This document shows, piece by piece, positions 1 through 64,000 of a stretch of DNA of 64,000 nucleotides. The stretch is from Promethearchaeota archaeon (GTDB lineage: Archaea > Asgardarchaeota > Lokiarchaeia > Sigyniarchaeales > SOKP01), in assembly GCA_030603385.1 (NCBI GenBank), contig JAUVXW010000002.1, positions 131,016-195,015 of the forward strand, read 5' to 3'. The notes under the pieces were generated by a model. That model had not been told where the DNA came from. It worked only from the letters and a program-made list of their open reading frames with translations, and did not search any database. A program made the position numbers and the translations under genes. Each line of letters starts with the position of its first letter. Position 1 is the first letter of the stretch.

Positions 1-414
1 TAGGAACTTAATACTATTTAAGATATTTTTTTTTTCTGAAAGTGTATCTTGAAATTTCTCGAAAAAAATCTCAGCAATCCTTAAATACAACTCAGCAACT
101 TCATGTAATTTTGCCTGCAATTTATAGTCAATAATCTGTTTTTTATATAATTCTATGATTTGGTTATATAAATCAAGTGATTCTGAAAAATCAAGATCTT
201 CAATTATCACTGCTACAGAATATAAAAATTCTCCTGCATCAAAAAATTCCCCTGATTGGGCAATATTTTTAGAAAAATTAATTGATGCCGAGATTACTTC
301 TTTTATTGATTTATTCCGTTCTACTGGATCATCGATCCTTTTAATTTTAGACTCAGAAGCTCTGATTTTCTCTAAAAACTCTGCATAATCAATGAATTCT
401 TCTTCTTCGATAAT
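1..414 (-). CDS. Partial helical-repeat (TPR/alpha-SNAP-like) protein running off the window start; probable ATT start
   Basis: Not in the ORF track. Open frame from the TGA at 427-429 to base 1 reads IIEEEEFIDYAEFLEKIR...FFDAGEFLYSVAVIIEDLDFSESLDLYNQIIELYKKQ...LHEVAELYLRIAEIFFEKFQD. A GAGGAG SD lies just upstream and there is no ATG near the start. Confidence 0.65.
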   Translation of the reverse strand, partial: MIEEEEFIDYAEFLEKIRASESKIKRIDDPVERNKSIKEVISASINFSKNIAQSGEFFDAGEFLYSVAVIIEDLDFSESLDLYNQIIELYKKQIIDYKLQAKLHEVAELYLRIAEIFFEKFQDTLSEKKNILNSIKFL

Positions 415-607
415 CTTATGATCTCCTCAGAAAAAAATAACAACTATGTAGAGAAATTAAATTGAAAATAAAAAATTTAGTGATTTTGTGTCCTAAATTG
501 AAAATGCATCTTCATAAATTATGTAGTTAAGATTATAGGAGACATATTTTACTAAGGAAATAATGTTAAATATGATCGAGATTATAATATAAATAATTAA
601 AAAAAAG

Positions 608-823
608 GTGTTTGTTATAAAACAAATTTCAGAATTGTTAGATACCGGATTGTATGAGACATTTAGCCCCGAGAGATCTATGACTGTTGCAGATCTACTA
701 AAAGAATTAAATTTAGAAGGAAAATTCTTCGGAATATTAGTAGATGGCAAGAAAGCGGACCCAGAGACTAATATATCCCCCAAGTCGGAGGTTATAATAC
801 TTCCACACATCGCTGGCGGTTAA
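608..823 (+). CDS. ThiS/MoaD/SAMP-family ubiquitin-like sulfur carrier or modifier
   Basis: 71 aa beta-grasp pattern (TVADLLKELNL, ILVDG) with C-terminal IAGG. Confidence 0.85.
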   Translation: MFVIKQISELLDTGLYETFSPERSMTVADLLKELNLEGKFFGILVDGKKADPETNISPKSEVIILPHIAGG

Positions 824-888
824 TAATAAAGAAATAATTAGTTTTTTTGATTTTCTCTTTTTTTATAAATAGTGCTCTCTTGGATGAT

Positions 889-1010
889 TTATTTTAGTTC
901 AATTTTGAGTAGATCTTCAGCTAAAATAGTATTAGGAAATATTTCTTTTGCTTCTGCAAGAACTTTCGACGCATCTTCTTGGTGCTTGTAAAAATGCGTA
1001 GAAATGCAAG
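889..1010 (-). repeat. Degenerate direct-repeat copy of the 3' end of rnz
   Basis: 908-955 is identical over 48 bp to 1622-1669. The copy translates as ...THFYKHQEDASKVLAEAKEIFPNTILAEDLLKIELK*. Confidence 0.85.
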
Positions 1011-1043
1011 ATTTTAGTAAATAAAAATGTTTAAAAGAAATTC

Positions 1044-1361
1044 TTAATATGTATCAGGCATTAAACCCGACATTATGTCTCGCATAGCATCAACCATTAC
1101 TGCGTATCCAAAAATGAAGTAAAAAATTGTACCTACTATATAAATAACTATAGCTGTAATTGATTTCCATTTATGTTCTGTTTCGTTATATCCAAGAATT
1201 CCTAATATTAACCCTATTAACCCAGTACCGCTTACTGCAAATGTACCAAGAATAGCTATTTTTGGTAGTATTTCTTGGCTAGTTAAAATTGATAATATAG
1301 GGCTTACTAAGCTTAAAAGAGCCAAAATAAGAGCTATATCCGCATATTTTGATTTTTCCAT
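1044..1361 (-). CDS. Small 3-TM membrane protein of unknown function
   Basis: Three hydrophobic segments, with a GLILGILG motif. Confidence 0.7.
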   Translation of the reverse strand: MEKSKYADIALILALLSLVSPILSILTSQEILPKIAILGTFAVSGTGLIGLILGILGYNETEHKWKSITAIVIYIVGTIFYFIFGYAVMVDAMRDIMSGLMPDTY

Positions 1362-1602
1362 TTATTTTCAAATTAACTATTAGATTAATTAAAGAAATAT
1401 AAGATACATTAGTATTTATATTTAAAATCGTCTATAGAATATCTTTTTCTTGTATTTTACGTTAAAGAAGAAATCAATTAACAAAATTGCTATTTCCTTG
1501 TTACGAAAAAGAGATGAACTTGGTGGGACATTAGCTGGAGGATCTTAACATAAAAAAAAATTCTATTCTTCATTTTAAGTGTACTTAGATACCATCAGTT
1601 AA

Positions 1603-2589
1603 CTATTTTAGCTCAATTTTTAGTAGATCTTCAGCTAAAATAGTATTAGGAAATATTTCTTTTGCTTCTTCCAGAAGTTTTGATGCGTCATCTTGATACC
1701 TAGATGATATATGTGTAAGGATTAATTGTTTTGCATTCATTTGTTTAGCATCAAGTGCAGCATCAATAGAAGTTGAATGCTTCTTTTCTTGGGCAGTTTC
1801 TGCTAACTTTTTGGCAAAAGTTGCTTCATGAACTAAAATATCAGAGTCTTTTCCTAGCTCAATTATAGATTTGCCTGGTATTAAGTCTCCAGAATAGGTG
1901 ATTTTTCTTCCTGGTTTTTTTGGCCCAATTATCCCTTCTTTTATAGGATCAATCTTTTTTCCTTGATACTCAATAATTTCTCCTTCCTGTAATTTCTTCC
2001 AGAGATGACTTTCGGGAATCCCTAATGCTTTTGCCTTTTCAGGTTCAAATTTTCCAAAACGAGGTTTTTCAATGAATGCATAGGCATAAGTTATTACAGA
2101 ATGTTCAACCAAGGCATATTTTATTGTATAATATTTGGAGTCATAAATTATGTTATCTTGAATCTTGATTTTATTCTTAGGCTCTTCAGAATCTAATCCT
2201 TCAAATTCAATCAATTCCTTAGTTAAATGATCTATTTCATATATCTTAATTGGATAATTAGCTTTTAGACCAAGGATTTTTCTATGAAGAAGTAGATAAA
2301 GAAAAAGATTCCTCGGCCCAAACATCACAATCGGGGCGGTTCTATCATTTAAGCTTAATCGAAATAAAAATCCAGGCAATCCAATGATATGATCTCCATG
2401 AAAATGGGATATAAAAATCATTAAAGGTTTATTAAATTTTAATCCCGCTTCAGCAAATCGGCGTTGGAAGTCTTCACCACAATCAAATAAGAGAATTTTA
2501 TTTCGATACCTAATTGCAATTGAAGATAAATTGCGTTCTCTAGTAGGAGTAGCTGCGGAACTTCCTAAAATATGCAATGTGAGTTCCAT
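1603..2589 (-). CDS. rnz: Ribonuclease Z
   Basis: LGSSAATPT, FDCGE, SHFHGDH metallo-beta-lactamase motif, flexible arm, YSGD, HEAT, HST and THIS motifs. Confidence 0.95.
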   Translation of the reverse strand: MELTLHILGSSAATPTRERNLSSIAIRYRNKILLFDCGEDFQRRFAEAGLKFNKPLMIFISHFHGDHIIGLPGFLFRLSLNDRTAPIVMFGPRNLFLYLLLHRKILGLKANYPIKIYEIDHLTKELIEFEGLDSEEPKNKIKIQDNIIYDSKYYTIKYALVEHSVITYAYAFIEKPRFGKFEPEKAKALGIPESHLWKKLQEGEIIEYQGKKIDPIKEGIIGPKKPGRKITYSGDLIPGKSIIELGKDSDILVHEATFAKKLAETAQEKKHSTSIDAALDAKQMNAKQLILTHISSRYQDDASKLLEEAKEIFPNTILAEDLLKIELK

Positions 2590-2697
2590 AATTAGATTAA
2601 CCTATTAAAATATTTAAAATAACCTTCTCTTATTCAAAAATAACAAGAAAAATAGTCAATTTTCTGGTAACTAATCAGTAAAGGTTAGCAATAGTGC

Positions 2698-3978
2698 TTA
2701 TTTTTTTCGTAATTGCGCGAGTTCCATTCTTTGTTCAGTATTCTGTTTTTGTAAGTCATCAATAATACCTTTAAGTTCTCTCAATCTTAGTGCTAAATGA
2801 GGATTCTCTTGAGTTTGAGCTGGCGCTCGCAGAGTATGGCTTTCTATTTGTTTTTGTAAGTCATTAAATTTTTGATCTCTTGTTTTTAATTGGTTTTCCA
2901 ATTGTCTATATCTTTTTTTAATTTGCACTGCTTCGTTTTTTATTGTTTCGATTTCCCCCTCTTTAGCCTCTAATTGTTTCTGTAAAAATATAGCCATCTC
3001 TCTTTGCATTTTTAATTTTCCTTCAATTTCTTTTTGTGATTCACCTGTTTCTGATAAAGCACCAGTTTTGTATTTCTTAAGTTGTTCTTGGAGTGATTTT
3101 ACTTCCAATTTTGATTTATTCAATTTATTCTGTAATTCATCTTTTAATGTATGAATCATTTCTGATGATGCCATGTCAGCTTGATCTGAATCTGTGGTAA
3201 TTGTTCCTTTTTTCAAAGATTTTATTTCATTTTTCAATTTTTCAATTTCTACGTCTTTTTTATCTTTTTTTTTGCTTTTTTTCTCATATTTCGTAAGTTT
3301 TTGTTTTAAATCAAGTATTTGTCTCTTAGATTTGTTTAATTGTTTTTGAAGATCTTCAATTAATTTTTTCGTTATTGAATCACTACTTTCATTCTGGGAC
3401 GCAGAACTCAATTCATTTATTTTCTGGTTTAATTCATTGATTTCTGATTTGTAGATTTCAATTGTATTATCTTTTTCATTTAATTTTTCTTCAAATTCTT
3501 CCGCAACTTTGAGTTGATATTCTAATTTTTTTATGATTGCTTTCTGTTTGTTTACTTTATCCTGTAAATCTGCTACTAATGCATTTAGTGGAGGTTTTTC
3601 CCTTAAATCTTCTACTCTAATAACAGATGTTTTTTTATGTTTATTCTTAAATTTTTCAAACTCCTGTTGGAGTTGAGTATAGTCTTTTCTTAATATGCCC
3701 ATACTATTCTTTAGATCACGGATATATTTATCTTTCTCTCCAAGTTCATATGCAAATCTAGATTCTGCAGCTTGTATTTTTTTACTTTTGGATTTAGCTC
3801 CTTCTTCTAATTCTTTTATAGCTTCTAATTCCATAATTTTATCTTCGCGTTCTTCGATGATATCTTCAAGTTGGTCGATTTCATTATCTGTTTTCTCTAA
3901 TTTTAACTCTAGTTCTCCGATTTTTTTTTCTAATTCTCTGATTTTATCTTTTAATGCAGCTTCTGACATATTGAACAA
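2698..3978 (-). CDS. Long coiled-coil protein
   Basis: 426 aa, K/E/L/Q-rich heptads with no globular motif. Confidence 0.75.
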   Translation of the reverse strand: MFNMSEAALKDKIRELEKKIGELELKLEKTDNEIDQLEDIIEEREDKIMELEAIKELEEGAKSKSKKIQAAESRFAYELGEKDKYIRDLKNSMGILRKDYTQLQQEFEKFKNKHKKTSVIRVEDLREKPPLNALVADLQDKVNKQKAIIKKLEYQLKVAEEFEEKLNEKDNTIEIYKSEINELNQKINELSSASQNESSDSITKKLIEDLQKQLNKSKRQILDLKQKLTKYEKKSKKKDKKDVEIEKLKNEIKSLKKGTITTDSDQADMASSEMIHTLKDELQNKLNKSKLEVKSLQEQLKKYKTGALSETGESQKEIEGKLKMQREMAIFLQKQLEAKEGEIETIKNEAVQIKKRYRQLENQLKTRDQKFNDLQKQIESHTLRAPAQTQENPHLALRLRELKGIIDDLQKQNTEQRMELAQLRKK

Positions 3979-4067
3979 TCATCTATTAATTAATTTATTA
4001 ATAAAATTATAGATTTTAAAATTTAACTCATTATTTTTAATAATATCTCACAATAAGTTAAAAATCC

Positions 4068-5981
4068 TTAATATATTTCAAAATCCTTAATCGAAAACTT
4101 ATTGATTTTTCTCATGATAGGGAATAAGCTTAGAAAATTAAAAAAAGTAAAAGTAACTAACAGTATAGCAAAAACAGTAAATGGAATGTATAATGGGGGC
4201 AAATATACGCGACCAAAGATAACAATTGAATTTAGAATCATACCTATACTAAAACTTATTAAAAGTGAAGGAATGATAACAAAAGTAGATTCCAAGAAAA
4301 GAATTCTTTTTAATGCTTTGTTCCTAGAGCCCAAAGCTCTCATAATTAAGAAATCTCTTGCTTTTTCCATTATTCCACTTTTTTGATAATTATAAAGGGA
4401 TAAGATCCCAAGAATTGCTATAATAATCATTAAAAACATTGGGTATAATGATAAATTTAATAAGAAATTCAGATTCTTTTTAAATACTCCATCCAGTTTC
4501 ATATGAGCAAAGTCAGTTCCCAAATTAGATTCAATAAAGATTTCTAAATCTGTTTTTATGTTGTTATACGACCCACTTTTCAATTTTAATAAAACAAGAT
4601 TAATTGCCTGATTTGAGAATAATAATTTATTCTGAAAAGACTCTAAACTTATATAACCCGCATATCCATTATAAAAACTATCAATAACTACTCCAGTTAT
4701 CTCAAATTCATGAGATTCATTGCCTATATTTTTGATTTTAAGATTTTGTATTAATGCTTTATCAAAATAATTATAAGCTAAACCATCCCCTACAATCATC
4801 TCATAATCAAGGGTAGAATAATTTCCTTCAATCTCAAAATTTTGGATCATCTTACTCAGATTTACTCCAATAATAGGAATATTTTCTGTCCTATGTTTTC
4901 CATAAGTTATATATTCCCCATCAACAATAACAATTTTGCTCATTTCTTCTATATCACAGAAGTTTATTAATCTCTCATCAACTTTTTCGATATCGCCTAC
5001 AGTTTCTTTAATATTGCTCACATTGTTGATACTAAATAAGTATTTTGAATCTGTAAAATTAATATCTGTATGGTTAATAACAATTCTTGGATTTGAGAAC
5101 ATCTCATACATCAGTGAATAATTTTGGATCACATCTTCATGACCGATTATTACAATATTTTCACCTTGCGCCTTACGAATCCACTCCTCCGATGATGTTC
5201 TTAAAACGATTGTACCTAATCCAAGTGTGAATATTATTAAACAAATTAATGAAAACACTATAATATATCTTTTAAACTCACCCTTTCTTCTTAAAGTATT
5301 AATTATTGACAATTTGATATTAATTCCTAATGAAGAAAGCCATTTTGGGATGAACTGAATTTTTTTTGAAGCATCGTAATCATGAGGAATATCTTTAGAA
5401 AATGTTTTTATTATTTTTTCTTTCCCTATTCTTCTTAAGGCATACCCTGATACAAAAAATATCCCAAAAATACAAGAAACAAATAGTATTGAAGTAAATA
5501 TAACATCTATTTGAAACTCAATAGAAAAATAGAAAGAATTCATTATTAAACTAAATATTCCAAAGGAAAGAACTCCACACATTATACCAAAGAAGAACCC
5601 AATGAAAAAAATGATATAAACCTCGAGAAGATAAAAACTATAAAGCTTACGGGGTAATGTACCTAAAGCTTTCATTATTCCAATATCCTTTTTTTTATTA
5701 ATAATATGAGTAGTAGAAATCGCGACTACTATAAAAACAGCCAATATCATTAATAAAATCTGGATTATTGTAATGAACTGTTTATAAACAATACTAATAC
5801 TCCCTGAGAAGAAAAATTCATTTGAAAAATCGGACTGAATAAATACATTTAAACCCAAAGAAGATGTAAAGTAAATTAAGAATTCTGTTATGGCTACAAC
5901 TAAAGTAATGATTATTAAATAAGGAATTGTTTGGTTCTTTTTACGATAAAAATCCTTTAGGGCAAAATCAAAAGATGACAT
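4068..5981 (-). CDS. FtsX/MacB-like ABC transporter permease
   Basis: Two repeats of the IGIMKALG / FLIMRALG motif with TM blocks; adjacent to an ABC ATPase. Confidence 0.85.
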   Translation of the reverse strand: MSSFDFALKDFYRKKNQTIPYLIIITLVVAITEFLIYFTSSLGLNVFIQSDFSNEFFFSGSISIVYKQFITIIQILLMILAVFIVVAISTTHIINKKKDIGIMKALGTLPRKLYSFYLLEVYIIFFIGFFFGIMCGVLSFGIFSLIMNSFYFSIEFQIDVIFTSILFVSCIFGIFFVSGYALRRIGKEKIIKTFSKDIPHDYDASKKIQFIPKWLSSLGINIKLSIINTLRRKGEFKRYIIVFSLICLIIFTLGLGTIVLRTSSEEWIRKAQGENIVIIGHEDVIQNYSLMYEMFSNPRIVINHTDINFTDSKYLFSINNVSNIKETVGDIEKVDERLINFCDIEEMSKIVIVDGEYITYGKHRTENIPIIGVNLSKMIQNFEIEGNYSTLDYEMIVGDGLAYNYFDKALIQNLKIKNIGNESHEFEITGVVIDSFYNGYAGYISLESFQNKLLFSNQAINLVLLKLKSGSYNNIKTDLEIFIESNLGTDFAHMKLDGVFKKNLNFLLNLSLYPMFLMIIIAILGILSLYNYQKSGIMEKARDFLIMRALGSRNKALKRILFLESTFVIIPSLLISFSIGMILNSIVIFGRVYLPPLYIPFTVFAILLVTFTFFNFLSLFPIMRKINKFSIKDFEIY

Positions 5982-6003
5982 ATCAGACTTTAAAATTTGT
6001 TTT

Positions 6004-6762
6004 TTAATTTGGTTGTTGTTTTTCTTCTACTATTTTCCCCTCATCAAATGAAATTATACGATCTGCCAATGCTATTAAGTCATCATCATGAGTAGCAATA
6101 ATTATGGTTTTTTCGCTTGATTTTAATTCTTTAAAAAGATCTCTAATAAAGAGACTGGTCTTTTTATCCAGATTAGCAGTTGGTTCATCAGCTAAAATGA
6201 TTGGAGGATTATTTGCCAACGCTCTAGCGATAGCAACTCTTTGTTGTTCACCAGCAGATAACTGAAATGGCAAATGTTCTCTTCTATCACCTAATCTCAT
6301 TTTTTTTAACAGTTTTACAGCATGACTTCTCTGTTCTTCAAATTTCATACCAGAGAGATTCATAGGGAACATTATGTTTTCTTCGGCTGTAAGAGTACTG
6401 ATTAGATTATAATTTTGAAATATAAATCCCGAATTTATTAAACGAAATAAAGCTAAAGATTCTTGATCCATATCAGTAATTTTGACTCCTTGGTTATAAA
6501 TTGTTCCTGAATTAGGAGAATCCAAACCACCTATTAAATTTAATAATGTGGTCTTACCAGCACCACTCGGACCTTCAATAACAACAAATTCACCATCATT
6601 TACGTCTAATGATACATTATCAACTGCCTTTACAATAAAATCTCCAATTTCATAATTTTTAACAAGATTTTTGCAAAAAATTAATATACCTTGTTCAGTA
6701 AGTTCCTTTGCCAAATTAATTTTATCTAATTCTTGATATTCTTCAACGGAATTTTCCTTCAT
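6004..6762 (-). CDS. ABC transporter ATP-binding protein (LolD/MacB type)
   Basis: GPSGAGKT, LSAGEQQRVAIARAL, ILADEPT and THD motifs. Confidence 0.95.
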   Translation of the reverse strand: MKENSVEEYQELDKINLAKELTEQGILIFCKNLVKNYEIGDFIVKAVDNVSLDVNDGEFVVIEGPSGAGKTTLLNLIGGLDSPNSGTIYNQGVKITDMDQESLALFRLINSGFIFQNYNLISTLTAEENIMFPMNLSGMKFEEQRSHAVKLLKKMRLGDRREHLPFQLSAGEQQRVAIARALANNPPIILADEPTANLDKKTSLFIRDLFKELKSSEKTIIIATHDDDLIALADRIISFDEGKIVEEKQQPN

Positions 6763-6953
6763 TTTTAATTCAACGCTATTTTGTTCTACTCGTAAGTTTA
6801 TTCACGAATCTGTTAACATTAATCTTGTTACTCTTAGATGTTTGATGAAAATGACGAATAATTTAAAATTCTATGTAAAGAATTAATATTGTATTTTAAT
6901 AATTTATGTTAGATTTTAAAATAAATTTAAATATTAAAGTATCATAATATTCT

Positions 6954-7107
6954 TGAGGGAGATTGAGAAACTAAAAAATATCCCCTATACATGTGTGAAT
7001 TCCACTAAATGTGAGGAAATTTCCTAATTAAAATGGTAACTAAATAAATTTTGTTGTGAAATCTTAAACTTCCTTTTTAAGATTTTAATTTTTTCTCATC
7101 TCCCTCA
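6954..7107 (+). ncRNA. Candidate structured non-coding RNA or leader
   Basis: TGAGGGAGATTGAGAAA (6954-6970) pairs with TTTCTCATCTCCCTCA (7092-7107). Inner hairpin AAATCTTAAA/TTTAAGATTT. TATA-like TTTAAATA at 6926-6933. Confidence 0.4.
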
Positions 7108-7243
7108 TTCTAGTTCTTAAATTATCGCATTCATTAGAGATTGACCCTTACTATCTTTTTTATAAAATAAACTTTAAAGGATTTATTTAATTACAAATTA
7201 TAATTTTATTAGGGAATATTAATAATTAAAAGTGTAGATCTTT

Positions 7244-7876
7244 ATGGATTTTGAAAAATTAACTGAACTAGTAATTGAATTAGAAGTTGACGATATTGCT
7301 GACGCTGTAAAAGAAGCATTAGGTGAGGATAAAGATCCTTTTGATATATTAAACGCTTTAACGAAGGGAATGGATGAAGTTGGACATCGATATGAGGAAA
7401 AAGAATACTATTTAACTGAACTTGTGCTAGCTGGTGAAACCATGAAAGAAGCATTTGCTATTTTACAGCCTGCGTTAGCCGCAGCAGATACATCTTCAGA
7501 AAAAGTAAAAGTAATTCTAGCTACTGTTAAGGGAGATAACCATGATATTGGAAAAAATATTCTTGGCTCTCTCCTATTAAGTTCTGGGTTTGAACTTCAT
7601 GATTTAGGTATGGATGTGGATGAAAACACAATTGTAGAAAAAGTTAAAGAAATAGGTACATCTATTATAGCATTAAGTTCATTACTTACAATGACGGTAG
7701 AACAAATTAAAGTCGTTCACGAAGCTTTAATAACTGCTGGTCTTCGAGATAGTGTTAAATTAATAGTCGGAGGTGCTCCTTTAAATGAGGAACTTGCTAA
7801 AAAACTTGGAGCAGATGATTTTGCTGATGACGCAGTAGATGGAGTGAGGCATATCAAAGAATTAGCTAAAAAGTAA
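7244..7876 (+). CDS. Corrinoid (B12-binding) methyltransferase cognate protein
   Basis: Cap domain plus GDNHDIG (DxHxxG), SSLLT and VGGAP motifs. Confidence 0.92.
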   Translation: MDFEKLTELVIELEVDDIADAVKEALGEDKDPFDILNALTKGMDEVGHRYEEKEYYLTELVLAGETMKEAFAILQPALAAADTSSEKVKVILATVKGDNHDIGKNILGSLLLSSGFELHDLGMDVDENTIVEKVKEIGTSIIALSSLLTMTVEQIKVVHEALITAGLRDSVKLIVGGAPLNEELAKKLGADDFADDAVDGVRHIKELAKK

Positions 7877-8112
7877 AAAAATTACTAAAAAGCTATTTTT
7901 ATTTTAATCATAATCTTACTTTTTTTAGATTGTTTTGATTATTGATTTATAGATTATAAGTTCCTTTTTTTAACTATTTTATATCTGTTTTATGTTTATT
8001 ATTGAATTTGATTAAATTATAATGAGAATATTTATACTTCTTAGTATTCGTTTATGTCCTAAGAACCAATAAAATAAAACGAGTAGTATAAAATTATATG
8101 GAGGATTAAATT

Positions 8113-8358
8113 TTGACTGAAAATGAAATTAAATATGATAGTTCCCTCGACACTAGAGGGCTTTTCTGCCCGGAACCTTTATTTGAAGTTAGGAATTTAA
8201 GTGAGACTCTTGAAATTGGACAATGCTTTAAAGTACTCGCAGATGATCCCGCTGCTGAAGAAGATTTAAAGAGATGGGCTAAGAGGACAGATACTAAATT
8301 AGTTGAATTCCTTAAGGATGGCGATGATTTAGTATTCTATTTTAAGAAAATGAAATGA
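8113..8358 (+). CDS. tusA: TusA/SirA sulfurtransferase
   Basis: LDTRGLFCPEP and DDPAAEEDL motifs; TTG start with GGAGG SD. Confidence 0.9.
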   Translation: MTENEIKYDSSLDTRGLFCPEPLFEVRNLSETLEIGQCFKVLADDPAAEEDLKRWAKRTDTKLVEFLKDGDDLVFYFKKMK

Positions 8359-8377
8359 AAAAAGAGAGGATAAAAGG

Positions 8378-9571
8378 ATGAGTGTTTATTTAGATCATCA
8401 AGCAGCGAAGCCTGTCGATTCTAGGGTTATTTCAGAGATGACAATTTATTTAAATCAAAAATTTGCTAACCCAGCATCACTGCATTGTGATGGGGACGAA
8501 GCTACTGATGCATTAAGCGAATTTCGACGTAAGGTTGCCGATTTTATTAACGCCCCAGATCCAGACTCTATAATTTTCACATCCGGAGCAACTGAGTCTA
8601 ATAATCTTGCTTTAATCGGGGCTGCAATGAGAAATAAAAAGAAAGGGAATCATATAATAATTTCAGAGATAGAACATATTTCGATTTTAAATATTGCTAA
8701 GTATTTGGAACGGCAAGGTTTTGAAGTTAGTAGAGTTCCAGTAGATCAATACGGAATTGTAAGACTCGACAAGCTTGAACGGTTAATTACTGATAAAACA
8801 ATACTAGTCTCGATTTCTATGGCAAGCAATGAAGTTGGATCCATTCAACCTATTAAAAAAATTAGTGATCTCGCAGTTAAGCATAAAATATTATTTCATA
8901 CTGATGCTGTTGCTAGTGAAAGTGTTATGCCAATCGATGTTCAACAAATTCCAGTTGATATGTTAACATTATCTTCAAACGATATTTATGGACCAAGAGG
9001 AGTCGGTGCTTTATACTTGAAAAAAGGTGTACGAGTAAATCCAATCATAATTGGTGGAGGTCAGGAAAGAGGTTTTAGATCTGGTTCAGAGAACATACCA
9101 GGTATAGTTGGATTTGGAAAAGCTGCTGAGATAATGAAAGCAGAAATAAATGAAGAAGCGGCTAGACTAAAAGTTTTAAGGGATAAATTAATTAAAGGGA
9201 TATTAGAAACAATTCCAAAGTCGTACTTAAATGGTCATCCAGAAAAGAGACTTCCTCATAATGCTCATTTTAGATTTGACTATATTGAGGGTGAATCGTT
9301 AATTTTAGGTTTAAAAGATGAGAAAATTGCGGCTGCGACAGGATCTGCGTGTTCATCAAAAACTCTAGAGCCTTCTCATACATTAATTGCCATGGGGTTG
9401 TTGCATCAAGAAGCTCATGGAAGCTTAATGATTACTTTTGGTCGAGATACGAAAGAAGAACATGTTAATAAATTATTAGATAAACTGCCAGTTATTGTAA
9501 AAAGATTAAGATTATTATCTCCCCTAACTCCTCCTGATTTAATAAAAAAAAATAATGAGGTGAATGAATAG
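8378..9571 (+). CDS. iscS: Cysteine desulfurase (group I, IscS/NifS family)
   Basis: FTSGATESNN, HTDA, GGGQERG and ATGSACSS (catalytic Cys). The PLP-lysine motif reads SSNDIYGPRG instead of SxHKxYGPKG. Confidence 0.85.
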   Translation: MSVYLDHQAAKPVDSRVISEMTIYLNQKFANPASLHCDGDEATDALSEFRRKVADFINAPDPDSIIFTSGATESNNLALIGAAMRNKKKGNHIIISEIEHISILNIAKYLERQGFEVSRVPVDQYGIVRLDKLERLITDKTILVSISMASNEVGSIQPIKKISDLAVKHKILFHTDAVASESVMPIDVQQIPVDMLTLSSNDIYGPRGVGALYLKKGVRVNPIIIGGGQERGFRSGSENIPGIVGFGKAAEIMKAEINEEAARLKVLRDKLIKGILETIPKSYLNGHPEKRLPHNAHFRFDYIEGESLILGLKDEKIAAATGSACSSKTLEPSHTLIAMGLLHQEAHGSLMITFGRDTKEEHVNKLLDKLPVIVKRLRLLSPLTPPDLIKKNNEVNE

Positions 9572-10376
9572 AATGAAAGGAACCCAATATTCCGAAAAGG
9601 TATTGGAACATTTCCGTAACCCTAGAAATGTAGGAGTAATAGAGAAGCCTGATGGGTATGGACGCGTTGGAAATCCTATTTGTGGCGATTTAATGGATAT
9701 TTACATCAAAGTTGGAAAAAATGAAGCTGGTGAAGATATAATTGATGATGTAAAATTTAGAACTTTTGGTTGTGGGTCAGCTGTTGCCACATCATCAATG
9801 GTGACGACAATGGCTAAGGGAATGAAAGTTGATGATGCTTATGAAATTACTCGGAAAGATGTTGCTGAAGAATTAGATGGACTACCCCCAATAAAGATGC
9901 ATTGTTCTAATTTAGCCGCTGATGCTCTAAAAGCAGCAATTGATAATTATAGAGGTAAGGCAGAAACATATGTAGAGGTAGAACATAGAACCTGCGAAGC
10001 ATCAGAACTCAAGGTAATTCTAGGTATTGATGAATTTCTTGGTAAAGGGGTTTATAAGAAGAAAGTTAAAGATTTATCCGAGTTTAGTAATAAAAGAGTG
10101 TTAGTGATTGATACAGGGGATGAATCTTTAGAATATGCTTTAGAATTGACGAATCATACAGGTAGAGTCATTGCGGTAACGTCTGCGAAATCTATACCCG
10201 GTTCTGAAAACTTACGGAAAAAAATAAAAATGTCTGATGTAAAGATGATACATCAATCTGAACTTTTAGAAGTTATAGGGACAGATGATGTTGAAAAAAT
10301 TAAACTGCATGATTTTGATGAAGATGAAAATTATGAGCTCTTTGTCGATGTAGTAATAATTCTTGAAGAAAATTAA
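9564..10376 (+). CDS. iscU: IscU/NifU-N Fe-S scaffold fused to a degenerate TrxR-like Rossmann domain
   Basis: YSEKVLEHFRNPRNVG, CGD, FGCGSA and LPPIKMHCS; the C-terminal ~125 aa align by eye with the TrxR NADPH domain. Confidence 0.85.
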   Translation: MNRMKGTQYSEKVLEHFRNPRNVGVIEKPDGYGRVGNPICGDLMDIYIKVGKNEAGEDIIDDVKFRTFGCGSAVATSSMVTTMAKGMKVDDAYEITRKDVAEELDGLPPIKMHCSNLAADALKAAIDNYRGKAETYVEVEHRTCEASELKVILGIDEFLGKGVYKKKVKDLSEFSNKRVLVIDTGDESLEYALELTNHTGRVIAVTSAKSIPGSENLRKKIKMSDVKMIHQSELLEVIGTDDVEKIKLHDFDEDENYELFVDVVIILEEN

Positions 10377-10416
10377 GGATTAGGTTTTCAAAAGATTTAA
10401 TTAATACTTTTTCTCT

Positions 10417-11550
10417 CTATTTTTTCATAGATTCTAAAATGTAGTCAGTTATATATTTACTATCTTTGTCTGTTTGATTCTTATAATTCACATATCTAAA
10501 ATTGAAAACACATAGAGGACAGGACGAGATTATTTCTTTTGTTTCCATTTTATTAAATAATTTTTTGCCAATACTAATACAAATACTACTATCAACACCT
10601 CGTATTCCGGAGCCCGATCCACAACATGGTGTTTCTTTAGGGTTAGATGACATCTCTTTTATCTCCAAACCACACTTATTTAGAAGTTCTCTAGGCTCAG
10701 AGAAAAGAGGACCATTTTTGTATTTTCTCCCAAGTCGACATGGATCATGATAAGTAATTGTCCTATTCAAGGGTTTTAAGTTAATTTTACCTTCTCTTTC
10801 TAAATCATAAATAACGTCAACTATATGTTTCACAGTTAAATCAAAATCCTTAAAGTATTTCCGATAAACCTTATCGAAAGCGTATAAACAACCACCGCAA
10901 GTTACGATCAAATTCTTTACGCCAATTTTCTTAAATAACTCAATGTTTTCTTTAAAGATTTTTTTCGCAATATCGATGTTTCCGGCAGAATATACATATT
11001 CACCGCAACAAGGTTCATTTTCTAAAATCTTAAAATCATAACCTGCAAGCTTTAAAATCTCATATGGTGCACTCGCACTTTCTTTAACCCGAAATGAAGA
11101 CATACATCCTAAAAATAAGAGTGTATCCGAATTCTTCTTTTCAAACATTTCTGTTTCTTTATAATTTTCTGCTAACCAATTCAATCTTTCTTCTGGATTT
11201 CCATTAACAGAATTATCTTTCTCAATAATTCCATTAATAATTTTATTATGGATATCTAACGGCGCTTTATTTTCCTTTACTAACTTAACTTTTGATGAAT
11301 AGATAACCTCTGATATTTGTATCATTTGGGGGCAAATCGAATCACATAATGCGCATAAAGTACAAGTATAAAGACTAGTAAGTTCTTCTTGAGAGATTTC
11401 ATTGTTATTAAACACTTTTTGAGCAATCTTTAATCTTCCATTCGGAGATTTTAAAAGATCATTTGTAACGATATAAGTATCACATACTTCTAAACAATTC
11501 TTACAATCTAAGCATTTTTCTATTTCTTCTATAACTTTGTTTTCATCCAT
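10417..11550 (-). CDS. Fe-S oxidoreductase with two 4Fe-4S motifs and CCG domains (HdrD/GlcF-like)
   Basis: Two CxxCxxCxxxC motifs, EPCCG, YHDPCRLGR, CCGSG and CPLC. Confidence 0.88.
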   Translation of the reverse strand: MDENKVIEEIEKCLDCKNCLEVCDTYIVTNDLLKSPNGRLKIAQKVFNNNEISQEELTSLYTCTLCALCDSICPQMIQISEVIYSSKVKLVKENKAPLDIHNKIINGIIEKDNSVNGNPEERLNWLAENYKETEMFEKKNSDTLLFLGCMSSFRVKESASAPYEILKLAGYDFKILENEPCCGEYVYSAGNIDIAKKIFKENIELFKKIGVKNLIVTCGGCLYAFDKVYRKYFKDFDLTVKHIVDVIYDLEREGKINLKPLNRTITYHDPCRLGRKYKNGPLFSEPRELLNKCGLEIKEMSSNPKETPCCGSGSGIRGVDSSICISIGKKLFNKMETKEIISSCPLCVFNFRYVNYKNQTDKDSKYITDYILESMKK

Positions 11551-11682
11551 GGTGATATCATTTTTCTTAATATTAGATTATATACTAAGTTTTCTAACTT
11601 ATAGTAACCAGATTTAAATTATACGCTTTATTAAGAATAGGATAAGATAATTATATAATTCAAATAAGATTTTAGGTTAATT

Positions 11683-14070
11683 ATGATGAGAGTTGTAATT
11701 GTTGGGGGCGTTGCAGGTGGAGCTTCTGCAGCTGCTCGTTTAAGAAGATTAAAAGAAGATTTTGAAATTGTCATGTTAGATAAAGGCCCGTATGTTAGCT
11801 TTGCCAACTGTGGGCTTCCATATTATATATCGAATATAATAAAGGATCGTGAGTCTTTAGAACTAGTAACTCCAGATAGATTTCTTGAAAGGTTCAATAT
11901 TGATGTACGGGTAAACAACGAGGTAATATCGATAGATAAAGCGAAAAAACAGATTAAAGTCAGAGATTTAAAGAAAAATGAAGAGTATGATCTCGATTAT
12001 AACTACTTAATCTTAGCAACTGGATCAAAACCTATAGTTCCACCCTTCTTAGGTCTTGACGATGTTCCACATTTTACTGTGCGGACAATTCCAGATGCTG
12101 TAAAAATAAGAGAGTATGTTGAAAAATTTCATATAAAAAATGCTGTTATTGTTGGTGGAGGGTTTATTGGTTTAGAGATGGCAGAAAACTTAGCAGAGAA
12201 AGGCATTAGAGTAAAAATCGTTGAAATGTTAGATCAGGTTATGCCCCCTATTGATAAAGAAATGGCACAGTTTATTCATCAAGAATTAATATTGAATGGA
12301 GTATGTCTTGTTTTAGAAGATCCAGTTGATTCTTTCGGAAGGACTGATGACGATAAACCTTTTGTTAAAACTAAAAGTGGTCGAATAATAGAAACAGATT
12401 TAATTATTTTATCTATTGGTATTAGACCAGAAAATATCTTAGCTAAAGATGCTGGTTTAGAATTAACAGAGAGAGGCTATGTCAATGTCAATAATATAAT
12501 GCAAACATCTGATCCAAATATTTATGCTGTAGGTGATATTGTTCAAGTTCAACATCTTCAAACCAAAAAACCAATATCCTTAGCATTAGCTGGCCCAGCA
12601 AATAAACAAGGAAGAGTAGCAGCAGATAATATTGCTGGAAGAAATTCAGAATATAAAGGGGTTTTAGGGGCTTCTGTCGTAAAAGTTTTTGATTTAACAG
12701 TTGCATCTGTAGGATTAACAGAAAAACAATTAAAAATGTTAGATTTCAATTATGAAAAAATATACATTCATCCCAATAATCATGCAGGGTACTATCCCGG
12801 AGCTATTCCAATAACTCTAAAATTAATTTTTGAAATTCCAAGTGGTAAAATTCTTGGAGCTCAAGCTGTTGGAGGTCCAGGTACAGAAAAGAGAATTGAT
12901 GTTATTTCAACTGTAATAAAATTTAATGGCACAGTGTTTGATTTGGAAGAATTAGAATTGACTTATGCTCCACCATATGGTTCCGCAAAGGATCCTGTAA
13001 ATATGGCTGGATTCGTTGCTGCTAATTATCTTAAAGAAGATATGCCTATTTGGCATTGGCATGATTTTCCTGATATTACAAATAATGGGGGTGTTTTGTT
13101 GGACGTTAGAACTAAAGAAGAATTTGCTGCTAGAACCATTGATGGCTCAATAAACATACCAATTGAGGAAATTAGGAACCGATTAGATGATATTCCTAAT
13201 GATAAATCAATCTATGTTTACTGTGAAGTAGGATATAGGAGTTATTTAGCATTAAGAATTCTACTGCAAAGTGGGTATAATGAAGTCTATGAATTAACAG
13301 GGGGATTTAAAATCTTTGAGATGGCAAATGCTACAACAGAAGAAATAATGGCTGCATGTGGAGGATCCGAAAATGTTATCGAAGAATTTGTTCACGAAAA
13401 AGCTACTGAAAGCGAAGATTATATAGAAGTCGATGCAGGTGGATTATCCTGTCCAGGACCTCTTAATGCATTAATTAAATCTCTTGATACATTACCTGAA
13501 AATAAAAAATTAAAGATTTTTGCTACTGACCCCGGATTTAAATCTAGCGTTGAGGCATATTCCAAATTAAATGACGCTGTAGAATTGTTAAGTCTTGGAA
13601 AACAACAAGGAAAATTAGTGGCTATTTTAGAAAAAGTCCAACCTACGGTGGAAGTAATAACACCTATAAAAAAGAAAACTAGGAAAGAATTAAGACCACT
13701 TGATGCTCCTCCAGTTTCAGATATCAGTGTTGATGAGTTATATGAACGCCTTGATACTGAGGATGAGCCACCACTTCTAATCGATGTTCGAACACCACAG
13801 GAATATAATGGTCCCGCTGGTCATATTAAAAATGCCAAATTGATTCCATTAGGAGAGCTTTTAAGTAATACAGATGTTATAAATGATTTTAAAGTAGAGG
13901 AAATAATCGCAATCTGTCACTCTGGTTCTCGATCTATGATGGCTGCTCAAATACTAGCTCAAGCGGGATTTAAAGATATAAGAAATTTAACAGGTGGAAT
14001 GATGATGTGGCATAGAAAAGGATATCCCATCGAGTTAGAAGAAAGTAGAATGGTAGAAACTTATTATTAA
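11683..14070 (+). CDS. CoA-disulfide/persulfide reductase with rhodanese-TusA-rhodanese C-terminal domains
   Basis: GGVAGG, SFANCGLPY, GGGFIGLE and YAPP; rhodanese YCEVGYRS; TusA CPGP; second rhodanese CHSGSRS. Confidence 0.9.
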   Translation: MMRVVIVGGVAGGASAAARLRRLKEDFEIVMLDKGPYVSFANCGLPYYISNIIKDRESLELVTPDRFLERFNIDVRVNNEVISIDKAKKQIKVRDLKKNEEYDLDYNYLILATGSKPIVPPFLGLDDVPHFTVRTIPDAVKIREYVEKFHIKNAVIVGGGFIGLEMAENLAEKGIRVKIVEMLDQVMPPIDKEMAQFIHQELILNGVCLVLEDPVDSFGRTDDDKPFVKTKSGRIIETDLIILSIGIRPENILAKDAGLELTERGYVNVNNIMQTSDPNIYAVGDIVQVQHLQTKKPISLALAGPANKQGRVAADNIAGRNSEYKGVLGASVVKVFDLTVASVGLTEKQLKMLDFNYEKIYIHPNNHAGYYPGAIPITLKLIFEIPSGKILGAQAVGGPGTEKRIDVISTVIKFNGTVFDLEELELTYAPPYGSAKDPVNMAGFVAANYLKEDMPIWHWHDFPDITNNGGVLLDVRTKEEFAARTIDGSINIPIEEIRNRLDDIPNDKSIYVYCEVGYRSYLALRILLQSGYNEVYELTGGFKIFEMANATTEEIMAACGGSENVIEEFVHEKATESEDYIEVDAGGLSCPGPLNALIKSLDTLPENKKLKIFATDPGFKSSVEAYSKLNDAVELLSLGKQQGKLVAILEKVQPTVEVITPIKKKTRKELRPLDAPPVSDISVDELYERLDTEDEPPLLIDVRTPQEYNGPAGHIKNAKLIPLGELLSNTDVINDFKVEEIIAICHSGSRSMMAAQILAQAGFKDIRNLTGGMMMWHRKGYPIELEESRMVETYY

Positions 14071-14196
14071 ACGAAGCCTATTTTGGTTTTTCTTTAATTT
14101 ATAAGTGAAAAAGTTAAAATTAAGGCGAAATAATTTAAATCCAAATACATTCATATAAATCGAAAATTCCAATTTACAAAAAAGAGGTACAAAATT

Positions 14197-14787
14197 ATGA
14201 AAGAAACTGCTAAAAAATTATATACCGCATATGTGGGAGAATCTCAAGCCCGCAATAGGTATAACTACTTTGCTAAAATCGCAAAAAAAGAAGGATATAT
14301 ACTAGTGTCAAAAATTTTTGACGAAACATCAGATCAAGAAAAGGAACATGGTAGCTGGTTTTATAAGATGCTTCAAGGGTTCAAGAAGGAAGAATCCTTT
14401 GATGAAATGAAGGTACTCCCCGATGCAGAATTTCCAACAACCCATGGAACTACAGTTGAAAATCTGAAATCTGCGATGGCGGGAGAAGACATGGAATGGC
14501 AAACACTTTATCCTGATATAGCTGAGACTGCCGAAAAAGAAGGATATCCTGATATTGCCACAAGAGTACGCGCTATTATGGTTGCTGAAAAACATCACTC
14601 TGAGAGATATGGGAAACTTTTGAAACTAGTCGGTGATGATGCTTTCTTTAAACGAGGGTCAAAGGTCGTTTGGATATGTTTAGAATGCGGCTTTGAAGTA
14701 GAAATGGATGAGCTACCTGATAGTTGGGAGTGTCCTAGCTGTGGACATAGTAGAGCATACTTCAGGAAAAAATGTGAAGATTTCTAA
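14197..14787 (+). CDS. rbr: Rubrerythrin
   Basis: GESQA..Y, EKEH and EKHH diiron motifs; C-terminal CLECG...CPSC. Confidence 0.93.
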   Translation: MKETAKKLYTAYVGESQARNRYNYFAKIAKKEGYILVSKIFDETSDQEKEHGSWFYKMLQGFKKEESFDEMKVLPDAEFPTTHGTTVENLKSAMAGEDMEWQTLYPDIAETAEKEGYPDIATRVRAIMVAEKHHSERYGKLLKLVGDDAFFKRGSKVVWICLECGFEVEMDELPDSWECPSCGHSRAYFRKKCEDF

Positions 14788-14880
14788 AAAAAGCAATAAA
14801 TCTTTAATTTAAAATCAAAGTTTTTAAAAATCAAAATAGATGATTTAAAGAACAACAGAATAAGAATCTGTGAATTAAAT

Positions 14881-15273
14881 ATGAAACAGAAAGAAGTTTG
14901 GAAATGTAATATATGTGGAAAAGTTATTGAAATTCTTAACCCAGCAGCTCCTGAAACGATTTGTTGTGGACAACCAATGGTTTTAATGGAGGAGAAGACT
15001 GCCGATTGGAAGGGCGAGAAGCATGTTCCTAAGATCACTATCGATGGTAATAAAGTTACTGTCGATGTTGGAATTTCTATGGGAACCCCACATCCTATGA
15101 CGGAAGAACACTATATCATGTGGATTGAGCTTATCTGTAAAGATAACTGTTATAAAAGGCAAATGTTAGCCCCTGGAATGGAACCTAAAGCAACTTTCGT
15201 TGTTGCGGATACAAGCGGGTTAAAGGCCAGGGAATATTGTAATCTCCATGGACTCTGGGTTGGGACAGAATAA
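14881..15273 (+). CDS. dfx: Desulfoferrodoxin (2Fe superoxide reductase)
   Basis: CNICG..CCG, EKHVP, HPM..EH and CNLHG motifs. Confidence 0.93.
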   Translation: MKQKEVWKCNICGKVIEILNPAAPETICCGQPMVLMEEKTADWKGEKHVPKITIDGNKVTVDVGISMGTPHPMTEEHYIMWIELICKDNCYKRQMLAPGMEPKATFVVADTSGLKAREYCNLHGLWVGTE

Positions 15274-15397
15274 ATTAAATTCTTTTTTTTTATTTTATTT
15301 TTATTTTTTAAATATTTTAAAATAATGAAGTTTTAAGATGTTTAACCACAATTAAATATATCAAAATCAAATAATTTCTCTGCTGTTTAAAGGAAGA

Positions 15398-16762
15398 ATG
15401 ATTTTATTCTTACAATTATTTGTAATCTTTTGTTTTGTTATTGTCATCATTGCGCTTTTTCGTGAAAAAACGGATTTCTTAACTTATAGTGTTGCAGCTA
15501 TGCTTGCTGCAGCCACTGCAACATTTATCTTTTCACCAGAGCCTTTTTCTATTGATGAATTTATCCTTTCAATAGATTGGTCAATAATTTTTTTCTTAAT
15601 ATCTCTATTTACAATTGTGGTTATTTTAGAAGAACAACTAATTTTTCAAGAGATATCCTTAAGAATAACGAAAAAATTTAGTACAAACACTCGTCAGTTT
15701 TTTTGGGTGATTTGTTTGATTTCCACCTTAAGTGCTGCTTTTATTGAAGATGTCTCTGTAGCTGTTATATTTATTCCCATGATTATTAGGACAAGTGAGA
15801 AGATGAGAATTAACCCTGCACCAATTCTTCTAGGAATGACTATATGTATCAACCTTGCCTCAACTCTAACCCCTTTTGGCTCTGCAGAGAATATATTGAT
15901 AGCAAACAGATTTAACTTATCTACCAGCTGGTTTTTTACAAATTTATTAGTATATTTCATTATTGGTACATTCCTGACACTCTTTCTTTTAGATCATTTT
16001 GTTCTCAGAAAACATTTAAATGAAATTTGGGTTCCACATTGTGAAGAATATGATGAGCCTTTAGAAAGTGAACATTTGGAAGAGCATGAGTTGGTAATCT
16101 TAGAAGAGTCAATTAATTCTAAGATTTTTTATCGCAATTTAATCGCTTTATTTTTCTTTTTTATATTGTTAATGGTTATTCCAAATATTTTATTCGTTGG
16201 GCTTTTAGGAATGTTAATATTTGTGTTTATTAATCCGCGTAGGGGAGAAGCAGGTAAAAAGAAACCAGACATTTCCTATTACTTTACTAAAGTTGATTTT
16301 AAGTTACCATTCTTTTTTATAAGTCTATTTGTTCTTATATTTTGTTTTGAAGAAGTAGGGCTTATTGGTATTATAGCAGATTTTGTGGTTACCATAGCAC
16401 CGGACAATCTCTTCTTACTATGTGTAATCGTATTAATTTTAACGTCTGTTCTCTCAGGATTCCTTGATAATATTCCAGTTACGGTTCTTTTTATACCGAT
16501 AATAAATGTTTTAATTGACCCATTAGGGCTTGGCTTTTCACAAATTCCCTTGTTGATAGCGTTTATTTTAGGAATTAATTTAGGGGGGAATTTCCTGCCT
16601 CAAGGTAGTGCAGCTGATATGATGACTTTGGAACTTTCTACTAAATATTGTGTTGATGATTTGAATTATAGAAGATTATTAAAGATTGGAGGGCTTTTTG
16701 CCTTATTACATATTATGTTAGGAATTGGTTATCTTGCCTTAATAATTTTTATCTTCTTTTGA
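15398..16762 (+). CDS. ArsB/NhaD/CitMHS (IT superfamily) transporter
   Basis: Multi-TM protein with SAFIED, LTPFGSAEN, SGFLDNIP and NLGGN motifs. Confidence 0.85.
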   Translation: MILFLQLFVIFCFVIVIIALFREKTDFLTYSVAAMLAAATATFIFSPEPFSIDEFILSIDWSIIFFLISLFTIVVILEEQLIFQEISLRITKKFSTNTRQFFWVICLISTLSAAFIEDVSVAVIFIPMIIRTSEKMRINPAPILLGMTICINLASTLTPFGSAENILIANRFNLSTSWFFTNLLVYFIIGTFLTLFLLDHFVLRKHLNEIWVPHCEEYDEPLESEHLEEHELVILEESINSKIFYRNLIALFFFFILLMVIPNILFVGLLGMLIFVFINPRRGEAGKKKPDISYYFTKVDFKLPFFFISLFVLIFCFEEVGLIGIIADFVVTIAPDNLFLLCVIVLILTSVLSGFLDNIPVTVLFIPIINVLIDPLGLGFSQIPLLIAFILGINLGGNFLPQGSAADMMTLELSTKYCVDDLNYRRLLKIGGLFALLHIMLGIGYLALIIFIFF

Positions 16763-16805
16763 AAACTTCTAAATATAGAACAAAAAATAAGGATCTCATA
16801 AAATA

Positions 16806-17354
16806 ATGAGTAAGAAAAAAGCAATAATACTAGATAGAGATGGTACTTTAATTGAAGATCGAAATTATGCCTATAAGATCGAAGATTTAGAGATATTATC
16901 TGGTGTAATTGAAGGTTTAAAATATCTTCAGAGCGACTTCGTATTTTTTATAGTTACAAATCAATCCGGTATTGGGAGAGGATATTATACTGTTGAGGAT
17001 TTTGAGAAGTTCAACACTCATTTATTAGAAATTCTTGATAAGAATGATATCAAAATACTTAAAACTTACTATTGTCCTCATTTGAAAGAGGATAAATGCG
17101 ATTGTAGGAAACCCAAAACAAAATATATTAATGAAATAATTAATGAATTTAATGTTGACATCAAAGAATCATGGATGGTAGGTGATCATCCATCTGATAT
17201 AGGATTTGGGATAAATGGAGAGTGTAGAACAGTTTTCCTCACTACTGGGCATGGTAATAAACATTTAGATGAATTGGAATCTCTCGGAATAAATCCAACA
17301 ATAATAAGTGATAATTTTTTGGCTGCAGCGAAAGAAATTATGACATTTCATTAA
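16806..17354 (+). CDS. HAD IIIA phosphatase (GmhB/HisB-N-like)
   Basis: LDRDGTL, TNQSGIGRG, CPH..CDCRKP and MVGD motifs. Confidence 0.9.
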   Translation: MSKKKAIILDRDGTLIEDRNYAYKIEDLEILSGVIEGLKYLQSDFVFFIVTNQSGIGRGYYTVEDFEKFNTHLLEILDKNDIKILKTYYCPHLKEDKCDCRKPKTKYINEIINEFNVDIKESWMVGDHPSDIGFGINGECRTVFLTTGHGNKHLDELESLGINPTIISDNFLAAAKEIMTFH

Positions 17355-17474
17355 TCATAAAAAGCAGGTTTTTAGAATTCTCATTTTTCTTAACACTAAT
17401 AAACGATCATTATAAAAATCTAAATTTCTTTTAATCATTTATTATATTAGGTATGAATATAATTTGAGATTGTT

Positions 17475-17963
17475 ATGTACTACAGAAAATTGAATAATGC
17501 TGCAATGTGGAAAAAGATTCAAAAATTAAGAGAGTTTATCAAATTGGAGCATAATTTCAAGGAAAGGGTGTGTTGGGAATGTAGTAAAGATCTCAATATC
17601 TATGATTTTCTCAGTGATAATGTTGATTTTACTCCTGAATATATCTTAAAATTATGGCAAACACCTATTTTAGAATTCCATTGCTGTGAATGCTTTAGAA
17701 ATCTCAAAATTGATGAGCTCAAAAAAATTGAGCAAGAATTACCTACACGAATTTGTTTGAAGTGTAATGCTCTAATAGATATTTATAAATTTAGCAAATT
17801 TCATAACTACTTGAAAATCCACGAGTTAAGAAAATTGTGGTTAGATAAAAACTTTAAAATTTTCTGTGATAATCTATGTCAGCGTAAATACTTTAAAATA
17901 TATTATGATTTTCTAAAAAAGAGAAAAATGGAAAAACAAGCAGAATTAAATAGGAAGATATAA
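17475..17963 (+). CDS. Cys-rich hypothetical protein with two tandem putative Zn modules
   Basis: RVCWEC..IYDF..KLW..CCEC and RICLKC..IYKF..KLW..CDNLC. Confidence 0.7.
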   Translation: MYYRKLNNAAMWKKIQKLREFIKLEHNFKERVCWECSKDLNIYDFLSDNVDFTPEYILKLWQTPILEFHCCECFRNLKIDELKKIEQELPTRICLKCNALIDIYKFSKFHNYLKIHELRKLWLDKNFKIFCDNLCQRKYFKIYYDFLKKRKMEKQAELNRKI

Positions 17964-17965
17964 AT

Positions 17966-19453
17966 TCATGATTGGCGCTTCTCTTCATAATCCTTACGTT
18001 TTTGTTCATGCATTATAAGCAATTCTTTTTTCATCTCTTCTACTACTTTTCCTGTTAATGGATAAAATTTCACCCAAACAAGCAAACCGATTAAACATGC
18101 TATTCCTGGTACAAGGGTCATACTTATATTAACTCCTAAAGAAGCCAAGAACATCCCCTTCGTAGCATCTAATCCATCTACAGCATCCACATAAATTAAC
18201 CCAAATATAGTCATCAATGCGGTTGGGATTGCTAAAGCTACACTTATCATAGGTTTACTTAGCAGTGGACCCACACCCGCATAGAGTCCTTCTCTCCTCT
18301 CTCCTGAGATTTTCCAATAATCAAAATCTATTGTATCTGCTCTCATTGGATTATGCAGAATAAAATCTCCCGCAAAACCAGACATAAAAATTGAAAACCC
18401 TATCGAAACAAGAATCCAATTTTTTGATAGTCCCGCAAAAAAGCTAAAAAAACTCCCTACAGTTAACATCACGAGATAATATGTTATGGAGGCTTTTGTT
18501 GAGATTTTTGCTGCAATTCTCAGAATAAGTGGTACTGAAATAAGTAAGCAGAGTATTGGTCCTATCCAAAATAAGATAATATTAATTCCTTCCATTTGAT
18601 CAAGAACCCAAGTTAAGTAGAAAGGTAAACTCACCATTACTATATTGATTAGAAATACTGAAACTCCGTCATAAATTATATAAACTCTAAAAGAGGGATT
18701 TTTGAACGCAAGTTTTATTGATTTTAATAATGGGGTTTTTTCATCAGGTATATGTTCACTATGCTCACGAACGTATTTTGATAAGATTAAATACGGAAAT
18801 ACCCCAAAAATAGCGATAATTACTACAAGCCATTGAAATTGAGTAATCGTTTCTCTAGTTGGATTTGCTAAAAATATAACAGGGACAATAAATCCTATTA
18901 TAATTGCAGGTAAGGTAAAAATAGTGCCTACCAATTGTATTTTTTCTCGTTCTCGTTGATTTAAGGTCATTTGGGGTAGTAAAGCAACGTGAGCAATTAG
19001 AACAAGTGTAAATAGCGTATCATAAGCAATTTGGGTAATGAGATACCAGGTAAAAAGCCAAATTTGAACTGTAAGATCTGATGTTTGGCCTCTCCAAGCA
19101 TCTGGGGGAAAAAAAACCAGAGCAAAACATAAACTAAAAATTGGAGCCCCAAATTTAATAAAAGGAATATATCTTTGAAGTTCTCCTCTCTTCTTGTTAT
19201 AATATCGAGTATTACCAATTATATTTCCAAAAATTGGATCATTTACTACATTCCAAACGGCATATACAATCAGGGCAATAAATATCCATATATTTAATAA
19301 TCCCATCCATGCAAAATAAAAAGATTGGATTACACCCATGACTCCACCGTAGAAAGTACCTGGCATTTGAGCAAAGCCATAGGATAATTTTTCCTTTAAA
19401 GGTACTATCTCGGAAGCTCCATTTTCTAACAATTCTGTACTTTTATGAGTCAA
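17966..19453 (-). CDS. MFS transporter, GPH (MelB-like) family
   Basis: WNVVNDPIFG and ADTID...RREGLY motifs; about 12 TM. Confidence 0.88.
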   Translation of the reverse strand: MTHKSTELLENGASEIVPLKEKLSYGFAQMPGTFYGGVMGVIQSFYFAWMGLLNIWIFIALIVYAVWNVVNDPIFGNIIGNTRYYNKKRGELQRYIPFIKFGAPIFSLCFALVFFPPDAWRGQTSDLTVQIWLFTWYLITQIAYDTLFTLVLIAHVALLPQMTLNQREREKIQLVGTIFTLPAIIIGFIVPVIFLANPTRETITQFQWLVVIIAIFGVFPYLILSKYVREHSEHIPDEKTPLLKSIKLAFKNPSFRVYIIYDGVSVFLINIVMVSLPFYLTWVLDQMEGINIILFWIGPILCLLISVPLILRIAAKISTKASITYYLVMLTVGSFFSFFAGLSKNWILVSIGFSIFMSGFAGDFILHNPMRADTIDFDYWKISGERREGLYAGVGPLLSKPMISVALAIPTALMTIFGLIYVDAVDGLDATKGMFLASLGVNISMTLVPGIACLIGLLVWVKFYPLTGKVVEEMKKELLIMHEQKRKDYEEKRQS

Positions 19454-19595
19454 AATAATTACACTTGTCTAAGCAAAATTTAAAGTATAATTTCGGAAAA
19501 TTATTGACGATTTTTCAATATTTTGAAAATGTTGTAAATAAAAAGTAAAAAAATGAAATATATTTAAATTCTAATTTTTACCCAGATTTAAGATA

Positions 19596-20774
19596 TTAGC
19601 TCCTTTTCTTCCCTAAGTAAGGCATTGCATGTTCATATCTTTTCATAACAAACCTTGAAATAACAATTCTTTGAATTTCACTTGTTCCCTCGTATATTTG
19701 GTATAACTTAGCATCCCTAAATAGTTTTTCAACAGGAAATGTTCTCAAGTAGCCATAACCTCCAAAGATTTGAACTGCTTCAGTTGTTACATTCATAGCA
19801 ACATCTGACGCAAAAGCTTTGGCAATAGCTGAACTCAAATTATTATCTATACCTTGATCAGCCTCCCAAGCTGCTTTATATGTTAAAAGTCGTGCGGCTT
19901 CAATATCTTTATACATATTTGCTATTTTTTCTTGAATAACTTGGTAATTTCCGATTGGTCTTCCAAAAGTTTCTCTCTTCTGGGCATAATCTATAGAATA
20001 TTCCATAGCAGAACGAGCACAACCAATAGCAAAGGCACCTATCGCCGGACGAGTATGAGCAAATGTTTGCATACCTAGAATGAAACCTCTTCCAGGTCTA
20101 GCAAGTATGTTTTCCTTAGGGATCCTTACATTTTTTAGACCCACTGATACAGTGTTAGATGATCTTTGACCTAGTTTAGGAATGTGTTTGCCTAATTTTA
20201 CTCCTTCGCTTTTAGTATCCACTATAAAAGTTGCAATTCCTTTATGTTTCTTCTCAGGATCTACTGTTGCAAATACAGTAATGTAATCAGCAAAACCCCC
20301 ATTAGTGATCCAAAATTTATTCCCATTTAAAATGAACTCATCTCCATCTTTTTCTGCTAAACATTTCATTCCAGCTACATCAGAACCCATTGTTGGTTCA
20401 GATGTTGCAAATGCAATTAACTTAAACTCATTAACTAGTTCAGTCAGAATCCTTTGCTTCTGTTCTTCATTACCCCCAATAATTATCGGTTCTGCACCAA
20501 GACTGTTATCAAACACAGATGTCGCAATACCAGGACAAGCAGATGAGATTTCTTCAACTACAATACAAGAGTCTACTAAACTGAAACCTGGACCACCATA
20601 CTCTTTAGGGATTCCTAAATTCAATAATCCTTCCTCCCAAGCTTTTTTAATAACAGGAAGGGGGAATTCTTCAGATTCATCATATTTTCTCGCAACTGGT
20701 AAAACTTCGCGAATTGCAAACTCTCTCGCCTTCTTTTGTAAAGCTTTTTGTTCTTCTGAAAGTATAAAATCCAT
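19596..20774 (-). CDS. Acyl-CoA dehydrogenase
   Basis: SEPTMGSD, NGNKFWITNG, QIFGGYG and IYEGTSEIQ motifs. Confidence 0.95.
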   Translation of the reverse strand: MDFILSEEQKALQKKAREFAIREVLPVARKYDESEEFPLPVIKKAWEEGLLNLGIPKEYGGPGFSLVDSCIVVEEISSACPGIATSVFDNSLGAEPIIIGGNEEQKQRILTELVNEFKLIAFATSEPTMGSDVAGMKCLAEKDGDEFILNGNKFWITNGGFADYITVFATVDPEKKHKGIATFIVDTKSEGVKLGKHIPKLGQRSSNTVSVGLKNVRIPKENILARPGRGFILGMQTFAHTRPAIGAFAIGCARSAMEYSIDYAQKRETFGRPIGNYQVIQEKIANMYKDIEAARLLTYKAAWEADQGIDNNLSSAIAKAFASDVAMNVTTEAVQIFGGYGYLRTFPVEKLFRDAKLYQIYEGTSEIQRIVISRFVMKRYEHAMPYLGKKRS

Positions 20775-20998
20775 TTTCTTAATCTCCGTTTAACCTATTT
20801 TTTCAATTAACTTATTCTACTATATCTTTAAAGTTATTTTTTAATATTAATACAAATCAAGTTAAAAACTTATATTCTATCGATTATAAAATTTTTGTGA
20901 GAATATAAGATTCATTGAAAATTAGGAAAAAATGAATAATTTTACTAGAATAATTATACACCAAAGCAAAAAAAAAATTAAGGAATGATAAGTTATTA

Positions 20999-21136
20999 TT
21001 ATTCAATTTTTTCGAACATATCTTTTCCTACGCCACATACTGGACAAGTATAATCGTCAGGTAAATCTTCAAACTTAGTCCCTTCGGCTTCTTCATCATA
21101 AATATATCCACATGCGGTGCATTCCCATTTTCCCAT
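20999..21136 (-). CDS. Rubredoxin (45 aa; below the ORF-track cutoff)
   Basis: [45 protein letters not shown]. Confidence 0.92.
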
Positions 21137-21302
21137 ATTCAACACTTATTTTTATTTTTAAATTGAGTTATTTGATTTTATGGATTGAAATTGAATGTAT
21201 ATTAAAAATATTAATTTAATATTTTATAAATTGTACTAAAAAGAGATTCAATTTAATTTACTAATAATTGAAAAAAAAAGGAATGATTAGTTAGTCAATA
21301 TT

Positions 21303-22685
21303 TCATAAATTAAGTTCTATAATTCTGTCTTGATTTAGCTTTACTTTATCTGGCGTTAGATCATAAAATTTCCAAAAGATTATCGAAGCTATGAGCATAA
21401 GTACTGCTGGAATTAAGGCAAAATGAATGTGTATGCCCCATATTGCTGATCCTGGTTGAATTACACTTCCTTCCACAAATCCAGTGATTGTATGTACTGA
21501 TGCGAAACTAATGGCTTGTACTAATATGGCTAATCGTCCAAAGAATTGTAAAAATCCATTGAAAATGCCTTCTTGACGTTTCTGGTTATTAACTACTGAC
21601 TCATTTATAACATCCCCGAAAACTGGTGCTAACATCGTCCAAAAACCCCCAAGACCAAAACCCCAGAAAATCATTACAATTAATGCCATAACAACACTAT
21701 TAAGGAATATAAAGGGGATTGTGAATATAGTCAACAGAAAGCTGTTTATTAGCATGACTTTCTTATTATTATTAGTCTTTTGGGCGATATATGCCCATAG
21801 TGGCGAGGAAATTAACGCTCCTACAAGAAAGCCTGCAGATAGTAACGTTTGAACCTCTTCCTCTAGTATAAACTCAACAAAAAATGGGATCGATGCCTGG
21901 AAAGATATTACAAGTGATCTATAAAGTGTATATGTAATTATGAAGAACAAGAATGATTTTTGCTTTAGCGTAAGTTTTAGTGTCTTAAAGAAGGATTCCC
22001 TATCTTTAATATCATGTTTTTCAAGATAGCGATCAATTGTAACTTGATCCTCTCTGCTACCGGGGATAGATAGCATTAACATAACTATTCCTATAATTAC
22101 TACGAACCCTGCGTTTATTACAAACGTCCGAGGTGTGTTATAATCTATTATCATAGGTGGCAATAATGCACCTAGAGCTACTCCAACTATTCCAATTGGA
22201 GTTTGTATTCCTGTTGCTTTCCTCCGCTCATCTACAGAGCGAAATTTATCAGGAAAAAGAGAGGCAAAATTGACGAAAAATATTGAATTAAAGGTATCAA
22301 AGATGCAAGTAGAGGCTATGAACCATAGGAAAAAAATCCAAGCTCCTGAATGAGGATCTACGTCTGGAGGTGTAAATATTAGAATATAACTCAAAATATA
22401 TGCGATACCGCCAATCATTATCCATGGAAATCGTCTTCCCCATTTTTTAGTAAATTTAAAAGGACGATTGGTTAGGAACCCAATTAATGGGTCGTTAACG
22501 GCATTCCATATTGCATAGATTACAACTGCTAATCCGATGATTAATGAATCAACACCGATGGTTCTCACATAAAAAGAATATAGCCATACAGTAAATGCCA
22601 TCTCCATAAATTCTGTCAAGAATTTACCAAATCCATACGAAGCCATGTTCAGTTTCGAATGCTCAATTACCATTTCTTCTCCCAT
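21303..22685 (-). CDS. MFS transporter, GPH family
   Basis: WNAVNDPLIG, WGRRFPW and RQEGIF motifs. Confidence 0.9.
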   Translation of the reverse strand: MGEEMVIEHSKLNMASYGFGKFLTEFMEMAFTVWLYSFYVRTIGVDSLIIGLAVVIYAIWNAVNDPLIGFLTNRPFKFTKKWGRRFPWIMIGGIAYILSYILIFTPPDVDPHSGAWIFFLWFIASTCIFDTFNSIFFVNFASLFPDKFRSVDERRKATGIQTPIGIVGVALGALLPPMIIDYNTPRTFVINAGFVVIIGIVMLMLSIPGSREDQVTIDRYLEKHDIKDRESFFKTLKLTLKQKSFLFFIITYTLYRSLVISFQASIPFFVEFILEEEVQTLLSAGFLVGALISSPLWAYIAQKTNNNKKVMLINSFLLTIFTIPFIFLNSVVMALIVMIFWGFGLGGFWTMLAPVFGDVINESVVNNQKRQEGIFNGFLQFFGRLAILVQAISFASVHTITGFVEGSVIQPGSAIWGIHIHFALIPAVLMLIASIIFWKFYDLTPDKVKLNQDRIIELNL

Positions 22686-22785
22686 ATAGAATCACGATTA
22701 TTTGATATTTAATTAATTGAATTAACTAGGATTTAGATATTTCCGTTTTTATAGATAATGGGTTTTTTTTAAAGAAAAATCAAGT

Positions 22786-22941
22786 TCAATTCTTTTGAGG
22801 AATTTCCTTCTCAACAAAAATTTTTTTTGAAGAACGGCATTTGGGACATTTCCATTCATCTCCAACTTCTTCGAATGGTATCTTCTGTTCTTCATCAACA
22901 TACAGATAATTACATCTTTTACATCTATGAATTGTCACCAC
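22786..22941 (-). CDS. Rubredoxin-like protein (probable GTG start after a GGAGA SD)
   Basis: CKRCNYLY...FEEVGDEWKCPKC. Confidence 0.8.
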   Translation of the reverse strand: MVTIHRCKRCNYLYVDEEQKIPFEEVGDEWKCPKCRSSKKIFVEKEIPQKN

Positions 22942-22966
22942 AAAATCTCCATGGTCTTTTATTCTT

Positions 22967-24313
22967 TCACTCTTTTTTTTTAAAATCCTCTTTAGGAGCA
23001 TTACAACCAGGACATTTAAAATTCTCTGGAAGATCTCTAAAAAGAGTCGTCATTACGGCTTCATCATATCTTTTCCCACAGTTTTTACAGATGTAGATAT
23101 ACAATCTTAATAGCTCCCTAAGCTCATCTTTATCTACATTCTTATCCAACTTATTATATACGAATGAAACTGCATCAGTATCTCCAAATAATATAGCTCC
23201 TTTGAGTTTACCATCTTTTAAGACTAATTTTTGATAACAACAGTCTTTTTTATCTGCCTTCTTTAAGATTTGCCAACCACCACCTTGCTCCTTAGGTGTA
23301 TCTATAATTCCTACTGAGGTCAATTCTAAACCTACAATTTTAAGCGTATTTTTAGGTGTTGTACCTTGGTATTCTACATTCTGCAATCCAAGAACAGATG
23401 CAGCTGCAATCTTCGATTGCTCCATACATGCCGGTATGATACCCCATATCTGATTATTATATTCGATGCAGTCTCCTACGGCGAATATATCTTTTTCACT
23501 TGTTTGTAAATATTCATTTACTAGTATACCTCTATTTGTTCTAAGATTTGCATCGTGTGCTATTTTTATTGTTGGTCTAATACCTGCTTGAATTAATACG
23601 ACATCAGCAAATAATTCTTTTCCTCCTTTAAGTATAATACTTTTTACTGATCCATTGCCTATAATCTCTTCTGTAGCTGCATCTAATACAACTTCAATCC
23701 CTTTACTTTCAATTTCTTCTTTTAACATTTCTCCACATTCTAGGTCTAATTGCCTTGGTAATAAACGTGGAAAAAATTCAACTACTGTTGTATCCAAACC
23801 ACTATTTTTTATCTGGTTTGCTAGCTCTAAACCCAGTAATCCACCCCCAATAACAATTGCTTTCTTAATATTCTTATTGTGAATGAAATTTTTTACTTCT
23901 AAAGCATCATCAATACTACGTAATGTGAATACGCCTTTTTTTTCATCTTTCAATTTTACAGCGTTTTTAATAGGAGGAATATTAGGTGTGCTTCCTAATG
24001 CCAAAACAAGCTTATCATAGGAAATTAGATGGTCCTTACCATCAAGTTCTAATGTCTTATTTTTTGGATTTATTTTTTTTATTCGTGAATTTAGATTTAA
24101 TTTAATTTGCTTGTTTTCATACCAATCTTGTTTAAATACAATTAAATCATCAACTTTAACTTTTTCAGAGATAAGTTCAGGTAAATTGACTCTTGTATAA
24201 TAGGGATACTTTTCTTGTGTATATATTTCGATTTCTACCTCTTCATTTAGAAGTCTTATATTTTGGGCAGTAAAAGTACCAGAGACATTATTTCCAATGA
24301 TCACAACCTTCAT
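22967..24313 (-). CDS. NAD(P)H:rubredoxin oxidoreductase-like flavoprotein with C-terminal rubredoxin domain
   Basis: FAD/NAD motifs (GGGLLGLE, FAVGDC); C-terminal CKNCG...FRDLPENFKCPGC. Confidence 0.88.
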   Translation of the reverse strand: MKVVIIGNNVSGTFTAQNIRLLNEEVEIEIYTQEKYPYYTRVNLPELISEKVKVDDLIVFKQDWYENKQIKLNLNSRIKKINPKNKTLELDGKDHLISYDKLVLALGSTPNIPPIKNAVKLKDEKKGVFTLRSIDDALEVKNFIHNKNIKKAIVIGGGLLGLELANQIKNSGLDTTVVEFFPRLLPRQLDLECGEMLKEEIESKGIEVVLDAATEEIIGNGSVKSIILKGGKELFADVVLIQAGIRPTIKIAHDANLRTNRGILVNEYLQTSEKDIFAVGDCIEYNNQIWGIIPACMEQSKIAAASVLGLQNVEYQGTTPKNTLKIVGLELTSVGIIDTPKEQGGGWQILKKADKKDCCYQKLVLKDGKLKGAILFGDTDAVSFVYNKLDKNVDKDELRELLRLYIYICKNCGKRYDEAVMTTLFRDLPENFKCPGCNAPKEDFKKKE

Positions 24314-24438
24314 AGAATTATAAGTTTATTCATCTTATTTTAAGGTTTTTATTATGGTTTCTAAATTTTTTGCAGAATTACCATAAAAAGAACATGTTCG
24401 AAATTAAAGATATAAAGCCATTTCTATTTGATTTAACT

Positions 24439-25224
24439 ATGACTGAAGTAGAACAGTTAAAAAAAACTAATAGAAAAATCATCAAAATTGATGAAGACTT
24501 ATGTACGGGCTGTGGTAACTGTGTCGTAGCATGTGCTGAAGCTGCATTAGAAGTGATAGATGGAAAGGCAAGGGTAGTCAATGATATTTTTTGCGATGGT
24601 TTAGGTGCTTGTATAGGAGAATGCCCCGAAGGCGCACTAGAAATAATCGAAAGAGAAGCTTTAGAATTTGATGAAGAAGAAGTTGAAAAACGGTTGGAAT
24701 CATTAAATCATAAAGAATCCATAGAAACAGAACAAGTGAGACAAATTGTTGCTGATCATGCCCAGCAATGTGGTTGTCCTTCAGCCCAAACTATGGTTTT
24801 TGATGAGCCTGAGGTGCAAACAGAATTAGTGGGAAAGATTCCTTCAGCTCTACGACAGTGGCCTGTTCAAATGCATTTAATCAATCCTGGAGCACCATAT
24901 TATCAAGGTGCAGATGTATTACTTTCAGCTGATTGCGTTGGTTTTTCCTATGGCGATTTTCATAGAGATTTCTTAAAGCAAAAATCGATTGCGATTGCTT
25001 GTCCTAAGCTTGATCAAGGTAAAGAAATTTACATTGAAAAGATTAAATCTTTGATTGACGATGCTAAAATAAACACTCTTACAGTTGCTATTATGGATGT
25101 CCCTTGTTGCTCAGGGCTATTAGGTTTAGCTCAAGAAGGTGCTAAACGAGCAAACCGTAAAGTACCTATTAAGTATATAGTTGTAGGGATACAAGGAAAT
25201 ATCTTAAAAGAAGAATGGTTATAA
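24439..25224 (+). CDS. 4Fe-4S dicluster protein with Cys-rich C-terminal domain
   Basis: CTGCGNCVVAC, CDGLGACIGECP, CGCP, QWPVQ, ACPKLD and VPCC. The ATG at 24439 is preferred over the TTG at 24370. Confidence 0.85.
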   Translation: MTEVEQLKKTNRKIIKIDEDLCTGCGNCVVACAEAALEVIDGKARVVNDIFCDGLGACIGECPEGALEIIEREALEFDEEEVEKRLESLNHKESIETEQVRQIVADHAQQCGCPSAQTMVFDEPEVQTELVGKIPSALRQWPVQMHLINPGAPYYQGADVLLSADCVGFSYGDFHRDFLKQKSIAIACPKLDQGKEIYIEKIKSLIDDAKINTLTVAIMDVPCCSGLLGLAQEGAKRANRKVPIKYIVVGIQGNILKEEWL

Positions 25225-25242
25225 TTTTTTTTATTATTTTTA

Positions 25243-25896
25243 TTATTTTTCGAGCAATACTTTTTTCTTAATGATTTTTCTAAGCATTACTGACAAAGCT
25301 GATTTAGATTTCCCCATTTGATTAGCCAATTCTTCTAATGAAATTTTTCGTGGAATTTCGAAAAAACCTAAAGAAATTGCTTTGTCAAGTATATTCAATT
25401 CATCCAAGGTTAACTTATTTTTATCATCTTTTATATTATATGGAGAATTTCCAATTCTCAATAATTCAAAATTAATATTTTTTTGTTCAAAGAGAGTTAA
25501 TAATTGATCTATACGTTCTCTACTTGATATTAATCTCCAAAAAGCAAATCCATCCTCTACCCTTATAGGGAAGTCAACAAGGACGCCACACTTAATTATA
25601 GCATATAATAGATAAGGATCTTTTGTCTTTACATTAAATTTAACTCTATTTTCCTCCCTTTCCAAAACACCTAGCTCTATAACAGAAGGATGAATCTTAA
25701 TATCTTCTATAATTGAATCTATCTTGTAATGCATTATCTCAATTGCAGAATTTCCAATAGATTTCTCAAGATCATATGGAAGAAAATGTAAAATTTCCAT
25801 TTTAATATCAGGGTAATTTTTAAATACTTCCGAGATCCATATCTGTTCTGGAAACTTAATCTTTACTCTTGCTAAACTTGGTTTGCTTGAATCCAT
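25243..25896 (-). CDS. Bat/HTH_10-type archaeal transcriptional regulator
   Basis: C-terminal AISLGFFEIPRKISLEELA..SKSALS. Confidence 0.85.
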   Translation of the reverse strand: MDSSKPSLARVKIKFPEQIWISEVFKNYPDIKMEILHFLPYDLEKSIGNSAIEIMHYKIDSIIEDIKIHPSVIELGVLEREENRVKFNVKTKDPYLLYAIIKCGVLVDFPIRVEDGFAFWRLISSRERIDQLLTLFEQKNINFELLRIGNSPYNIKDDKNKLTLDELNILDKAISLGFFEIPRKISLEELANQMGKSKSALSVMLRKIIKKKVLLEK

Positions 25897-25981
25897 CTTT
25901 AAATATAAATGTTTTAGATCTTAAAACTTTTTTTTATACGTAATGATTAATTATTAATAAAAACAAGTAAAATGCAATATT

Positions 25982-26587
25982 ATGATAGAAAGGAAGAATC
26001 TGTTACTTGGAATATGTGGAAGTCCAAGAAGACAAGGGACAGAATACGCCATTAAATACGCTTTAAATTATGCTACTGAAAAATTTGGATTTGAAACAGA
26101 ATATTGGACTGTAAGAAATAAAGAAATTAACTTCTGTCTTCATTGTGATTATTGTGTTCGAGAGAAGAAAGGATGTGTAAATAAAGATGATATGGAAAAC
26201 CTTTATCCTAAATTGGAACAGGCAAAATTCTTTCTTTTTGGGACTCCAGTATTTCAAGGGAGCTTATCAGGACAACTAAAAACGGTCTTAGATCGTAATC
26301 GTGCCTTGGTTGCGAAGAATGCTAATATATTCAAAGATAAGATTGGAGCTGCGTTAGCAGTAGGGGGTGATAGATCTGGTGGTCAAGAAATTGCTATTCG
26401 GAGTATTTTAGATTTTTTTCAACAGAATCATATACATCCTGTTTCTGGGGGTGCCTTTGGAGCAAATTTAGGAGCAAGTTTGTGGTCTAGAGATTTAGGA
26501 AAGGATGGCGTTGAAAAAGATGTAGAAGGATTAAAAACAATCAGAAAAGTTATAAAAAGATTAGCTGAACTAAAAAAAAATATATAG
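25982..26587 (+). CDS. Iron-sulfur flavoprotein (Isf/flavodoxin-like)
   Basis: GSPR, CLHCDYC....C, GTPVF and GGQE motifs. Confidence 0.9.
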   Translation: MIERKNLLLGICGSPRRQGTEYAIKYALNYATEKFGFETEYWTVRNKEINFCLHCDYCVREKKGCVNKDDMENLYPKLEQAKFFLFGTPVFQGSLSGQLKTVLDRNRALVAKNANIFKDKIGAALAVGGDRSGGQEIAIRSILDFFQQNHIHPVSGGAFGANLGASLWSRDLGKDGVEKDVEGLKTIRKVIKRLAELKKNI

Positions 26588-26595
26588 AAAAAAAA

Positions 26596-26892
26596 TTACT
26601 TAACGTCAAATAATTTCTTCGCTTGCTTTATTCTGAGGCCATTTATGCCCCATAATTCCTTAAACCAGTATTTTCCCTTATGTAAAATGGCTGGAGTATT
26701 CACAATACATCCATCTGCATCACAGAATGTCCCCAGAAAATTTTTATCTTGTAATAATTCATGAACAAACTCCTCATCGTCAATATCTCTTTCAATATAT
26801 TTAACATCATTCTCTTTCATCCACCCTTTGAGTTCAATACATCTGTGACAATCCTCTTTTGTAATAATAATGGGAATATTTGCTTTAGACAT
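26596..26892 (-). CDS. Glutaredoxin-like protein
   Basis: CHRC active site, TP cis-Pro motif and an extra CDADGC. Confidence 0.75.
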   Translation of the reverse strand: MSKANIPIIITKEDCHRCIELKGWMKENDVKYIERDIDDEEFVHELLQDKNFLGTFCDADGCIVNTPAILHKGKYWFKELWGINGLRIKQAKKLFDVK

Positions 26893-27106
26893 AATTAAAA
26901 GATGAAAAATAAGTTTATAAAATTTTCATCTATAAGTTGTAATAAGAAACATAATGAATACTATGCATTTCAAGAAAATAAAAAAAAAAATTAATAATTA
27001 ATAAACTCATTTTAATTTCATTTAGTTTTAAATTTTCATTCTAAGGATTCTTAATAAAATATTAACATTAGATTATTATTAGTTAAGATTCTTTTAATGA
27101 GTAAGG

Positions 27107-27427
27107 TTGATTATAATGTCAGTAGAAAAATTATTTGAGAAACATGCAAAAAAAATCAATGGAGAAAAAGGTGTTAATGATAACATTCTCGTTTTCACTT
27201 TATCAACCTGTATGTGGTGTAAAAAATGCAAAAGTTTCTTGAATGACCGGAATATGACATATAGATATATTGAAGTTGATAAAATCGAACTACAAGATAA
27301 ATCGAAAATTCTTGATTATTTAAAAAGTACATATCAAGAGAGAATATCCTATCCTTTTCTTGTTTGTGAAAAAGGTTATGTAGCTGGATATAATCCAAAT
27401 AAATATGTGGAATTATTAGAAAATTGA
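27107..27427 (+). CDS. Glutaredoxin/NrdH-like protein
   Basis: TLSTCMWC, SYP and AGY motifs; adjacent to FTR. Confidence 0.85.
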   Translation: MIIMSVEKLFEKHAKKINGEKGVNDNILVFTLSTCMWCKKCKSFLNDRNMTYRYIEVDKIELQDKSKILDYLKSTYQERISYPFLVCEKGYVAGYNPNKYVELLEN

Positions 27428-27434
27428 GGGGATT

Positions 27435-27806
27435 ATGGTGGATATGGAAACAAAAGAAGGAATGAAAAAATATGTGAAACTAGTAGCAGACACAAATATT
27501 TGGATTTTAAATAAAGATCAACAAATTTTTTATGATTTAATAGAGGGATTGGTTGATAACAAGAAATCGTATGGATATCAATCATGCCCATGTCGACTTG
27601 CAAGTGGTAAGAGAGATTTAGATCGAGATCTTATTTGCCCATGTGATTATGCCCCCCCTGATATAAAACAATATGGCGCATGCTATTGTAATCTATATTT
27701 AAGCTCTGATTTCTATGAAAAAAATGTCGATTTTATCGTAGTTCCAGAACGGCGACCTATTGATAAAGAAAATGCAGTGCTGGAATATATTAACAATGAT
27801 AAGTAA
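27435..27806 (+). CDS. Ferredoxin:thioredoxin reductase catalytic-subunit-like protein
   Basis: CPC...CPC...CYC motifs. Confidence 0.9.
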   Translation: MVDMETKEGMKKYVKLVADTNIWILNKDQQIFYDLIEGLVDNKKSYGYQSCPCRLASGKRDLDRDLICPCDYAPPDIKQYGACYCNLYLSSDFYEKNVDFIVVPERRPIDKENAVLEYINNDK

Positions 27807-27910
27807 ATTAGTTCGGATATATCAATTCTTTTTTTCTTTAAAATGTAGAATCAGAATATCAATATTTCATAATCTATATTTTTAAATATTGCACTTCCTC
27901 TTTGTTAAAT

Positions 27911-28069
27911 ATGCCAGATAATGAAATAACTGATGATGAGTTAGAGAAGGAACTCGATAAATCATTTAAAGAAAATGAAGCCAAACGAGACAACTGTGGA
28001 GTTCCAATATCTAGTAATAAAGAGGTTGGAATTCAAAGAACAGATGTCAAACTAAAAAAAGATAAATAA
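27911..28069 (+). CDS. Small charged protein with a single Cys (52 aa)
   Basis: MPDNEITDDELEKELDKSFKENEAKRDNCGVPISSNKEVGIQRTDVKLKKDK*; composition looks coding. Confidence 0.5.
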   Translation: MPDNEITDDELEKELDKSFKENEAKRDNCGVPISSNKEVGIQRTDVKLKKDK

Positions 28070-28122
28070 GTTTAATTAACAAAAAATATTTTTTATTCTT
28101 TCTTACTATGAATATATTTATT

Positions 28123-29775
28123 TCAGTTCAATTCTGGAATCAATATAACAAAATTACTACCTTGTTCATAATCATCTTTAATACGATTTTCAACCCAAAT
28201 TTTCCCATTGTAGCTTTTGATAATTTTTTTCACAAGAGATAAGCCAATACCCATCCCTCTAACTTTCTTATCTCTTTTATAGCCTTTTTGAAATACTGAT
28301 TCTTTATTTTCATCAAATATTCCAATACCGTTATCCATAAATTCTAATTTAATGAATTTATTTTTGTTAATTTCTTCTCTAAAGATATTAATTTGAATTT
28401 CTATAGTCTCATTCTTATTATATTTAATTGCATTATGTAGGATGTTTTCGAATACATCTAATAAAAATTCATTTGCCATAACAATGATCGCTTCACCTGT
28501 TTTATTGATTTTAATATCCAGTTTCTTTCCTCGTGAACTTCTATCTGCAAAAATAATTGCTTCATCTAAGGATTTATAAAGATTAACTTTCTTTAAGTTA
28601 ATTTCTGTTTCTTGAATTTTTGAAAGTTTATACACATTATCAATTAATTTTACACCCCGATTAATTTGATTGTCTATGATTTGAAAAAGGTCTTCAAGTT
28701 TATCTAAATCTTTTGAGCTTTCTCTTAAAATTGAGATTAATTCGGCTGATGACAGTATATTATGAAAGATGTTATTCATGTCATGTGTAAAAATATCTTT
28801 ATAAAATTCAGCTCTTTCAAAGGCATCACGATATTTTTTCTCTGATTTACGTAATTCCTGTTCAGCATGTTGATGCTCAGTTATATCTTTAAAACTCCAT
28901 ACTCGCCCCACATTTCTCCCGTCATGGAATAATGGACAAGAATATTGTTCAAAAATTCTCCCATCCTTAAAAAAAATCATGTCATAAGCGTCTTCTGATG
29001 TTTTCCTGAGATTATACATTTTTAATAAAAAATTTGAAGGTTCTTTTAGTTGATCGATAATATATTCTAATAACTTCTTAAAATCCGTTTGTTCAGCGAT
29101 GTTGTCTGGTATTCGCCACATATAGATGAATCTAGCGTTCATGTTGGTTATTATATCATCGTCATTTATCGCTAATATCCCATCAGCTGTTGCTTCAAAC
29201 GTGGCCCTCAATAATTCTTTGCTTTCTCGTACCTCGTTTTCTGCAGTTAAACGCTCAATTGCGTCGCCTAAAATTTGTGAAAAAATTCGTAAAATAGCAA
29301 AATCTTTACCTTTCCACTGAGTTTTCTCCACAACTTTACTAAAACATACATATCCTGCAATTTTTGTTTTAACATAAATGGGAAAAGCTAGAAATGATTT
29401 TATATCCTGAATTTGCATAAATTCTCTTACCGATTTAGCGCTCTCTGGTAAGGAGGAAACATCTCTTATATTAACAAAACTTATTTTTTCAACTTGTTCT
29501 TTCCACCAAGAGATTTTACTGGCATCAACTTTTTGTAAATTTTTCAATTGAGAAGAAATCCCATCAGCACACCATTCATTAGTATTATCTATGAATCTTT
29601 TATCACCATTAAAAAGAAAGAGTGAAACACGATTAGCTTGGGATAAAAGTCCCAAATCTTGAAAAGATGAATTAATGACATCATCAAGATTTATATTACC
29701 TACAAATCGAGAAGAAATTGATGATATAACTTTTTCAAAATTCAGTCTGCTTTCTAACGACACTTTATTCTCCAC
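28123..29775 (-). CDS. Cytoplasmic GAF-PAS sensor histidine kinase
   Basis: GAF and PAS domains, H-box FTHDMNN, N-box NAIKY, DNGIG and GMGIGL. Confidence 0.9.
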   Translation of the reverse strand: MENKVSLESRLNFEKVISSISSRFVGNINLDDVINSSFQDLGLLSQANRVSLFLFNGDKRFIDNTNEWCADGISSQLKNLQKVDASKISWWKEQVEKISFVNIRDVSSLPESAKSVREFMQIQDIKSFLAFPIYVKTKIAGYVCFSKVVEKTQWKGKDFAILRIFSQILGDAIERLTAENEVRESKELLRATFEATADGILAINDDDIITNMNARFIYMWRIPDNIAEQTDFKKLLEYIIDQLKEPSNFLLKMYNLRKTSEDAYDMIFFKDGRIFEQYSCPLFHDGRNVGRVWSFKDITEHQHAEQELRKSEKKYRDAFERAEFYKDIFTHDMNNIFHNILSSAELISILRESSKDLDKLEDLFQIIDNQINRGVKLIDNVYKLSKIQETEINLKKVNLYKSLDEAIIFADRSSRGKKLDIKINKTGEAIIVMANEFLLDVFENILHNAIKYNKNETIEIQINIFREEINKNKFIKLEFMDNGIGIFDENKESVFQKGYKRDKKVRGMGIGLSLVKKIIKSYNGKIWVENRIKDDYEQGSNFVILIPELN

Positions 29776-30153
29776 TGCTAATGAGTAATCTACTGTCTTA
29801 GTAATAAGGGAGTAGCTATTTAATACCTAAGATTTATCTGATAACTCTTATTCTGAAAATATGATAGACTAAATAAATTTAAATCTATGTAAAGAGATAA
29901 AGTCTTATTATAGCCGATATTTTAAAGAAATTTAATTTTATTTGAATATTTTTATGATTTGGTTTAAGAAGATGAAAATTAAATCTACATACATAAAAGG
30001 TTCTAAATTTTCATTTTTGAATTATTAATATATTTTGTATAATTCTTTTTTTAAATGAAAAATTAATAGTTTCTTTTATATTTTAAACAGAAAATTATTT
30101 TAAGTTCTAATTCAGATATTCATAATAGAATGATTTAAGAAGGTGGTTTTTTA

Positions 30154-30846
30154 ATGTTCTCTGAAAACGAACTTAATAATATTAAAAGAGAAATGAGTAA
30201 ACTAAAAAATACAGTAGTCTTAAAGTTGTTTACTGATTTCAAAACTCAAAAAGATGGAAGTAAATTAAGAAAGTGTATGTCTTGTGAGGGAACATATGAA
30301 TTATTAGAAACATTAGTAGAATTCTCTAATGGGAAATTGAAAGTTGAAGAAATATCAACCGAAGAAAATGAGGAAGAAGCAGAAAAATACAAGGTTTCCA
30401 GGATTCCTGCCATTCTATTTGTTGATGAAAATGACAAGGAAATTATTCGATATCTTGCACATCCAACTGGATCTGAATTTGTACCTTTTCTTAATAGTAT
30501 ACAATATTTTTCAGGAGTAAGGCCCTATTATGCGGATCAAATTATTACTCATCTTAAAAAGATAAAAAAGTCAAATATGAAAATCTTTATTACTCCAACG
30601 TGTCCATATTGTCCTGCAACTGTGCCTGTCCTCACTCTATTTTCTATAGTCTCTAAAGGGAAGATTTCCTCAGAAGTAATTGATGTTAATTTAAATCCAG
30701 ATATGGGTAAGAAATACCAAGTTCAAGGTGTTCCAATGACAGTTATAAATGAGAAAGATGTTATCCATGGAATGTTTACACCTCAAGATTTGCTAGATAA
30801 ACTAGTTGGTTCGAAAGGAAGAGATTTTGGAGGAATGTACGCGTAA
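30154..30846 (+). CDS. Protein disulfide oxidoreductase (PDO/AhpF-N-like)
   Basis: Two thioredoxin folds with CMSC and CPYC. Confidence 0.88.
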   Translation: MFSENELNNIKREMSKLKNTVVLKLFTDFKTQKDGSKLRKCMSCEGTYELLETLVEFSNGKLKVEEISTEENEEEAEKYKVSRIPAILFVDENDKEIIRYLAHPTGSEFVPFLNSIQYFSGVRPYYADQIITHLKKIKKSNMKIFITPTCPYCPATVPVLTLFSIVSKGKISSEVIDVNLNPDMGKKYQVQGVPMTVINEKDVIHGMFTPQDLLDKLVGSKGRDFGGMYA

Positions 30847-30869
30847 TTTACTCGAGGTGAATTGAAAAA

Positions 30870-31553
30870 ATGTCTCAAGATGATAGATATAAAGCAATAA
30901 TTAAAGCAGAAATGGCTAAGTTAAAAAAGCCAGTAAAGTTGAGAGTATTCACATGTAAAGAAAAACTCCCAAATGGGAGTCAAATAAGAGAATGCATGGA
31001 TTGTGGGCAGTTTATGGCATTATTACGAGTCTATGAAGAAAATTCTAATGGGATGTTAACAATTGAGGAATTGTGTATTGATGAAAATCCTGAATTTGCT
31101 AAAAAGTATGATATTACACGAGTTCCTACAATTTTATTTATCGATGATCAAGGAAGAGAAATTATTCGTTACTTAGCGGCTCCACAGGGAGCTGAAATAC
31201 AACCGTTTGTTCAAGCTATATTTGCTTTTGCGGGGGCACCCAATTATTATGGTGCGACGATAAGACAGAATTTAGACCGTATCGAGCCATCCACAATAAA
31301 AGTAATGATAACGGAAACATGCCCATACTGTCCACAAGTTGCACAAATCGTGAACAACTTTGCTATTGCTTCTGGAGGAAAAATTAGATCAATAATTATC
31401 GATATTATGGCAAATCCCGATATTGGTCAGTATTATGATGCTGCAGGTGTTCCGTACACAATAATCAATGATAAAAAAACGCTTGTAGGGATGGTTGGAG
31501 CTCCTGAAATATTAAGAGCCTTGATAGGAGGGAATATTCGTGTTCAATATTGA
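30870..31553 (+). CDS. Protein disulfide oxidoreductase paralog
   Basis: CMDC and CPYC; paralog of the upstream gene. Confidence 0.88.
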   Translation: MSQDDRYKAIIKAEMAKLKKPVKLRVFTCKEKLPNGSQIRECMDCGQFMALLRVYEENSNGMLTIEELCIDENPEFAKKYDITRVPTILFIDDQGREIIRYLAAPQGAEIQPFVQAIFAFAGAPNYYGATIRQNLDRIEPSTIKVMITETCPYCPQVAQIVNNFAIASGGKIRSIIIDIMANPDIGQYYDAAGVPYTIINDKKTLVGMVGAPEILRALIGGNIRVQY

Positions 31554-32484
31554 TATGGAAAACATTGATTTAGAAAAAACCTATGATCTCATCGTTTTAG
31601 GAGGGGGTCCTACGGCAATAGGTTGCGCTATTTATGCCGCGAGATTTGCTATGGATGCACTGGTTATTGGTAAAACTTTCGGAGGTTTAATTGCTACAAC
31701 GCATATTGTTGAAAACTATCCTGCTATTACCTCGATTAGTGGTCAAGGGCTTATGGAGATGTTCAGAGAACATATGAACTCACTTAATATTCCCTACATA
31801 TCAGATGAGATACGGAGTATTAACAAAGTAGATGATCACTTTGAGCTCAACTCTTTCTTTCAAAAATTTAAGGCCTCTTCAATTTGTATTGCGACAGGTT
31901 CAGAAAGGAAAAAGCTTGGAGTCCCTGGAGAGGAAGACTTTGCTGGAAGAGGTGTATCTTATTGTGCTACATGCGATGGACCCTTTTACAAGGATAAAAT
32001 TGTCAGTGTTATTGGTGGAAGTGATTCCGCTGCCAAGGAAGCATTATTTTTAGCTGAAAATGTTAAAAAGGTTTATATTATTTATCGTGGTGAAGAAATA
32101 CGAGCAGAACCCATTAATAAGCAAAGAGTCTATGAGAATGATAAAATTGAAATTATTTATAAAACAAATATCGTCGAAATTAAAGGAGATAATACAGTAA
32201 AATCTGTTGTTTTTGATAATGGAAAAGAGTTTGAGGTTGATGGGGTTTTTATAGAAATAGGTTCTATACCAAAATCAGATCTGGCAAAGAGAATTGGAGT
32301 AAAGACAAATGAGAAGGGTGAAATCATTATTAATCGCAAATCCGAAACAAATATCCCCGGTATTTTTGCTGCTGGAGATGTTGCTGATGCTCCTTTTAAA
32401 CAAGCAATTACAGGAGTGTCTGAAGGAGTAATTGCTGCTTATTCTGCTTTTGATTATGTCAAAGAAGTGAATATTGAATACTAA
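31540..32484 (+). CDS. trxB: Thioredoxin reductase
   Basis: GGGP, VENYP, GVSYCATCDG and FAAGD motifs. Confidence 0.95.
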   Translation: MFNIDMENIDLEKTYDLIVLGGGPTAIGCAIYAARFAMDALVIGKTFGGLIATTHIVENYPAITSISGQGLMEMFREHMNSLNIPYISDEIRSINKVDDHFELNSFFQKFKASSICIATGSERKKLGVPGEEDFAGRGVSYCATCDGPFYKDKIVSVIGGSDSAAKEALFLAENVKKVYIIYRGEEIRAEPINKQRVYENDKIEIIYKTNIVEIKGDNTVKSVVFDNGKEFEVDGVFIEIGSIPKSDLAKRIGVKTNEKGEIIINRKSETNIPGIFAAGDVADAPFKQAITGVSEGVIAAYSAFDYVKEVNIEY

Positions 32485-32556
32485 CTACTAAAAAAAATTC
32501 TTATTTCAAAATCATTTCCATAAACTAAATTAAAAAATAGAAAAAAGAAAAAAGGT

Positions 32557-32880
32557 TTATTCAATTTTTACATCTATACTATGATACTCGGGCTCTTTAA
32601 AAGGTACATCAATCTTTAGAAGACCTTGTTTATAAGTTGCTTTAGCTTCTTCTGGTTTTACAGGGCAACAAATAGAATAGGATCCGATATAAATAGTATC
32701 TTCAGTTTCTCCTTTTATAAAGAAACTATCGTCATGCATTTTAAGTTTAATAGCGTCTTTCTCTACTCCAGGTAGCTGTATTTCGATTTTATAGGTTTCA
32801 TTATCATCATCAGCCCAAGAACATACTTCGGGGGAGGTTAAAAACTTATCTTCTTCTTTAACTTCTTGCATATTTTTCAC
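32557..32880 (-). CDS. Hsp20/alpha-crystallin small heat-shock protein
   Basis: LPGVEK and AKATYKQGLLKI motifs. Confidence 0.85.
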   Translation of the reverse strand: MKNMQEVKEEDKFLTSPEVCSWADDDNETYKIEIQLPGVEKDAIKLKMHDDSFFIKGETEDTIYIGSYSICCPVKPEEAKATYKQGLLKIDVPFKEPEYHSIDVKIE

Positions 32881-33056
32881 TTAAAAATTTTATATTATAT
32901 TTTGATATCTTATTAGTTCCATCCAAAATACTTGATTTAAAGGTTCTCTCTATAAACTATCAAAGAAAAAAACAAATCTCACTTAAAGATTAAAATGAAA
33001 ACTGATTTTGTTTTTAAATTATAAAATGTCTAAAATATTCGAAGAATGAGATATTC

Positions 33057-33983
33057 TTATTGAGGTTTCAGCAAAAGCGAACCTGTTGATAATATTTCTA
33101 AAATTATCTCCCAATAATCTTCTATTTCCCAATCCTGGTTATTTTTTATCTTTTCAGAGATTTCCTTCAATATTTCCCTTATTTTAAGTGAATCGAAATA
33201 AGTTATATTGGGAGCGATTATAGATAGCATATATTGCTTTTCTCCGTATCTTTCATTTTTATCCGGAAACGCATCAAAAAATACATATCCCTTTTTTTTT
33301 ATATTTTCAATGTTTAAAAGGATTCCCTGAGCTTGCGTAATCTTATCCTGTCCATAAATAGACGTTGCGGCATGGAATAGCTGTTTACCTATATTATTAA
33401 TTGAAATATGACATGTCCCCTCAGGGGGATGACTATTCTTTAACATTGGTCCTAAAATATCATCCCAGAATACTACTAATAGACAAAAGGGTAACGTATC
33501 GTCTTCAGAAATAGATGGTTGCATTTCTATTTGAAAGGAGGTTAGTAATTCCTTAACTTTATTATCAAGGAGATTTGATTTTCGATTTCGAGCTATTTTC
33601 CCAGAGATTGACGCAATTAGATCTTCCTCGTTAAATGGTTTAGTAATATAATCGTCAACCCCTAACATTTTACCCAATCGAATATCTTCAGGAGTAGATT
33701 TTGCTGTCAGAAATAAAAAGGGTATATGATTCCATTGAGAATGAGTAGAAACAGCAGCAAAGAACTCATAACCGTTCATATTCGGCATCATTATGTCCGA
33801 GATGATGACAGAAGGAATGGCATCAAGAGTGGAGAGCGTTTTAAGTGCTTTATCTCCATTGATGGAAGTTATGACGTCATAACCCTTTTCTTCGAGTAAG
33901 ATTTTTAGATTAAATAGAATGTCCTTATTATCATCAACAACCATTAATAACGGTTTGGAATCTGGCATCTTAGAATTCCCCAC
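33057..33983 (-). CDS. Response regulator: receiver domain fused to a longin/uDENN-like domain
   Basis: Receiver with D17/D18, D63 (SDIMMP), T93 and K115 (KPF). C-terminal domain has FWDDILGP...DKNERYG..YMLSIIAP and a beta-beta-alpha-beta-beta-beta-alpha-alpha pattern. Confidence 0.8.
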   Translation of the reverse strand: MGNSKMPDSKPLLMVVDDNKDILFNLKILLEEKGYDVITSINGDKALKTLSTLDAIPSVIISDIMMPNMNGYEFFAAVSTHSQWNHIPFLFLTAKSTPEDIRLGKMLGVDDYITKPFNEEDLIASISGKIARNRKSNLLDNKVKELLTSFQIEMQPSISEDDTLPFCLLVVFWDDILGPMLKNSHPPEGTCHISINNIGKQLFHAATSIYGQDKITQAQGILLNIENIKKKGYVFFDAFPDKNERYGEKQYMLSIIAPNITYFDSLKIREILKEISEKIKNNQDWEIEDYWEIILEILSTGSLLLKPQ

Positions 33984-34034
33984 TAGTTTAGCAAGAATAA
34001 TATTAATACTTTTAATATATATAGTTTTTCAATA

Positions 34035-36968
34035 TCAAACAATTTGAGGTAAAAACAAATTAAATGTCGTTCCTTTTCCTAATTCACTTTCCACAAAAAA
34101 ATGCCCTTTATGTGCCTCAATTAAATCTTTCACGATAGCAAGCCCTAATCCTGTTCCCGCAATTTCATTTACATTGCTAGAACGGAAAAATCGTTCAAAA
34201 ATTTTAGGTAAATCCTCCTTTGGAATACCACGACCATAATCCTTAAATTGAAAGAGAATTCCCGGATTTCCATTCAAATTGTATTTACCTTCATAATTAT
34301 TTATTGCTCGAATTTCTACTTTTGAATTTTTACTTGAATATTTTATTGCATTATCGATAATTATTCGAAAGATTTGATCTATTCTCTTTGCATCACCTCG
34401 TAATTGAAGACTTTCATCCACATCGACTTCAAATTCTATATTCTTTTCCTTACCAATAGGTTCCATAAGATATAAGATTTCAGTAAGAATTTCCAAAGGT
34501 TTATATTCTTTCCAGCTCAATTTCAATTTTTTTTCATCTATCCTTGAGATCAATAAAATATCCTCGGCTAATTGATTTAACAATTGGATGTTTCTTGATA
34601 TTCCATCCATCAGTTTTTCTTCCAAATCTTCATTAGGGGTGTCCCTATTCTTAGTAAGATATTCTATAGACATTAATAAAACCGTAATGGGTGTTCTCAA
34701 TTCATGTGATACGGTCGAAATTAATTGTGATAATCTTTCTTCTGCTTGTTTACGTTCTGTTATATCCATTCCATATATATTGACATAATTTTCATGTTCT
34801 ACTGGAGTGATGACCAATGTATAAGTCCGACCATCTAGATTTACTTCAAGTTCCTGAATTTTGTTTTTACTTATGGTATAATTGATTGATTCAGTTAACA
34901 TTTTCGGAACCATACTCCCTTCTAGAACATTAAATAGTTTATTTCCAGCTTTGTTAGTGTAAATTACTTGTTTATAATCTACTCTTAAAACGGGATTTGG
35001 GTTTTCAGATGGAAATTTAGATAAATTATGTATCCTTTCCTCATTTTTTTTACGTTCGATAAAAAGACTCAACATCTCAGATATACCATTAATTAAATCT
35101 CTCTCTTCCTTAAAGAATGGTCCTTCATAATTCTCTGGTTTTTTCTTTAAATATGAGACATCAATAAGCCCTACTGGTTTTCCATATTCTTTAATATCTG
35201 CTTTTAAAACCCATTCTGTTTCTTTAAAATTTGTTGTTTTAAATTCCAACTCCTTGTAAATGATTCTCGCACATGTAATCTCTGGATATTGCCATGCTGG
35301 TCCAATACAAGTTAAGGTTTTTTCAAGAACTTGCTCTATCGATATATCTATCTGTTCTACTAATTTAGATATATTATAGAGGCATGAAAGTTCTTTTACT
35401 CTTTCTCTTAAATCATATTCTCTCCGTTTTAATGCATCATCTGCCCTCTTTTGGACAGTGATATCTCGAAAAATTGATTGAAAATAAGTCTTTCCGGATA
35501 ATTTGATTACTTTTGCAGTTACGTAAACATCTCTAATTTCTTTATTCTTAGTGATAAATTTGGTCTCAAAATCATCTCTGCCTTTTTTTAATACTTTTTC
35601 TACGTGTGCTTTTGTCTCTGAAGGATCTTCTATAAAATCATAATCATTAATCTTCAAATTTTGAAATTCTTTACGCGTGAACCCTAGAATTTTTAATACT
35701 GCATCATTAAATTCAACAGCCTTAAAAGTTTCAGGGTCTAAAATAATAATACCATCAGGAGATTGTTCGAACGTAGTCCGATATCGAAGCTCCGCCTCTT
35801 CTAGTAACTCCTCCGATTTTTTACTCTCTGTAATATCTGTGGCAAGACTAAGAAGAGAGTAATTTTTTTCATCTATATCCTTTAATGGCTGTTCCACTAT
35901 CCAATAAGTCTTCTTTCCGGATGGTAAATCAAAGGTTCGTTGATATTCTCGATTAATTCCTTTCTGTAATAGTTCACGGTTGCTGTTAAAATATTCGTCG
36001 GCTAATTTCTTTGGAAAAACATCATAAAGCGATTTCCCAATGAAATCTTCAGGTTTCCCACCTAATTCAGTTGCAGCCTTTTCATTTACTAATATATACT
36101 TCCCATTCTCATCCAGCATTGTAATACTTGCACCAGAATGCGTAATAATATTTCGTAACTCTAATTCACTCCTCGAGATTTTCCTAAATAAAAGATCAAA
36201 TGGATCTGCAATCCCAATTTGGATTATTGACTTGTAAAGAAGATAAAATGCAATTATCTTAAAGATGTGCCCAACTAAGTTAGAAAGATCGTATACACCA
36301 ACATAAAACGTGAAGGCTAATTCTGCAATCATTGTAGATACAATTGAACTGACAATCAAGGCTCGGACTTTTTTATCAAATTCTGTCCTATTTTTAATAA
36401 TCATTAAGAGAGAAACAAGTAGTATTAGATTAATTAAATACTCACTGATAATTTTAAAAGGGGTTAGACCATAGTTTTCAATATAACAGATTGGGAAAAA
36501 ACCATTAAAGATTAAGACGAATAATAAAACTGTAATAATAAAATAAAAAGAAAGGAGATATCTAGGTTTGATACTCCTTCTAATCAAATGTGATGAAATT
36601 AGGAAAGCACCAGCTTGAAGATACCGAGCAGCAATCCATAATGATGTTGGAAGATTCGAATCAAATTCTATAAAGATTTGCATTCCTGTGTAAGAAAGCG
36701 TATGAACTAAGTCAATGGCAGCAATAAAGAGAGATGACACTCCAAGATTTAAAAAAAAAGAACTTTTCATATATTTATGCGAGTTCCAGCCAACTAAAAA
36801 CACTCCCCCAGCTATTACTATACTAAATAGCTCAGCAATACTGTGGAATAATAAATATCTATAGAAACTTGTTAAATAAACGAAAAATAGCCCTAAAAGA
36901 AAGACTGCTATTTCTAATATTTCATAGTTTACTTTTCGTTTAGATTCAAGATTATCGTTTTCTGGCAT
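34035..36968 (-). CDS. Membrane sensor histidine kinase (MASE3-like TM domain, multiple PAS, HisKA, HATPase)
   Basis: N-terminal multi-TM domain (HSIAELFSIVIA), PAS/PAC repeats (DIT), SHELRTP, NAIKY, DYGRG and GTGLGL. Confidence 0.92.
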   Translation of the reverse strand: MPENDNLESKRKVNYEILEIAVFLLGLFFVYLTSFYRYLLFHSIAELFSIVIAGGVFLVGWNSHKYMKSSFFLNLGVSSLFIAAIDLVHTLSYTGMQIFIEFDSNLPTSLWIAARYLQAGAFLISSHLIRRSIKPRYLLSFYFIITVLLFVLIFNGFFPICYIENYGLTPFKIISEYLINLILLVSLLMIIKNRTEFDKKVRALIVSSIVSTMIAELAFTFYVGVYDLSNLVGHIFKIIAFYLLYKSIIQIGIADPFDLLFRKISRSELELRNIITHSGASITMLDENGKYILVNEKAATELGGKPEDFIGKSLYDVFPKKLADEYFNSNRELLQKGINREYQRTFDLPSGKKTYWIVEQPLKDIDEKNYSLLSLATDITESKKSEELLEEAELRYRTTFEQSPDGIIILDPETFKAVEFNDAVLKILGFTRKEFQNLKINDYDFIEDPSETKAHVEKVLKKGRDDFETKFITKNKEIRDVYVTAKVIKLSGKTYFQSIFRDITVQKRADDALKRREYDLRERVKELSCLYNISKLVEQIDISIEQVLEKTLTCIGPAWQYPEITCARIIYKELEFKTTNFKETEWVLKADIKEYGKPVGLIDVSYLKKKPENYEGPFFKEERDLINGISEMLSLFIERKKNEERIHNLSKFPSENPNPVLRVDYKQVIYTNKAGNKLFNVLEGSMVPKMLTESINYTISKNKIQELEVNLDGRTYTLVITPVEHENYVNIYGMDITERKQAEERLSQLISTVSHELRTPITVLLMSIEYLTKNRDTPNEDLEEKLMDGISRNIQLLNQLAEDILLISRIDEKKLKLSWKEYKPLEILTEILYLMEPIGKEKNIEFEVDVDESLQLRGDAKRIDQIFRIIIDNAIKYSSKNSKVEIRAINNYEGKYNLNGNPGILFQFKDYGRGIPKEDLPKIFERFFRSSNVNEIAGTGLGLAIVKDLIEAHKGHFFVESELGKGTTFNLFLPQIV

Positions 36969-37040
36969 CTACTCTAAGTTTTTTTATTAAAAATATAATA
37001 AACCATTAAGAAATTAAGAGTTTTATCATTCAAAAATCCA

Positions 37041-37577
37041 TCAAGTTATAATAATTTTCTCAAAAGTAGCATATATTGATGTTTTGTGCACTGAATAATT
37101 AAAATTGGGCGGAACTACTCGTTTTATCGTTCTAAATAACTTATCAATATCATTTTCATCGATTTCGAAATCTGAATCAAATTTATGCAGAAAAATTGAA
37201 AAGTCAATAGTATTCGGATTACATAATTGTTTTATCACTCTATCCATATATTCGAGAGCTTCATCATAGCGATTTTTATCTTGGACATCGATAACATATA
37301 TTATCTTATTTGTTCCAGCTAAAAAATTCGTGAAATCATTTAAATATCCATTACGGAATGCCTTTTGACCACCGAGATCCACAACTAAATATGCTTTATT
37401 TAATGCTTCAAAATCTTCCCAACGAGCGCCTCTTGTGGGTCGGAGAGCGCTAAATGCAGATATATTTTTAATTCCTTTTAAGCAAGTTAATATTGATGTT
37501 TTCCCACTATTATCTAACCCTACTAAGAGGATTTTTACTTGATTTTCTCTTGAACCATCACTGTTTGAAGCAGTCAT
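37041..37577 (-). CDS. Arf/Rag-like small GTPase
   Basis: G1 GLDNSGKT, G2 PT, G3 DLGGQ, G4 HKFD and G5 TSI. Confidence 0.92.
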   Translation of the reverse strand: MTASNSDGSRENQVKILLVGLDNSGKTSILTCLKGIKNISAFSALRPTRGARWEDFEALNKAYLVVDLGGQKAFRNGYLNDFTNFLAGTNKIIYVIDVQDKNRYDEALEYMDRVIKQLCNPNTIDFSIFLHKFDSDFEIDENDIDKLFRTIKRVVPPNFNYSVHKTSIYATFEKIIIT

Positions 37578-37610
37578 TTTTTTCTAATCAAAAAGATATT
37601 AGTTTTTCCT

Positions 37611-37949
37611 TTAAGGAGACAAGACATCACGAATATCTGCATCTTGTAGGTCCTTTAATTTTTTTCTATTAATATTCAAAACAATTGTAGTTATGTCGTT
37701 AATTAGATCGATAACTTCATTATTTTTAATTTTATAATAATTAACATTGTCCCTCTTCTCAAAAGCTATAAGGTTATTCTCAGCAAGCATATTCAAGTGT
37801 TTAGAAATGGTTGATTGTGATCGGCCTAATTCTTCCTGAAGTTCTGAAGAACTTAATTTATTCTTTTCCAAAAGATAAAGAATTTCTATTCTAACAGGGT
37901 CTGCCAATACCTTCAAGAACTCAACTGTAAGTTTTCTTAATTCACTCAT
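37611..37949 (-). CDS. ArsR/SmtB-family regulator
   Basis: LKVLADPVRIEIL and SQSTISKHL motifs. Confidence 0.9.
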   Translation of the reverse strand: MSELRKLTVEFLKVLADPVRIEILYLLEKNKLSSSELQEELGRSQSTISKHLNMLAENNLIAFEKRDNVNYYKIKNNEVIDLINDITTIVLNINRKKLKDLQDADIRDVLSP

Positions 37950-38081
37950 GAAACTCCAGAATTGTGTTTTGTAAGAATGTGTTTTTATACCTTTTTAAAG
38001 CTTATTTTAATGGAATATTAATGTTTTCTTAATAATACGAAAATCACAAAGATTTAAATATTATTGTATCGTAATATTATT

Positions 38082-38101
38082 ATATCGCAATACCGCGATA
38101 T
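38082..38101. promoter_or_regulatory. Candidate operator palindrome in the divergent ArsR/Lrp intergenic region
   Basis: ATATCGC-AATACC-GCGATAT, downstream of a TATA-like TTTAAATA at 38053-38060. Confidence 0.4.
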
Positions 38102-38144
38102 GAGAATAATAATCCTACTTAATGCTCAAAAAAGGGTAAAAAAA

Positions 38145-38657
38145 ATGATAAGTGAAAAAATTGGGATTGACCAAATCGATTGTAGAATAATGGATCTGAT
38201 TCAGAAAGCTCCAAACCTCACACATACTGAAATTGCAACCCATGTGAATCGTAGTCAACCTACCGTAGGGATGCGAATTAAAAAACTTGAGAATTTGGGA
38301 GTTTTAAAGTTTCAGGCAGGTATAAATATTAAAGTCGCAGATCTCTGTTTTGCTAGAGTTGAACTTCAAACTAAAAATCCAAAAATGGCTATTGAAATTG
38401 TTAAGGATTGTCCTTTTATGCTTAACGCGTTCCTTTTGAGCGGAAATTCAAATTTGAGTATTTTAATGGTAGGTTTAAGTTTTAAAGATATTGATCATAT
38501 CGTGAACCGTCATTTTCGAAACGACCCTCATGTTATCAGTGTCCATATTGATATAATTGCTGATGTTGTGAATGACTTTGTTTTACCAATAGATCTAAAT
38601 CTCGAATACGGACAACTTAAAATAAAAAGTTGTTGTTGTGGAAAATGTAATTGTTAA
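38145..38657 (+). CDS. Lrp/AsnC-family regulator with Cys-rich tail
   Basis: HTH (SQPTVGMRIKKLE), CPF motif and C-terminal CCCGKCNC. Confidence 0.88.
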   Translation: MISEKIGIDQIDCRIMDLIQKAPNLTHTEIATHVNRSQPTVGMRIKKLENLGVLKFQAGINIKVADLCFARVELQTKNPKMAIEIVKDCPFMLNAFLLSGNSNLSILMVGLSFKDIDHIVNRHFRNDPHVISVHIDIIADVVNDFVLPIDLNLEYGQLKIKSCCCGKCNC

Positions 38658-38704
38658 GTTTCTAATCCATTTATTTAAAATCTAATTTCTTCAATTTCAA
38701 TATT

Positions 38705-38947
38705 TTAATCTATAGTTATAGCCCTTAATTTACAGGCAGTAGTATCGATATGGCATTTTACACAGCGATCTTCATTATCTTCTACTACTATACATTTAGG
38801 TGTAGATTCTTTATTAATAACCTCATAAATACCTCTAAAGCAGGCTTCTTCGCATGAAAATTCTTTACATATGCTACATTTACTTACATCTATGTGATGA
38901 AATTTATAGCTCTCGATGCTACTCTGATTTTTTGCTTCACTCATCAT
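38705..38947 (-). CDS. Ferredoxin-like protein
   Basis: CSICKEFSCEEAC and CVKCHIDTTAC; likely start at MMSEAK. Confidence 0.75.
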   Translation of the reverse strand: MMSEAKNQSSIESYKFHHIDVSKCSICKEFSCEEACFRGIYEVINKESTPKCIVVEDNEDRCVKCHIDTTACKLRAITID

Positions 38948-39061
38948 AATCACCCAAATATAAAATATCAAAAAAATGTTTAGTTTATACTCTATAACAA
39001 AACCTTTTAATTTATACAGATAAATTAACCTACTAAAGAAACTTGAGAAATTAGTTACTTT

Positions 39062-39730
39062 ATGGCTCCTGAAAAACTCCAAATTTTTAAAATACCTGAC
39101 TTGATGAAGGGTATATTTTTATCAAGGCCCAATAGATTTATAGGAGAAATTGAGTATGGAGGGCAACTTGAAACTGCTCATATTCACGATCCCGGTAGAT
39201 TAAAGGAATTACTCGTAAAAGGTGCTGAGGTTTTATTTACATATTCTAGAGGCAAATTAAAGTACTACATTAAAGCCGTTCGTACTGATGATGAGTGGAT
39301 TCTTATAGACACGGCTCTACACTCTAAAATTGCTATGAAAGTTTTTGAGTTTCTGCCAGAATTCTCTGATGTAAAGGAAATTAAAAAGGAGGTAAAAATT
39401 GGAAATAATAGAATTGATTTTGTTCTTGACAATGTTCCGTTAGAAGTAAAAGGCGCGTCATTGGTTAGAGATGGTATTGCACTTTTTCCTGACGCTCCTA
39501 CAGAACGGGGCGCAAGACATGTAAAAGAAATTATTGAGCATAATGGAATTATACTATTTTTAGTTGTTCGCAAGGCTAAAAGTTTTGCTCCAAATTGGGA
39601 GATGGATCCTAAATTTTCTAATAATCTAAGTGAAGCAAGAAAAAAGGGGATTCGAATTATTCCGGTTCAAATTAGTTTTGATGGAAAAACAATCTATTTT
39701 CATGGAATAATTCCACTATCGGATTTTTAA
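39062..39730 (+). CDS. sfsA: SfsA-family nuclease
   Basis: RPNRF, DPGRLKEL, RIDF..EVKG and FPDAPTERGARH motifs. Confidence 0.92.
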   Translation: MAPEKLQIFKIPDLMKGIFLSRPNRFIGEIEYGGQLETAHIHDPGRLKELLVKGAEVLFTYSRGKLKYYIKAVRTDDEWILIDTALHSKIAMKVFEFLPEFSDVKEIKKEVKIGNNRIDFVLDNVPLEVKGASLVRDGIALFPDAPTERGARHVKEIIEHNGIILFLVVRKAKSFAPNWEMDPKFSNNLSEARKKGIRIIPVQISFDGKTIYFHGIIPLSDF

Positions 39731-39872
39731 TTAAGGTACTATAAAAAAAGTTCATTTTTTGATGTTTAAAACTGAAATTAATGAAGACTAATTTTCTATA
39801 AATTCTTTCTAATATTTTATAAATTGTAAAAATTGTTACATAATTAGTAAATTAAATTTTAAGAGAGATATT

Positions 39873-40421
39873 ATGATATCAGATAAATTAAAACTTGACG
39901 ATATTGATAAGCAGATAATTTCGCTTGTTCAGGAAAATCCGTCTCTAACGCATACGGAGATTGCTACAAAGATAGATAGATCGCAACCAACAGTTGGTAT
40001 GCGAATAAAAAAACTGGAAAAAAATGGAATTTTACAATTTCAGCCAGGTATTAATTTTAAGAAAGTAGATTTGCATTTAGCAATTGTTGAATTAAAGACT
40101 AAAAATCCTGAACTTATAATGGATATAGCAAAGTTCTGCCCATTCATGCTCAACGCCTTCAGACTTAGCGGAGAACATAATCTGTGCATCCTTCTTGCCA
40201 GTTCTAAGCTTCAAAAGCTTGATAACATCATAAATTATCATTTTCGAAATAATCCTGATATTTTAAATGTCTCAATGGAAATTGTAATTGATATTGCTAA
40301 GGATTTTATTTTACCTATTGACTTTGATTCAGAAAATCATGATCCTACTCTCGAGGATGGTTGTGGTGATAAATGTAAGTACAAGATTGCCCAAGCTAAG
40401 GGATTAGTTCCAAAACGATAA
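39873..40421 (+). CDS. Lrp/AsnC-family regulator
   Basis: Paralog of the 38145 gene, with CPF motif and GCGDKC tail. Confidence 0.88.
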   Translation: MISDKLKLDDIDKQIISLVQENPSLTHTEIATKIDRSQPTVGMRIKKLEKNGILQFQPGINFKKVDLHLAIVELKTKNPELIMDIAKFCPFMLNAFRLSGEHNLCILLASSKLQKLDNIINYHFRNNPDILNVSMEIVIDIAKDFILPIDFDSENHDPTLEDGCGDKCKYKIAQAKGLVPKR

Positions 40422-40563
40422 TTCGATTTTCTTTTTCATTAAATAAATCTCTCTATAAACTTTATCTCTATAAATTTTTTCAAAAGTTAAAGAAGACTTA
40501 ATAACATATCAAGATTAATTATTAAAAAATAAAAATAAAACATTAAAATTGAAGATGTGAGAA

Positions 40564-41409
40564 ATGGAAGAATATGAAACAATAAAAGTTCAAGAACGGG
40601 AAGATGGTATTTCCATTATAACTTTTAACCGCCCAAATAGGTTAAATGCAATGAATTTCCAGTTTGTAGAAGATTTGCAAGATTATCTCAAGAAGTTAGA
40701 AAATAATCTAAGTATTCAGGTCGTAATTCTAACTGGTGAAGGTCGTGCGTTCTGCTCCGGGCTGGATTTAAAAGAGGGTCAAGCAATCTTTAAAAAAAAA
40801 GTACCTGAAAATCTTCAAAAATTCGAATACCTTCGACTAAAAGACAAAATTAAAAGAACCACAATAGTACAAAAGTTAATTTCTCAGTTAATGGTACAAC
40901 TTAGGAGAATTCCTCAACCCGTTATAGCAGCAATAAAAGGATCGGCATACGGTGGCGGTTTAGCTTTCGCTTTAGCATCCGATATCAGAATTGCAGGAGA
41001 AAGTGCTGAGTTCTGTAATGCTTTTATTAATATTGGTCTTTCTGGGGCTGATTGCGGAAGCTCTTATTGGCTACCCCGATTGATAGGGTTTTCAAGAGCA
41101 GCAGAAATTATGTATACTGGGAGAGTTATTGATGCTCAAGAAGCTGATAAAATCGGACTTGTATCTAAAGTCGTACCTGACGATAAAATCCTCAATGAAG
41201 CGCTGAATATCGCAAAAAAGATATTAACAAAAAGCCCGATAGGTGTAAGGTTTACAAAGGATGCTCTTAATATGAATGTCGACGCACCCTCACTCGAGGC
41301 TGCTACAAAATTGGAAAACAGAACTCAAGTCATTTGTATTAATGCAGAAGATGTTCTTGAAGGTGTTTTTGCTACTCTCGAGAAAAGAACTGCTAACTAC
41401 GATAAATAA
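40564..41409 (+). CDS. Enoyl-CoA hydratase/isomerase family protein
   Basis: NRPNRLNA, AFCSGLDL, GGG and LPRLIG motifs. Confidence 0.92.
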   Translation: MEEYETIKVQEREDGISIITFNRPNRLNAMNFQFVEDLQDYLKKLENNLSIQVVILTGEGRAFCSGLDLKEGQAIFKKKVPENLQKFEYLRLKDKIKRTTIVQKLISQLMVQLRRIPQPVIAAIKGSAYGGGLAFALASDIRIAGESAEFCNAFINIGLSGADCGSSYWLPRLIGFSRAAEIMYTGRVIDAQEADKIGLVSKVVPDDKILNEALNIAKKILTKSPIGVRFTKDALNMNVDAPSLEAATKLENRTQVICINAEDVLEGVFATLEKRTANYDK

Positions 41410-41491
41410 TAATTCGATTACTCTTTTAGATATAACAACATTTGGGTAAATCAATTAACCGGTGTTTTTGAGTTAGAAGAATTTTGTGAAC

Positions 41492-41562
41492 TTTGATACC
41501 ATGGTTTATAAAGGGACAATTCTCAATTTTCTTAACAATTTTATCAACATTTTTAGTAGAGA
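41492..41562 (-). pseudogene. Degenerate fragment of the adjacent Lrp gene
   Basis: Translates STKNVDKIVKKIENCPFINHG, against STKDVDKIVRKIENCPFINHA in 41700..42266. Confidence 0.75.
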
Positions 41563-41699
41563 TTCAAAATCATGTTGAGAGTCAATATTTTTAAGTCAAA
41601 AGAATTTGAAAAATTTTTTAAAAGCTTCTCTACCTATACGGAAATCTAAATTTCGATTATGTCGTATTGATTTTTTAAAAGAAAAAGTAAATTTAATAT

Positions 41700-42266
41700 T
41701 TAGTCTTCATCTTCTTGGCTGAATTTGAACTTTGGTAAGTCCTTTGCCATAGTACAGTTAGGTCCGCAGTACCTTCCATCAAAATTCTCAATCTGAAAAT
41801 CTATCGGAACCACGAAATCATGGATGCTTTCTATTAAGATATTTGTTTTTACATTTATTACATTCTCATCACGTCTAAAGCATAGATCAATGAGTTTCTC
41901 AATGGTTTGAAGGTCTGATGCCGCGATAAAGCAGAGAACGTTAAACTCCCCACTAATTTTGAAAGCGTGATTAATAAATGGACAGTTCTCAATCTTTCGG
42001 ACGATTTTATCAACATCTTTAGTAGAGAGATATACGATAGCAACCTTAATATCAACTTTCTTTACGTTGAAACCAACTTGTTTTGTAAGAAGATTCTTTC
42101 TTTCTAGCTTGATGATTCGGGCACCTACAGCAGGTTGAGATTTCTCAATTTCTGCTGCAATGGCACTGTGGGTAATATCAGGGTCCTTCTCCATCATTTC
42201 GATAATCTTCTTATCTGCAGAGTCAATGCCCAGTAACTCGTCAAACGATTTTTTCTTCATATCCAT
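41700..42266 (-). CDS. Lrp/AsnC-family regulator
   Basis: HTH SQPAVGARIIKLE, CPF motif and YCGPNC tail. Confidence 0.88.
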   Translation of the reverse strand: MDMKKKSFDELLGIDSADKKIIEMMEKDPDITHSAIAAEIEKSQPAVGARIIKLERKNLLTKQVGFNVKKVDIKVAIVYLSTKDVDKIVRKIENCPFINHAFKISGEFNVLCFIAASDLQTIEKLIDLCFRRDENVINVKTNILIESIHDFVVPIDFQIENFDGRYCGPNCTMAKDLPKFKFSQEDED

Positions 42267-42433
42267 TTCTAATCATAATATTTAAAGAATTTAAACTTAC
42301 TTTTAATAAACGAAAACACACAAATAAAAACTATTATTAATGATAAACTTAATTAATTAAACCTTTTTAATTTATAATTTTTTGTTAAATTTGTTTAATT
42401 GATATTTAACTATTTCAGGAATTGAGTGTTATG

Positions 42434-43396
42434 TTATAATACATTTGTAAAGATATTGATTAAAAGAATAATAATTGTAAAGCCTATTAGCCCAATTATA
42501 AATTTTATTGGATCTCCTTTTTCTTTCTCAGGAATAACTTCGCGTACAATTACATATAGAATTACTCCAGATATGATAGAATAAAAGATAAACAATAACT
42601 CTAAATTTTCAGGCAAAATAACATTAATTACGATTCCAACAGCTATTCCTGTTAGAGCGGAAGTTCCTAATATATATTTCATAATGGAGCCTTCTTCAAA
42701 TTTTACATCTTCATAGATTTCCAAATCAGTAAAAATAATATGACGTTCAGATCTTTTAGATACAAGTGTTCTAAAGAAGGCATAAAAAAAGAAGAGAATT
42801 CCTGGCACTAATTCAATAATCAATAAACCTACTACTATGATTCCTACGAGAAAATGATAGATATAATCCGTGATAAATCTAAATTTTCGTAAGTCGTCAT
42901 TCACATGGTTCTGAATTTTAATCTTGTATTTATTTATTTCAACTTTCATAGCTTCTTCTTGGGCATTTAGTTCTGATAGGGTCCGAGCGATATCTCTTAA
43001 AGCAGCCTCATCTAATTTTTCTTGTTTCAATTCTCTAGTAAGGATATTTTCCATATTATGTTCTACAATTTCCAGGGTTTTTTCTTTTTGCATGAGTTTA
43101 CGCATTTTCTTCTGGGTTCCTGATTCAGCTTTCTGCAGAATAAATTTTTCGGTTATGTGTATAAAGACGAAGCCGATTAAAACGAAGCTATATTCGAATA
43201 AATCTAATTCAAAAGGAAATTCTGGCAATCTTTTAGAAATTTCAGGGAGCACGATGAGGAAAAAGTAAACAACTGAAATACCTGCGATAAAAGAGGCATG
43301 TAATTGAATAAGTCTATGTTCAAAGTAATCTGCCATAAAGAAGAAACAACCGAATACCAAAGCGAGAATAACTACTATTACAACGTGAAGAGTCAT
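42434..43396 (-). CDS. Divergent ZIP-like membrane transporter with coiled-coil insert
   Basis: AGISVVYFFLIVLPE and SGVILYVIVREVIPE ZIP-like motifs; charged helical insert of about 90 aa. Confidence 0.6.
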   Translation of the reverse strand: MTLHVVIVVILALVFGCFFFMADYFEHRLIQLHASFIAGISVVYFFLIVLPEISKRLPEFPFELDLFEYSFVLIGFVFIHITEKFILQKAESGTQKKMRKLMQKEKTLEIVEHNMENILTRELKQEKLDEAALRDIARTLSELNAQEEAMKVEINKYKIKIQNHVNDDLRKFRFITDYIYHFLVGIIVVGLLIIELVPGILFFFYAFFRTLVSKRSERHIIFTDLEIYEDVKFEEGSIMKYILGTSALTGIAVGIVINVILPENLELLFIFYSIISGVILYVIVREVIPEKEKGDPIKFIIGLIGFTIIILLINIFTNVL

Positions 43397-43534
43397 TACT
43401 ATTGTTATTATTTTTGAAGTTTTTAAAGTTTTTAGAAATAAACTATAATATTTAGGCTTGAACTAGAAAGTTATAAATTTTAGGTTAATTATGATTAATA
43501 AATTGAGAAATGTAAACCTCCAAGGTGAAAAGAT

Positions 43535-44437
43535 ATTCAATTCTTAATTATTACATCAACAGAAGATAAAGCCTCAATGAACATTCGTGATAAGCTCTTA
43601 AGCTCAAAATCTTATAATTTTGAAGAAACAAATTTTATATGGTATGAGCATCCTATCTTTGAATTGACGGATTTACCTTCTGAAAATGAGAAATTATCCA
43701 ATTTAACAAAACCCGACATATTTCTTGGATTAACTAAAGAACCGCTCATTTTTTTAAATGATTTAAAATTAGATGAAACAAAAATCGAACCTGATTTTCT
43801 TATTTTTGCAAGTCGGCATACTTCAAAAACAGCCCGTCCAGCATTTTTAGTGCATACAACTGGAAATTGGAGTAAGGATACTGATTTTGGAGGTGAACCT
43901 CAAGATTTATCATGGGCAAGCGCTTTACTTCATAAGGCAGGATTCATTTCACTAACTGAACAAGAATCTATAACAAATCTCTCTGACTTTTCCCTTGATA
44001 TTGAAGTTACCCATCATGGTCCTACAATATTAGAGAAACCATTGATATTTATGGAATTAGGAAGTAGTAAAAGAGAATGGGTTATTAGTGATGCTGGTGA
44101 ATCAATAGCGACGGCAATTATTACAACGATTTTTAAATTTTTAGATTATAAAAAGAATGATAACCAACAAATAGGTTTGGGTTTCGGAGGGACACATTAT
44201 GCTCCAAATTATCATAGGTTAATAAGGAATAAAAATATAGCAATGTCATTTATCTGCCCTAAGTATTATATCCAAGAGTTAAATATTGATTTGATACGGA
44301 AAATGGTAGAAAATACTTTTGAAAAAGTTGATTATTTTATTATAGATTGGAAAGGTACAAATTCAGAAGATAAAAAACATTTAATTCCATTATTGGAAGA
44401 GTTCGATATTCCTATTAAAAAGACTAAAGATTTCTGA
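43535..44437 (+). CDS. dtdA: Archaeal D-aminoacyl-tRNA deacylase (probable ATT start upstream of ATG 43577)
   Basis: SRH, HTTGN, EVTHHGP, ELGS and GFGGTHYAP motifs. The family-like N-terminus LIITSTEDKASMNI lies upstream of the ATG. Confidence 0.9.
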   Translation: MQFLIITSTEDKASMNIRDKLLSSKSYNFEETNFIWYEHPIFELTDLPSENEKLSNLTKPDIFLGLTKEPLIFLNDLKLDETKIEPDFLIFASRHTSKTARPAFLVHTTGNWSKDTDFGGEPQDLSWASALLHKAGFISLTEQESITNLSDFSLDIEVTHHGPTILEKPLIFMELGSSKREWVISDAGESIATAIITTIFKFLDYKKNDNQQIGLGFGGTHYAPNYHRLIRNKNIAMSFICPKYYIQELNIDLIRKMVENTFEKVDYFIIDWKGTNSEDKKHLIPLLEEFDIPIKKTKDF

Positions 44438-44457
44438 ATTGTTTGTTAACAAGAAAA

Positions 44458-45354
44458 TTACGAAATATCATCATTTTCTTTCTTCTTCTTAGCTTCTTCT
44501 TTCTTCTTCTCATAATATTTTACTAAATTCTTAAAAACGTAATGCATTGGTGCGTATCCTTGGGTCGCGGATTTAGTTAAAACTTTAAGTAAAAAATCAC
44601 GATGTTTACAGCTGTCATCTGGTGAAACATTCAATTCTCTAATATTGTAAAAACTACGCCAGAAACCTGTTGGCCAATCAACGATTGGAGCTAAGAGATT
44701 TTTATATTTAGCTTTACCTTCTTGACTTAACTCTAACTCCTTTTCTATTTCATAGAAATTATTTTTACCTTTCTTCTTAATGTTGATAATGCCATCTGAT
44801 TTTATTTCTTCCATCAATTTAATTAATTCAGCTAATTGTATATCTTTAATGTTAAGTTTCTTTAAATTACTAAGTATCTCTTTGTCTGTTTGACCTTTTA
44901 GTTTTATTAGTGTATAATTTCTTGCCATAATATTGTATTTCATAGGAACTGATTCATGATCAATTTTGTTATATTGTATTAAATCTCCTAATATTTTTTT
45001 TGCTATTCGATATTTTAGCATTAATTGATCATCCTCGGAGAAATCTTCTTTAAATAGTTCGGAATCAAAATATGAGTTGTATAATGTTTGCAAAATAGAT
45101 TTTATAGAATGGAATCCATCGACTATAGCTTGTTCAACATTTTTTAATACTTTAATCCTATATTCAATGTCAGTTAGGAATTTTTGATTTTTTAAAGGTA
45201 TTTGGCGGATTGTATGAGGTTCCTCATTCAATGGTTTTAGATAATCATCCCATTTTTTCTTCAATCGATAAGATTGTGTTTTGGCTATATGTGAGAGTTT
45301 ATGAATAACCTCCAAAAGCTTTTTTAAAAATTCTTCTTCAGAAACTTCAGTCAT
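44458..45354 (-). CDS. Hypothetical protein, possible internal winged helix
   Basis: 298 aa ORF with no recognised catalytic motif. Confidence 0.65.
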   Translation of the reverse strand: MTEVSEEEFLKKLLEVIHKLSHIAKTQSYRLKKKWDDYLKPLNEEPHTIRQIPLKNQKFLTDIEYRIKVLKNVEQAIVDGFHSIKSILQTLYNSYFDSELFKEDFSEDDQLMLKYRIAKKILGDLIQYNKIDHESVPMKYNIMARNYTLIKLKGQTDKEILSNLKKLNIKDIQLAELIKLMEEIKSDGIINIKKKGKNNFYEIEKELELSQEGKAKYKNLLAPIVDWPTGFWRSFYNIRELNVSPDDSCKHRDFLLKVLTKSATQGYAPMHYVFKNLVKYYEKKKEEAKKKKENDDIS

Positions 45355-45560
45355 CCACTAAGTACCTTAACCTTATTACTTGAATTTTTTTTAATTAATT
45401 AATATTAGAATCCAAAAATTTTAAACTTTAGATAAAAATTCTGGTTAAAATATGATTGGAAAAATATTTTCTTTTAATTATTATCAATATAAATACTGTT
45501 AAAACAGATCGAACGTATCCCTTTTTATTATTTAGAATAGAAAAAAAAATATTTAAAAAT

Positions 45561-46034
45561 TTAAACTTCTCCAGAATAATATCCTTCTTTTCTAAATCTA
45601 ATATAGGAAATCAAGCACATTGAGAAGATAGCTATGTAGATTATCAATAAAATGATTAGTAATATACTGGTTCCAAATAGATCTGTGTATATAATTATTG
45701 CTCGTATAGATAAGATTATACTTATTCCTGTGATGATATTACACACAATAGTTATAACATTGAGTCTTCTTCCAGCAATAGTTATGCCACCTAGGATAAG
45801 ATACACTAAAAAGGCAAACCCAGTAGCAAGAATTGTAAAGAGAAAAGCAAGAAGAGCTTTTACTAAACCTTCAATTATGCTTACATATTCATTATAATCA
45901 ATAAAAATAGCAGAATAAACAACAGCGCCTCCTAAATCAAAAAAAAATAAAACAACCCGTAATATCGCAACGACAATACATAAAATTCCCGCAGTAATTC
46001 TTAATTTTTCATGAAGTTCCATAATTTGATTCAC
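45561..46034 (-). CDS. 4-TM membrane protein
   Basis: Four hydrophobic segments. Confidence 0.7.
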   Translation of the reverse strand: MNQIMELHEKLRITAGILCIVVAILRVVLFFFDLGGAVVYSAIFIDYNEYVSIIEGLVKALLAFLFTILATGFAFLVYLILGGITIAGRRLNVITIVCNIITGISIILSIRAIIIYTDLFGTSILLIILLIIYIAIFSMCLISYIRFRKEGYYSGEV

Positions 46035-46150
46035 CCTATTCTATACTTAATTTTTAGTATAATATAATTAAGTGAAAAATTAACTAAGATGCTAAATAAA
46101 AATATATTATACATTTGTATTTAAATAAGTTTGTAAAGATTAGAAAAAAA

Positions 46151-46537
46151 ATGAAAATTGAACATATTGCTGTAGGATACAATTCAGAAGAAGAGGCGGA
46201 TAGATTTTTCATTGACTTGCTTGGTTTGAAAAAAATCCGATCAAAATCAGTTCCAGAAGATTTGATGAAGAAATTTTTTAGTGTAAAGAGAGAGTCTAAA
46301 TTTGTTTTATATGGAAAACAAGATTCAAATTTCGAAGTATTCATAACCGATGATAATAGCAGAGCACAGGATGTTTTTACTCATTCTTGTTTATTAATAG
46401 AAAATCGAGATGAGTTTATGAATAAAGTTTCTTCAATGGGATATGATTTAGTTAAAGTTCCAAGAAAGGATAGCAATGGTTACTATCTTTTTATTAAAGA
46501 TGGATTCCGAAATTTATATGAAATAAAAGAGAAATAG
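46151..46537 (+). CDS. VOC/glyoxalase-family protein
   Basis: IEHIAV, FFIDLLGL, H and FIKDGFRNLYEI motifs. Confidence 0.8.
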   Translation: MKIEHIAVGYNSEEEADRFFIDLLGLKKIRSKSVPEDLMKKFFSVKRESKFVLYGKQDSNFEVFITDDNSRAQDVFTHSCLLIENRDEFMNKVSSMGYDLVKVPRKDSNGYYLFIKDGFRNLYEIKEK

Positions 46538-46550
46538 TCGAAATCTAAAC

Positions 46551-46979
46551 CTATTTCAAATTTTTTAGAATTCCAGAGCTTTCTATTATCTCTTTATGAT
46601 CAAAGGCTAATTTTAAAGAAGAGATTTTTGATAATGGAATAATCTCTAATGCAGCTGCATCATCCATAGCTTTTGGTTTCTCATTATCTGTTAGTGGTTC
46701 GCAAAGGAAGCCGATAGTAACATTATGCCCTCTTGGATCTCGTTTAGGGTCTGAAAAAACACCAATAAGTTTAATTATATTGATATTGATATTAGTTTCC
46801 TCTTTTGCTTCGCGAATACATGCATTTTCCACGGTTTCTCCAACATCTACAAATCCCCCCGGTAATGCTAATTCCCCTTGAAAGGGTGGATTTTTCCGTC
46901 GAATTAGAACTAAAGCACTTTTATTGTTAACTAAAATAACAGCATCTACGGTCAATAAAGGAGTTGTAGGTTTAGGCAT
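46551..46979 (-). CDS. Nudix hydrolase (ADP-ribose pyrophosphatase-like)
   Basis: LPGGFVDVGETVENACIREAKEET, RDPRGH and LAFDH. Confidence 0.92.
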   Translation of the reverse strand: MPKPTTPLLTVDAVILVNNKSALVLIRRKNPPFQGELALPGGFVDVGETVENACIREAKEETNININIIKLIGVFSDPKRDPRGHNVTIGFLCEPLTDNEKPKAMDDAAALEIIPLSKISSLKLAFDHKEIIESSGILKNLK

Positions 46980-47017
46980 ACTTGATTACAGTTTATAGTT
47001 ATTTTTCATTCCTTACT

Positions 47018-47839
47018 TTATTCATCCCAAACTGATGAAGCAAGTAAATGTTCAATTCTTGTTTTTCTTGGTCTTATAAATTCTGTATGATGTTCTTTTC
47101 GTTTTAATAACAGATTTTTATCCAGATTAGTTGAGTCAATAATATATACTTCTAAATCTCCCTCATCGAGATAAATGTGATTAAAGCTGGGAGAATCTTG
47201 GGCACGAACTTTATTTGAAGTTGAAGTACCACAATAGAGAAAAGTGGTGGTAGATGAATTCTGCCAAGATATTACATAAGCATGAGGGACGTGGCGGTGT
47301 CCCATTAATACTAAATCTATTTCAAATAGTTGGGTGAATTCTAGAATTTCTCCTGCATCTCGTACAGTAGTAAACTTTTGTCCTGACATTGGAACAGGGA
47401 TTAAATGGTGATGCAATGCAATTATTCGATTTTCCAAATTTCTATTAAATTGACGAGCCGCCCAGTCTAATTGTTCATCCCCGATCTCGCCCGACGCCAA
47501 ATCATCTTTCGCAGAACAAACACCAACAATAATAGTATCTTTATCTTCAAGAATCATTCTTGAACGTCGTGGTCCAATTAATTTCTCAAAAAATACTATA
47601 CCTGAATTTTTTGCATCGTGGTTTCCGGGCACAGCTAAGAACTTAGTAACCTCTTTTATCCGATTAAGATAAGGCAGAACCTCATTATATTGAGTTACTC
47701 TTCCCTTATGTATAATATCTCCGGTACAAATCACTACATCAGGTTTGGAGTCTTTAATATATGAAATTATGTTTTCCATATAGTCAGGAACAAATTCCGA
47801 CCCGTAATGTAAATCACTTATTTGTATTATCTCTACCAA
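47018..47839 (-). CDS. Calcineurin-like metallophosphoesterase (CpdA/Icc-like)
   Basis: SDLH, TGD, PGNHD, HHH and GHRH motifs. Confidence 0.9.
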   Translation of the reverse strand: MVEIIQISDLHYGSEFVPDYMENIISYIKDSKPDVVICTGDIIHKGRVTQYNEVLPYLNRIKEVTKFLAVPGNHDAKNSGIVFFEKLIGPRRSRMILEDKDTIIVGVCSAKDDLASGEIGDEQLDWAARQFNRNLENRIIALHHHLIPVPMSGQKFTTVRDAGEILEFTQLFEIDLVLMGHRHVPHAYVISWQNSSTTTFLYCGTSTSNKVRAQDSPSFNHIYLDEGDLEVYIIDSTNLDKNLLLKRKEHHTEFIRPRKTRIEHLLASSVWDE

Positions 47840-48000
47840 TTTTTTAACACCCTCTCATATTAAGTTCATAGATTAAAAGAGATTTTCTATTACTTATAAA
47901 TTTAATAATAAGTGTTAAGTTTAAAATATTTTTAATCAATAAAAAATTTTAAATAAAAAGTGTATAAAATGGAAATCTAATTCAAAAAATAAAAAAGACC

Positions 48001-48183
48001 TTAGTTATAACTCTCTAAACTGAGAGATTTGATTGAAATATTGAGTTTATGCTGTAATTTTCGTTGTTCTGCTAATGTTGCAAGAGTTTTTTTATTATTA
48101 CAATCAAAACAAATGCCATTAACATTTATGTGGCGTATTTCCCCACATTCTGGACAGCTAAACTCCTTAAAAATAGGTTTCAT
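48001..48183 (-). CDS. Small zinc-finger protein
   Basis: CPEC...CFDC. Confidence 0.55.
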   Translation of the reverse strand: MKPIFKEFSCPECGEIRHINVNGICFDCNNKKTLATLAEQRKLQHKLNISIKSLSLESYN

Positions 48184-48327
48184 AATAATTTTGTTCCTCT
48201 AAAATTTGTATTTTAAATATATAGTTACTCGTTTTTTTCTTAATTATTATAAAAAAATATAGAGATTTAAGCTCTTTCGTCATATTATATAAAGTCTATA
48301 TAGTCTATATAGAAAAAAAAGTAGGAC

Positions 48328-51294
48328 TTATATGATGCTTAGTTTATTCATAATATAACTCTTGACATCATCTATACTTAAATTCTTATCATTAATAAAA
48401 CCCTGCCCATAATCCTTTTTCCCTCCTCCTTTTCCACCAAAATTTTCTACACATTCTTTAACAAGGCTCCCAATATTCAATTTTGACTCATTAAGTGGTT
48501 TATCTCCTTCCATAGCTAAAATCATGACTCCCTCATTGGTTTTATTTAAAAATATGCTTATCACATTATCATTATATTTCATTATTCTTATTGAGAAGTT
48601 CTTAAGATCATCTAGAGTTAAGTCATCAAAAGTTTCTATAACAAGCTTAAATGTCTCATAATCTTGACTACTTGTAATTAACTCTTCAATGTATTCTACG
48701 CTTAAGAAATTTTTTGTCTGTTTAATTTTCTTTATTCCTTCTATCCACTCTGAATATAATTTTTGAATTTTACTTGGCACATCATCTTTTATAGTACCTA
48801 AAAATTGAGAAATTTCTGATAGGACATCACCTTCAAATGATTCAGAAGAGGTTAAGTGTAAATCATTCTCATCTATTTTACCAGATTTGAGTGATTTGTT
48901 TACATTTTTCCATTTTTCAAGTAACTCTTCTACGCGTCCCACGAGTTGTTTACGATCTACACTTAATATTCCCTTCAGCTCATCCAATATTTCCCTATGC
49001 TTTTCTTTTAGCTTATCTGTAGCTTTCCCTGCTGTGAATGTAAGTCTGACAGTGCCATCTTGAATCTTTTGTGATTTAGTAATATGAATATAACCTGTTT
49101 CTGAAGTATTATTTAAATGTGTCCCACCACAAGCCTCAACATCGATTCCCGGAATCTCTACAATACGTAAGTTTTTACCTGGCACAGCTCCTCCTTGGTA
49201 TATTGTCATCCCATATTTTCGCTCAGCATCTGATCGTGGAATGAAACGGAGGTTGAGATCTATTCCATTTTCCACTATTTCATTTGCCCTTTTTTCAATC
49301 TCCATGATTTCATCTCTTGGAATTTGTTCATAATGTGTAATATCGAGGTGAGAATTTTTAATTGTTTTTTTCGCACCAGCCTGATTAATATGGCTACCTA
49401 AAATATCTCGAGCGGCAGCGTTCACAATATGTGTGGCAGTATGATGTTGAGAAAGTTGTTTCCGCCATTCTTTATCCACTTCAATTTTTACGATATCTCC
49501 CTCCTTAAAATTAGGTTTTTCATCTAAAACATGAACTGTATAGTTGCCCTGTTTAAAAGCATCTGAGAATTTTTGCCCGTTAATAACCCCAATATCATGA
49601 ATTTGGCCACCCGATGTTGGATATGTAATTGCTTTATCCAAAACAACCATATTGTCAATTATTTTTAAAACTTTAGCTTCATTAGAGATTATTGTGTAAT
49701 CATAATAATAAAGAGATTTTGTTTCAGGAATTCCCTCTAAATCTAGTTCTATTTCTCTTTCCGTAGCATGAACTTGCTCCACCTTTTCATGTCTTTCAAC
49801 TACTAAGGCATAAAAATCATCAGGAATTTTAATTTTTACATTAAATTTCTTTGCAGCTTCTTTCACCATATCTGGACTTATTCCATTGGAATCATACAGT
49901 TCAATCAAAGTATCAGTAGAAATATTCCCCTTTTTAATTATCTTCTCTAAAATTTTTCCTGCCTTTTTCTTAGTGGTATAAAATTTCATTTTTTCAACAC
50001 TAAGTATTTCTCTAATCTCATCTAAATGTTCTGACACTTCAGGGAAAATATCTTTCAATTCTTCAGCATGCCAAACACAAACATCTGCCATGTCAATATC
50101 CCATTTAAATTGGGCAATAAAACTAAAAGCTCGCCTGAAAATCACCCTAAGATTATACCCTCCTCCAACATTTGAAGGAAGTTTTCCATCGTTAATTGCA
50201 AATAATAAGCTTCGAGCATGGTCAGCAATAGAGTAAAGTCCTGTCATCGGTATTATTCTATTTCTAAGTTCCTTTACATCTATTTTTAGATCTTTCGCAA
50301 CTCGCTGCCAAGCCTTGTCCATATCGTCTACTTCATCAATATTCAAATAAGCCGAATATTGAGAAAACTTATTATATAATTCTAAATCCAATTCTATTCT
50401 TGTAATTTCTCTTAATTTTGATAGAACATAAGGGAAAATTGCCTCATATATATTCGGTGTTCCTTGAGAAAACCATGCTACACGTTCCTGTCCAAGACCC
50501 ATATCTAACACCTTTAGCTTTAACTCACGAGGGCCTTCTGGAGTTTGTTCGAACATTGTATAAACTTGGTTAAATAATTCAACCCCTCTACTAAAAAACT
50601 CAAGGCTACAGCCAAAAGAGCCGCCTCCTGCCCAAGAATCTTCATGAATAGTTATCTCTTCCTTAGCTAAGCCGACACCCTCATGGATAAAATCATGTAT
50701 ATCCATGAAAAGTTCACCCTGATTCCATTCTTCAGGAGGCACAAATTGATGTTGCCCAATCATTACAAAACCGGTATTATGCGCCCCTGTAATCCCAACG
50801 TTTTCAATATCATTAAACCTTAAACAGAATTGTGGAATAATAAGTTTTTTGGCAGGAGGTTCAACTTCACCAGTTATAACATAAGGCTGAAATGCCGAAA
50901 TTGATGCGATTGTAAATTCTGAAGTTGGGTTCCATCGAGCTACACATGGATACCTTTTAATGGGAACATAGCCTCTAGGTTCTAAAATCTCAACGATCTT
51001 TTCCCAAACACCAATGAAAGACAATTTTACTTGGGAGGGATTATCAATAACAACTTGAAATCCTCCTGAACATACAGGATCTCCGCAAACCTCTCTATCT
51101 TTAAGCGTTGTCCAAAAACAATTACCGCAACATTCACAAAGTTTTCTCATATAACCCAAACTTTTAAGTTCCTTAGTAGGGAAGTATTCATCTGGATTTC
51201 TTGAAGTAATTTTTTTGAATACTTGTTTTAACTCTTTATCTGTTTGAGCATCCTTAATTCCTAACTGTTCTTTAGTTGAGAGCACTTTAATCAA
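48328..51294 (-). CDS. alaS: Alanine--tRNA ligase (archaeal type)
   Basis: N-terminal Cys cluster, VARW, QFCLRFND, DMGLGQER, DHAR, editing HTATH and CGGTH, GGKGGGK. Confidence 0.95.
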   Translation of the reverse strand: MIKVLSTKEQLGIKDAQTDKELKQVFKKITSRNPDEYFPTKELKSLGYMRKLCECCGNCFWTTLKDREVCGDPVCSGGFQVVIDNPSQVKLSFIGVWEKIVEILEPRGYVPIKRYPCVARWNPTSEFTIASISAFQPYVITGEVEPPAKKLIIPQFCLRFNDIENVGITGAHNTGFVMIGQHQFVPPEEWNQGELFMDIHDFIHEGVGLAKEEITIHEDSWAGGGSFGCSLEFFSRGVELFNQVYTMFEQTPEGPRELKLKVLDMGLGQERVAWFSQGTPNIYEAIFPYVLSKLREITRIELDLELYNKFSQYSAYLNIDEVDDMDKAWQRVAKDLKIDVKELRNRIIPMTGLYSIADHARSLLFAINDGKLPSNVGGGYNLRVIFRRAFSFIAQFKWDIDMADVCVWHAEELKDIFPEVSEHLDEIREILSVEKMKFYTTKKKAGKILEKIIKKGNISTDTLIELYDSNGISPDMVKEAAKKFNVKIKIPDDFYALVVERHEKVEQVHATEREIELDLEGIPETKSLYYYDYTIISNEAKVLKIIDNMVVLDKAITYPTSGGQIHDIGVINGQKFSDAFKQGNYTVHVLDEKPNFKEGDIVKIEVDKEWRKQLSQHHTATHIVNAAARDILGSHINQAGAKKTIKNSHLDITHYEQIPRDEIMEIEKRANEIVENGIDLNLRFIPRSDAERKYGMTIYQGGAVPGKNLRIVEIPGIDVEACGGTHLNNTSETGYIHITKSQKIQDGTVRLTFTAGKATDKLKEKHREILDELKGILSVDRKQLVGRVEELLEKWKNVNKSLKSGKIDENDLHLTSSESFEGDVLSEISQFLGTIKDDVPSKIQKLYSEWIEGIKKIKQTKNFLSVEYIEELITSSQDYETFKLVIETFDDLTLDDLKNFSIRIMKYNDNVISIFLNKTNEGVMILAMEGDKPLNESKLNIGSLVKECVENFGGKGGGKKDYGQGFINDKNLSIDDVKSYIMNKLSII

Positions 51295-51591
51295 ATTCTA
51301 AATGTTCAAATTCTCAAATATTAATAATTAAAAATAGTATTGGTCATTCTATAATATTTTCTTTTAATATTTAGTTGTTTATGCAATTTTACTTTGCTTG
51401 TACTTAATCAAGTTTTTATAAAAATGTAAAAACTTAAGTAAGTATTAAGAGCTTTTTTGTGGGTGGAAGTAACTCCCGAAGGTAATATGATCTTGAATAA
51501 TTAGCAATAATGAGGAAATAAAGGCAAAAGATAAAATGAAGGGAACTATTATTTTATTCAAAAAGACCCACAAGTGACTTGAGTAATTAAA

Positions 51592-51795
51592 TTGAAGGGA
51601 ACAAAGCGAGCAGATATTAAATCAGGCATGCGAGTTTTAATCGTATTAAAGAAAAACCAGCGATCTGGTAAGTTAACCGAAGGCATAGTCAAAGATGTGC
51701 TTACAAACTCCCCTAATCACCATTTTGGGATTAAGGTTCGGTTGAGGAGTGGTGAAATTGGGCGGGTGAAAGAAATAATTAGCTCTAAACAATAA
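51592..51795 (+). CDS. YwbE (DUF2196)-family protein
   Basis: QRSGKLTEGIVKDVLTNS..H..GIKVRL..G.IGRV. Confidence 0.88.
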   Translation: MKGTKRADIKSGMRVLIVLKKNQRSGKLTEGIVKDVLTNSPNHHFGIKVRLRSGEIGRVKEIISSKQ

Positions 51796-52108
51796 ACTAG
51801 TAAAATATAATTATTTTTTAAAACTTTTAATTCTTTAAATACCAAGAGTATATAGGCAATGTAACTCTTTTTTACTAAATAATGGGGTTTTTTTTAGTAA
51901 TTATTACTTCTAAATATTTAATATTTATTCGTCGAATAATAAGACATTTTAGATGCTTTCTAAATAGTTGCATCTATTATGATTTTTTCTTCTGAGATGG
52001 GGTACGTAATTATTTTAATGATGAAACCCGCTCATGTATTTTTCCAAAATAAAAGCAGGACGAATTATATGAGCGTAGGTAAAGGAGAAACCCACAACAG
52101 AAAGAAAA

Positions 52109-53554
52109 ATGAGAATAAAAATGTTAAAAGAAACACATAGAATGACCGGAACGGTCAAATGGTATAATGAAAAGAAAGGATTTGGATTTATAACATCCGA
52201 TATGAACAGTGAAGATGTTTTTTTACACCATACTGCACTGCAACCACACGAGGATGTACCTATCGTCACCGGTGATAGAATTACTTTTACAATCCAAAAA
52301 CAAGAAAAAGGACCCGCTGCTCTTGAAGCAAAACGGTTCACAGAAGAAAACGAGTTGCTGCAGTCTGATCAAATTGGTATTGGTATAAAATTTACTGATC
52401 TCGACCTAAAGCCAGAATTATTACGAGCAATAAGAGATGCTGGCTATGTAGACCCGACACCAATTCAAGCCCAGGCAATTCCTATCGTTTTGAAGGGGCA
52501 AGATTTGCTAGGGTGTGCCCAAACTGGAACGGGTAAAACTGCAGCATTTGCGCTTCCGACTCTGCAGCGATTGATGAATACCCCAGGCAAGGAAAGATTG
52601 AATATCATAAATAATAACAAGTACAAAATAATACGTAAAATACGGGTGTTAGTACTTTCGCCCACGAGAGAGCTGGCAATCCAGATTGCGAATAGTTTCA
52701 GCATGTATGGAAAATACTCTGGACTAAAAAACTGTGTTGTCTATGGTGGTGTTTCACAAAATCCACAGGTTGCAAAGCTAAGCCAAGGAGTAGATATTGT
52801 GGTTGCCACACCTGGTAGATTACTCGACTTGATGAGACAAGGACATGTAAATCTGAGCCATGTCGAGGTGTTGATTTTGGACGAAGGCGACAGAATGCTT
52901 GATATGGGTTTCATCCACGATATTCGTTCTATCGTCAAGATGGTGCCACAAAAGAATCGACAGACCTTGCTTTTTTCTGCTACAATACCTCGTGGGGTAA
53001 TTAAATTCGCGAAAAATATTCTGCATGATCCCGTCGAAATAAATATATCTCCCGACGAACCCACCTTGGAAATTATTAAACAGGCTGCATTTTTTATATT
53101 GAAAGAGAAAAAGCAAGCATTGTTGGAATATTTACTCGCCGATTCAACTATTACACGAGCGCTAGTGTTTACGCGCACCAAGCACGGCGCGAATCGAGTC
53201 GTTAAGAAACTGCAAAGGAAGGGAATACGCGCCGACTCGATACATGGAAATAAATCACAATCTGCACGTCAAAATGCGCTTAAAAACTTTCGCACCGGAA
53301 AAGCTCGAGTGTTGGTAGCTACCGATGTTGCTTCGCGCGGCCTAGACGTAGATAACATCTCACATGTCATCCAGTTTGACTTACCAGATGTGTCGGAAAC
53401 CTATTTGCATCGCATCGGCCGGACGGCAAGAGCAGGCGCAGGAGGGACTGCCTTTGCATTCTGCGAAAAGGGTCAACACCGACAATTAAAAGAGATCGAG
53501 CAGTTGATTCGAATGCGCGTGAAGATAGTTAAAAACCACCCCTACATCATTTGA
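52109..53554 (+). CDS. Cold-shock domain fused to an RhlE-like DEAD-box RNA helicase
   Basis: CSD RNP motifs KGFGFI and VFLH; Q-motif, AQTGTGKT, PTRELA, DEGD, SAT and HRIGRTAR. Confidence 0.93.
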   Translation: MRIKMLKETHRMTGTVKWYNEKKGFGFITSDMNSEDVFLHHTALQPHEDVPIVTGDRITFTIQKQEKGPAALEAKRFTEENELLQSDQIGIGIKFTDLDLKPELLRAIRDAGYVDPTPIQAQAIPIVLKGQDLLGCAQTGTGKTAAFALPTLQRLMNTPGKERLNIINNNKYKIIRKIRVLVLSPTRELAIQIANSFSMYGKYSGLKNCVVYGGVSQNPQVAKLSQGVDIVVATPGRLLDLMRQGHVNLSHVEVLILDEGDRMLDMGFIHDIRSIVKMVPQKNRQTLLFSATIPRGVIKFAKNILHDPVEINISPDEPTLEIIKQAAFFILKEKKQALLEYLLADSTITRALVFTRTKHGANRVVKKLQRKGIRADSIHGNKSQSARQNALKNFRTGKARVLVATDVASRGLDVDNISHVIQFDLPDVSETYLHRIGRTARAGAGGTAFAFCEKGQHRQLKEIEQLIRMRVKIVKNHPYII

Positions 53555-53863
53555 TTTCTTTAGAGCATCCTTCATTTGATTAAAGGGTAAGAATGGTTGT
53601 GACACGCGACAGGAAGCGTTGATTAGATTGCTGCGTTTAAAGGTTATAAATATAAAATGACACCCTTAATAGAAGGATCTGAAGCAATTGAAATTAATAA
53701 AAGATAAAATATATCTCTAATTTTTTTTTCTTTAATAAAATCTGGTTGTAGTTTTATTTATTAAATTCTAATGTTTGAAGTCTCGAGTAACCTAGCTTAA
53801 CAAAGTCATAGTCAAGTAATTCAATTTTTTCAGGGATTATTTTCAAAAGTAATTTCCTACTAT

Positions 53864-54061
53864 GTGAAACGTATCCACCAATTAGCATATTCAGATTATC
53901 TTATTAAGGTGATTAATATTTATGAAATCCCTGATGATAAATTATATGAAGGTATGAAGGGAATTGCTAAACGTTTCTCCGCTTATACTAACTTTGAAGG
54001 TTATGTCTACAAAGTAAACCTAGTAATGGAAGCATCTGAAGCTTTGGAACTGCTAAAATAA
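53864..54061 (+). CDS. Small hypothetical protein, possibly 5'-truncated
   Basis: Coding-like 3' part with a weak GTG start. Confidence 0.4.
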   Translation: MKRIHQLAYSDYLIKVINIYEIPDDKLYEGMKGIAKRFSAYTNFEGYVYKVNLVMEASEALELLK

Positions 54062-54086
54062 AAAATTCTCATTCAATCCTTTTTTT

Positions 54087-54533
54087 TTAAAGTTCTAATA
54101 TTTGAAGTCGTGAATATCCTCTTTTTGCAAAATCGTAATCGAGTAATTCTATTTTTTCTGGAATTATCTGTAATAATAATTTTCGCTTTCCTCGTACAAT
54201 ATTTTGAGCCTTCTCGAATTCTTCATCTCCTTCTCTTAAAAAGATCAATCTATCTCTCCCTGAAGCGGTGATTTGCATACCTTGTATTTTTCCTTCAGAT
54301 AAAGGTGTATAAATCCCTATACTTATGTTAGGATTTTCTTCCATGTTTTTTACCTTTCTCCCAGGAGCAGGACCAACATAAATATTAAAACTGTCTTTCT
54401 CTGTATAGAAATCCATAGGGGTCGCACGAGGGATATTATTACTACAGGTACACAAAACAAGTACTTTTCTTTTTTCTAGATACTCTCTAATTTCTCTTTT
54501 TAACTCCTCTTCTGGCATTTTCTTATTATTCAT
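54087..54533 (-). CDS. Pyridoxamine 5'-phosphate oxidase-like FMN-binding split-barrel protein
   Basis: LCT...PRATP and RKVKNMEENPNIS motifs. Confidence 0.8.
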   Translation of the reverse strand: MNNKKMPEEELKREIREYLEKRKVLVLCTCSNNIPRATPMDFYTEKDSFNIYVGPAPGRKVKNMEENPNISIGIYTPLSEGKIQGMQITASGRDRLIFLREGDEEFEKAQNIVRGKRKLLLQIIPEKIELLDYDFAKRGYSRLQILEL

Positions 54534-54623
54534 TTCAAAGAACCTCTTTAATTTAATTATAATATAAAATGAATAGATAAAGATAAATTTTAGAAAAGGA
54601 GTAGAAAAAGATTTAAATCCAAA

Positions 54624-55772
54624 TTAGAATCCAACAACGTTAATTGGTTTAGAATCATTATCTGAATCTACGGCAGCTTGTACATAAGGAGATACTGGTC
54701 CATTTGCTAGAACCATGATTTTTACCTTGGAACCCATATCTGGTTTATTTTGAACTCCAAATTTTAATTGAGCTTCTTCAGGAATTCCATTCGTAATAGT
54801 AGATACAATGCTATTTACTTTGGATAAAGAAAGAGTGTGATCCCCTGTAACGGATACAATGCATCTCTGAACTTGGCTTGTATCAGGTTGTAAAAGAGGA
54901 TTATTAAGAGCTAATTTTGATTTCTCTATTAGATCTGAGTCATCGCCCATAGATTCAGCTATACCAACTAATCCAGTTGGATATTTTTCTTTCTTAACAA
55001 ATATTCTTTTCACATCAGCAAAATCTATATTAATTAATCCACAATTGTTAATTAAGTTAACAACTTCCCCAATATTTCTAATTAAGACTTCATCCATTAT
55101 TTTAAACCCTGTTATCATCGGAATCTTTCCAACAATACCCAAAAGGTTATCGTTTGGGACAGTTATTAAAAAATCAGAATATTCTGCTAGATTTTTAAGC
55201 CCTAATTTTGCTCTTACCCCTCGTTGAACTCCTTCTGATTTAAATGGAAGTGAACAAAAGGTAACTACAATAGCTTTATTCTTCTTTGCCTCTTTGGCTA
55301 TAATAGGTGCTGCTCCAGTCCCAGTTCCTCCACCTAAACCACATGTTAAGAAAACAATATCAGCATTAAGTATTTTATTTAGTCTATCGCGATCTTCTTC
55401 AGCTGCCTCCCCTCCAACTAAAGGATCATTCCCTGAACCTAAACCTCGACATCTTTCCTTACCGATTAAAACTTTCTGGCTAGCATTTGAATAATACAAG
55501 TCATGTGCATCAGTATTTATACATATTGTCTCAGCATTGTTTATACCCATATCCTCCAAACGTGAAACTGTATTATTCCCCGCGCCCCCTACTCCAACTA
55601 CTAGTGATTTAATCTTTAAAACTTTCAATAAATCTGCTAAATATTTATCATCGTCACAATTTGGGTTGGAATTAGGATTTTGATTATGTTGAGCTATTTC
55701 ATTGAATCGTTCTCTTACTGATGTTCGAGATTTTGCCATTCCTATAATATCATCAATACTCATAAAATTCAT
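54624..55772 (-). CDS. ftsZ: FtsZ
   Basis: GVGGAGNN, INTD, GLGGGTGTG, PFKSEG and T7 loop INIDFADV. Confidence 0.93.
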   Translation of the reverse strand: MNFMSIDDIIGMAKSRTSVRERFNEIAQHNQNPNSNPNCDDDKYLADLLKVLKIKSLVVGVGGAGNNTVSRLEDMGINNAETICINTDAHDLYYSNASQKVLIGKERCRGLGSGNDPLVGGEAAEEDRDRLNKILNADIVFLTCGLGGGTGTGAAPIIAKEAKKNKAIVVTFCSLPFKSEGVQRGVRAKLGLKNLAEYSDFLITVPNDNLLGIVGKIPMITGFKIMDEVLIRNIGEVVNLINNCGLINIDFADVKRIFVKKEKYPTGLVGIAESMGDDSDLIEKSKLALNNPLLQPDTSQVQRCIVSVTGDHTLSLSKVNSIVSTITNGIPEEAQLKFGVQNKPDMGSKVKIMVLANGPVSPYVQAAVDSDNDSKPINVVGF

Positions 55773-56025
55773 CTAACGAAATGAGGTTTTTATAATACGA
55801 GAAAAATATCAGAATAATATAGGAAAGTAATATGAAGATAATACGCATATTATATCTGCATTATATTCCTTAAATTATTAGAGCTTACATAATTTTTTTA
55901 TGAAATAACTTTTAAATTTTAATAGATATATCAATTTTTTCATCTGAAATATATGACAAATCGTTGGAGAAAAAAGTTTATAAGTCAATATTTTCATGAT
56001 TATCATACTATTAAGGGTAAATTAT

Positions 56026-56265
56026 ATGGAAATCAATAATACTCAAAATAACAGCAGAGAATCTGTGGAAAGCTCGAAAAAAGATGAGCCAATTCAAGTG
56101 CGAGCTACCATTAGCTGCCCTAGTTGTGGCTACAAGAAGAAGTTTAGAAATCAATTTCTTAGGAAAGATTTGGAATTACTTATCGTAGCTGTAAAGGTAT
56201 TTGAGTGGTTAACCTGTAATAAGTGTGGTGACCTTTTAAAGTTAGATTTAGATTTTAATTTTTAA
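56026..56265 (+). CDS. Small zinc-ribbon protein
   Basis: CPSCG...CNKCG. Confidence 0.7.
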   Translation: MEINNTQNNSRESVESSKKDEPIQVRATISCPSCGYKKKFRNQFLRKDLELLIVAVKVFEWLTCNKCGDLLKLDLDFNF

Positions 56266-56341
56266 ATCTAAGTAATTAAGAGCTAAATTTTTTAATATTA
56301 TCATATTTTAAGTTAAAAGCCTCAAAGTTCAAATCTTCAAT

Positions 56342-57652
56342 TTAGAGATCCAAATCAATATTCCCATATGTGCCTCCACCACCAGGAGTATAATTAATTT
56401 CATTAGTTCTAAGAGCTTTTACAACTAAGGCAAGAGTATGATCATGTTCTTCAATTTTACTTATTGGAGTATCAATTAAAATCTCAAACTCTGTTCCAAG
56501 TGTTTTTATAACTTTATTATATTCATTTAGAACTGTTTTACTTGCTGTGCTTTTGATACCTTTGATTGAACGGATTACATCTACTAAAGGAACCGCATTG
56601 ATATAAGGAGGTCGATGATCTGGATTTTTAATTTCATTATATGTAGATATTTTTTCAATTCTTTCGCTAACTCCCAACTTAATTTTAAAATTTTTATTTT
56701 TTTCCTCTTTACAAGCAGGACAGTTCATCTTATTCTTCGAAACATGTTCTATATAGTCTTTTCTTGAAGAACTAGGATTATTTGAATAATATATAACGAA
56801 ATTGTCTGTTATTGAGTATTGATTAAAGACTGTACTTACTTGCTTTTTCGCTTTCCTAAATAGAATCCTTCTTCTGCATTTGTAGCAAAACATATTATAA
56901 TATTTTCCGAGTTTAGGATGGAGACCAACATTAAGAATTATCTTTCTCCCATTTTTTCTCATTAGAGCTAATGAAATTTCCTCAAAAGAGGGATTATCAA
57001 TATCGAACCTATTGAATTCTCGCCCCAAAGATCGAGGATTTTGAGAGTGGGCATCACTGTTACTTAAGAATGACACATTTTTTAAAGATTCAAGCCTGTC
57101 TGCTAAATCTGTGTTAGCGGACAATCCTAATTCTAAAAAATGGACATTTTTAGTTGCGTCTTGATAGCAATTCTTTAAAGTTTCGAATTTACCTTGACGA
57201 AAAATTGCTTTAAAGGGTGTAAAGGCATGTGCAGGACCAATCATACCTCCCGCATCTGATATTATATCAACTAATGCGGGGGGTGATAAGTTAACTCTGG
57301 GTCTTCCACCCCACTCATCTAAAATATTTTTTGAGTGTGATTTTAATTTATTTTGAATTTGTTTAACTGAATTGAAGTCAGGAAATAATACTACATGATG
57401 TATACTTTCTATATCTTCTATTTCTGTCTGAAGGATAAAAAAAACATCTTTGTATGAAAATGAACCATCTCTTTCCTTTTTCAAATTACTTTCCATGTAT
57501 TTAAGCCATTCTGGTTGCAAAATATCACCCGTACCAAGAATGTTTAGACCTTTCTTCCTACAAGTCTCCAACATAGTATCTAAATTTAATGATTTCGATA
57601 CTGCTATTGAATGGGGGCTATGTATGTGGAGATCAGCACAAAATATATCCAT
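56342..57652 (-). CDS. Endonuclease Q (PHP domain plus Zn ribbon) family
   Basis: DLHIHS, HAFTP, ELGLSA, NSDAHS, LGREFN, CYKC/CPAC and GGGGTYG. Confidence 0.88.
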   Translation of the reverse strand: MDIFCADLHIHSPHSIAVSKSLNLDTMLETCRKKGLNILGTGDILQPEWLKYMESNLKKERDGSFSYKDVFFILQTEIEDIESIHHVVLFPDFNSVKQIQNKLKSHSKNILDEWGGRPRVNLSPPALVDIISDAGGMIGPAHAFTPFKAIFRQGKFETLKNCYQDATKNVHFLELGLSANTDLADRLESLKNVSFLSNSDAHSQNPRSLGREFNRFDIDNPSFEEISLALMRKNGRKIILNVGLHPKLGKYYNMFCYKCRRRILFRKAKKQVSTVFNQYSITDNFVIYYSNNPSSSRKDYIEHVSKNKMNCPACKEEKNKNFKIKLGVSERIEKISTYNEIKNPDHRPPYINAVPLVDVIRSIKGIKSTASKTVLNEYNKVIKTLGTEFEILIDTPISKIEEHDHTLALVVKALRTNEINYTPGGGGTYGNIDLDL

Positions 57653-57711
57653 CAGTTATTATAAACCTTGATTCAATAAAAAGATTTTAATAATTTGTTA
57701 ATTATTTGATT

Positions 57712-58761
57712 TTAATTTAAAATAAGCATTTTGTCTTGTGTTTGATCGGTTAATAAAACTCGATAATACTCTAATCGATTTTTATAATTGACTTTTTCAA
57801 TTTTTCCCTCAACCAAAACTATCTCCCCGTCCTTAGCATGCTCGCAAAAGCGTGCCCGAAAAGAATTTATCACTAAAATATCTTTTAATTTAACTTTGTT
57901 TAAAACTGATTTTTTATCTAGAACTTTCAAAGGCTTAATTTTATAAGAGCAAGGAGTAAAAATTGAATCTTTTGAATCTAAAATTTTTGCTTTAAGTTTA
58001 ATTCTTCCAAAATTTTTATATTGATAATCATAAAAATCTCCATTCCAATCTTCTGGACTTTTTACATATCTGATAAAATAATCGCAATTCCTGTATTTAC
58101 CTTGATGGAGTTTTCTTTGCTCACTTTTCATAAAATCTTCAAATAAGATGTCAGATCCTCCAACTCTCCATGTATAATGAGATCTAAATTCTTTTAAATT
58201 ATATTTTCTAAAATTATTCGATTCGTCTAATAATAGGTTTAAATTTTCTTGAAAGTTAAGGCCGGTTTCTGTCCCATAGACTATTATATCAATATCAGAG
58301 TCATCTTTATCTAAACCAACCATACTAGACCCAGTAATTCCTATTGAATTCTTAGAAATCCCTCCTTTATTTATAAGTAATTCACACAAACTTTTAGAAT
58401 ATTTTTCCACGTTGGAGAGGTTTTCTTTTTTTTCCAAATTATTTAAGCACTCTCTGGGAGTATAAATTTTTTTAATATCTTGATTTTTTACCCCTTGTAC
58501 CTCTAAATCAAGCTCTTCAGAATAAAAAAGGTACTTAGGATACTTAATTCTTAGTAGAGAATAGCGTTCCTCTAAATCATATACTTTTTTGAACTTGATA
58601 CCTTTTTTTATCCTATCTCCTTCGGGATGAGGATAGAACCTTAAAAAACAAATCTTTCTGTCATTTGGATGAAATAATCCTTTAACATCAAAAAATAAAT
58701 TATGATCCTTAGTTTCTATATAATCTCCTTCAATTCCCTTAATATTTTTCATAAAGGTCAC
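57712..58761 (-). CDS. Archaeal nucleotidyltransferase-domain protein
   Basis: GITGS...DSDIDIIVYG pol-beta motif, FDVKGL.HP and FTPCSY. Confidence 0.82.
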   Translation of the reverse strand: MTFMKNIKGIEGDYIETKDHNLFFDVKGLFHPNDRKICFLRFYPHPEGDRIKKGIKFKKVYDLEERYSLLRIKYPKYLFYSEELDLEVQGVKNQDIKKIYTPRECLNNLEKKENLSNVEKYSKSLCELLINKGGISKNSIGITGSSMVGLDKDDSDIDIIVYGTETGLNFQENLNLLLDESNNFRKYNLKEFRSHYTWRVGGSDILFEDFMKSEQRKLHQGKYRNCDYFIRYVKSPEDWNGDFYDYQYKNFGRIKLKAKILDSKDSIFTPCSYKIKPLKVLDKKSVLNKVKLKDILVINSFRARFCEHAKDGEIVLVEGKIEKVNYKNRLEYYRVLLTDQTQDKMLILN

Positions 58762-58772
58762 AATATAATTGA

Positions 58773-59909
58773 TTAGTATTTTGAAGGAGTCTTAGTTTTA
58801 ATTTTATGTTTTGGAATAGTTTTAATCTTTCTTAATTCTTTTTCAAAATCTCGTTTTTCATTTAGAAATCTTTGTTTATCTTTTTCTAGCTTTTCTCTTT
58901 CACGTTTAATGGTATTTTTTTCGTTATCTAATAATGATTTTTCTTTTGCTATTTGTTTATATTCATTATTTAGTTTTCTAAGTTTTTCCTCTAAATTAGG
59001 AATTTTTTTCGTTAATGAGTAATATGTATCTTCTGCTCGAGGAATTTTTCTTTCTAACTCTTTAAACCTTGCTTCTTGCTGTCGCTTTCTATTTTCTAAA
59101 TCCTTTACACCTCTTTCAACCTTATCCTTATAATGTTTTAAATCTGCTTTTTTCTTATCAATTTCACGAGCTTTAAGTTCTAAATCTTGCTTTGTATATC
59201 GTGTTTTTTCTCTTTCTTCTTTTAGTTTTCTCTTTGCATCAGAGATTCGATTTTTTTCATCAGTAATCTCCCTCTTTTTATTATTAATTTCCCTTTCCAA
59301 ATTATCTTTTTCTTTAGTTAAAGCCTTAACATCATTCCTTAAATCCATTAATTGATTTTCTAAATCTTTATTAGTTCTCTCTAAAGCACTTTCTCTTCTT
59401 TCCATACCAGGTAGTTTAGTTTTAATTTCCTTTACTCGATCTTCTGTTCTTGCTTTTTCTCTCTCTAAATTATTCTTTTCCTTTCTAATATCTTCACGTA
59501 GTATATCTAATTTAGCTTGAAATTTTTCTAATTGAGCATTTTTTTGATCTAAATCTTCATTCTTTCTCATGAATTTTTCTTTAAATTGCCTTTCTTTAAT
59601 AGCTAATTCATTTCTATTCTGTTCTAGCTCATTTTTCGATCTTTTTAATTCACTCCGTAAGTGATCCCTTCGCTCAATAAGATTTTTAACTTCGAGCTCA
59701 ATATCTTTTCTTTTTTTTTCAAGATCTTTGATGTTATCATTATAATTTTCAATCTGATTAACAACTCTTTCCCATTCACTCTTTTCTTTATCTAAAGCAA
59801 TTTTTTCTTTTTTTATTTTTTTTAACAATTTCTTATCTGAAATCGAATCTAATTCTTCATCAGGTGTTTTTTCTTGAATTTGATACTTAGGAATAGGTTT
59901 ATCATTCAT
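58773..59909 (-). CDS. Long coiled-coil protein
   Basis: 378 aa of near-continuous K/E/R-rich heptads. Confidence 0.75.
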   Translation of the reverse strand: MNDKPIPKYQIQEKTPDEELDSISDKKLLKKIKKEKIALDKEKSEWERVVNQIENYNDNIKDLEKKRKDIELEVKNLIERRDHLRSELKRSKNELEQNRNELAIKERQFKEKFMRKNEDLDQKNAQLEKFQAKLDILREDIRKEKNNLEREKARTEDRVKEIKTKLPGMERRESALERTNKDLENQLMDLRNDVKALTKEKDNLEREINNKKREITDEKNRISDAKRKLKEEREKTRYTKQDLELKAREIDKKKADLKHYKDKVERGVKDLENRKRQQEARFKELERKIPRAEDTYYSLTKKIPNLEEKLRKLNNEYKQIAKEKSLLDNEKNTIKREREKLEKDKQRFLNEKRDFEKELRKIKTIPKHKIKTKTPSKY

Positions 59910-60110
59910 AGGCGTTCATTTATCATCTTATTTTACTAATAAATTCATATGAATTTTAACTCTAAAGTGTTTGTAATTTAAATTTAATTTCATTTATTTG
60001 TTAATTCAACTTATATAGTTTAATTTACATTATTCTCATGTAGTTATTATAAAAAAGATCGTAGAAATTACATATAGAATTTAAATATCCAATTCAATGG
60101 TGTATATTTA

Positions 60111-60482
60111 ATGGGATTTGATAATGAATTTGATGAAGAATTAGAACTTGATGAAGATCTGGATGAAGAAATGGATCAAATCCCCGGGAAAGAAATAAAT
60201 TCAAAAACTCCTGTTGCGAAGGCTGTTCCTGAGGGGAAAAAGATTTCAGTATATTTCATGTCAACTATTGGTCCTGGTGAGAAAAAACAAAAATTACTCA
60301 TAAATTCTGGAAATATTGTTGGAGATATTAAAGAAACAGTAGCAAATTTATTTGGTTTAGATCCAGATGATTTTTATTTAAGTTCTGGGGGCGTAACAAT
60401 GGATGAACAGAACCCTTTAAAAGATTATTATGTAGATGACGGAGATGATATACTTTTAATTCCAGCAAGTATTGCTGGTTAA
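60111..60482 (+). CDS. Ubiquitin-like protein with acidic N-terminal extension and C-terminal Gly
   Basis: VGDIKETVA, FYLSSGG..MDEQNPLKDYYVDDGDDILLI; ends SIAG. Confidence 0.75.
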   Translation: MGFDNEFDEELELDEDLDEEMDQIPGKEINSKTPVAKAVPEGKKISVYFMSTIGPGEKKQKLLINSGNIVGDIKETVANLFGLDPDDFYLSSGGVTMDEQNPLKDYYVDDGDDILLIPASIAG

Positions 60483-60532
60483 ATTATTTAGAAAAAATTT
60501 TGCTTCTTATTATCCGATTCTCTTTTTTTTAA

Positions 60533-61324
60533 TTATTTTTTCTTTCTAGAGGGAATCAGAGCAATTTCGTCATCGTCATCAATATCGTAGTCTTGGATTC
60601 GTTTTCCTTCTGATAACAAGATACCCCCCGAAGATAGAAGGAAATCATCTAAATCGTAATTGAATAAAACTCCAACCTTTTCTTTGACTGCTTTTATTAA
60701 TTCGGTTGTATCAACAATTATTATCTTTGTTTTCTCGCCGATCTCGGCTAAAGACCTTATATAAACACGGATCTGATCGTTTAGATTAACTGTATTCTTT
60801 GGGGGGATATAAAATATCTCCTCATCAGTTTTATCTCTGTTCTTAAGCATGTTGTCGATTAATACTTTTCGCTCATCTTCATCAAAATAGAGCATTTCTC
60901 TAATAAATAGTATTTTGTCAAGCTTTGACAATCCAAGATAGTTTATTTTTCCCAATTCTTCCTTACTAAAAACTGAAAAAATATATTTATTGATTATTGG
61001 TATATCCTCATAAGATTCATTTGAATCAAGATATTCTTCTATTGAAGGCAAAGCCTCAAGATAATCATCAATAATTTTCTCGTCTATATTATGGATAGAC
61101 TTAGGTTTCGGTGAATATTTCTTATCTCTTATTTTATCATGTTGATAACCTTTAGATTGGATAACTGTGTAGATTGTACTAGTTGAGAGAACTGCAACAC
61201 TCCCAATTGTTAGTGTAAGAAATAACGGGGTATTATTTATACCAAATAGGAAATAACTTATGTAAATTAAAACAAAAATAGCGTAGAGAGTAATAACGCT
61301 TAATGTTCTATATTTTTTCCTCAT
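60533..61324 (-). CDS. Two-TM membrane protein with C-terminal ubiquitin-like domain
   Basis: Two N-terminal TM helices. The C-terminal domain is paralogous to the 60111 gene (GEK, DDFLLSSGG, DYDIDDDDEIALIP) and ends RKKK. Confidence 0.75.
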   Translation of the reverse strand: MRKKYRTLSVITLYAIFVLIYISYFLFGINNTPLFLTLTIGSVAVLSTSTIYTVIQSKGYQHDKIRDKKYSPKPKSIHNIDEKIIDDYLEALPSIEEYLDSNESYEDIPIINKYIFSVFSKEELGKINYLGLSKLDKILFIREMLYFDEDERKVLIDNMLKNRDKTDEEIFYIPPKNTVNLNDQIRVYIRSLAEIGEKTKIIIVDTTELIKAVKEKVGVLFNYDLDDFLLSSGGILLSEGKRIQDYDIDDDDEIALIPSRKKK

Positions 61325-61418
61325 AATTTTTTAGTTAAATTTTTTTTCTAATTTTCTAATTTTTTTTCTAATTTAAAAATACCATTGGTATAGAACAGAC
61401 TTTTTTATTTTAACAAAT

Positions 61419-62090
61419 TCATCCGCCTTGAATTGATTTCCTAACCTTATTATACTTTTTAATATCTAATTTGAATAATATTCTATTTTTGTCTTTCTCA
61501 GTTTCTACTAATTTCAGATTTTCTAGAATGGTGATGTACTTTTTTATAGTAGTGTGATTCTTTTTCATACCATTTGCTATTTCAGTGATTTTGAATGGCC
61601 GACCTTCTCTACTCAGAAATTCTATTAATTTTAGAACTATGTCTTTATTCAAATAATAGTAAAACTTATCAAGCTTTGGATTTGAATCAAACTCAAAGAA
61701 AATCCGATGGTTATTGAGTTTTTTTGATCTGACAAATTCAAATTTTTCTAAACAAGATAGGTGCCATAATGCTTGATTGCTTCCGATCTTTAGATTTCTC
61801 ATTATCTCATTAATATTAGAGGGATTCTTTTTTATGAAATTGTAGATCTCATTCCTTTTTGGATTTTCAATGATATTATTCTTCATTAATCTCGTTCCAG
61901 GAATAATCGTTTTTTTTCTTATTAACGATTTTATAATTAACTCAATTTTATTTCGGTTGATTTCGGGATTTAATCTGACACGGTTACTTATAAATTCTAC
62001 AATATCATTAATCGAAAAGAATGTCTTTTTCGTCAAATATTCTTTTACTAATTTAAAAACAATAGATTCTAAATTATCCAAGGAACTCAT
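61419..62090 (-). CDS. Tandem winged-helix DNA-binding protein
   Basis: Repeated wHTH patterns (RNEIYNFIKKNP..WHL; ITEIA..TTIKKYI). Confidence 0.8.
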   Translation of the reverse strand: MSSLDNLESIVFKLVKEYLTKKTFFSINDIVEFISNRVRLNPEINRNKIELIIKSLIRKKTIIPGTRLMKNNIIENPKRNEIYNFIKKNPSNINEIMRNLKIGSNQALWHLSCLEKFEFVRSKKLNNHRIFFEFDSNPKLDKFYYYLNKDIVLKLIEFLSREGRPFKITEIANGMKKNHTTIKKYITILENLKLVETEKDKNRILFKLDIKKYNKVRKSIQGG

Positions 62091-62398
62091 AATCCAATAT
62101 TGGTTTTTCGTTTCATTACGTTGTAATTATAGTATAAAACGCTCTCTACAACAATATTTTAAATATAATATATATTAATAGGCATCCATTCAATTTATAA
62201 TCTAATTTCTTTCGCCTTCTACTATATTCTTTTGCATTTTTAAAAATGGCTTGAAAAACTTCAAATTTTTCTGTATCATTTTTAGCTTTTATTATGTCAA
62301 ATCTTATCTTTAGGAAACGCGTTAAGTTTTATATTGAGAAATGGAAAAAGATAAGTTGAAAGAAACAATTAAAATTTTGAAGGAGGAATGCATCATCG

Positions 62399-64000
62399 TT
62401 GGAGTTTATAGAAGATTTCTCGAATAATAAGAAGTTTGATCCTAAATTTCAAGCAAAACTTAAGCCAATCTTTCATAAATTAGTGGAGTTCTATATCTCG
62501 ATAGAATTGCCTAAAAACGAGTCGAATAGATGGCCAATTAAATTTTATCTAAAATTCCATAATGATAACTTTTTTACACCATTGGCTGATGTGTGGAATT
62601 ATGACGAGTTATTTAGTGAAAAGCTTGAGAGCATTCTTTTAAAAAAAAAGAAGTTTCTAAACATGCTATTGGATTCGATGAGAATAGCAACTAAAGTATT
62701 TCCGCCATTAAACCGCGCTTTAAAGAATAAATACCCCCATAATATTGAGATGACTTCTTCTGAGGTTTCTAAGTTTCTTACCCATCCGATAGAATTACTT
62801 AAATATATTGGATTTAAGGTTCAATACCCAGCTAAATTAAGATTGACACAGAAGAGAGGTTTATCGGCCAGATTATTGATCGTGTCCAAATCATTTAAAA
62901 ATAAATCTGATTTTAGTTTGGATTCTCTAGTAGATTTCAGATGGGAAATTATACTTTTCGGAAAACCTGTAGGATTAGAGGAATTGAAAAGATTATCGAA
63001 AATGGAGAACCTGTTGATAAAATGGAGAGATAATAAATGGATTTTCATTAACAAGGAAGATCTAGATTTTTTAAAAAGGATTTACGAGAGTAATGGATTT
63101 TCTGGTAAAATTAAGGCAACAGAAGTAATAAAATTAGAGTTAATTGGTAAATACAAGAATTTACTTTTAAGAAGAGATTATAAAATTAAAATTTTAGGAG
63201 ATCTTAGAACAAAAATAAAAAATATCAAGAATAAGTTAGATTTTAAACTAATAACGACCCCGAAAGATTTCGTGGGTGAACTAAGGGATTACCAGCAAGT
63301 GGGACTTTCTTGGTTAGCGATGCTATGTGATATGGGGTTAGGCGTATGTTTGGGAGATGATATGGGCCTCGGTAAGACCATACAAATTCTAGCTTATCTC
63401 TTATACCGATTAGAGAATTATCCTAATGAAGAAGGTAGCATTTTAATCGTGTGTCCTACATCCTTATTAACTAACTGGGAGCATGAGATAATGAGATTTT
63501 CTCCCAAATTAAAGATTCTGAAATTCTATGGTCCGAATAGGGGGAATCTCCGTGATAAGAGAGACGACTTTCTTATTGCTCACCAAATAATTTTAACCTC
63601 CTACGGGGTTATAAGAAACGACATAGACTTCCTAAAAGATATAAAATTTAATGGCATCATAATTGATGAGTCGACAAATATTAAAAATTCTAAATCCAAA
63701 AGAGCCAAATCCATTTACCAATTAAAAGGGGTTTTTAGAATCGCATTAAGTGGCACGCCCATAGAAAACCGTCTCGATGAATTATGGTCGCTTTTTAATT
63801 TTCTAAATCCTGGACTATTAGGTTCATTGAGAGAGTTCAGGAAAACATTTGTCAATCCCATTGAGAATTACCAAAATGCTGAAAAAATCAAAAAACTAAA
63901 ATCAATTATAGATCCCTTCATATTGAGACGTTTAAAAGCAGACAAAAAAGTGATTAAAGATTTACCGGAAAAAAATGAAATAACGATATATATTAACCTG
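62399..64000 (+). CDS. SWI2/SNF2-family ATPase (partial, runs off the window end)
   Basis: Not in the ORF track. LRDYQ..G..WL, GDDMGLGKT, CPTSLLTNWEHE, DESTNIKN, LSGTPIEN and ILRRLK. The start is uncertain (TTG at 62399). Confidence 0.9.
   Translation, partial: MEFIEDFSNNKKFDPKFQAKLKPIFHKLVEFYISIELPKNESNRWPIKFYLKFHNDNFFTPLADVWNYDELFSEKLESILLKKKKFLNMLLDSMRIATKVFPPLNRALKNKYPHNIEMTSSEVSKFLTHPIELLKYIGFKVQYPAKLRLTQKRGLSARLLIVSKSFKNKSDFSLDSLVDFRWEIILFGKPVGLEELKRLSKMENLLIKWRDNKWIFINKEDLDFLKRIYESNGFSGKIKATEVIKLELIGKYKNLLLRRDYKIKILGDLRTKIKNIKNKLDFKLITTPKDFVGELRDYQQVGLSWLAMLCDMGLGVCLGDDMGLGKTIQILAYLLYRLENYPNEEGSILIVCPTSLLTNWEHEIMRFSPKLKILKFYGPNRGNLRDKRDDFLIAHQIILTSYGVIRNDIDFLKDIKFNGIIIDESTNIKNSKSKRAKSIYQLKGVFRIALSGTPIENRLDELWSLFNFLNPGLLGSLREFRKTFVNPIENYQNAEKIKKLKSIIDPFILRRLKADKKVIKDLPEKNEITIYINL

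Follow-up and report, generated by a model that had tools for sequence, protein, structure and literature searches.

A receiver-longin response regulator encoded beside a Rag-like GTPase and a histidine kinase in an Asgard archaeon

In this Asgard cassette the genes for a sensor kinase of bacterial type and for a response regulator lie beside that for a Rag-like GTPase, which raises the question of whether the regulator controls that GTPase and in what capacity. Kinase-controlled longin regulation of the cassette GTPase is supported in silico by the evidence described below, with GAP, GEF and platform all candidate roles for the longin domain.

Gene order and phosphorylation sites

We analysed a window of 64,000 nucleotides from Promethearchaeota archaeon (GCA_030603385.1, contig JAUVXW010000002.1). 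Four co-oriented genes encode an ArsR protein, a small GTPase, a MASE3-PAS histidine kinase and a receiver-longin regulator (Table 1), with intergenic gaps in that order of 33, 72 and 51 nt; all four open reading frames of the original prediction, which had described such a run of genes with gaps of 33-72 nt, are present. The ArsR protein scores 73 bits (cutoff 55) against the NCBIfam model HTH_metalloreg (ArsR/SmtB) and is equally placed at eight loci. The HisKA H-box of the kinase reads SHELRTP, and the kinase is 58% identical to that of the syntenic cassette L003. Flanking genes recur to different extents. The HSP20 gene adjoins the cassette at four loci and is kept in part of the lineage; orthologues of the redox genes, one of which (31540-32484) matches Pyr_redox_2 at 4.2e-45, are syntenic at five loci with 72-89% identity; and the AsnC/Lrp gene lies upstream of ArsR at eight.

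Table 1. Features of the cassette and its flanks, as positions in the window (minus-strand genes are numbered on the forward strand).
Feature	Position	Strand	Evidence
ArsR/SmtB-family winged-helix regulator, gene 1 of cassette	37611..37949	-	Pfam HTH_5 1.8e-13
Minimal 178-aa Rag/Arf-like small GTPase	37041..37577	-	Pfam Arf 1.1e-20, Gtr1_RagA 1.8e-16
Membrane sensor histidine kinase	34035..36968	-	MASE3 7.9e-78, PAS domains, HisKA 3e-12, HATPase_c 2.8e-26
Response regulator: receiver, long linker helix, longin output	33057..33983	-	Response_reg 2.4e-23, aa 14-126
Receiver domain, aa 12-130	33594..33950	-	Response_reg 2.4e-23
Phospho-acceptor D63 codon	33795-33797	-	codon check
Longin domain, aa 165-300, FLCN/SMCR8/C9orf72/NPRL2 type	33084..33491	-	AF2 model, structure comparison
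WDDILGP, WD and GP motifs, beta1-beta2 hairpin	33447..33467	-	sequence check
R245, candidate arginine finger, beta4-beta5 loop	33249..33251	-	codon check, AF2 model
HSP20 small heat-shock protein	32557..32880	-	Pfam HSP20 1.5e-09; 176 nt downstream of cassette
Convergent redox genes: two thioredoxin-fold protein disulfide oxidoreductases and a thioredoxin-reductase-like flavoprotein	30154..32484	+	Pfam
AsnC/Lrp-family regulator, divergent from cassette	38064..38657	+	HTH_24 4.4e-12, HTH_AsnC-type 3.8e-09

The GTPase carries the P-loop GLDNSGKT, the switch II motif DLGGQ and the G4 motif HKFD; it keeps the catalytic Gln (Gln71), and its P-loop lacks an intrinsic arginine. All of 61 homologues share P47, T48, D67 and G70, and at least 90% of them have Q71. 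Its closest solved relative is the Lokiarchaeal RagA-like protein 8yl2 (LokiRagO; 2.6e-26 by sequence), and it is the single orthologue in its own genome, the next match being at 1e-38.

Residue numbers of the regulator count from a GTG start at 33983; orthologues start at the ATG at 33968, five codons downstream, which is likely the true start. The phosphorylation residues that had been described as intact are present and conserved in 59 orthologues, with D17, D18, D63 and K115 invariant and T93 kept in at least 90%. In the structure model, receiver helix alpha5 extends as a single long helix (aa 119-149) as far as the longin domain, the full-length model having a pTM of 0.50 and an uncertain interdomain arrangement. 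The retention of every phospho-acceptor residue next to a complete kinase is the standard kinase-to-regulator layout, and because in the fusion proteins P0165 and P0174 the kinase is followed by the receiver and this by the longin, we place the longin at the output end. Both observations argue against a reverse or looped flow in which the GTPase and its longin partner would modulate the kinase or ArsR and the receiver-longin protein would serve as a phosphate sink or adaptor. We consider such a flow, which has been proposed for actinobacterial conservons, improbable, even though the GTPase gene precedes the kinase gene and directly follows the transcription-factor gene, and even though in conservon/AGPS operons a histidine kinase is found together with a roadblock protein, CvnC and a small GTPase, in a signaling order left open in the published account (PMC13343842).

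Fold and conserved residues of the output domain

Residues 150-308 of the regulator match no Pfam or NCBIfam family, and the output domain therefore contains no HTH, as had been proposed. HMMER detected no sequence similarity of this domain to FLCN, NPRL2 or SMCR8. An AF2 model (pLDDT 79, pTM 0.75) has the topology beta-beta-alpha-beta-beta-beta-alpha-alpha, and VIA comparison places it closest to the Lokiarchaeal longin 8yqg_B (Z 12.7) and the FLCN complex 6nzd_H (Z 11.7), followed by Lst4 (Z 10.9), C9orf72 (Z 10.5), and NPRL2/3 and SMCR8 (about 9). The top Foldseek match is GATOR1 (E 2.7e-4), and the Folliculin and SMCR8 clusters of the Atlas match with TM 0.65-0.69. The domain is thus a longin with the anticipated relatives nearest to it; the label "longin(uDENN)" is valid for the fold only, because the DENN module is absent. 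The fold alone leaves GAP versus GEF unsettled, as the GEF longins DENND1A (Z 9.3), TRAPP (8.8) and Mon1-Ccz1 (8.7) score only 2-3 units below the GAP longins. Foldseek also returns LOV/PAS domains at E of about 2e-3, as might be expected if the longin acted on a protein, membrane or small ligand in PAS/GAF-like fashion and the GTPase were merely co-regulated in a stress locus. Those matches, however, have an rmsd of about 14 Å and a TM of about 0.39, and no PAS or LOV domain is found among the top VIA rows, which are nearly all longin or roadblock.

The translation contains both strings singled out in the original prediction, FWDDILGP (aa 172-179) and DKNERYG..YMLSIIAP. Among 108 representatives of the wider longin family, clustered at 50% identity, W173 is found in 104, G178 in 102 and P179 in 101; the presence of the GP motif in >93% of the family, together with a C9orf72-type WD motif, favors a GAP. 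The AF2 model bears out the proposed position of R245 in the beta4-beta5 loop (pLDDT about 66). This residue is invariant in the 59 orthologues, and an equivalent Arg occurs in every receiver-longin protein of the 25 loci sampled; in the wider family Arg is present in 77 of the 108 representatives and absent in 31. The arginine fingers of longin GAPs are R164 in FLCN, R78 in NPRL2 and R147 in SMCR8. The YMLSIIAP site presumably corresponds to YGLSIILP at beta4-beta5 of C9orf72.

The essential WD and GP motifs of C9orf72 are W33-D34 and G38-P39 (PMC12290439), so the regulator and C9orf72 share a WD motif with identical W-D-x3-G-P spacing, as the original prediction had it. FLCN, NPRL2, SMCR8 and C9orf72 are reported to share the GP motif, which non-GAP longins lack (PMC12290439), and mutation of the C9orf72 WD motif abolishes GAP activity (PMC8213707). 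A paralogue in the same genome lies away from any GTPase gene, and its GP-motif Gly and its Arg are both gone. Judged by these alignments, the conservation of W173, G178, P179 and R245 and of the cassette features is not chance.

Linkage to the GTPase and predicted contacts

The proposed GTPase linkage recurs widely. We found 81 pairs of regulator and GTPase in 77 genomes at a spacing of 519-4262 bp, with the GTPase upstream on the same strand in 75, whereas adjacency would be expected by chance only about 4% of the time (19 GTPase-profile matches in 3.9 Mb). At four loci with other gene orders a Rag/Arf GTPase likewise lies beside the regulator. Members of this longin family also occur in one chain with Arf- or Ras-type GTPase domains (P0164, P0167), and the family matches an Atlas cluster made up of 274 GTPase fusions. 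A longin target with no relation to the GTPase would accord with the GTPase-free surroundings of the paralogue, with 10 of 24 assessable sampled loci that have no GTPase within about 4 kb, and with the abundance of chaperone and redox genes around the cassette; at more distant receiver-longin loci a nearby GTPase is absent in about half. Adjacency in 77 genomes, in several gene orders and alongside GTPase fusions, nevertheless argues for a physical link, as does a complex model that passes three controls, and we hold an unrelated target to be quite unlikely.

That model, of the longin with the GTPase, reached an ipSAE of 0.63 versus 0.16 for the best of the three controls; among solved complexes 58 of 80 reach this mark and among mismatched pairs 2 of 110, although the alignments and riding ligands used here lie outside the calibration of the scoring. 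Contact agreement between runs was at least 57% and partner pLDDT at least 76. The predicted interface comprises residues 173-180, helix alpha1 and R245/Y246 of the longin and D22-N23, switch I residues 44-52 and Q71-F74 of the GTPase. Its lowest-error contacts set the WD..GP hairpin against the P-loop, switch I and Gln71; R245/Y246 (model residues 106-107) are among the confident interface residues, and only one longin copy makes confident contact with the GTPase. The model thus puts R245 and the hairpin at the active-site face of the GTPase, in line with the original prediction, although the predictor may owe that pass to memorised structures of longin-GAP complexes.

Taken together, we see about an even chance that the cassette is a His-Asp pathway with a phosphorylation-gated longin GAP for its own Rag-like GTPase. 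In such a pathway the MASE3/PAS kinase would sense a membrane or redox-type signal and phosphorylate receiver D63, and phosphorylation would set the presentation of the longin, probably through dimerisation of the receiver and linker. The longin would bind the GTPase through the beta1-beta2 WD..GP hairpin and helix alpha1, with R245 from the beta4-beta5 loop inserted beside Gln71, and would act as a gated GAP like FLCN, NPRL2 and SMCR8. Instead of binding DNA, the output would control a small GTPase by protein-protein contact. We infer the phosphotransfer, the dimerisation, the preference for GAP over GEF activity and the sign of regulation. More speculatively, the GTPase could possibly act downstream, through ArsR or AsnC, on the genes next to the cassette for chaperone and thiol-redox functions.

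A less probable but still credible reading is that the longin binds the GTPase as a GEF, as a docking platform or effector, or to hold it in the manner of a GDI, along the lines of DENN, Mon1-Ccz1, TRAPP, Ragulator and RomRX, with phosphorylation controlling recruitment or exchange. Linkage, fusions and complex model fit this equally well. Longin and roadblock platforms are mostly GEFs or scaffolds (PMC10933270), and RomRX, formerly regarded as a GEF, is now reported as an MglA-GTP effector (PMC13408092). Longin-GAP subunits are the closest solved relatives of the output fold, a point for a GAP, but the top solved neighbors Lst4/FNIP2 and C9orf72 are non-catalytic subunits of their complexes. 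Against a non-GAP binder stand the reported restriction of the GP motif, the invariant Arg on the hairpin face, in the predicted interface beside the catalytic Gln, and the loss of exactly these residues in the paralogue that has no GTPase neighbor.

Relation to known systems

The cassette shares with FLCN-FNIP2 (acting on RagC/D), GATOR1 NPRL2-NPRL3 (RagA/B) and C9orf72-SMCR8 (Arf) a longin fold (Z 9-11.7), the GP hairpin motif, a conserved Arg on the same face, a Rag/Arf-type client with a catalytic Gln, and a predicted P-loop/switch I/switch II interface. Unlike these heterodimers with DENN or other domains, it has a single 150-aa longin with no C-terminal module and no distinct second subunit, and WD, GP and Arg lie in one chain, whereas WD and Arg are split between two in C9orf72-SMCR8. 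A fused receiver and a histidine kinase take the place of lysosomal scaffolds in its control, and the client lacks the roadblock dimerisation domain. LokiRagO (8yl2) and LokiRagM (8zla/9m28) differ from the cassette GTPase in having C-terminal roadblock domains. The best structural match, 8yqg (a dimer; 139 residues, rmsd 3.4, 16% identity), is a Lokiarchaeal Roadblock-Longin protein in which the longin is fused to roadblock, not to a receiver.

Actinobacterial conservons (CvnA-D; Mfp) are likewise four-gene operons with a sensor histidine kinase and a small Ras-superfamily GTPase, together with a roadblock-superfamily GTPase regulator (a GAP in Mfp) and a small accessory protein (PMC13343842). 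They are bacterial, however, and use an MglB-type roadblock, an MglA-like GTPase and CvnC where the cassette has a longin, a Rag-like GTPase and ArsR, and they have no receiver domain between kinase and regulator; we regard the likeness as analogous wiring. In Myxococcus, MglA is similarly a small GTPase under a roadblock-fold GAP and a receiver-domain protein (MglB and RomR/RomX), but there RomR supplies the receiver while the GAP, MglB, is a protein of its own without an arginine finger, and the genes are not arranged in such a cassette.

Novelty is limited, and the original prediction overrated it for the receiver-longin fusion, because the literature already contains this class of fusion: Liu et al. 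(bioRxiv 10.1101/2020.10.19.343400, Fig. 5c) present an Asgard NPRL2-like longin fused to two-component domains, in receiver-, kinase- and PAS-longin architectures, and tie such fusions by analogy to amino-acid starvation and growth control. The cassette regulator almost certainly belongs to this class. The portions of their text that we consulted describe no dedicated GTPase partner, no ArsR-GTPase-kinase-regulator cassette, no WD..GP/Arg motifs in the fusions and no chaperone/redox neighborhood. Also published are Asgard FLCN/SMCR8-type longins that carry the GP motif along with an arginine finger, a conserved Arg, "in the same structural arrangement" (Traffic 2025, PMC12290439; reference set of 15 proteins), in an article that explicitly asks whether ArfR or Rag/Gtr GTPases partner Asgard longins and mentions neither a receiver fusion nor an operon. 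The new element is the fixed GTPase partner of the receiver-longin regulator, which gives that question a concrete answer, a Rag-like GTPase. With its FLCN/C9orf72-type longin output, the cassette therefore supplies a partner, open to testing, for a probable precursor of the Rag/Arf off-switches of eukaryotes.

Gene content of the cassette and its GTPase

The original prediction described four closely spaced, co-oriented genes encoding an ArsR protein, a small GTPase, a histidine kinase and a receiver fusion, and this arrangement is borne out on the minus strand of the window (see table). The kinase and regulator genes form a pair that is retained in 20 of 26 fetched receiver-longin loci, L001 among them. 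At 977 aa the window kinase is longer than its syntenic orthologues (about 840 aa). It has an additional PAS domain at about residues 262-388, and at residues ~510-625 it holds a different unannotated module where the kinase of the related locus L003 carries another PAS. The sensor part of the kinase is thus modular, with the MASE3 and catalytic parts conserved.

Coordinates of the cassette, its neighbors and related loci (window coordinates unless a locus is named)
Feature	Position	Strand	Description
Cassette, four ORFs	33057-37949	minus	Gaps of 33, 72 and 51 nt
Gene 1, ArsR/SmtB-type winged-helix protein		minus	HTH_5 1.8e-13; NCBIfam 73 bits vs cutoff 55
Gene 2, 178-aa small GTPase	37041-37577	minus	Pfam Arf 1.1e-20; Gtr1_RagA 1.8e-16
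Gene 3, membrane histidine kinase	34035-36968	minus	977 aa; MASE3 7.9e-78; PAS domains; HisKA 3e-12 with SHELRTP H-box; HATPase_c 2.8e-26; 51 nt upstream of regulator
Gene 4, 308-aa receiver-longin regulator	33057-33983	minus	Receiver domain at residues 14-126, 2.4e-23
GTG of regulator ORF	33983	minus
Internal ATG of regulator ORF	33968	minus	Five codons inside the ORF (MPDSKPLL)
R245 codon	33249-33251	minus
Conserved cassette neighbors	30154-32880		HSP20, thioredoxin-reductase-like and two thioredoxin-fold protein disulfide oxidoreductase genes
AsnC/Lrp-family regulator	38064-38657		Divergent; conserved cassette neighbor
125-aa ORF	38705-39082	minus	No Pfam match; overlaps start of next ORF
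Overlapped ORF	39062-39730	plus
Own-genome paralogue of regulator	L007:7834-8706		On contig C34 of the source genome, some 123 kb before the window; 290 aa, 33% identical
Tandem GTPase genes of a related locus	L017:5449-8905		Three same-strand genes downstream of the kinase and receiver-longin pair

Orthologues of the regulator begin at the internal ATG, which is probably the true start. For the same reason the residue numbering of the original prediction is offset by 5 from the likely start; we keep that numbering, counted from the GTG, throughout.

The closest solved relatives of the cassette GTPase are the Lokiarchaeal RagA-like protein 8yl2 (2.6e-26) and 8zla/9m28 (8e-17). It scores 60.7 bits against Gtr1_RagA (cutoff 22) and higher, 74.3 bits, against Arf. 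Its motifs comprise an Arf-like P-loop (GLDNSGKT), DLGGQ with Gln71, and a G4 motif HKFD (H131-K132-F-D134), an HKxD form that we take to be Rag-typical. Close homologues number about 340 (176-184 aa); in the homologue alignment P47, T48, D67, G70, H131, K132 and D134 never vary, and Q71 is kept in at least 90%. The C-terminal roadblock dimerization domain is absent, the chain stopping ~10 residues past G5. The source genome holds 19 matches to the GTPase profile, led by the cassette gene (4e-88) with the next at 1e-38; the other matches belong mostly to longer ORFs.

The HSP20, thioredoxin-fold and AsnC/Lrp-family neighbors are conserved, and this setting, taken as context, suggests a thiol-redox or heat-stress locus. 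The flank of the related locus L004 instead carries Glycos_transf_2, PIG-L and BshC-like domain genes, and the PIG-L and BshC-like Pfam families in this one relative suggest bacillithiol synthesis.

A longin output domain with WD and GP motifs and a candidate arginine finger

Regulator residues 150-308 matched no family in Pfam or NCBIfam scans, and at E up to 0.1 the Pfam search gave no hit to Folliculin (PF11704), NPR2 (PF06218) or C9orf72-like families. A profile of 59 orthologues, run against every PDB sequence, likewise gave no match at E up to 10. What ties the domain to FLCN, NPRL2 and SMCR8 is consequently its fold and motifs only. For the fold comparison, the 59-sequence alignment was used to build an AlphaFold2 model of residues 140-308 (pLDDT 79, pTM 0.75). 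By DSSP, two AlphaFold2 models have the beta1-beta2-alpha1-beta3-beta4-beta5-alpha2-alpha3 topology of a longin, with strands at 167-174, 178-185, 219-225, 230-238 and 250-257 and helices at 195-210, 262-280 and 287-299.

Foldseek against the PDB returned as its first matches GATOR1 (2.7e-4), the Lst4 longin, FLCN-FNIP2, the Lokiarchaeal Roadblock-Longin 8yqg, DENND1A and the active FLCN GAP complex. A PAS/LOV reading also drew Foldseek matches (~2e-3), but these superpose poorly (rmsd ~14 A, TM ~0.39) and are missing from the top rows of VIA, an independent all-against-all structure alignment, and we reject it. Almost all top VIA rows are longin or roadblock domains, with Z of 12.7-9.0 across ten longin proteins: 12.7 for the Lokiarchaeal longin 8yqg, 11.7 for the FLCN complex chain 6nzd_H, 10.9 for Lst4, 10.5 for C9orf72, 9.7 for FNIP2, 9.3 for DENND1A, 9.2 for NPRL2/3-type chains and 9.0 for SMCR8. 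The VAMP7, TRAPP and Mon1-Ccz1 longins score 8-9 and roadblock proteins 6-7. Shape searches of the ESM Atlas matched eukaryotic SMCR8-like proteins at TM 0.65, a Heimdallarchaeal cluster at 0.68, where Pfam Folliculin is present in 23% of members, and, at 0.69, an Asgard GTPase-fusion cluster of 274 members. The best named matches of the Atlas feature search (0.76-0.80) lie under the trustworthy level and, like clusters of the Atlas with NPR2 or Folliculin in 19-23% of their members, serve as leads only. Model topology, Foldseek, VIA and Atlas shape matches together make the longin assignment proposed in the original prediction firm, with the FLCN/SMCR8/NPRL2/C9orf72 group nearest.

Both sequence strings on which the comparison with C9orf72 had been founded are present in the regulator. 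In its longin, W173-D174 closes beta1 and G178-P179 opens beta2, the same W-D-x3-G-P spacing as C9orf72 W33-D34...G38-P39. According to PMC12290439, a GP motif opening beta2 is common to FLCN, NPRL2, SMCR8 and C9orf72, missing in non-GAP longins and adjoining the arginine finger, and C9orf72 W33-D34 and SMCR8 R147 are noted as essential. The double substitution W33G/D34K in C9orf72 abolishes Arf GAP activity, and SMCR8 R147 points at BeF3 (PMC8213707). In the regulator R245 lies in the beta4-beta5 loop (loop pLDDT ~66), and it may be equivalent to FLCN R164, NPRL2 R78 and SMCR8 R147. With WD, GP and Arg all in the same chain, one protein thus combines the contributions of C9orf72 (WD, GP) and SMCR8 (GP, Arg). 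Eukaryotic GAP longins pair two distinct longin subunits in a heterodimer, and both subunits carry a DENN or other module at the C-terminus, whereas the regulator has no such module and its chain stops 8 residues past longin alpha3 and a short strand. The cassette contains no second longin gene, and the genome holds one paralogue, elsewhere.

Conservation and genomic linkage

A search with regulator residues 150-308 gave 192 proteins of about 300 aa, each bearing a receiver and 58-93% identical in the output domain; those with a labeled source come from Asgard bins (Promethearchaeota/Lokiarchaeota, Thor-, Hod-, Odin- and Hermodarchaeota). Of the receiver's phosphorylation residues listed in the original prediction, D17, D18, D63 and K115 are unchanged across 59 orthologues, and T93 is kept in at least 90%. 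The output-domain residues W173, D175, G178, P179 and R245 are invariant in the same set. Extending the search exhaustively to 1.84 billion cluster representatives brought in 163 relatives. Among the 108 representatives with a near-complete domain, W173 is found in 104, G178 in 102, P179 in 101 and the candidate arginine finger R245 in 77; 82 of the 105 longer representatives carry a receiver.

Other representatives join the same longin domain to a kinase-receiver (P0165, P0174), a kinase (P0260), PAS (P0137), RsbRD_N (P0129) or DUF1638 (P0132). In two more it is fused directly to a GTPase, of Arf type in P0164 and of Ras type in P0167, and both retain WD..GP and the Arg. The P0167 fusion is not an assembly artefact, since it has 8 near-identical members on separate contigs. 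The receiver, kinase, PAS and GTPase fusions together make this longin a widespread Asgard signaling output domain that has repeatedly been joined to small GTPases. The cluster names of its stand-alone and fused relatives consist only of 'hypothetical protein' or 'PAS domain' labels.

The ArsR-GTPase-kinase-regulator order recurs in L003, L004, L008, L009, L019, L024, L025, L027 and L029; ArsR was not detected in L025, and L029 comes from another family of the taxonomic order. Alternative gene orders also retain a GTPase beside the regulator: L015 has GTPase-kinase-regulator, its GTPase being a different one; in L016 and L017 a kinase-regulator pair precedes two or three genes for Gtr1_RagA or Arf-type GTPases; and L022 reads regulator-Gtr1_RagA GTPase-kinase. 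The tandem GTPases of L017 are two of Gtr1_RagA type (407 and 425 aa) and one of Arf type (321 aa), each with an unannotated N-terminal extension of 100-150 aa.

Two scans of the phylum (400 genomes), read against each other, yielded 81 regulator-GTPase pairs distributed over 77 genomes. Related genomes are not independent; the distinct gene orders and the fusions are independent. Start-to-start spacing is 519-4262 bp (median 3324), with the GTPase upstream on the same strand in 75 of the 81. Chance adjacency is estimated at ~4% from the density of GTPase-profile matches in the source genome, one per ~205 kb. In one genus (G167, G168, G169) the GTPase is convergent and immediately follows the regulator. 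Some genomes (G224, G185, G236, G262) have two separate pairs, each on its own contig, which means that part of the lineage has duplicated the cassette.

Linkage is not universal in the wider family. Ten of 24 assessable sampled receiver-longin loci have no GTPase within ~4 kb, and none occurs anywhere in the fetched flanks of L011-L014, L020, L021, L023, L028, L030 and L032; in L018 the nearest is 7 kb from the regulator. These loci and the own-genome paralogue reject the idea that adjacency is a rule throughout. The paralogue is flanked by FAD_binding_4 and CCG-domain (GlcD/GlcF-like) genes, lacks a nearby GTPase gene, has the hairpin WNNESEP and carries Gln at the Arg position. It is a small natural control, in which a copy without a GTPase neighbor has lost the candidate catalytic residues.

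Predicted complex, proposed mechanism and relation to known systems

We modeled two longin copies with the GTPase, GTP and Mg, each protein with its own alignment. The longin-GTPase complex reached an ipSAE of 0.63, whereas the best of three controls stood at 0.16. In the calibration, 58 of 80 solved complexes but just 2 of 110 mismatched pairs came up to the mark that the longin-GTPase model attained, with the reservations that the custom alignments and ligands lie outside this calibration and that such a pass can reflect similar solved complexes already known to the predictor. At least 57% of contacts recur between runs, with partner pLDDT of at least 76. The confident interface comprises, on the longin side, residues 173-180 (WDDILGPM), helix alpha1, R245-Y246 and Q250 and, on the GTPase side, D22-N23 of the P-loop, 44-52 of switch I and Q71-F74 of switch II. 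Solved longin GAP complexes have the same geometry, and in these the beta1-beta2 loop also sets client specificity (PMC9473554). The predicted complex supports this geometry of longin-GTPase binding, with R245 among the predicted contact residues.

The full-length model of the regulator (pLDDT 80) has receiver alpha5 running on as a single helix (119-149) into the longin; at a pTM of 0.50 the packing of receiver on longin, and hence any autoinhibition, is unreadable. Such an alpha5-extended layout couples phosphorylation to dimerization in many response regulators, and longin and roadblock regulators act as dimers; Lokiarchaeal 8yqg is a dimer. For these reasons we favor a model in which phosphorylated D63 would set the dimeric presentation of two longin domains, which in turn would gate access of the WD..GP/R245 face to the GTPase.

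Taken together, the proposed regulator-GTPase relationship is supported by every available computational test. We consider it likely that the regulator directly binds and regulates the cassette GTPase, and put the chances that it would act as an R245-dependent GAP at about even. A more speculative and, in our estimate, rather improbable extension is that the receiver-longin would by itself suffice, probably as a homodimer, as the arginine-finger GAP of a minimal Rag-like GTPase, representing the pre-duplication state of the heterodimeric FLCN-FNIP, NPRL2-NPRL3 and C9orf72-SMCR8, and that the Rag-longin GAP axis, which feeds nutrient and stress signaling in eukaryotes, began in Asgard archaea as the output of a conventional His-Asp two-component system at a redox/heat-stress locus. 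Were the GAP activity real, the arginine-finger longin GAP mechanism would predate eukaryotes, and a eukaryote-type G-protein switch would be wired directly to prokaryotic His-Asp signaling. Were it not, the regulator would still stand as a response regulator that is well conserved in Asgard archaea and has an unusual protein-binding output.

Full-text literature searches, incomplete in coverage, found no paper describing the cassette. Fusions of NPRL2-like longins to two-component domains in Asgard archaea are already published by Liu et al. (bioRxiv 10.1101/2020.10.19.343400). Asgard longins with a GP motif and Arg finger are reported in PMC12290439, which asks whether their partners are ArfR or Rag/Gtr GTPases and raises the question whether they have GAP activity in common with FLCN, GATOR1 and C9orf72-SMCR8. 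Such partners are hard to assign because GTPase genes of the cultured Lokiarchaeon generally lie outside operons with longin or roadblock genes (PMC10933270). The fusion class is thus known, and what the cassette adds is a fixed, small, testable longin-GTPase pair under His-Asp control. It offers a soluble 178-aa GTPase and a 150-aa longin, a built-in switch in receiver phosphorylation, and defined sites for point mutants (D63, W173/D174, G178/P179, R245 and Q71), and the question of partner and GAP activity can therefore be taken to the bench.

Among prokaryotic systems the nearest analogue is the conservon of actinobacteria, in which the CvnA kinase, the MglB-type roadblock GAP CvnB, CvnC and the MglA-like GTPase CvnD are encoded in synteny (PMC13343842). 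The cassette works alike but is not a conservon: its regulator is a receiver-longin protein, its small protein is ArsR, its GTPase is Rag/Arf-like and its host is archaeal.
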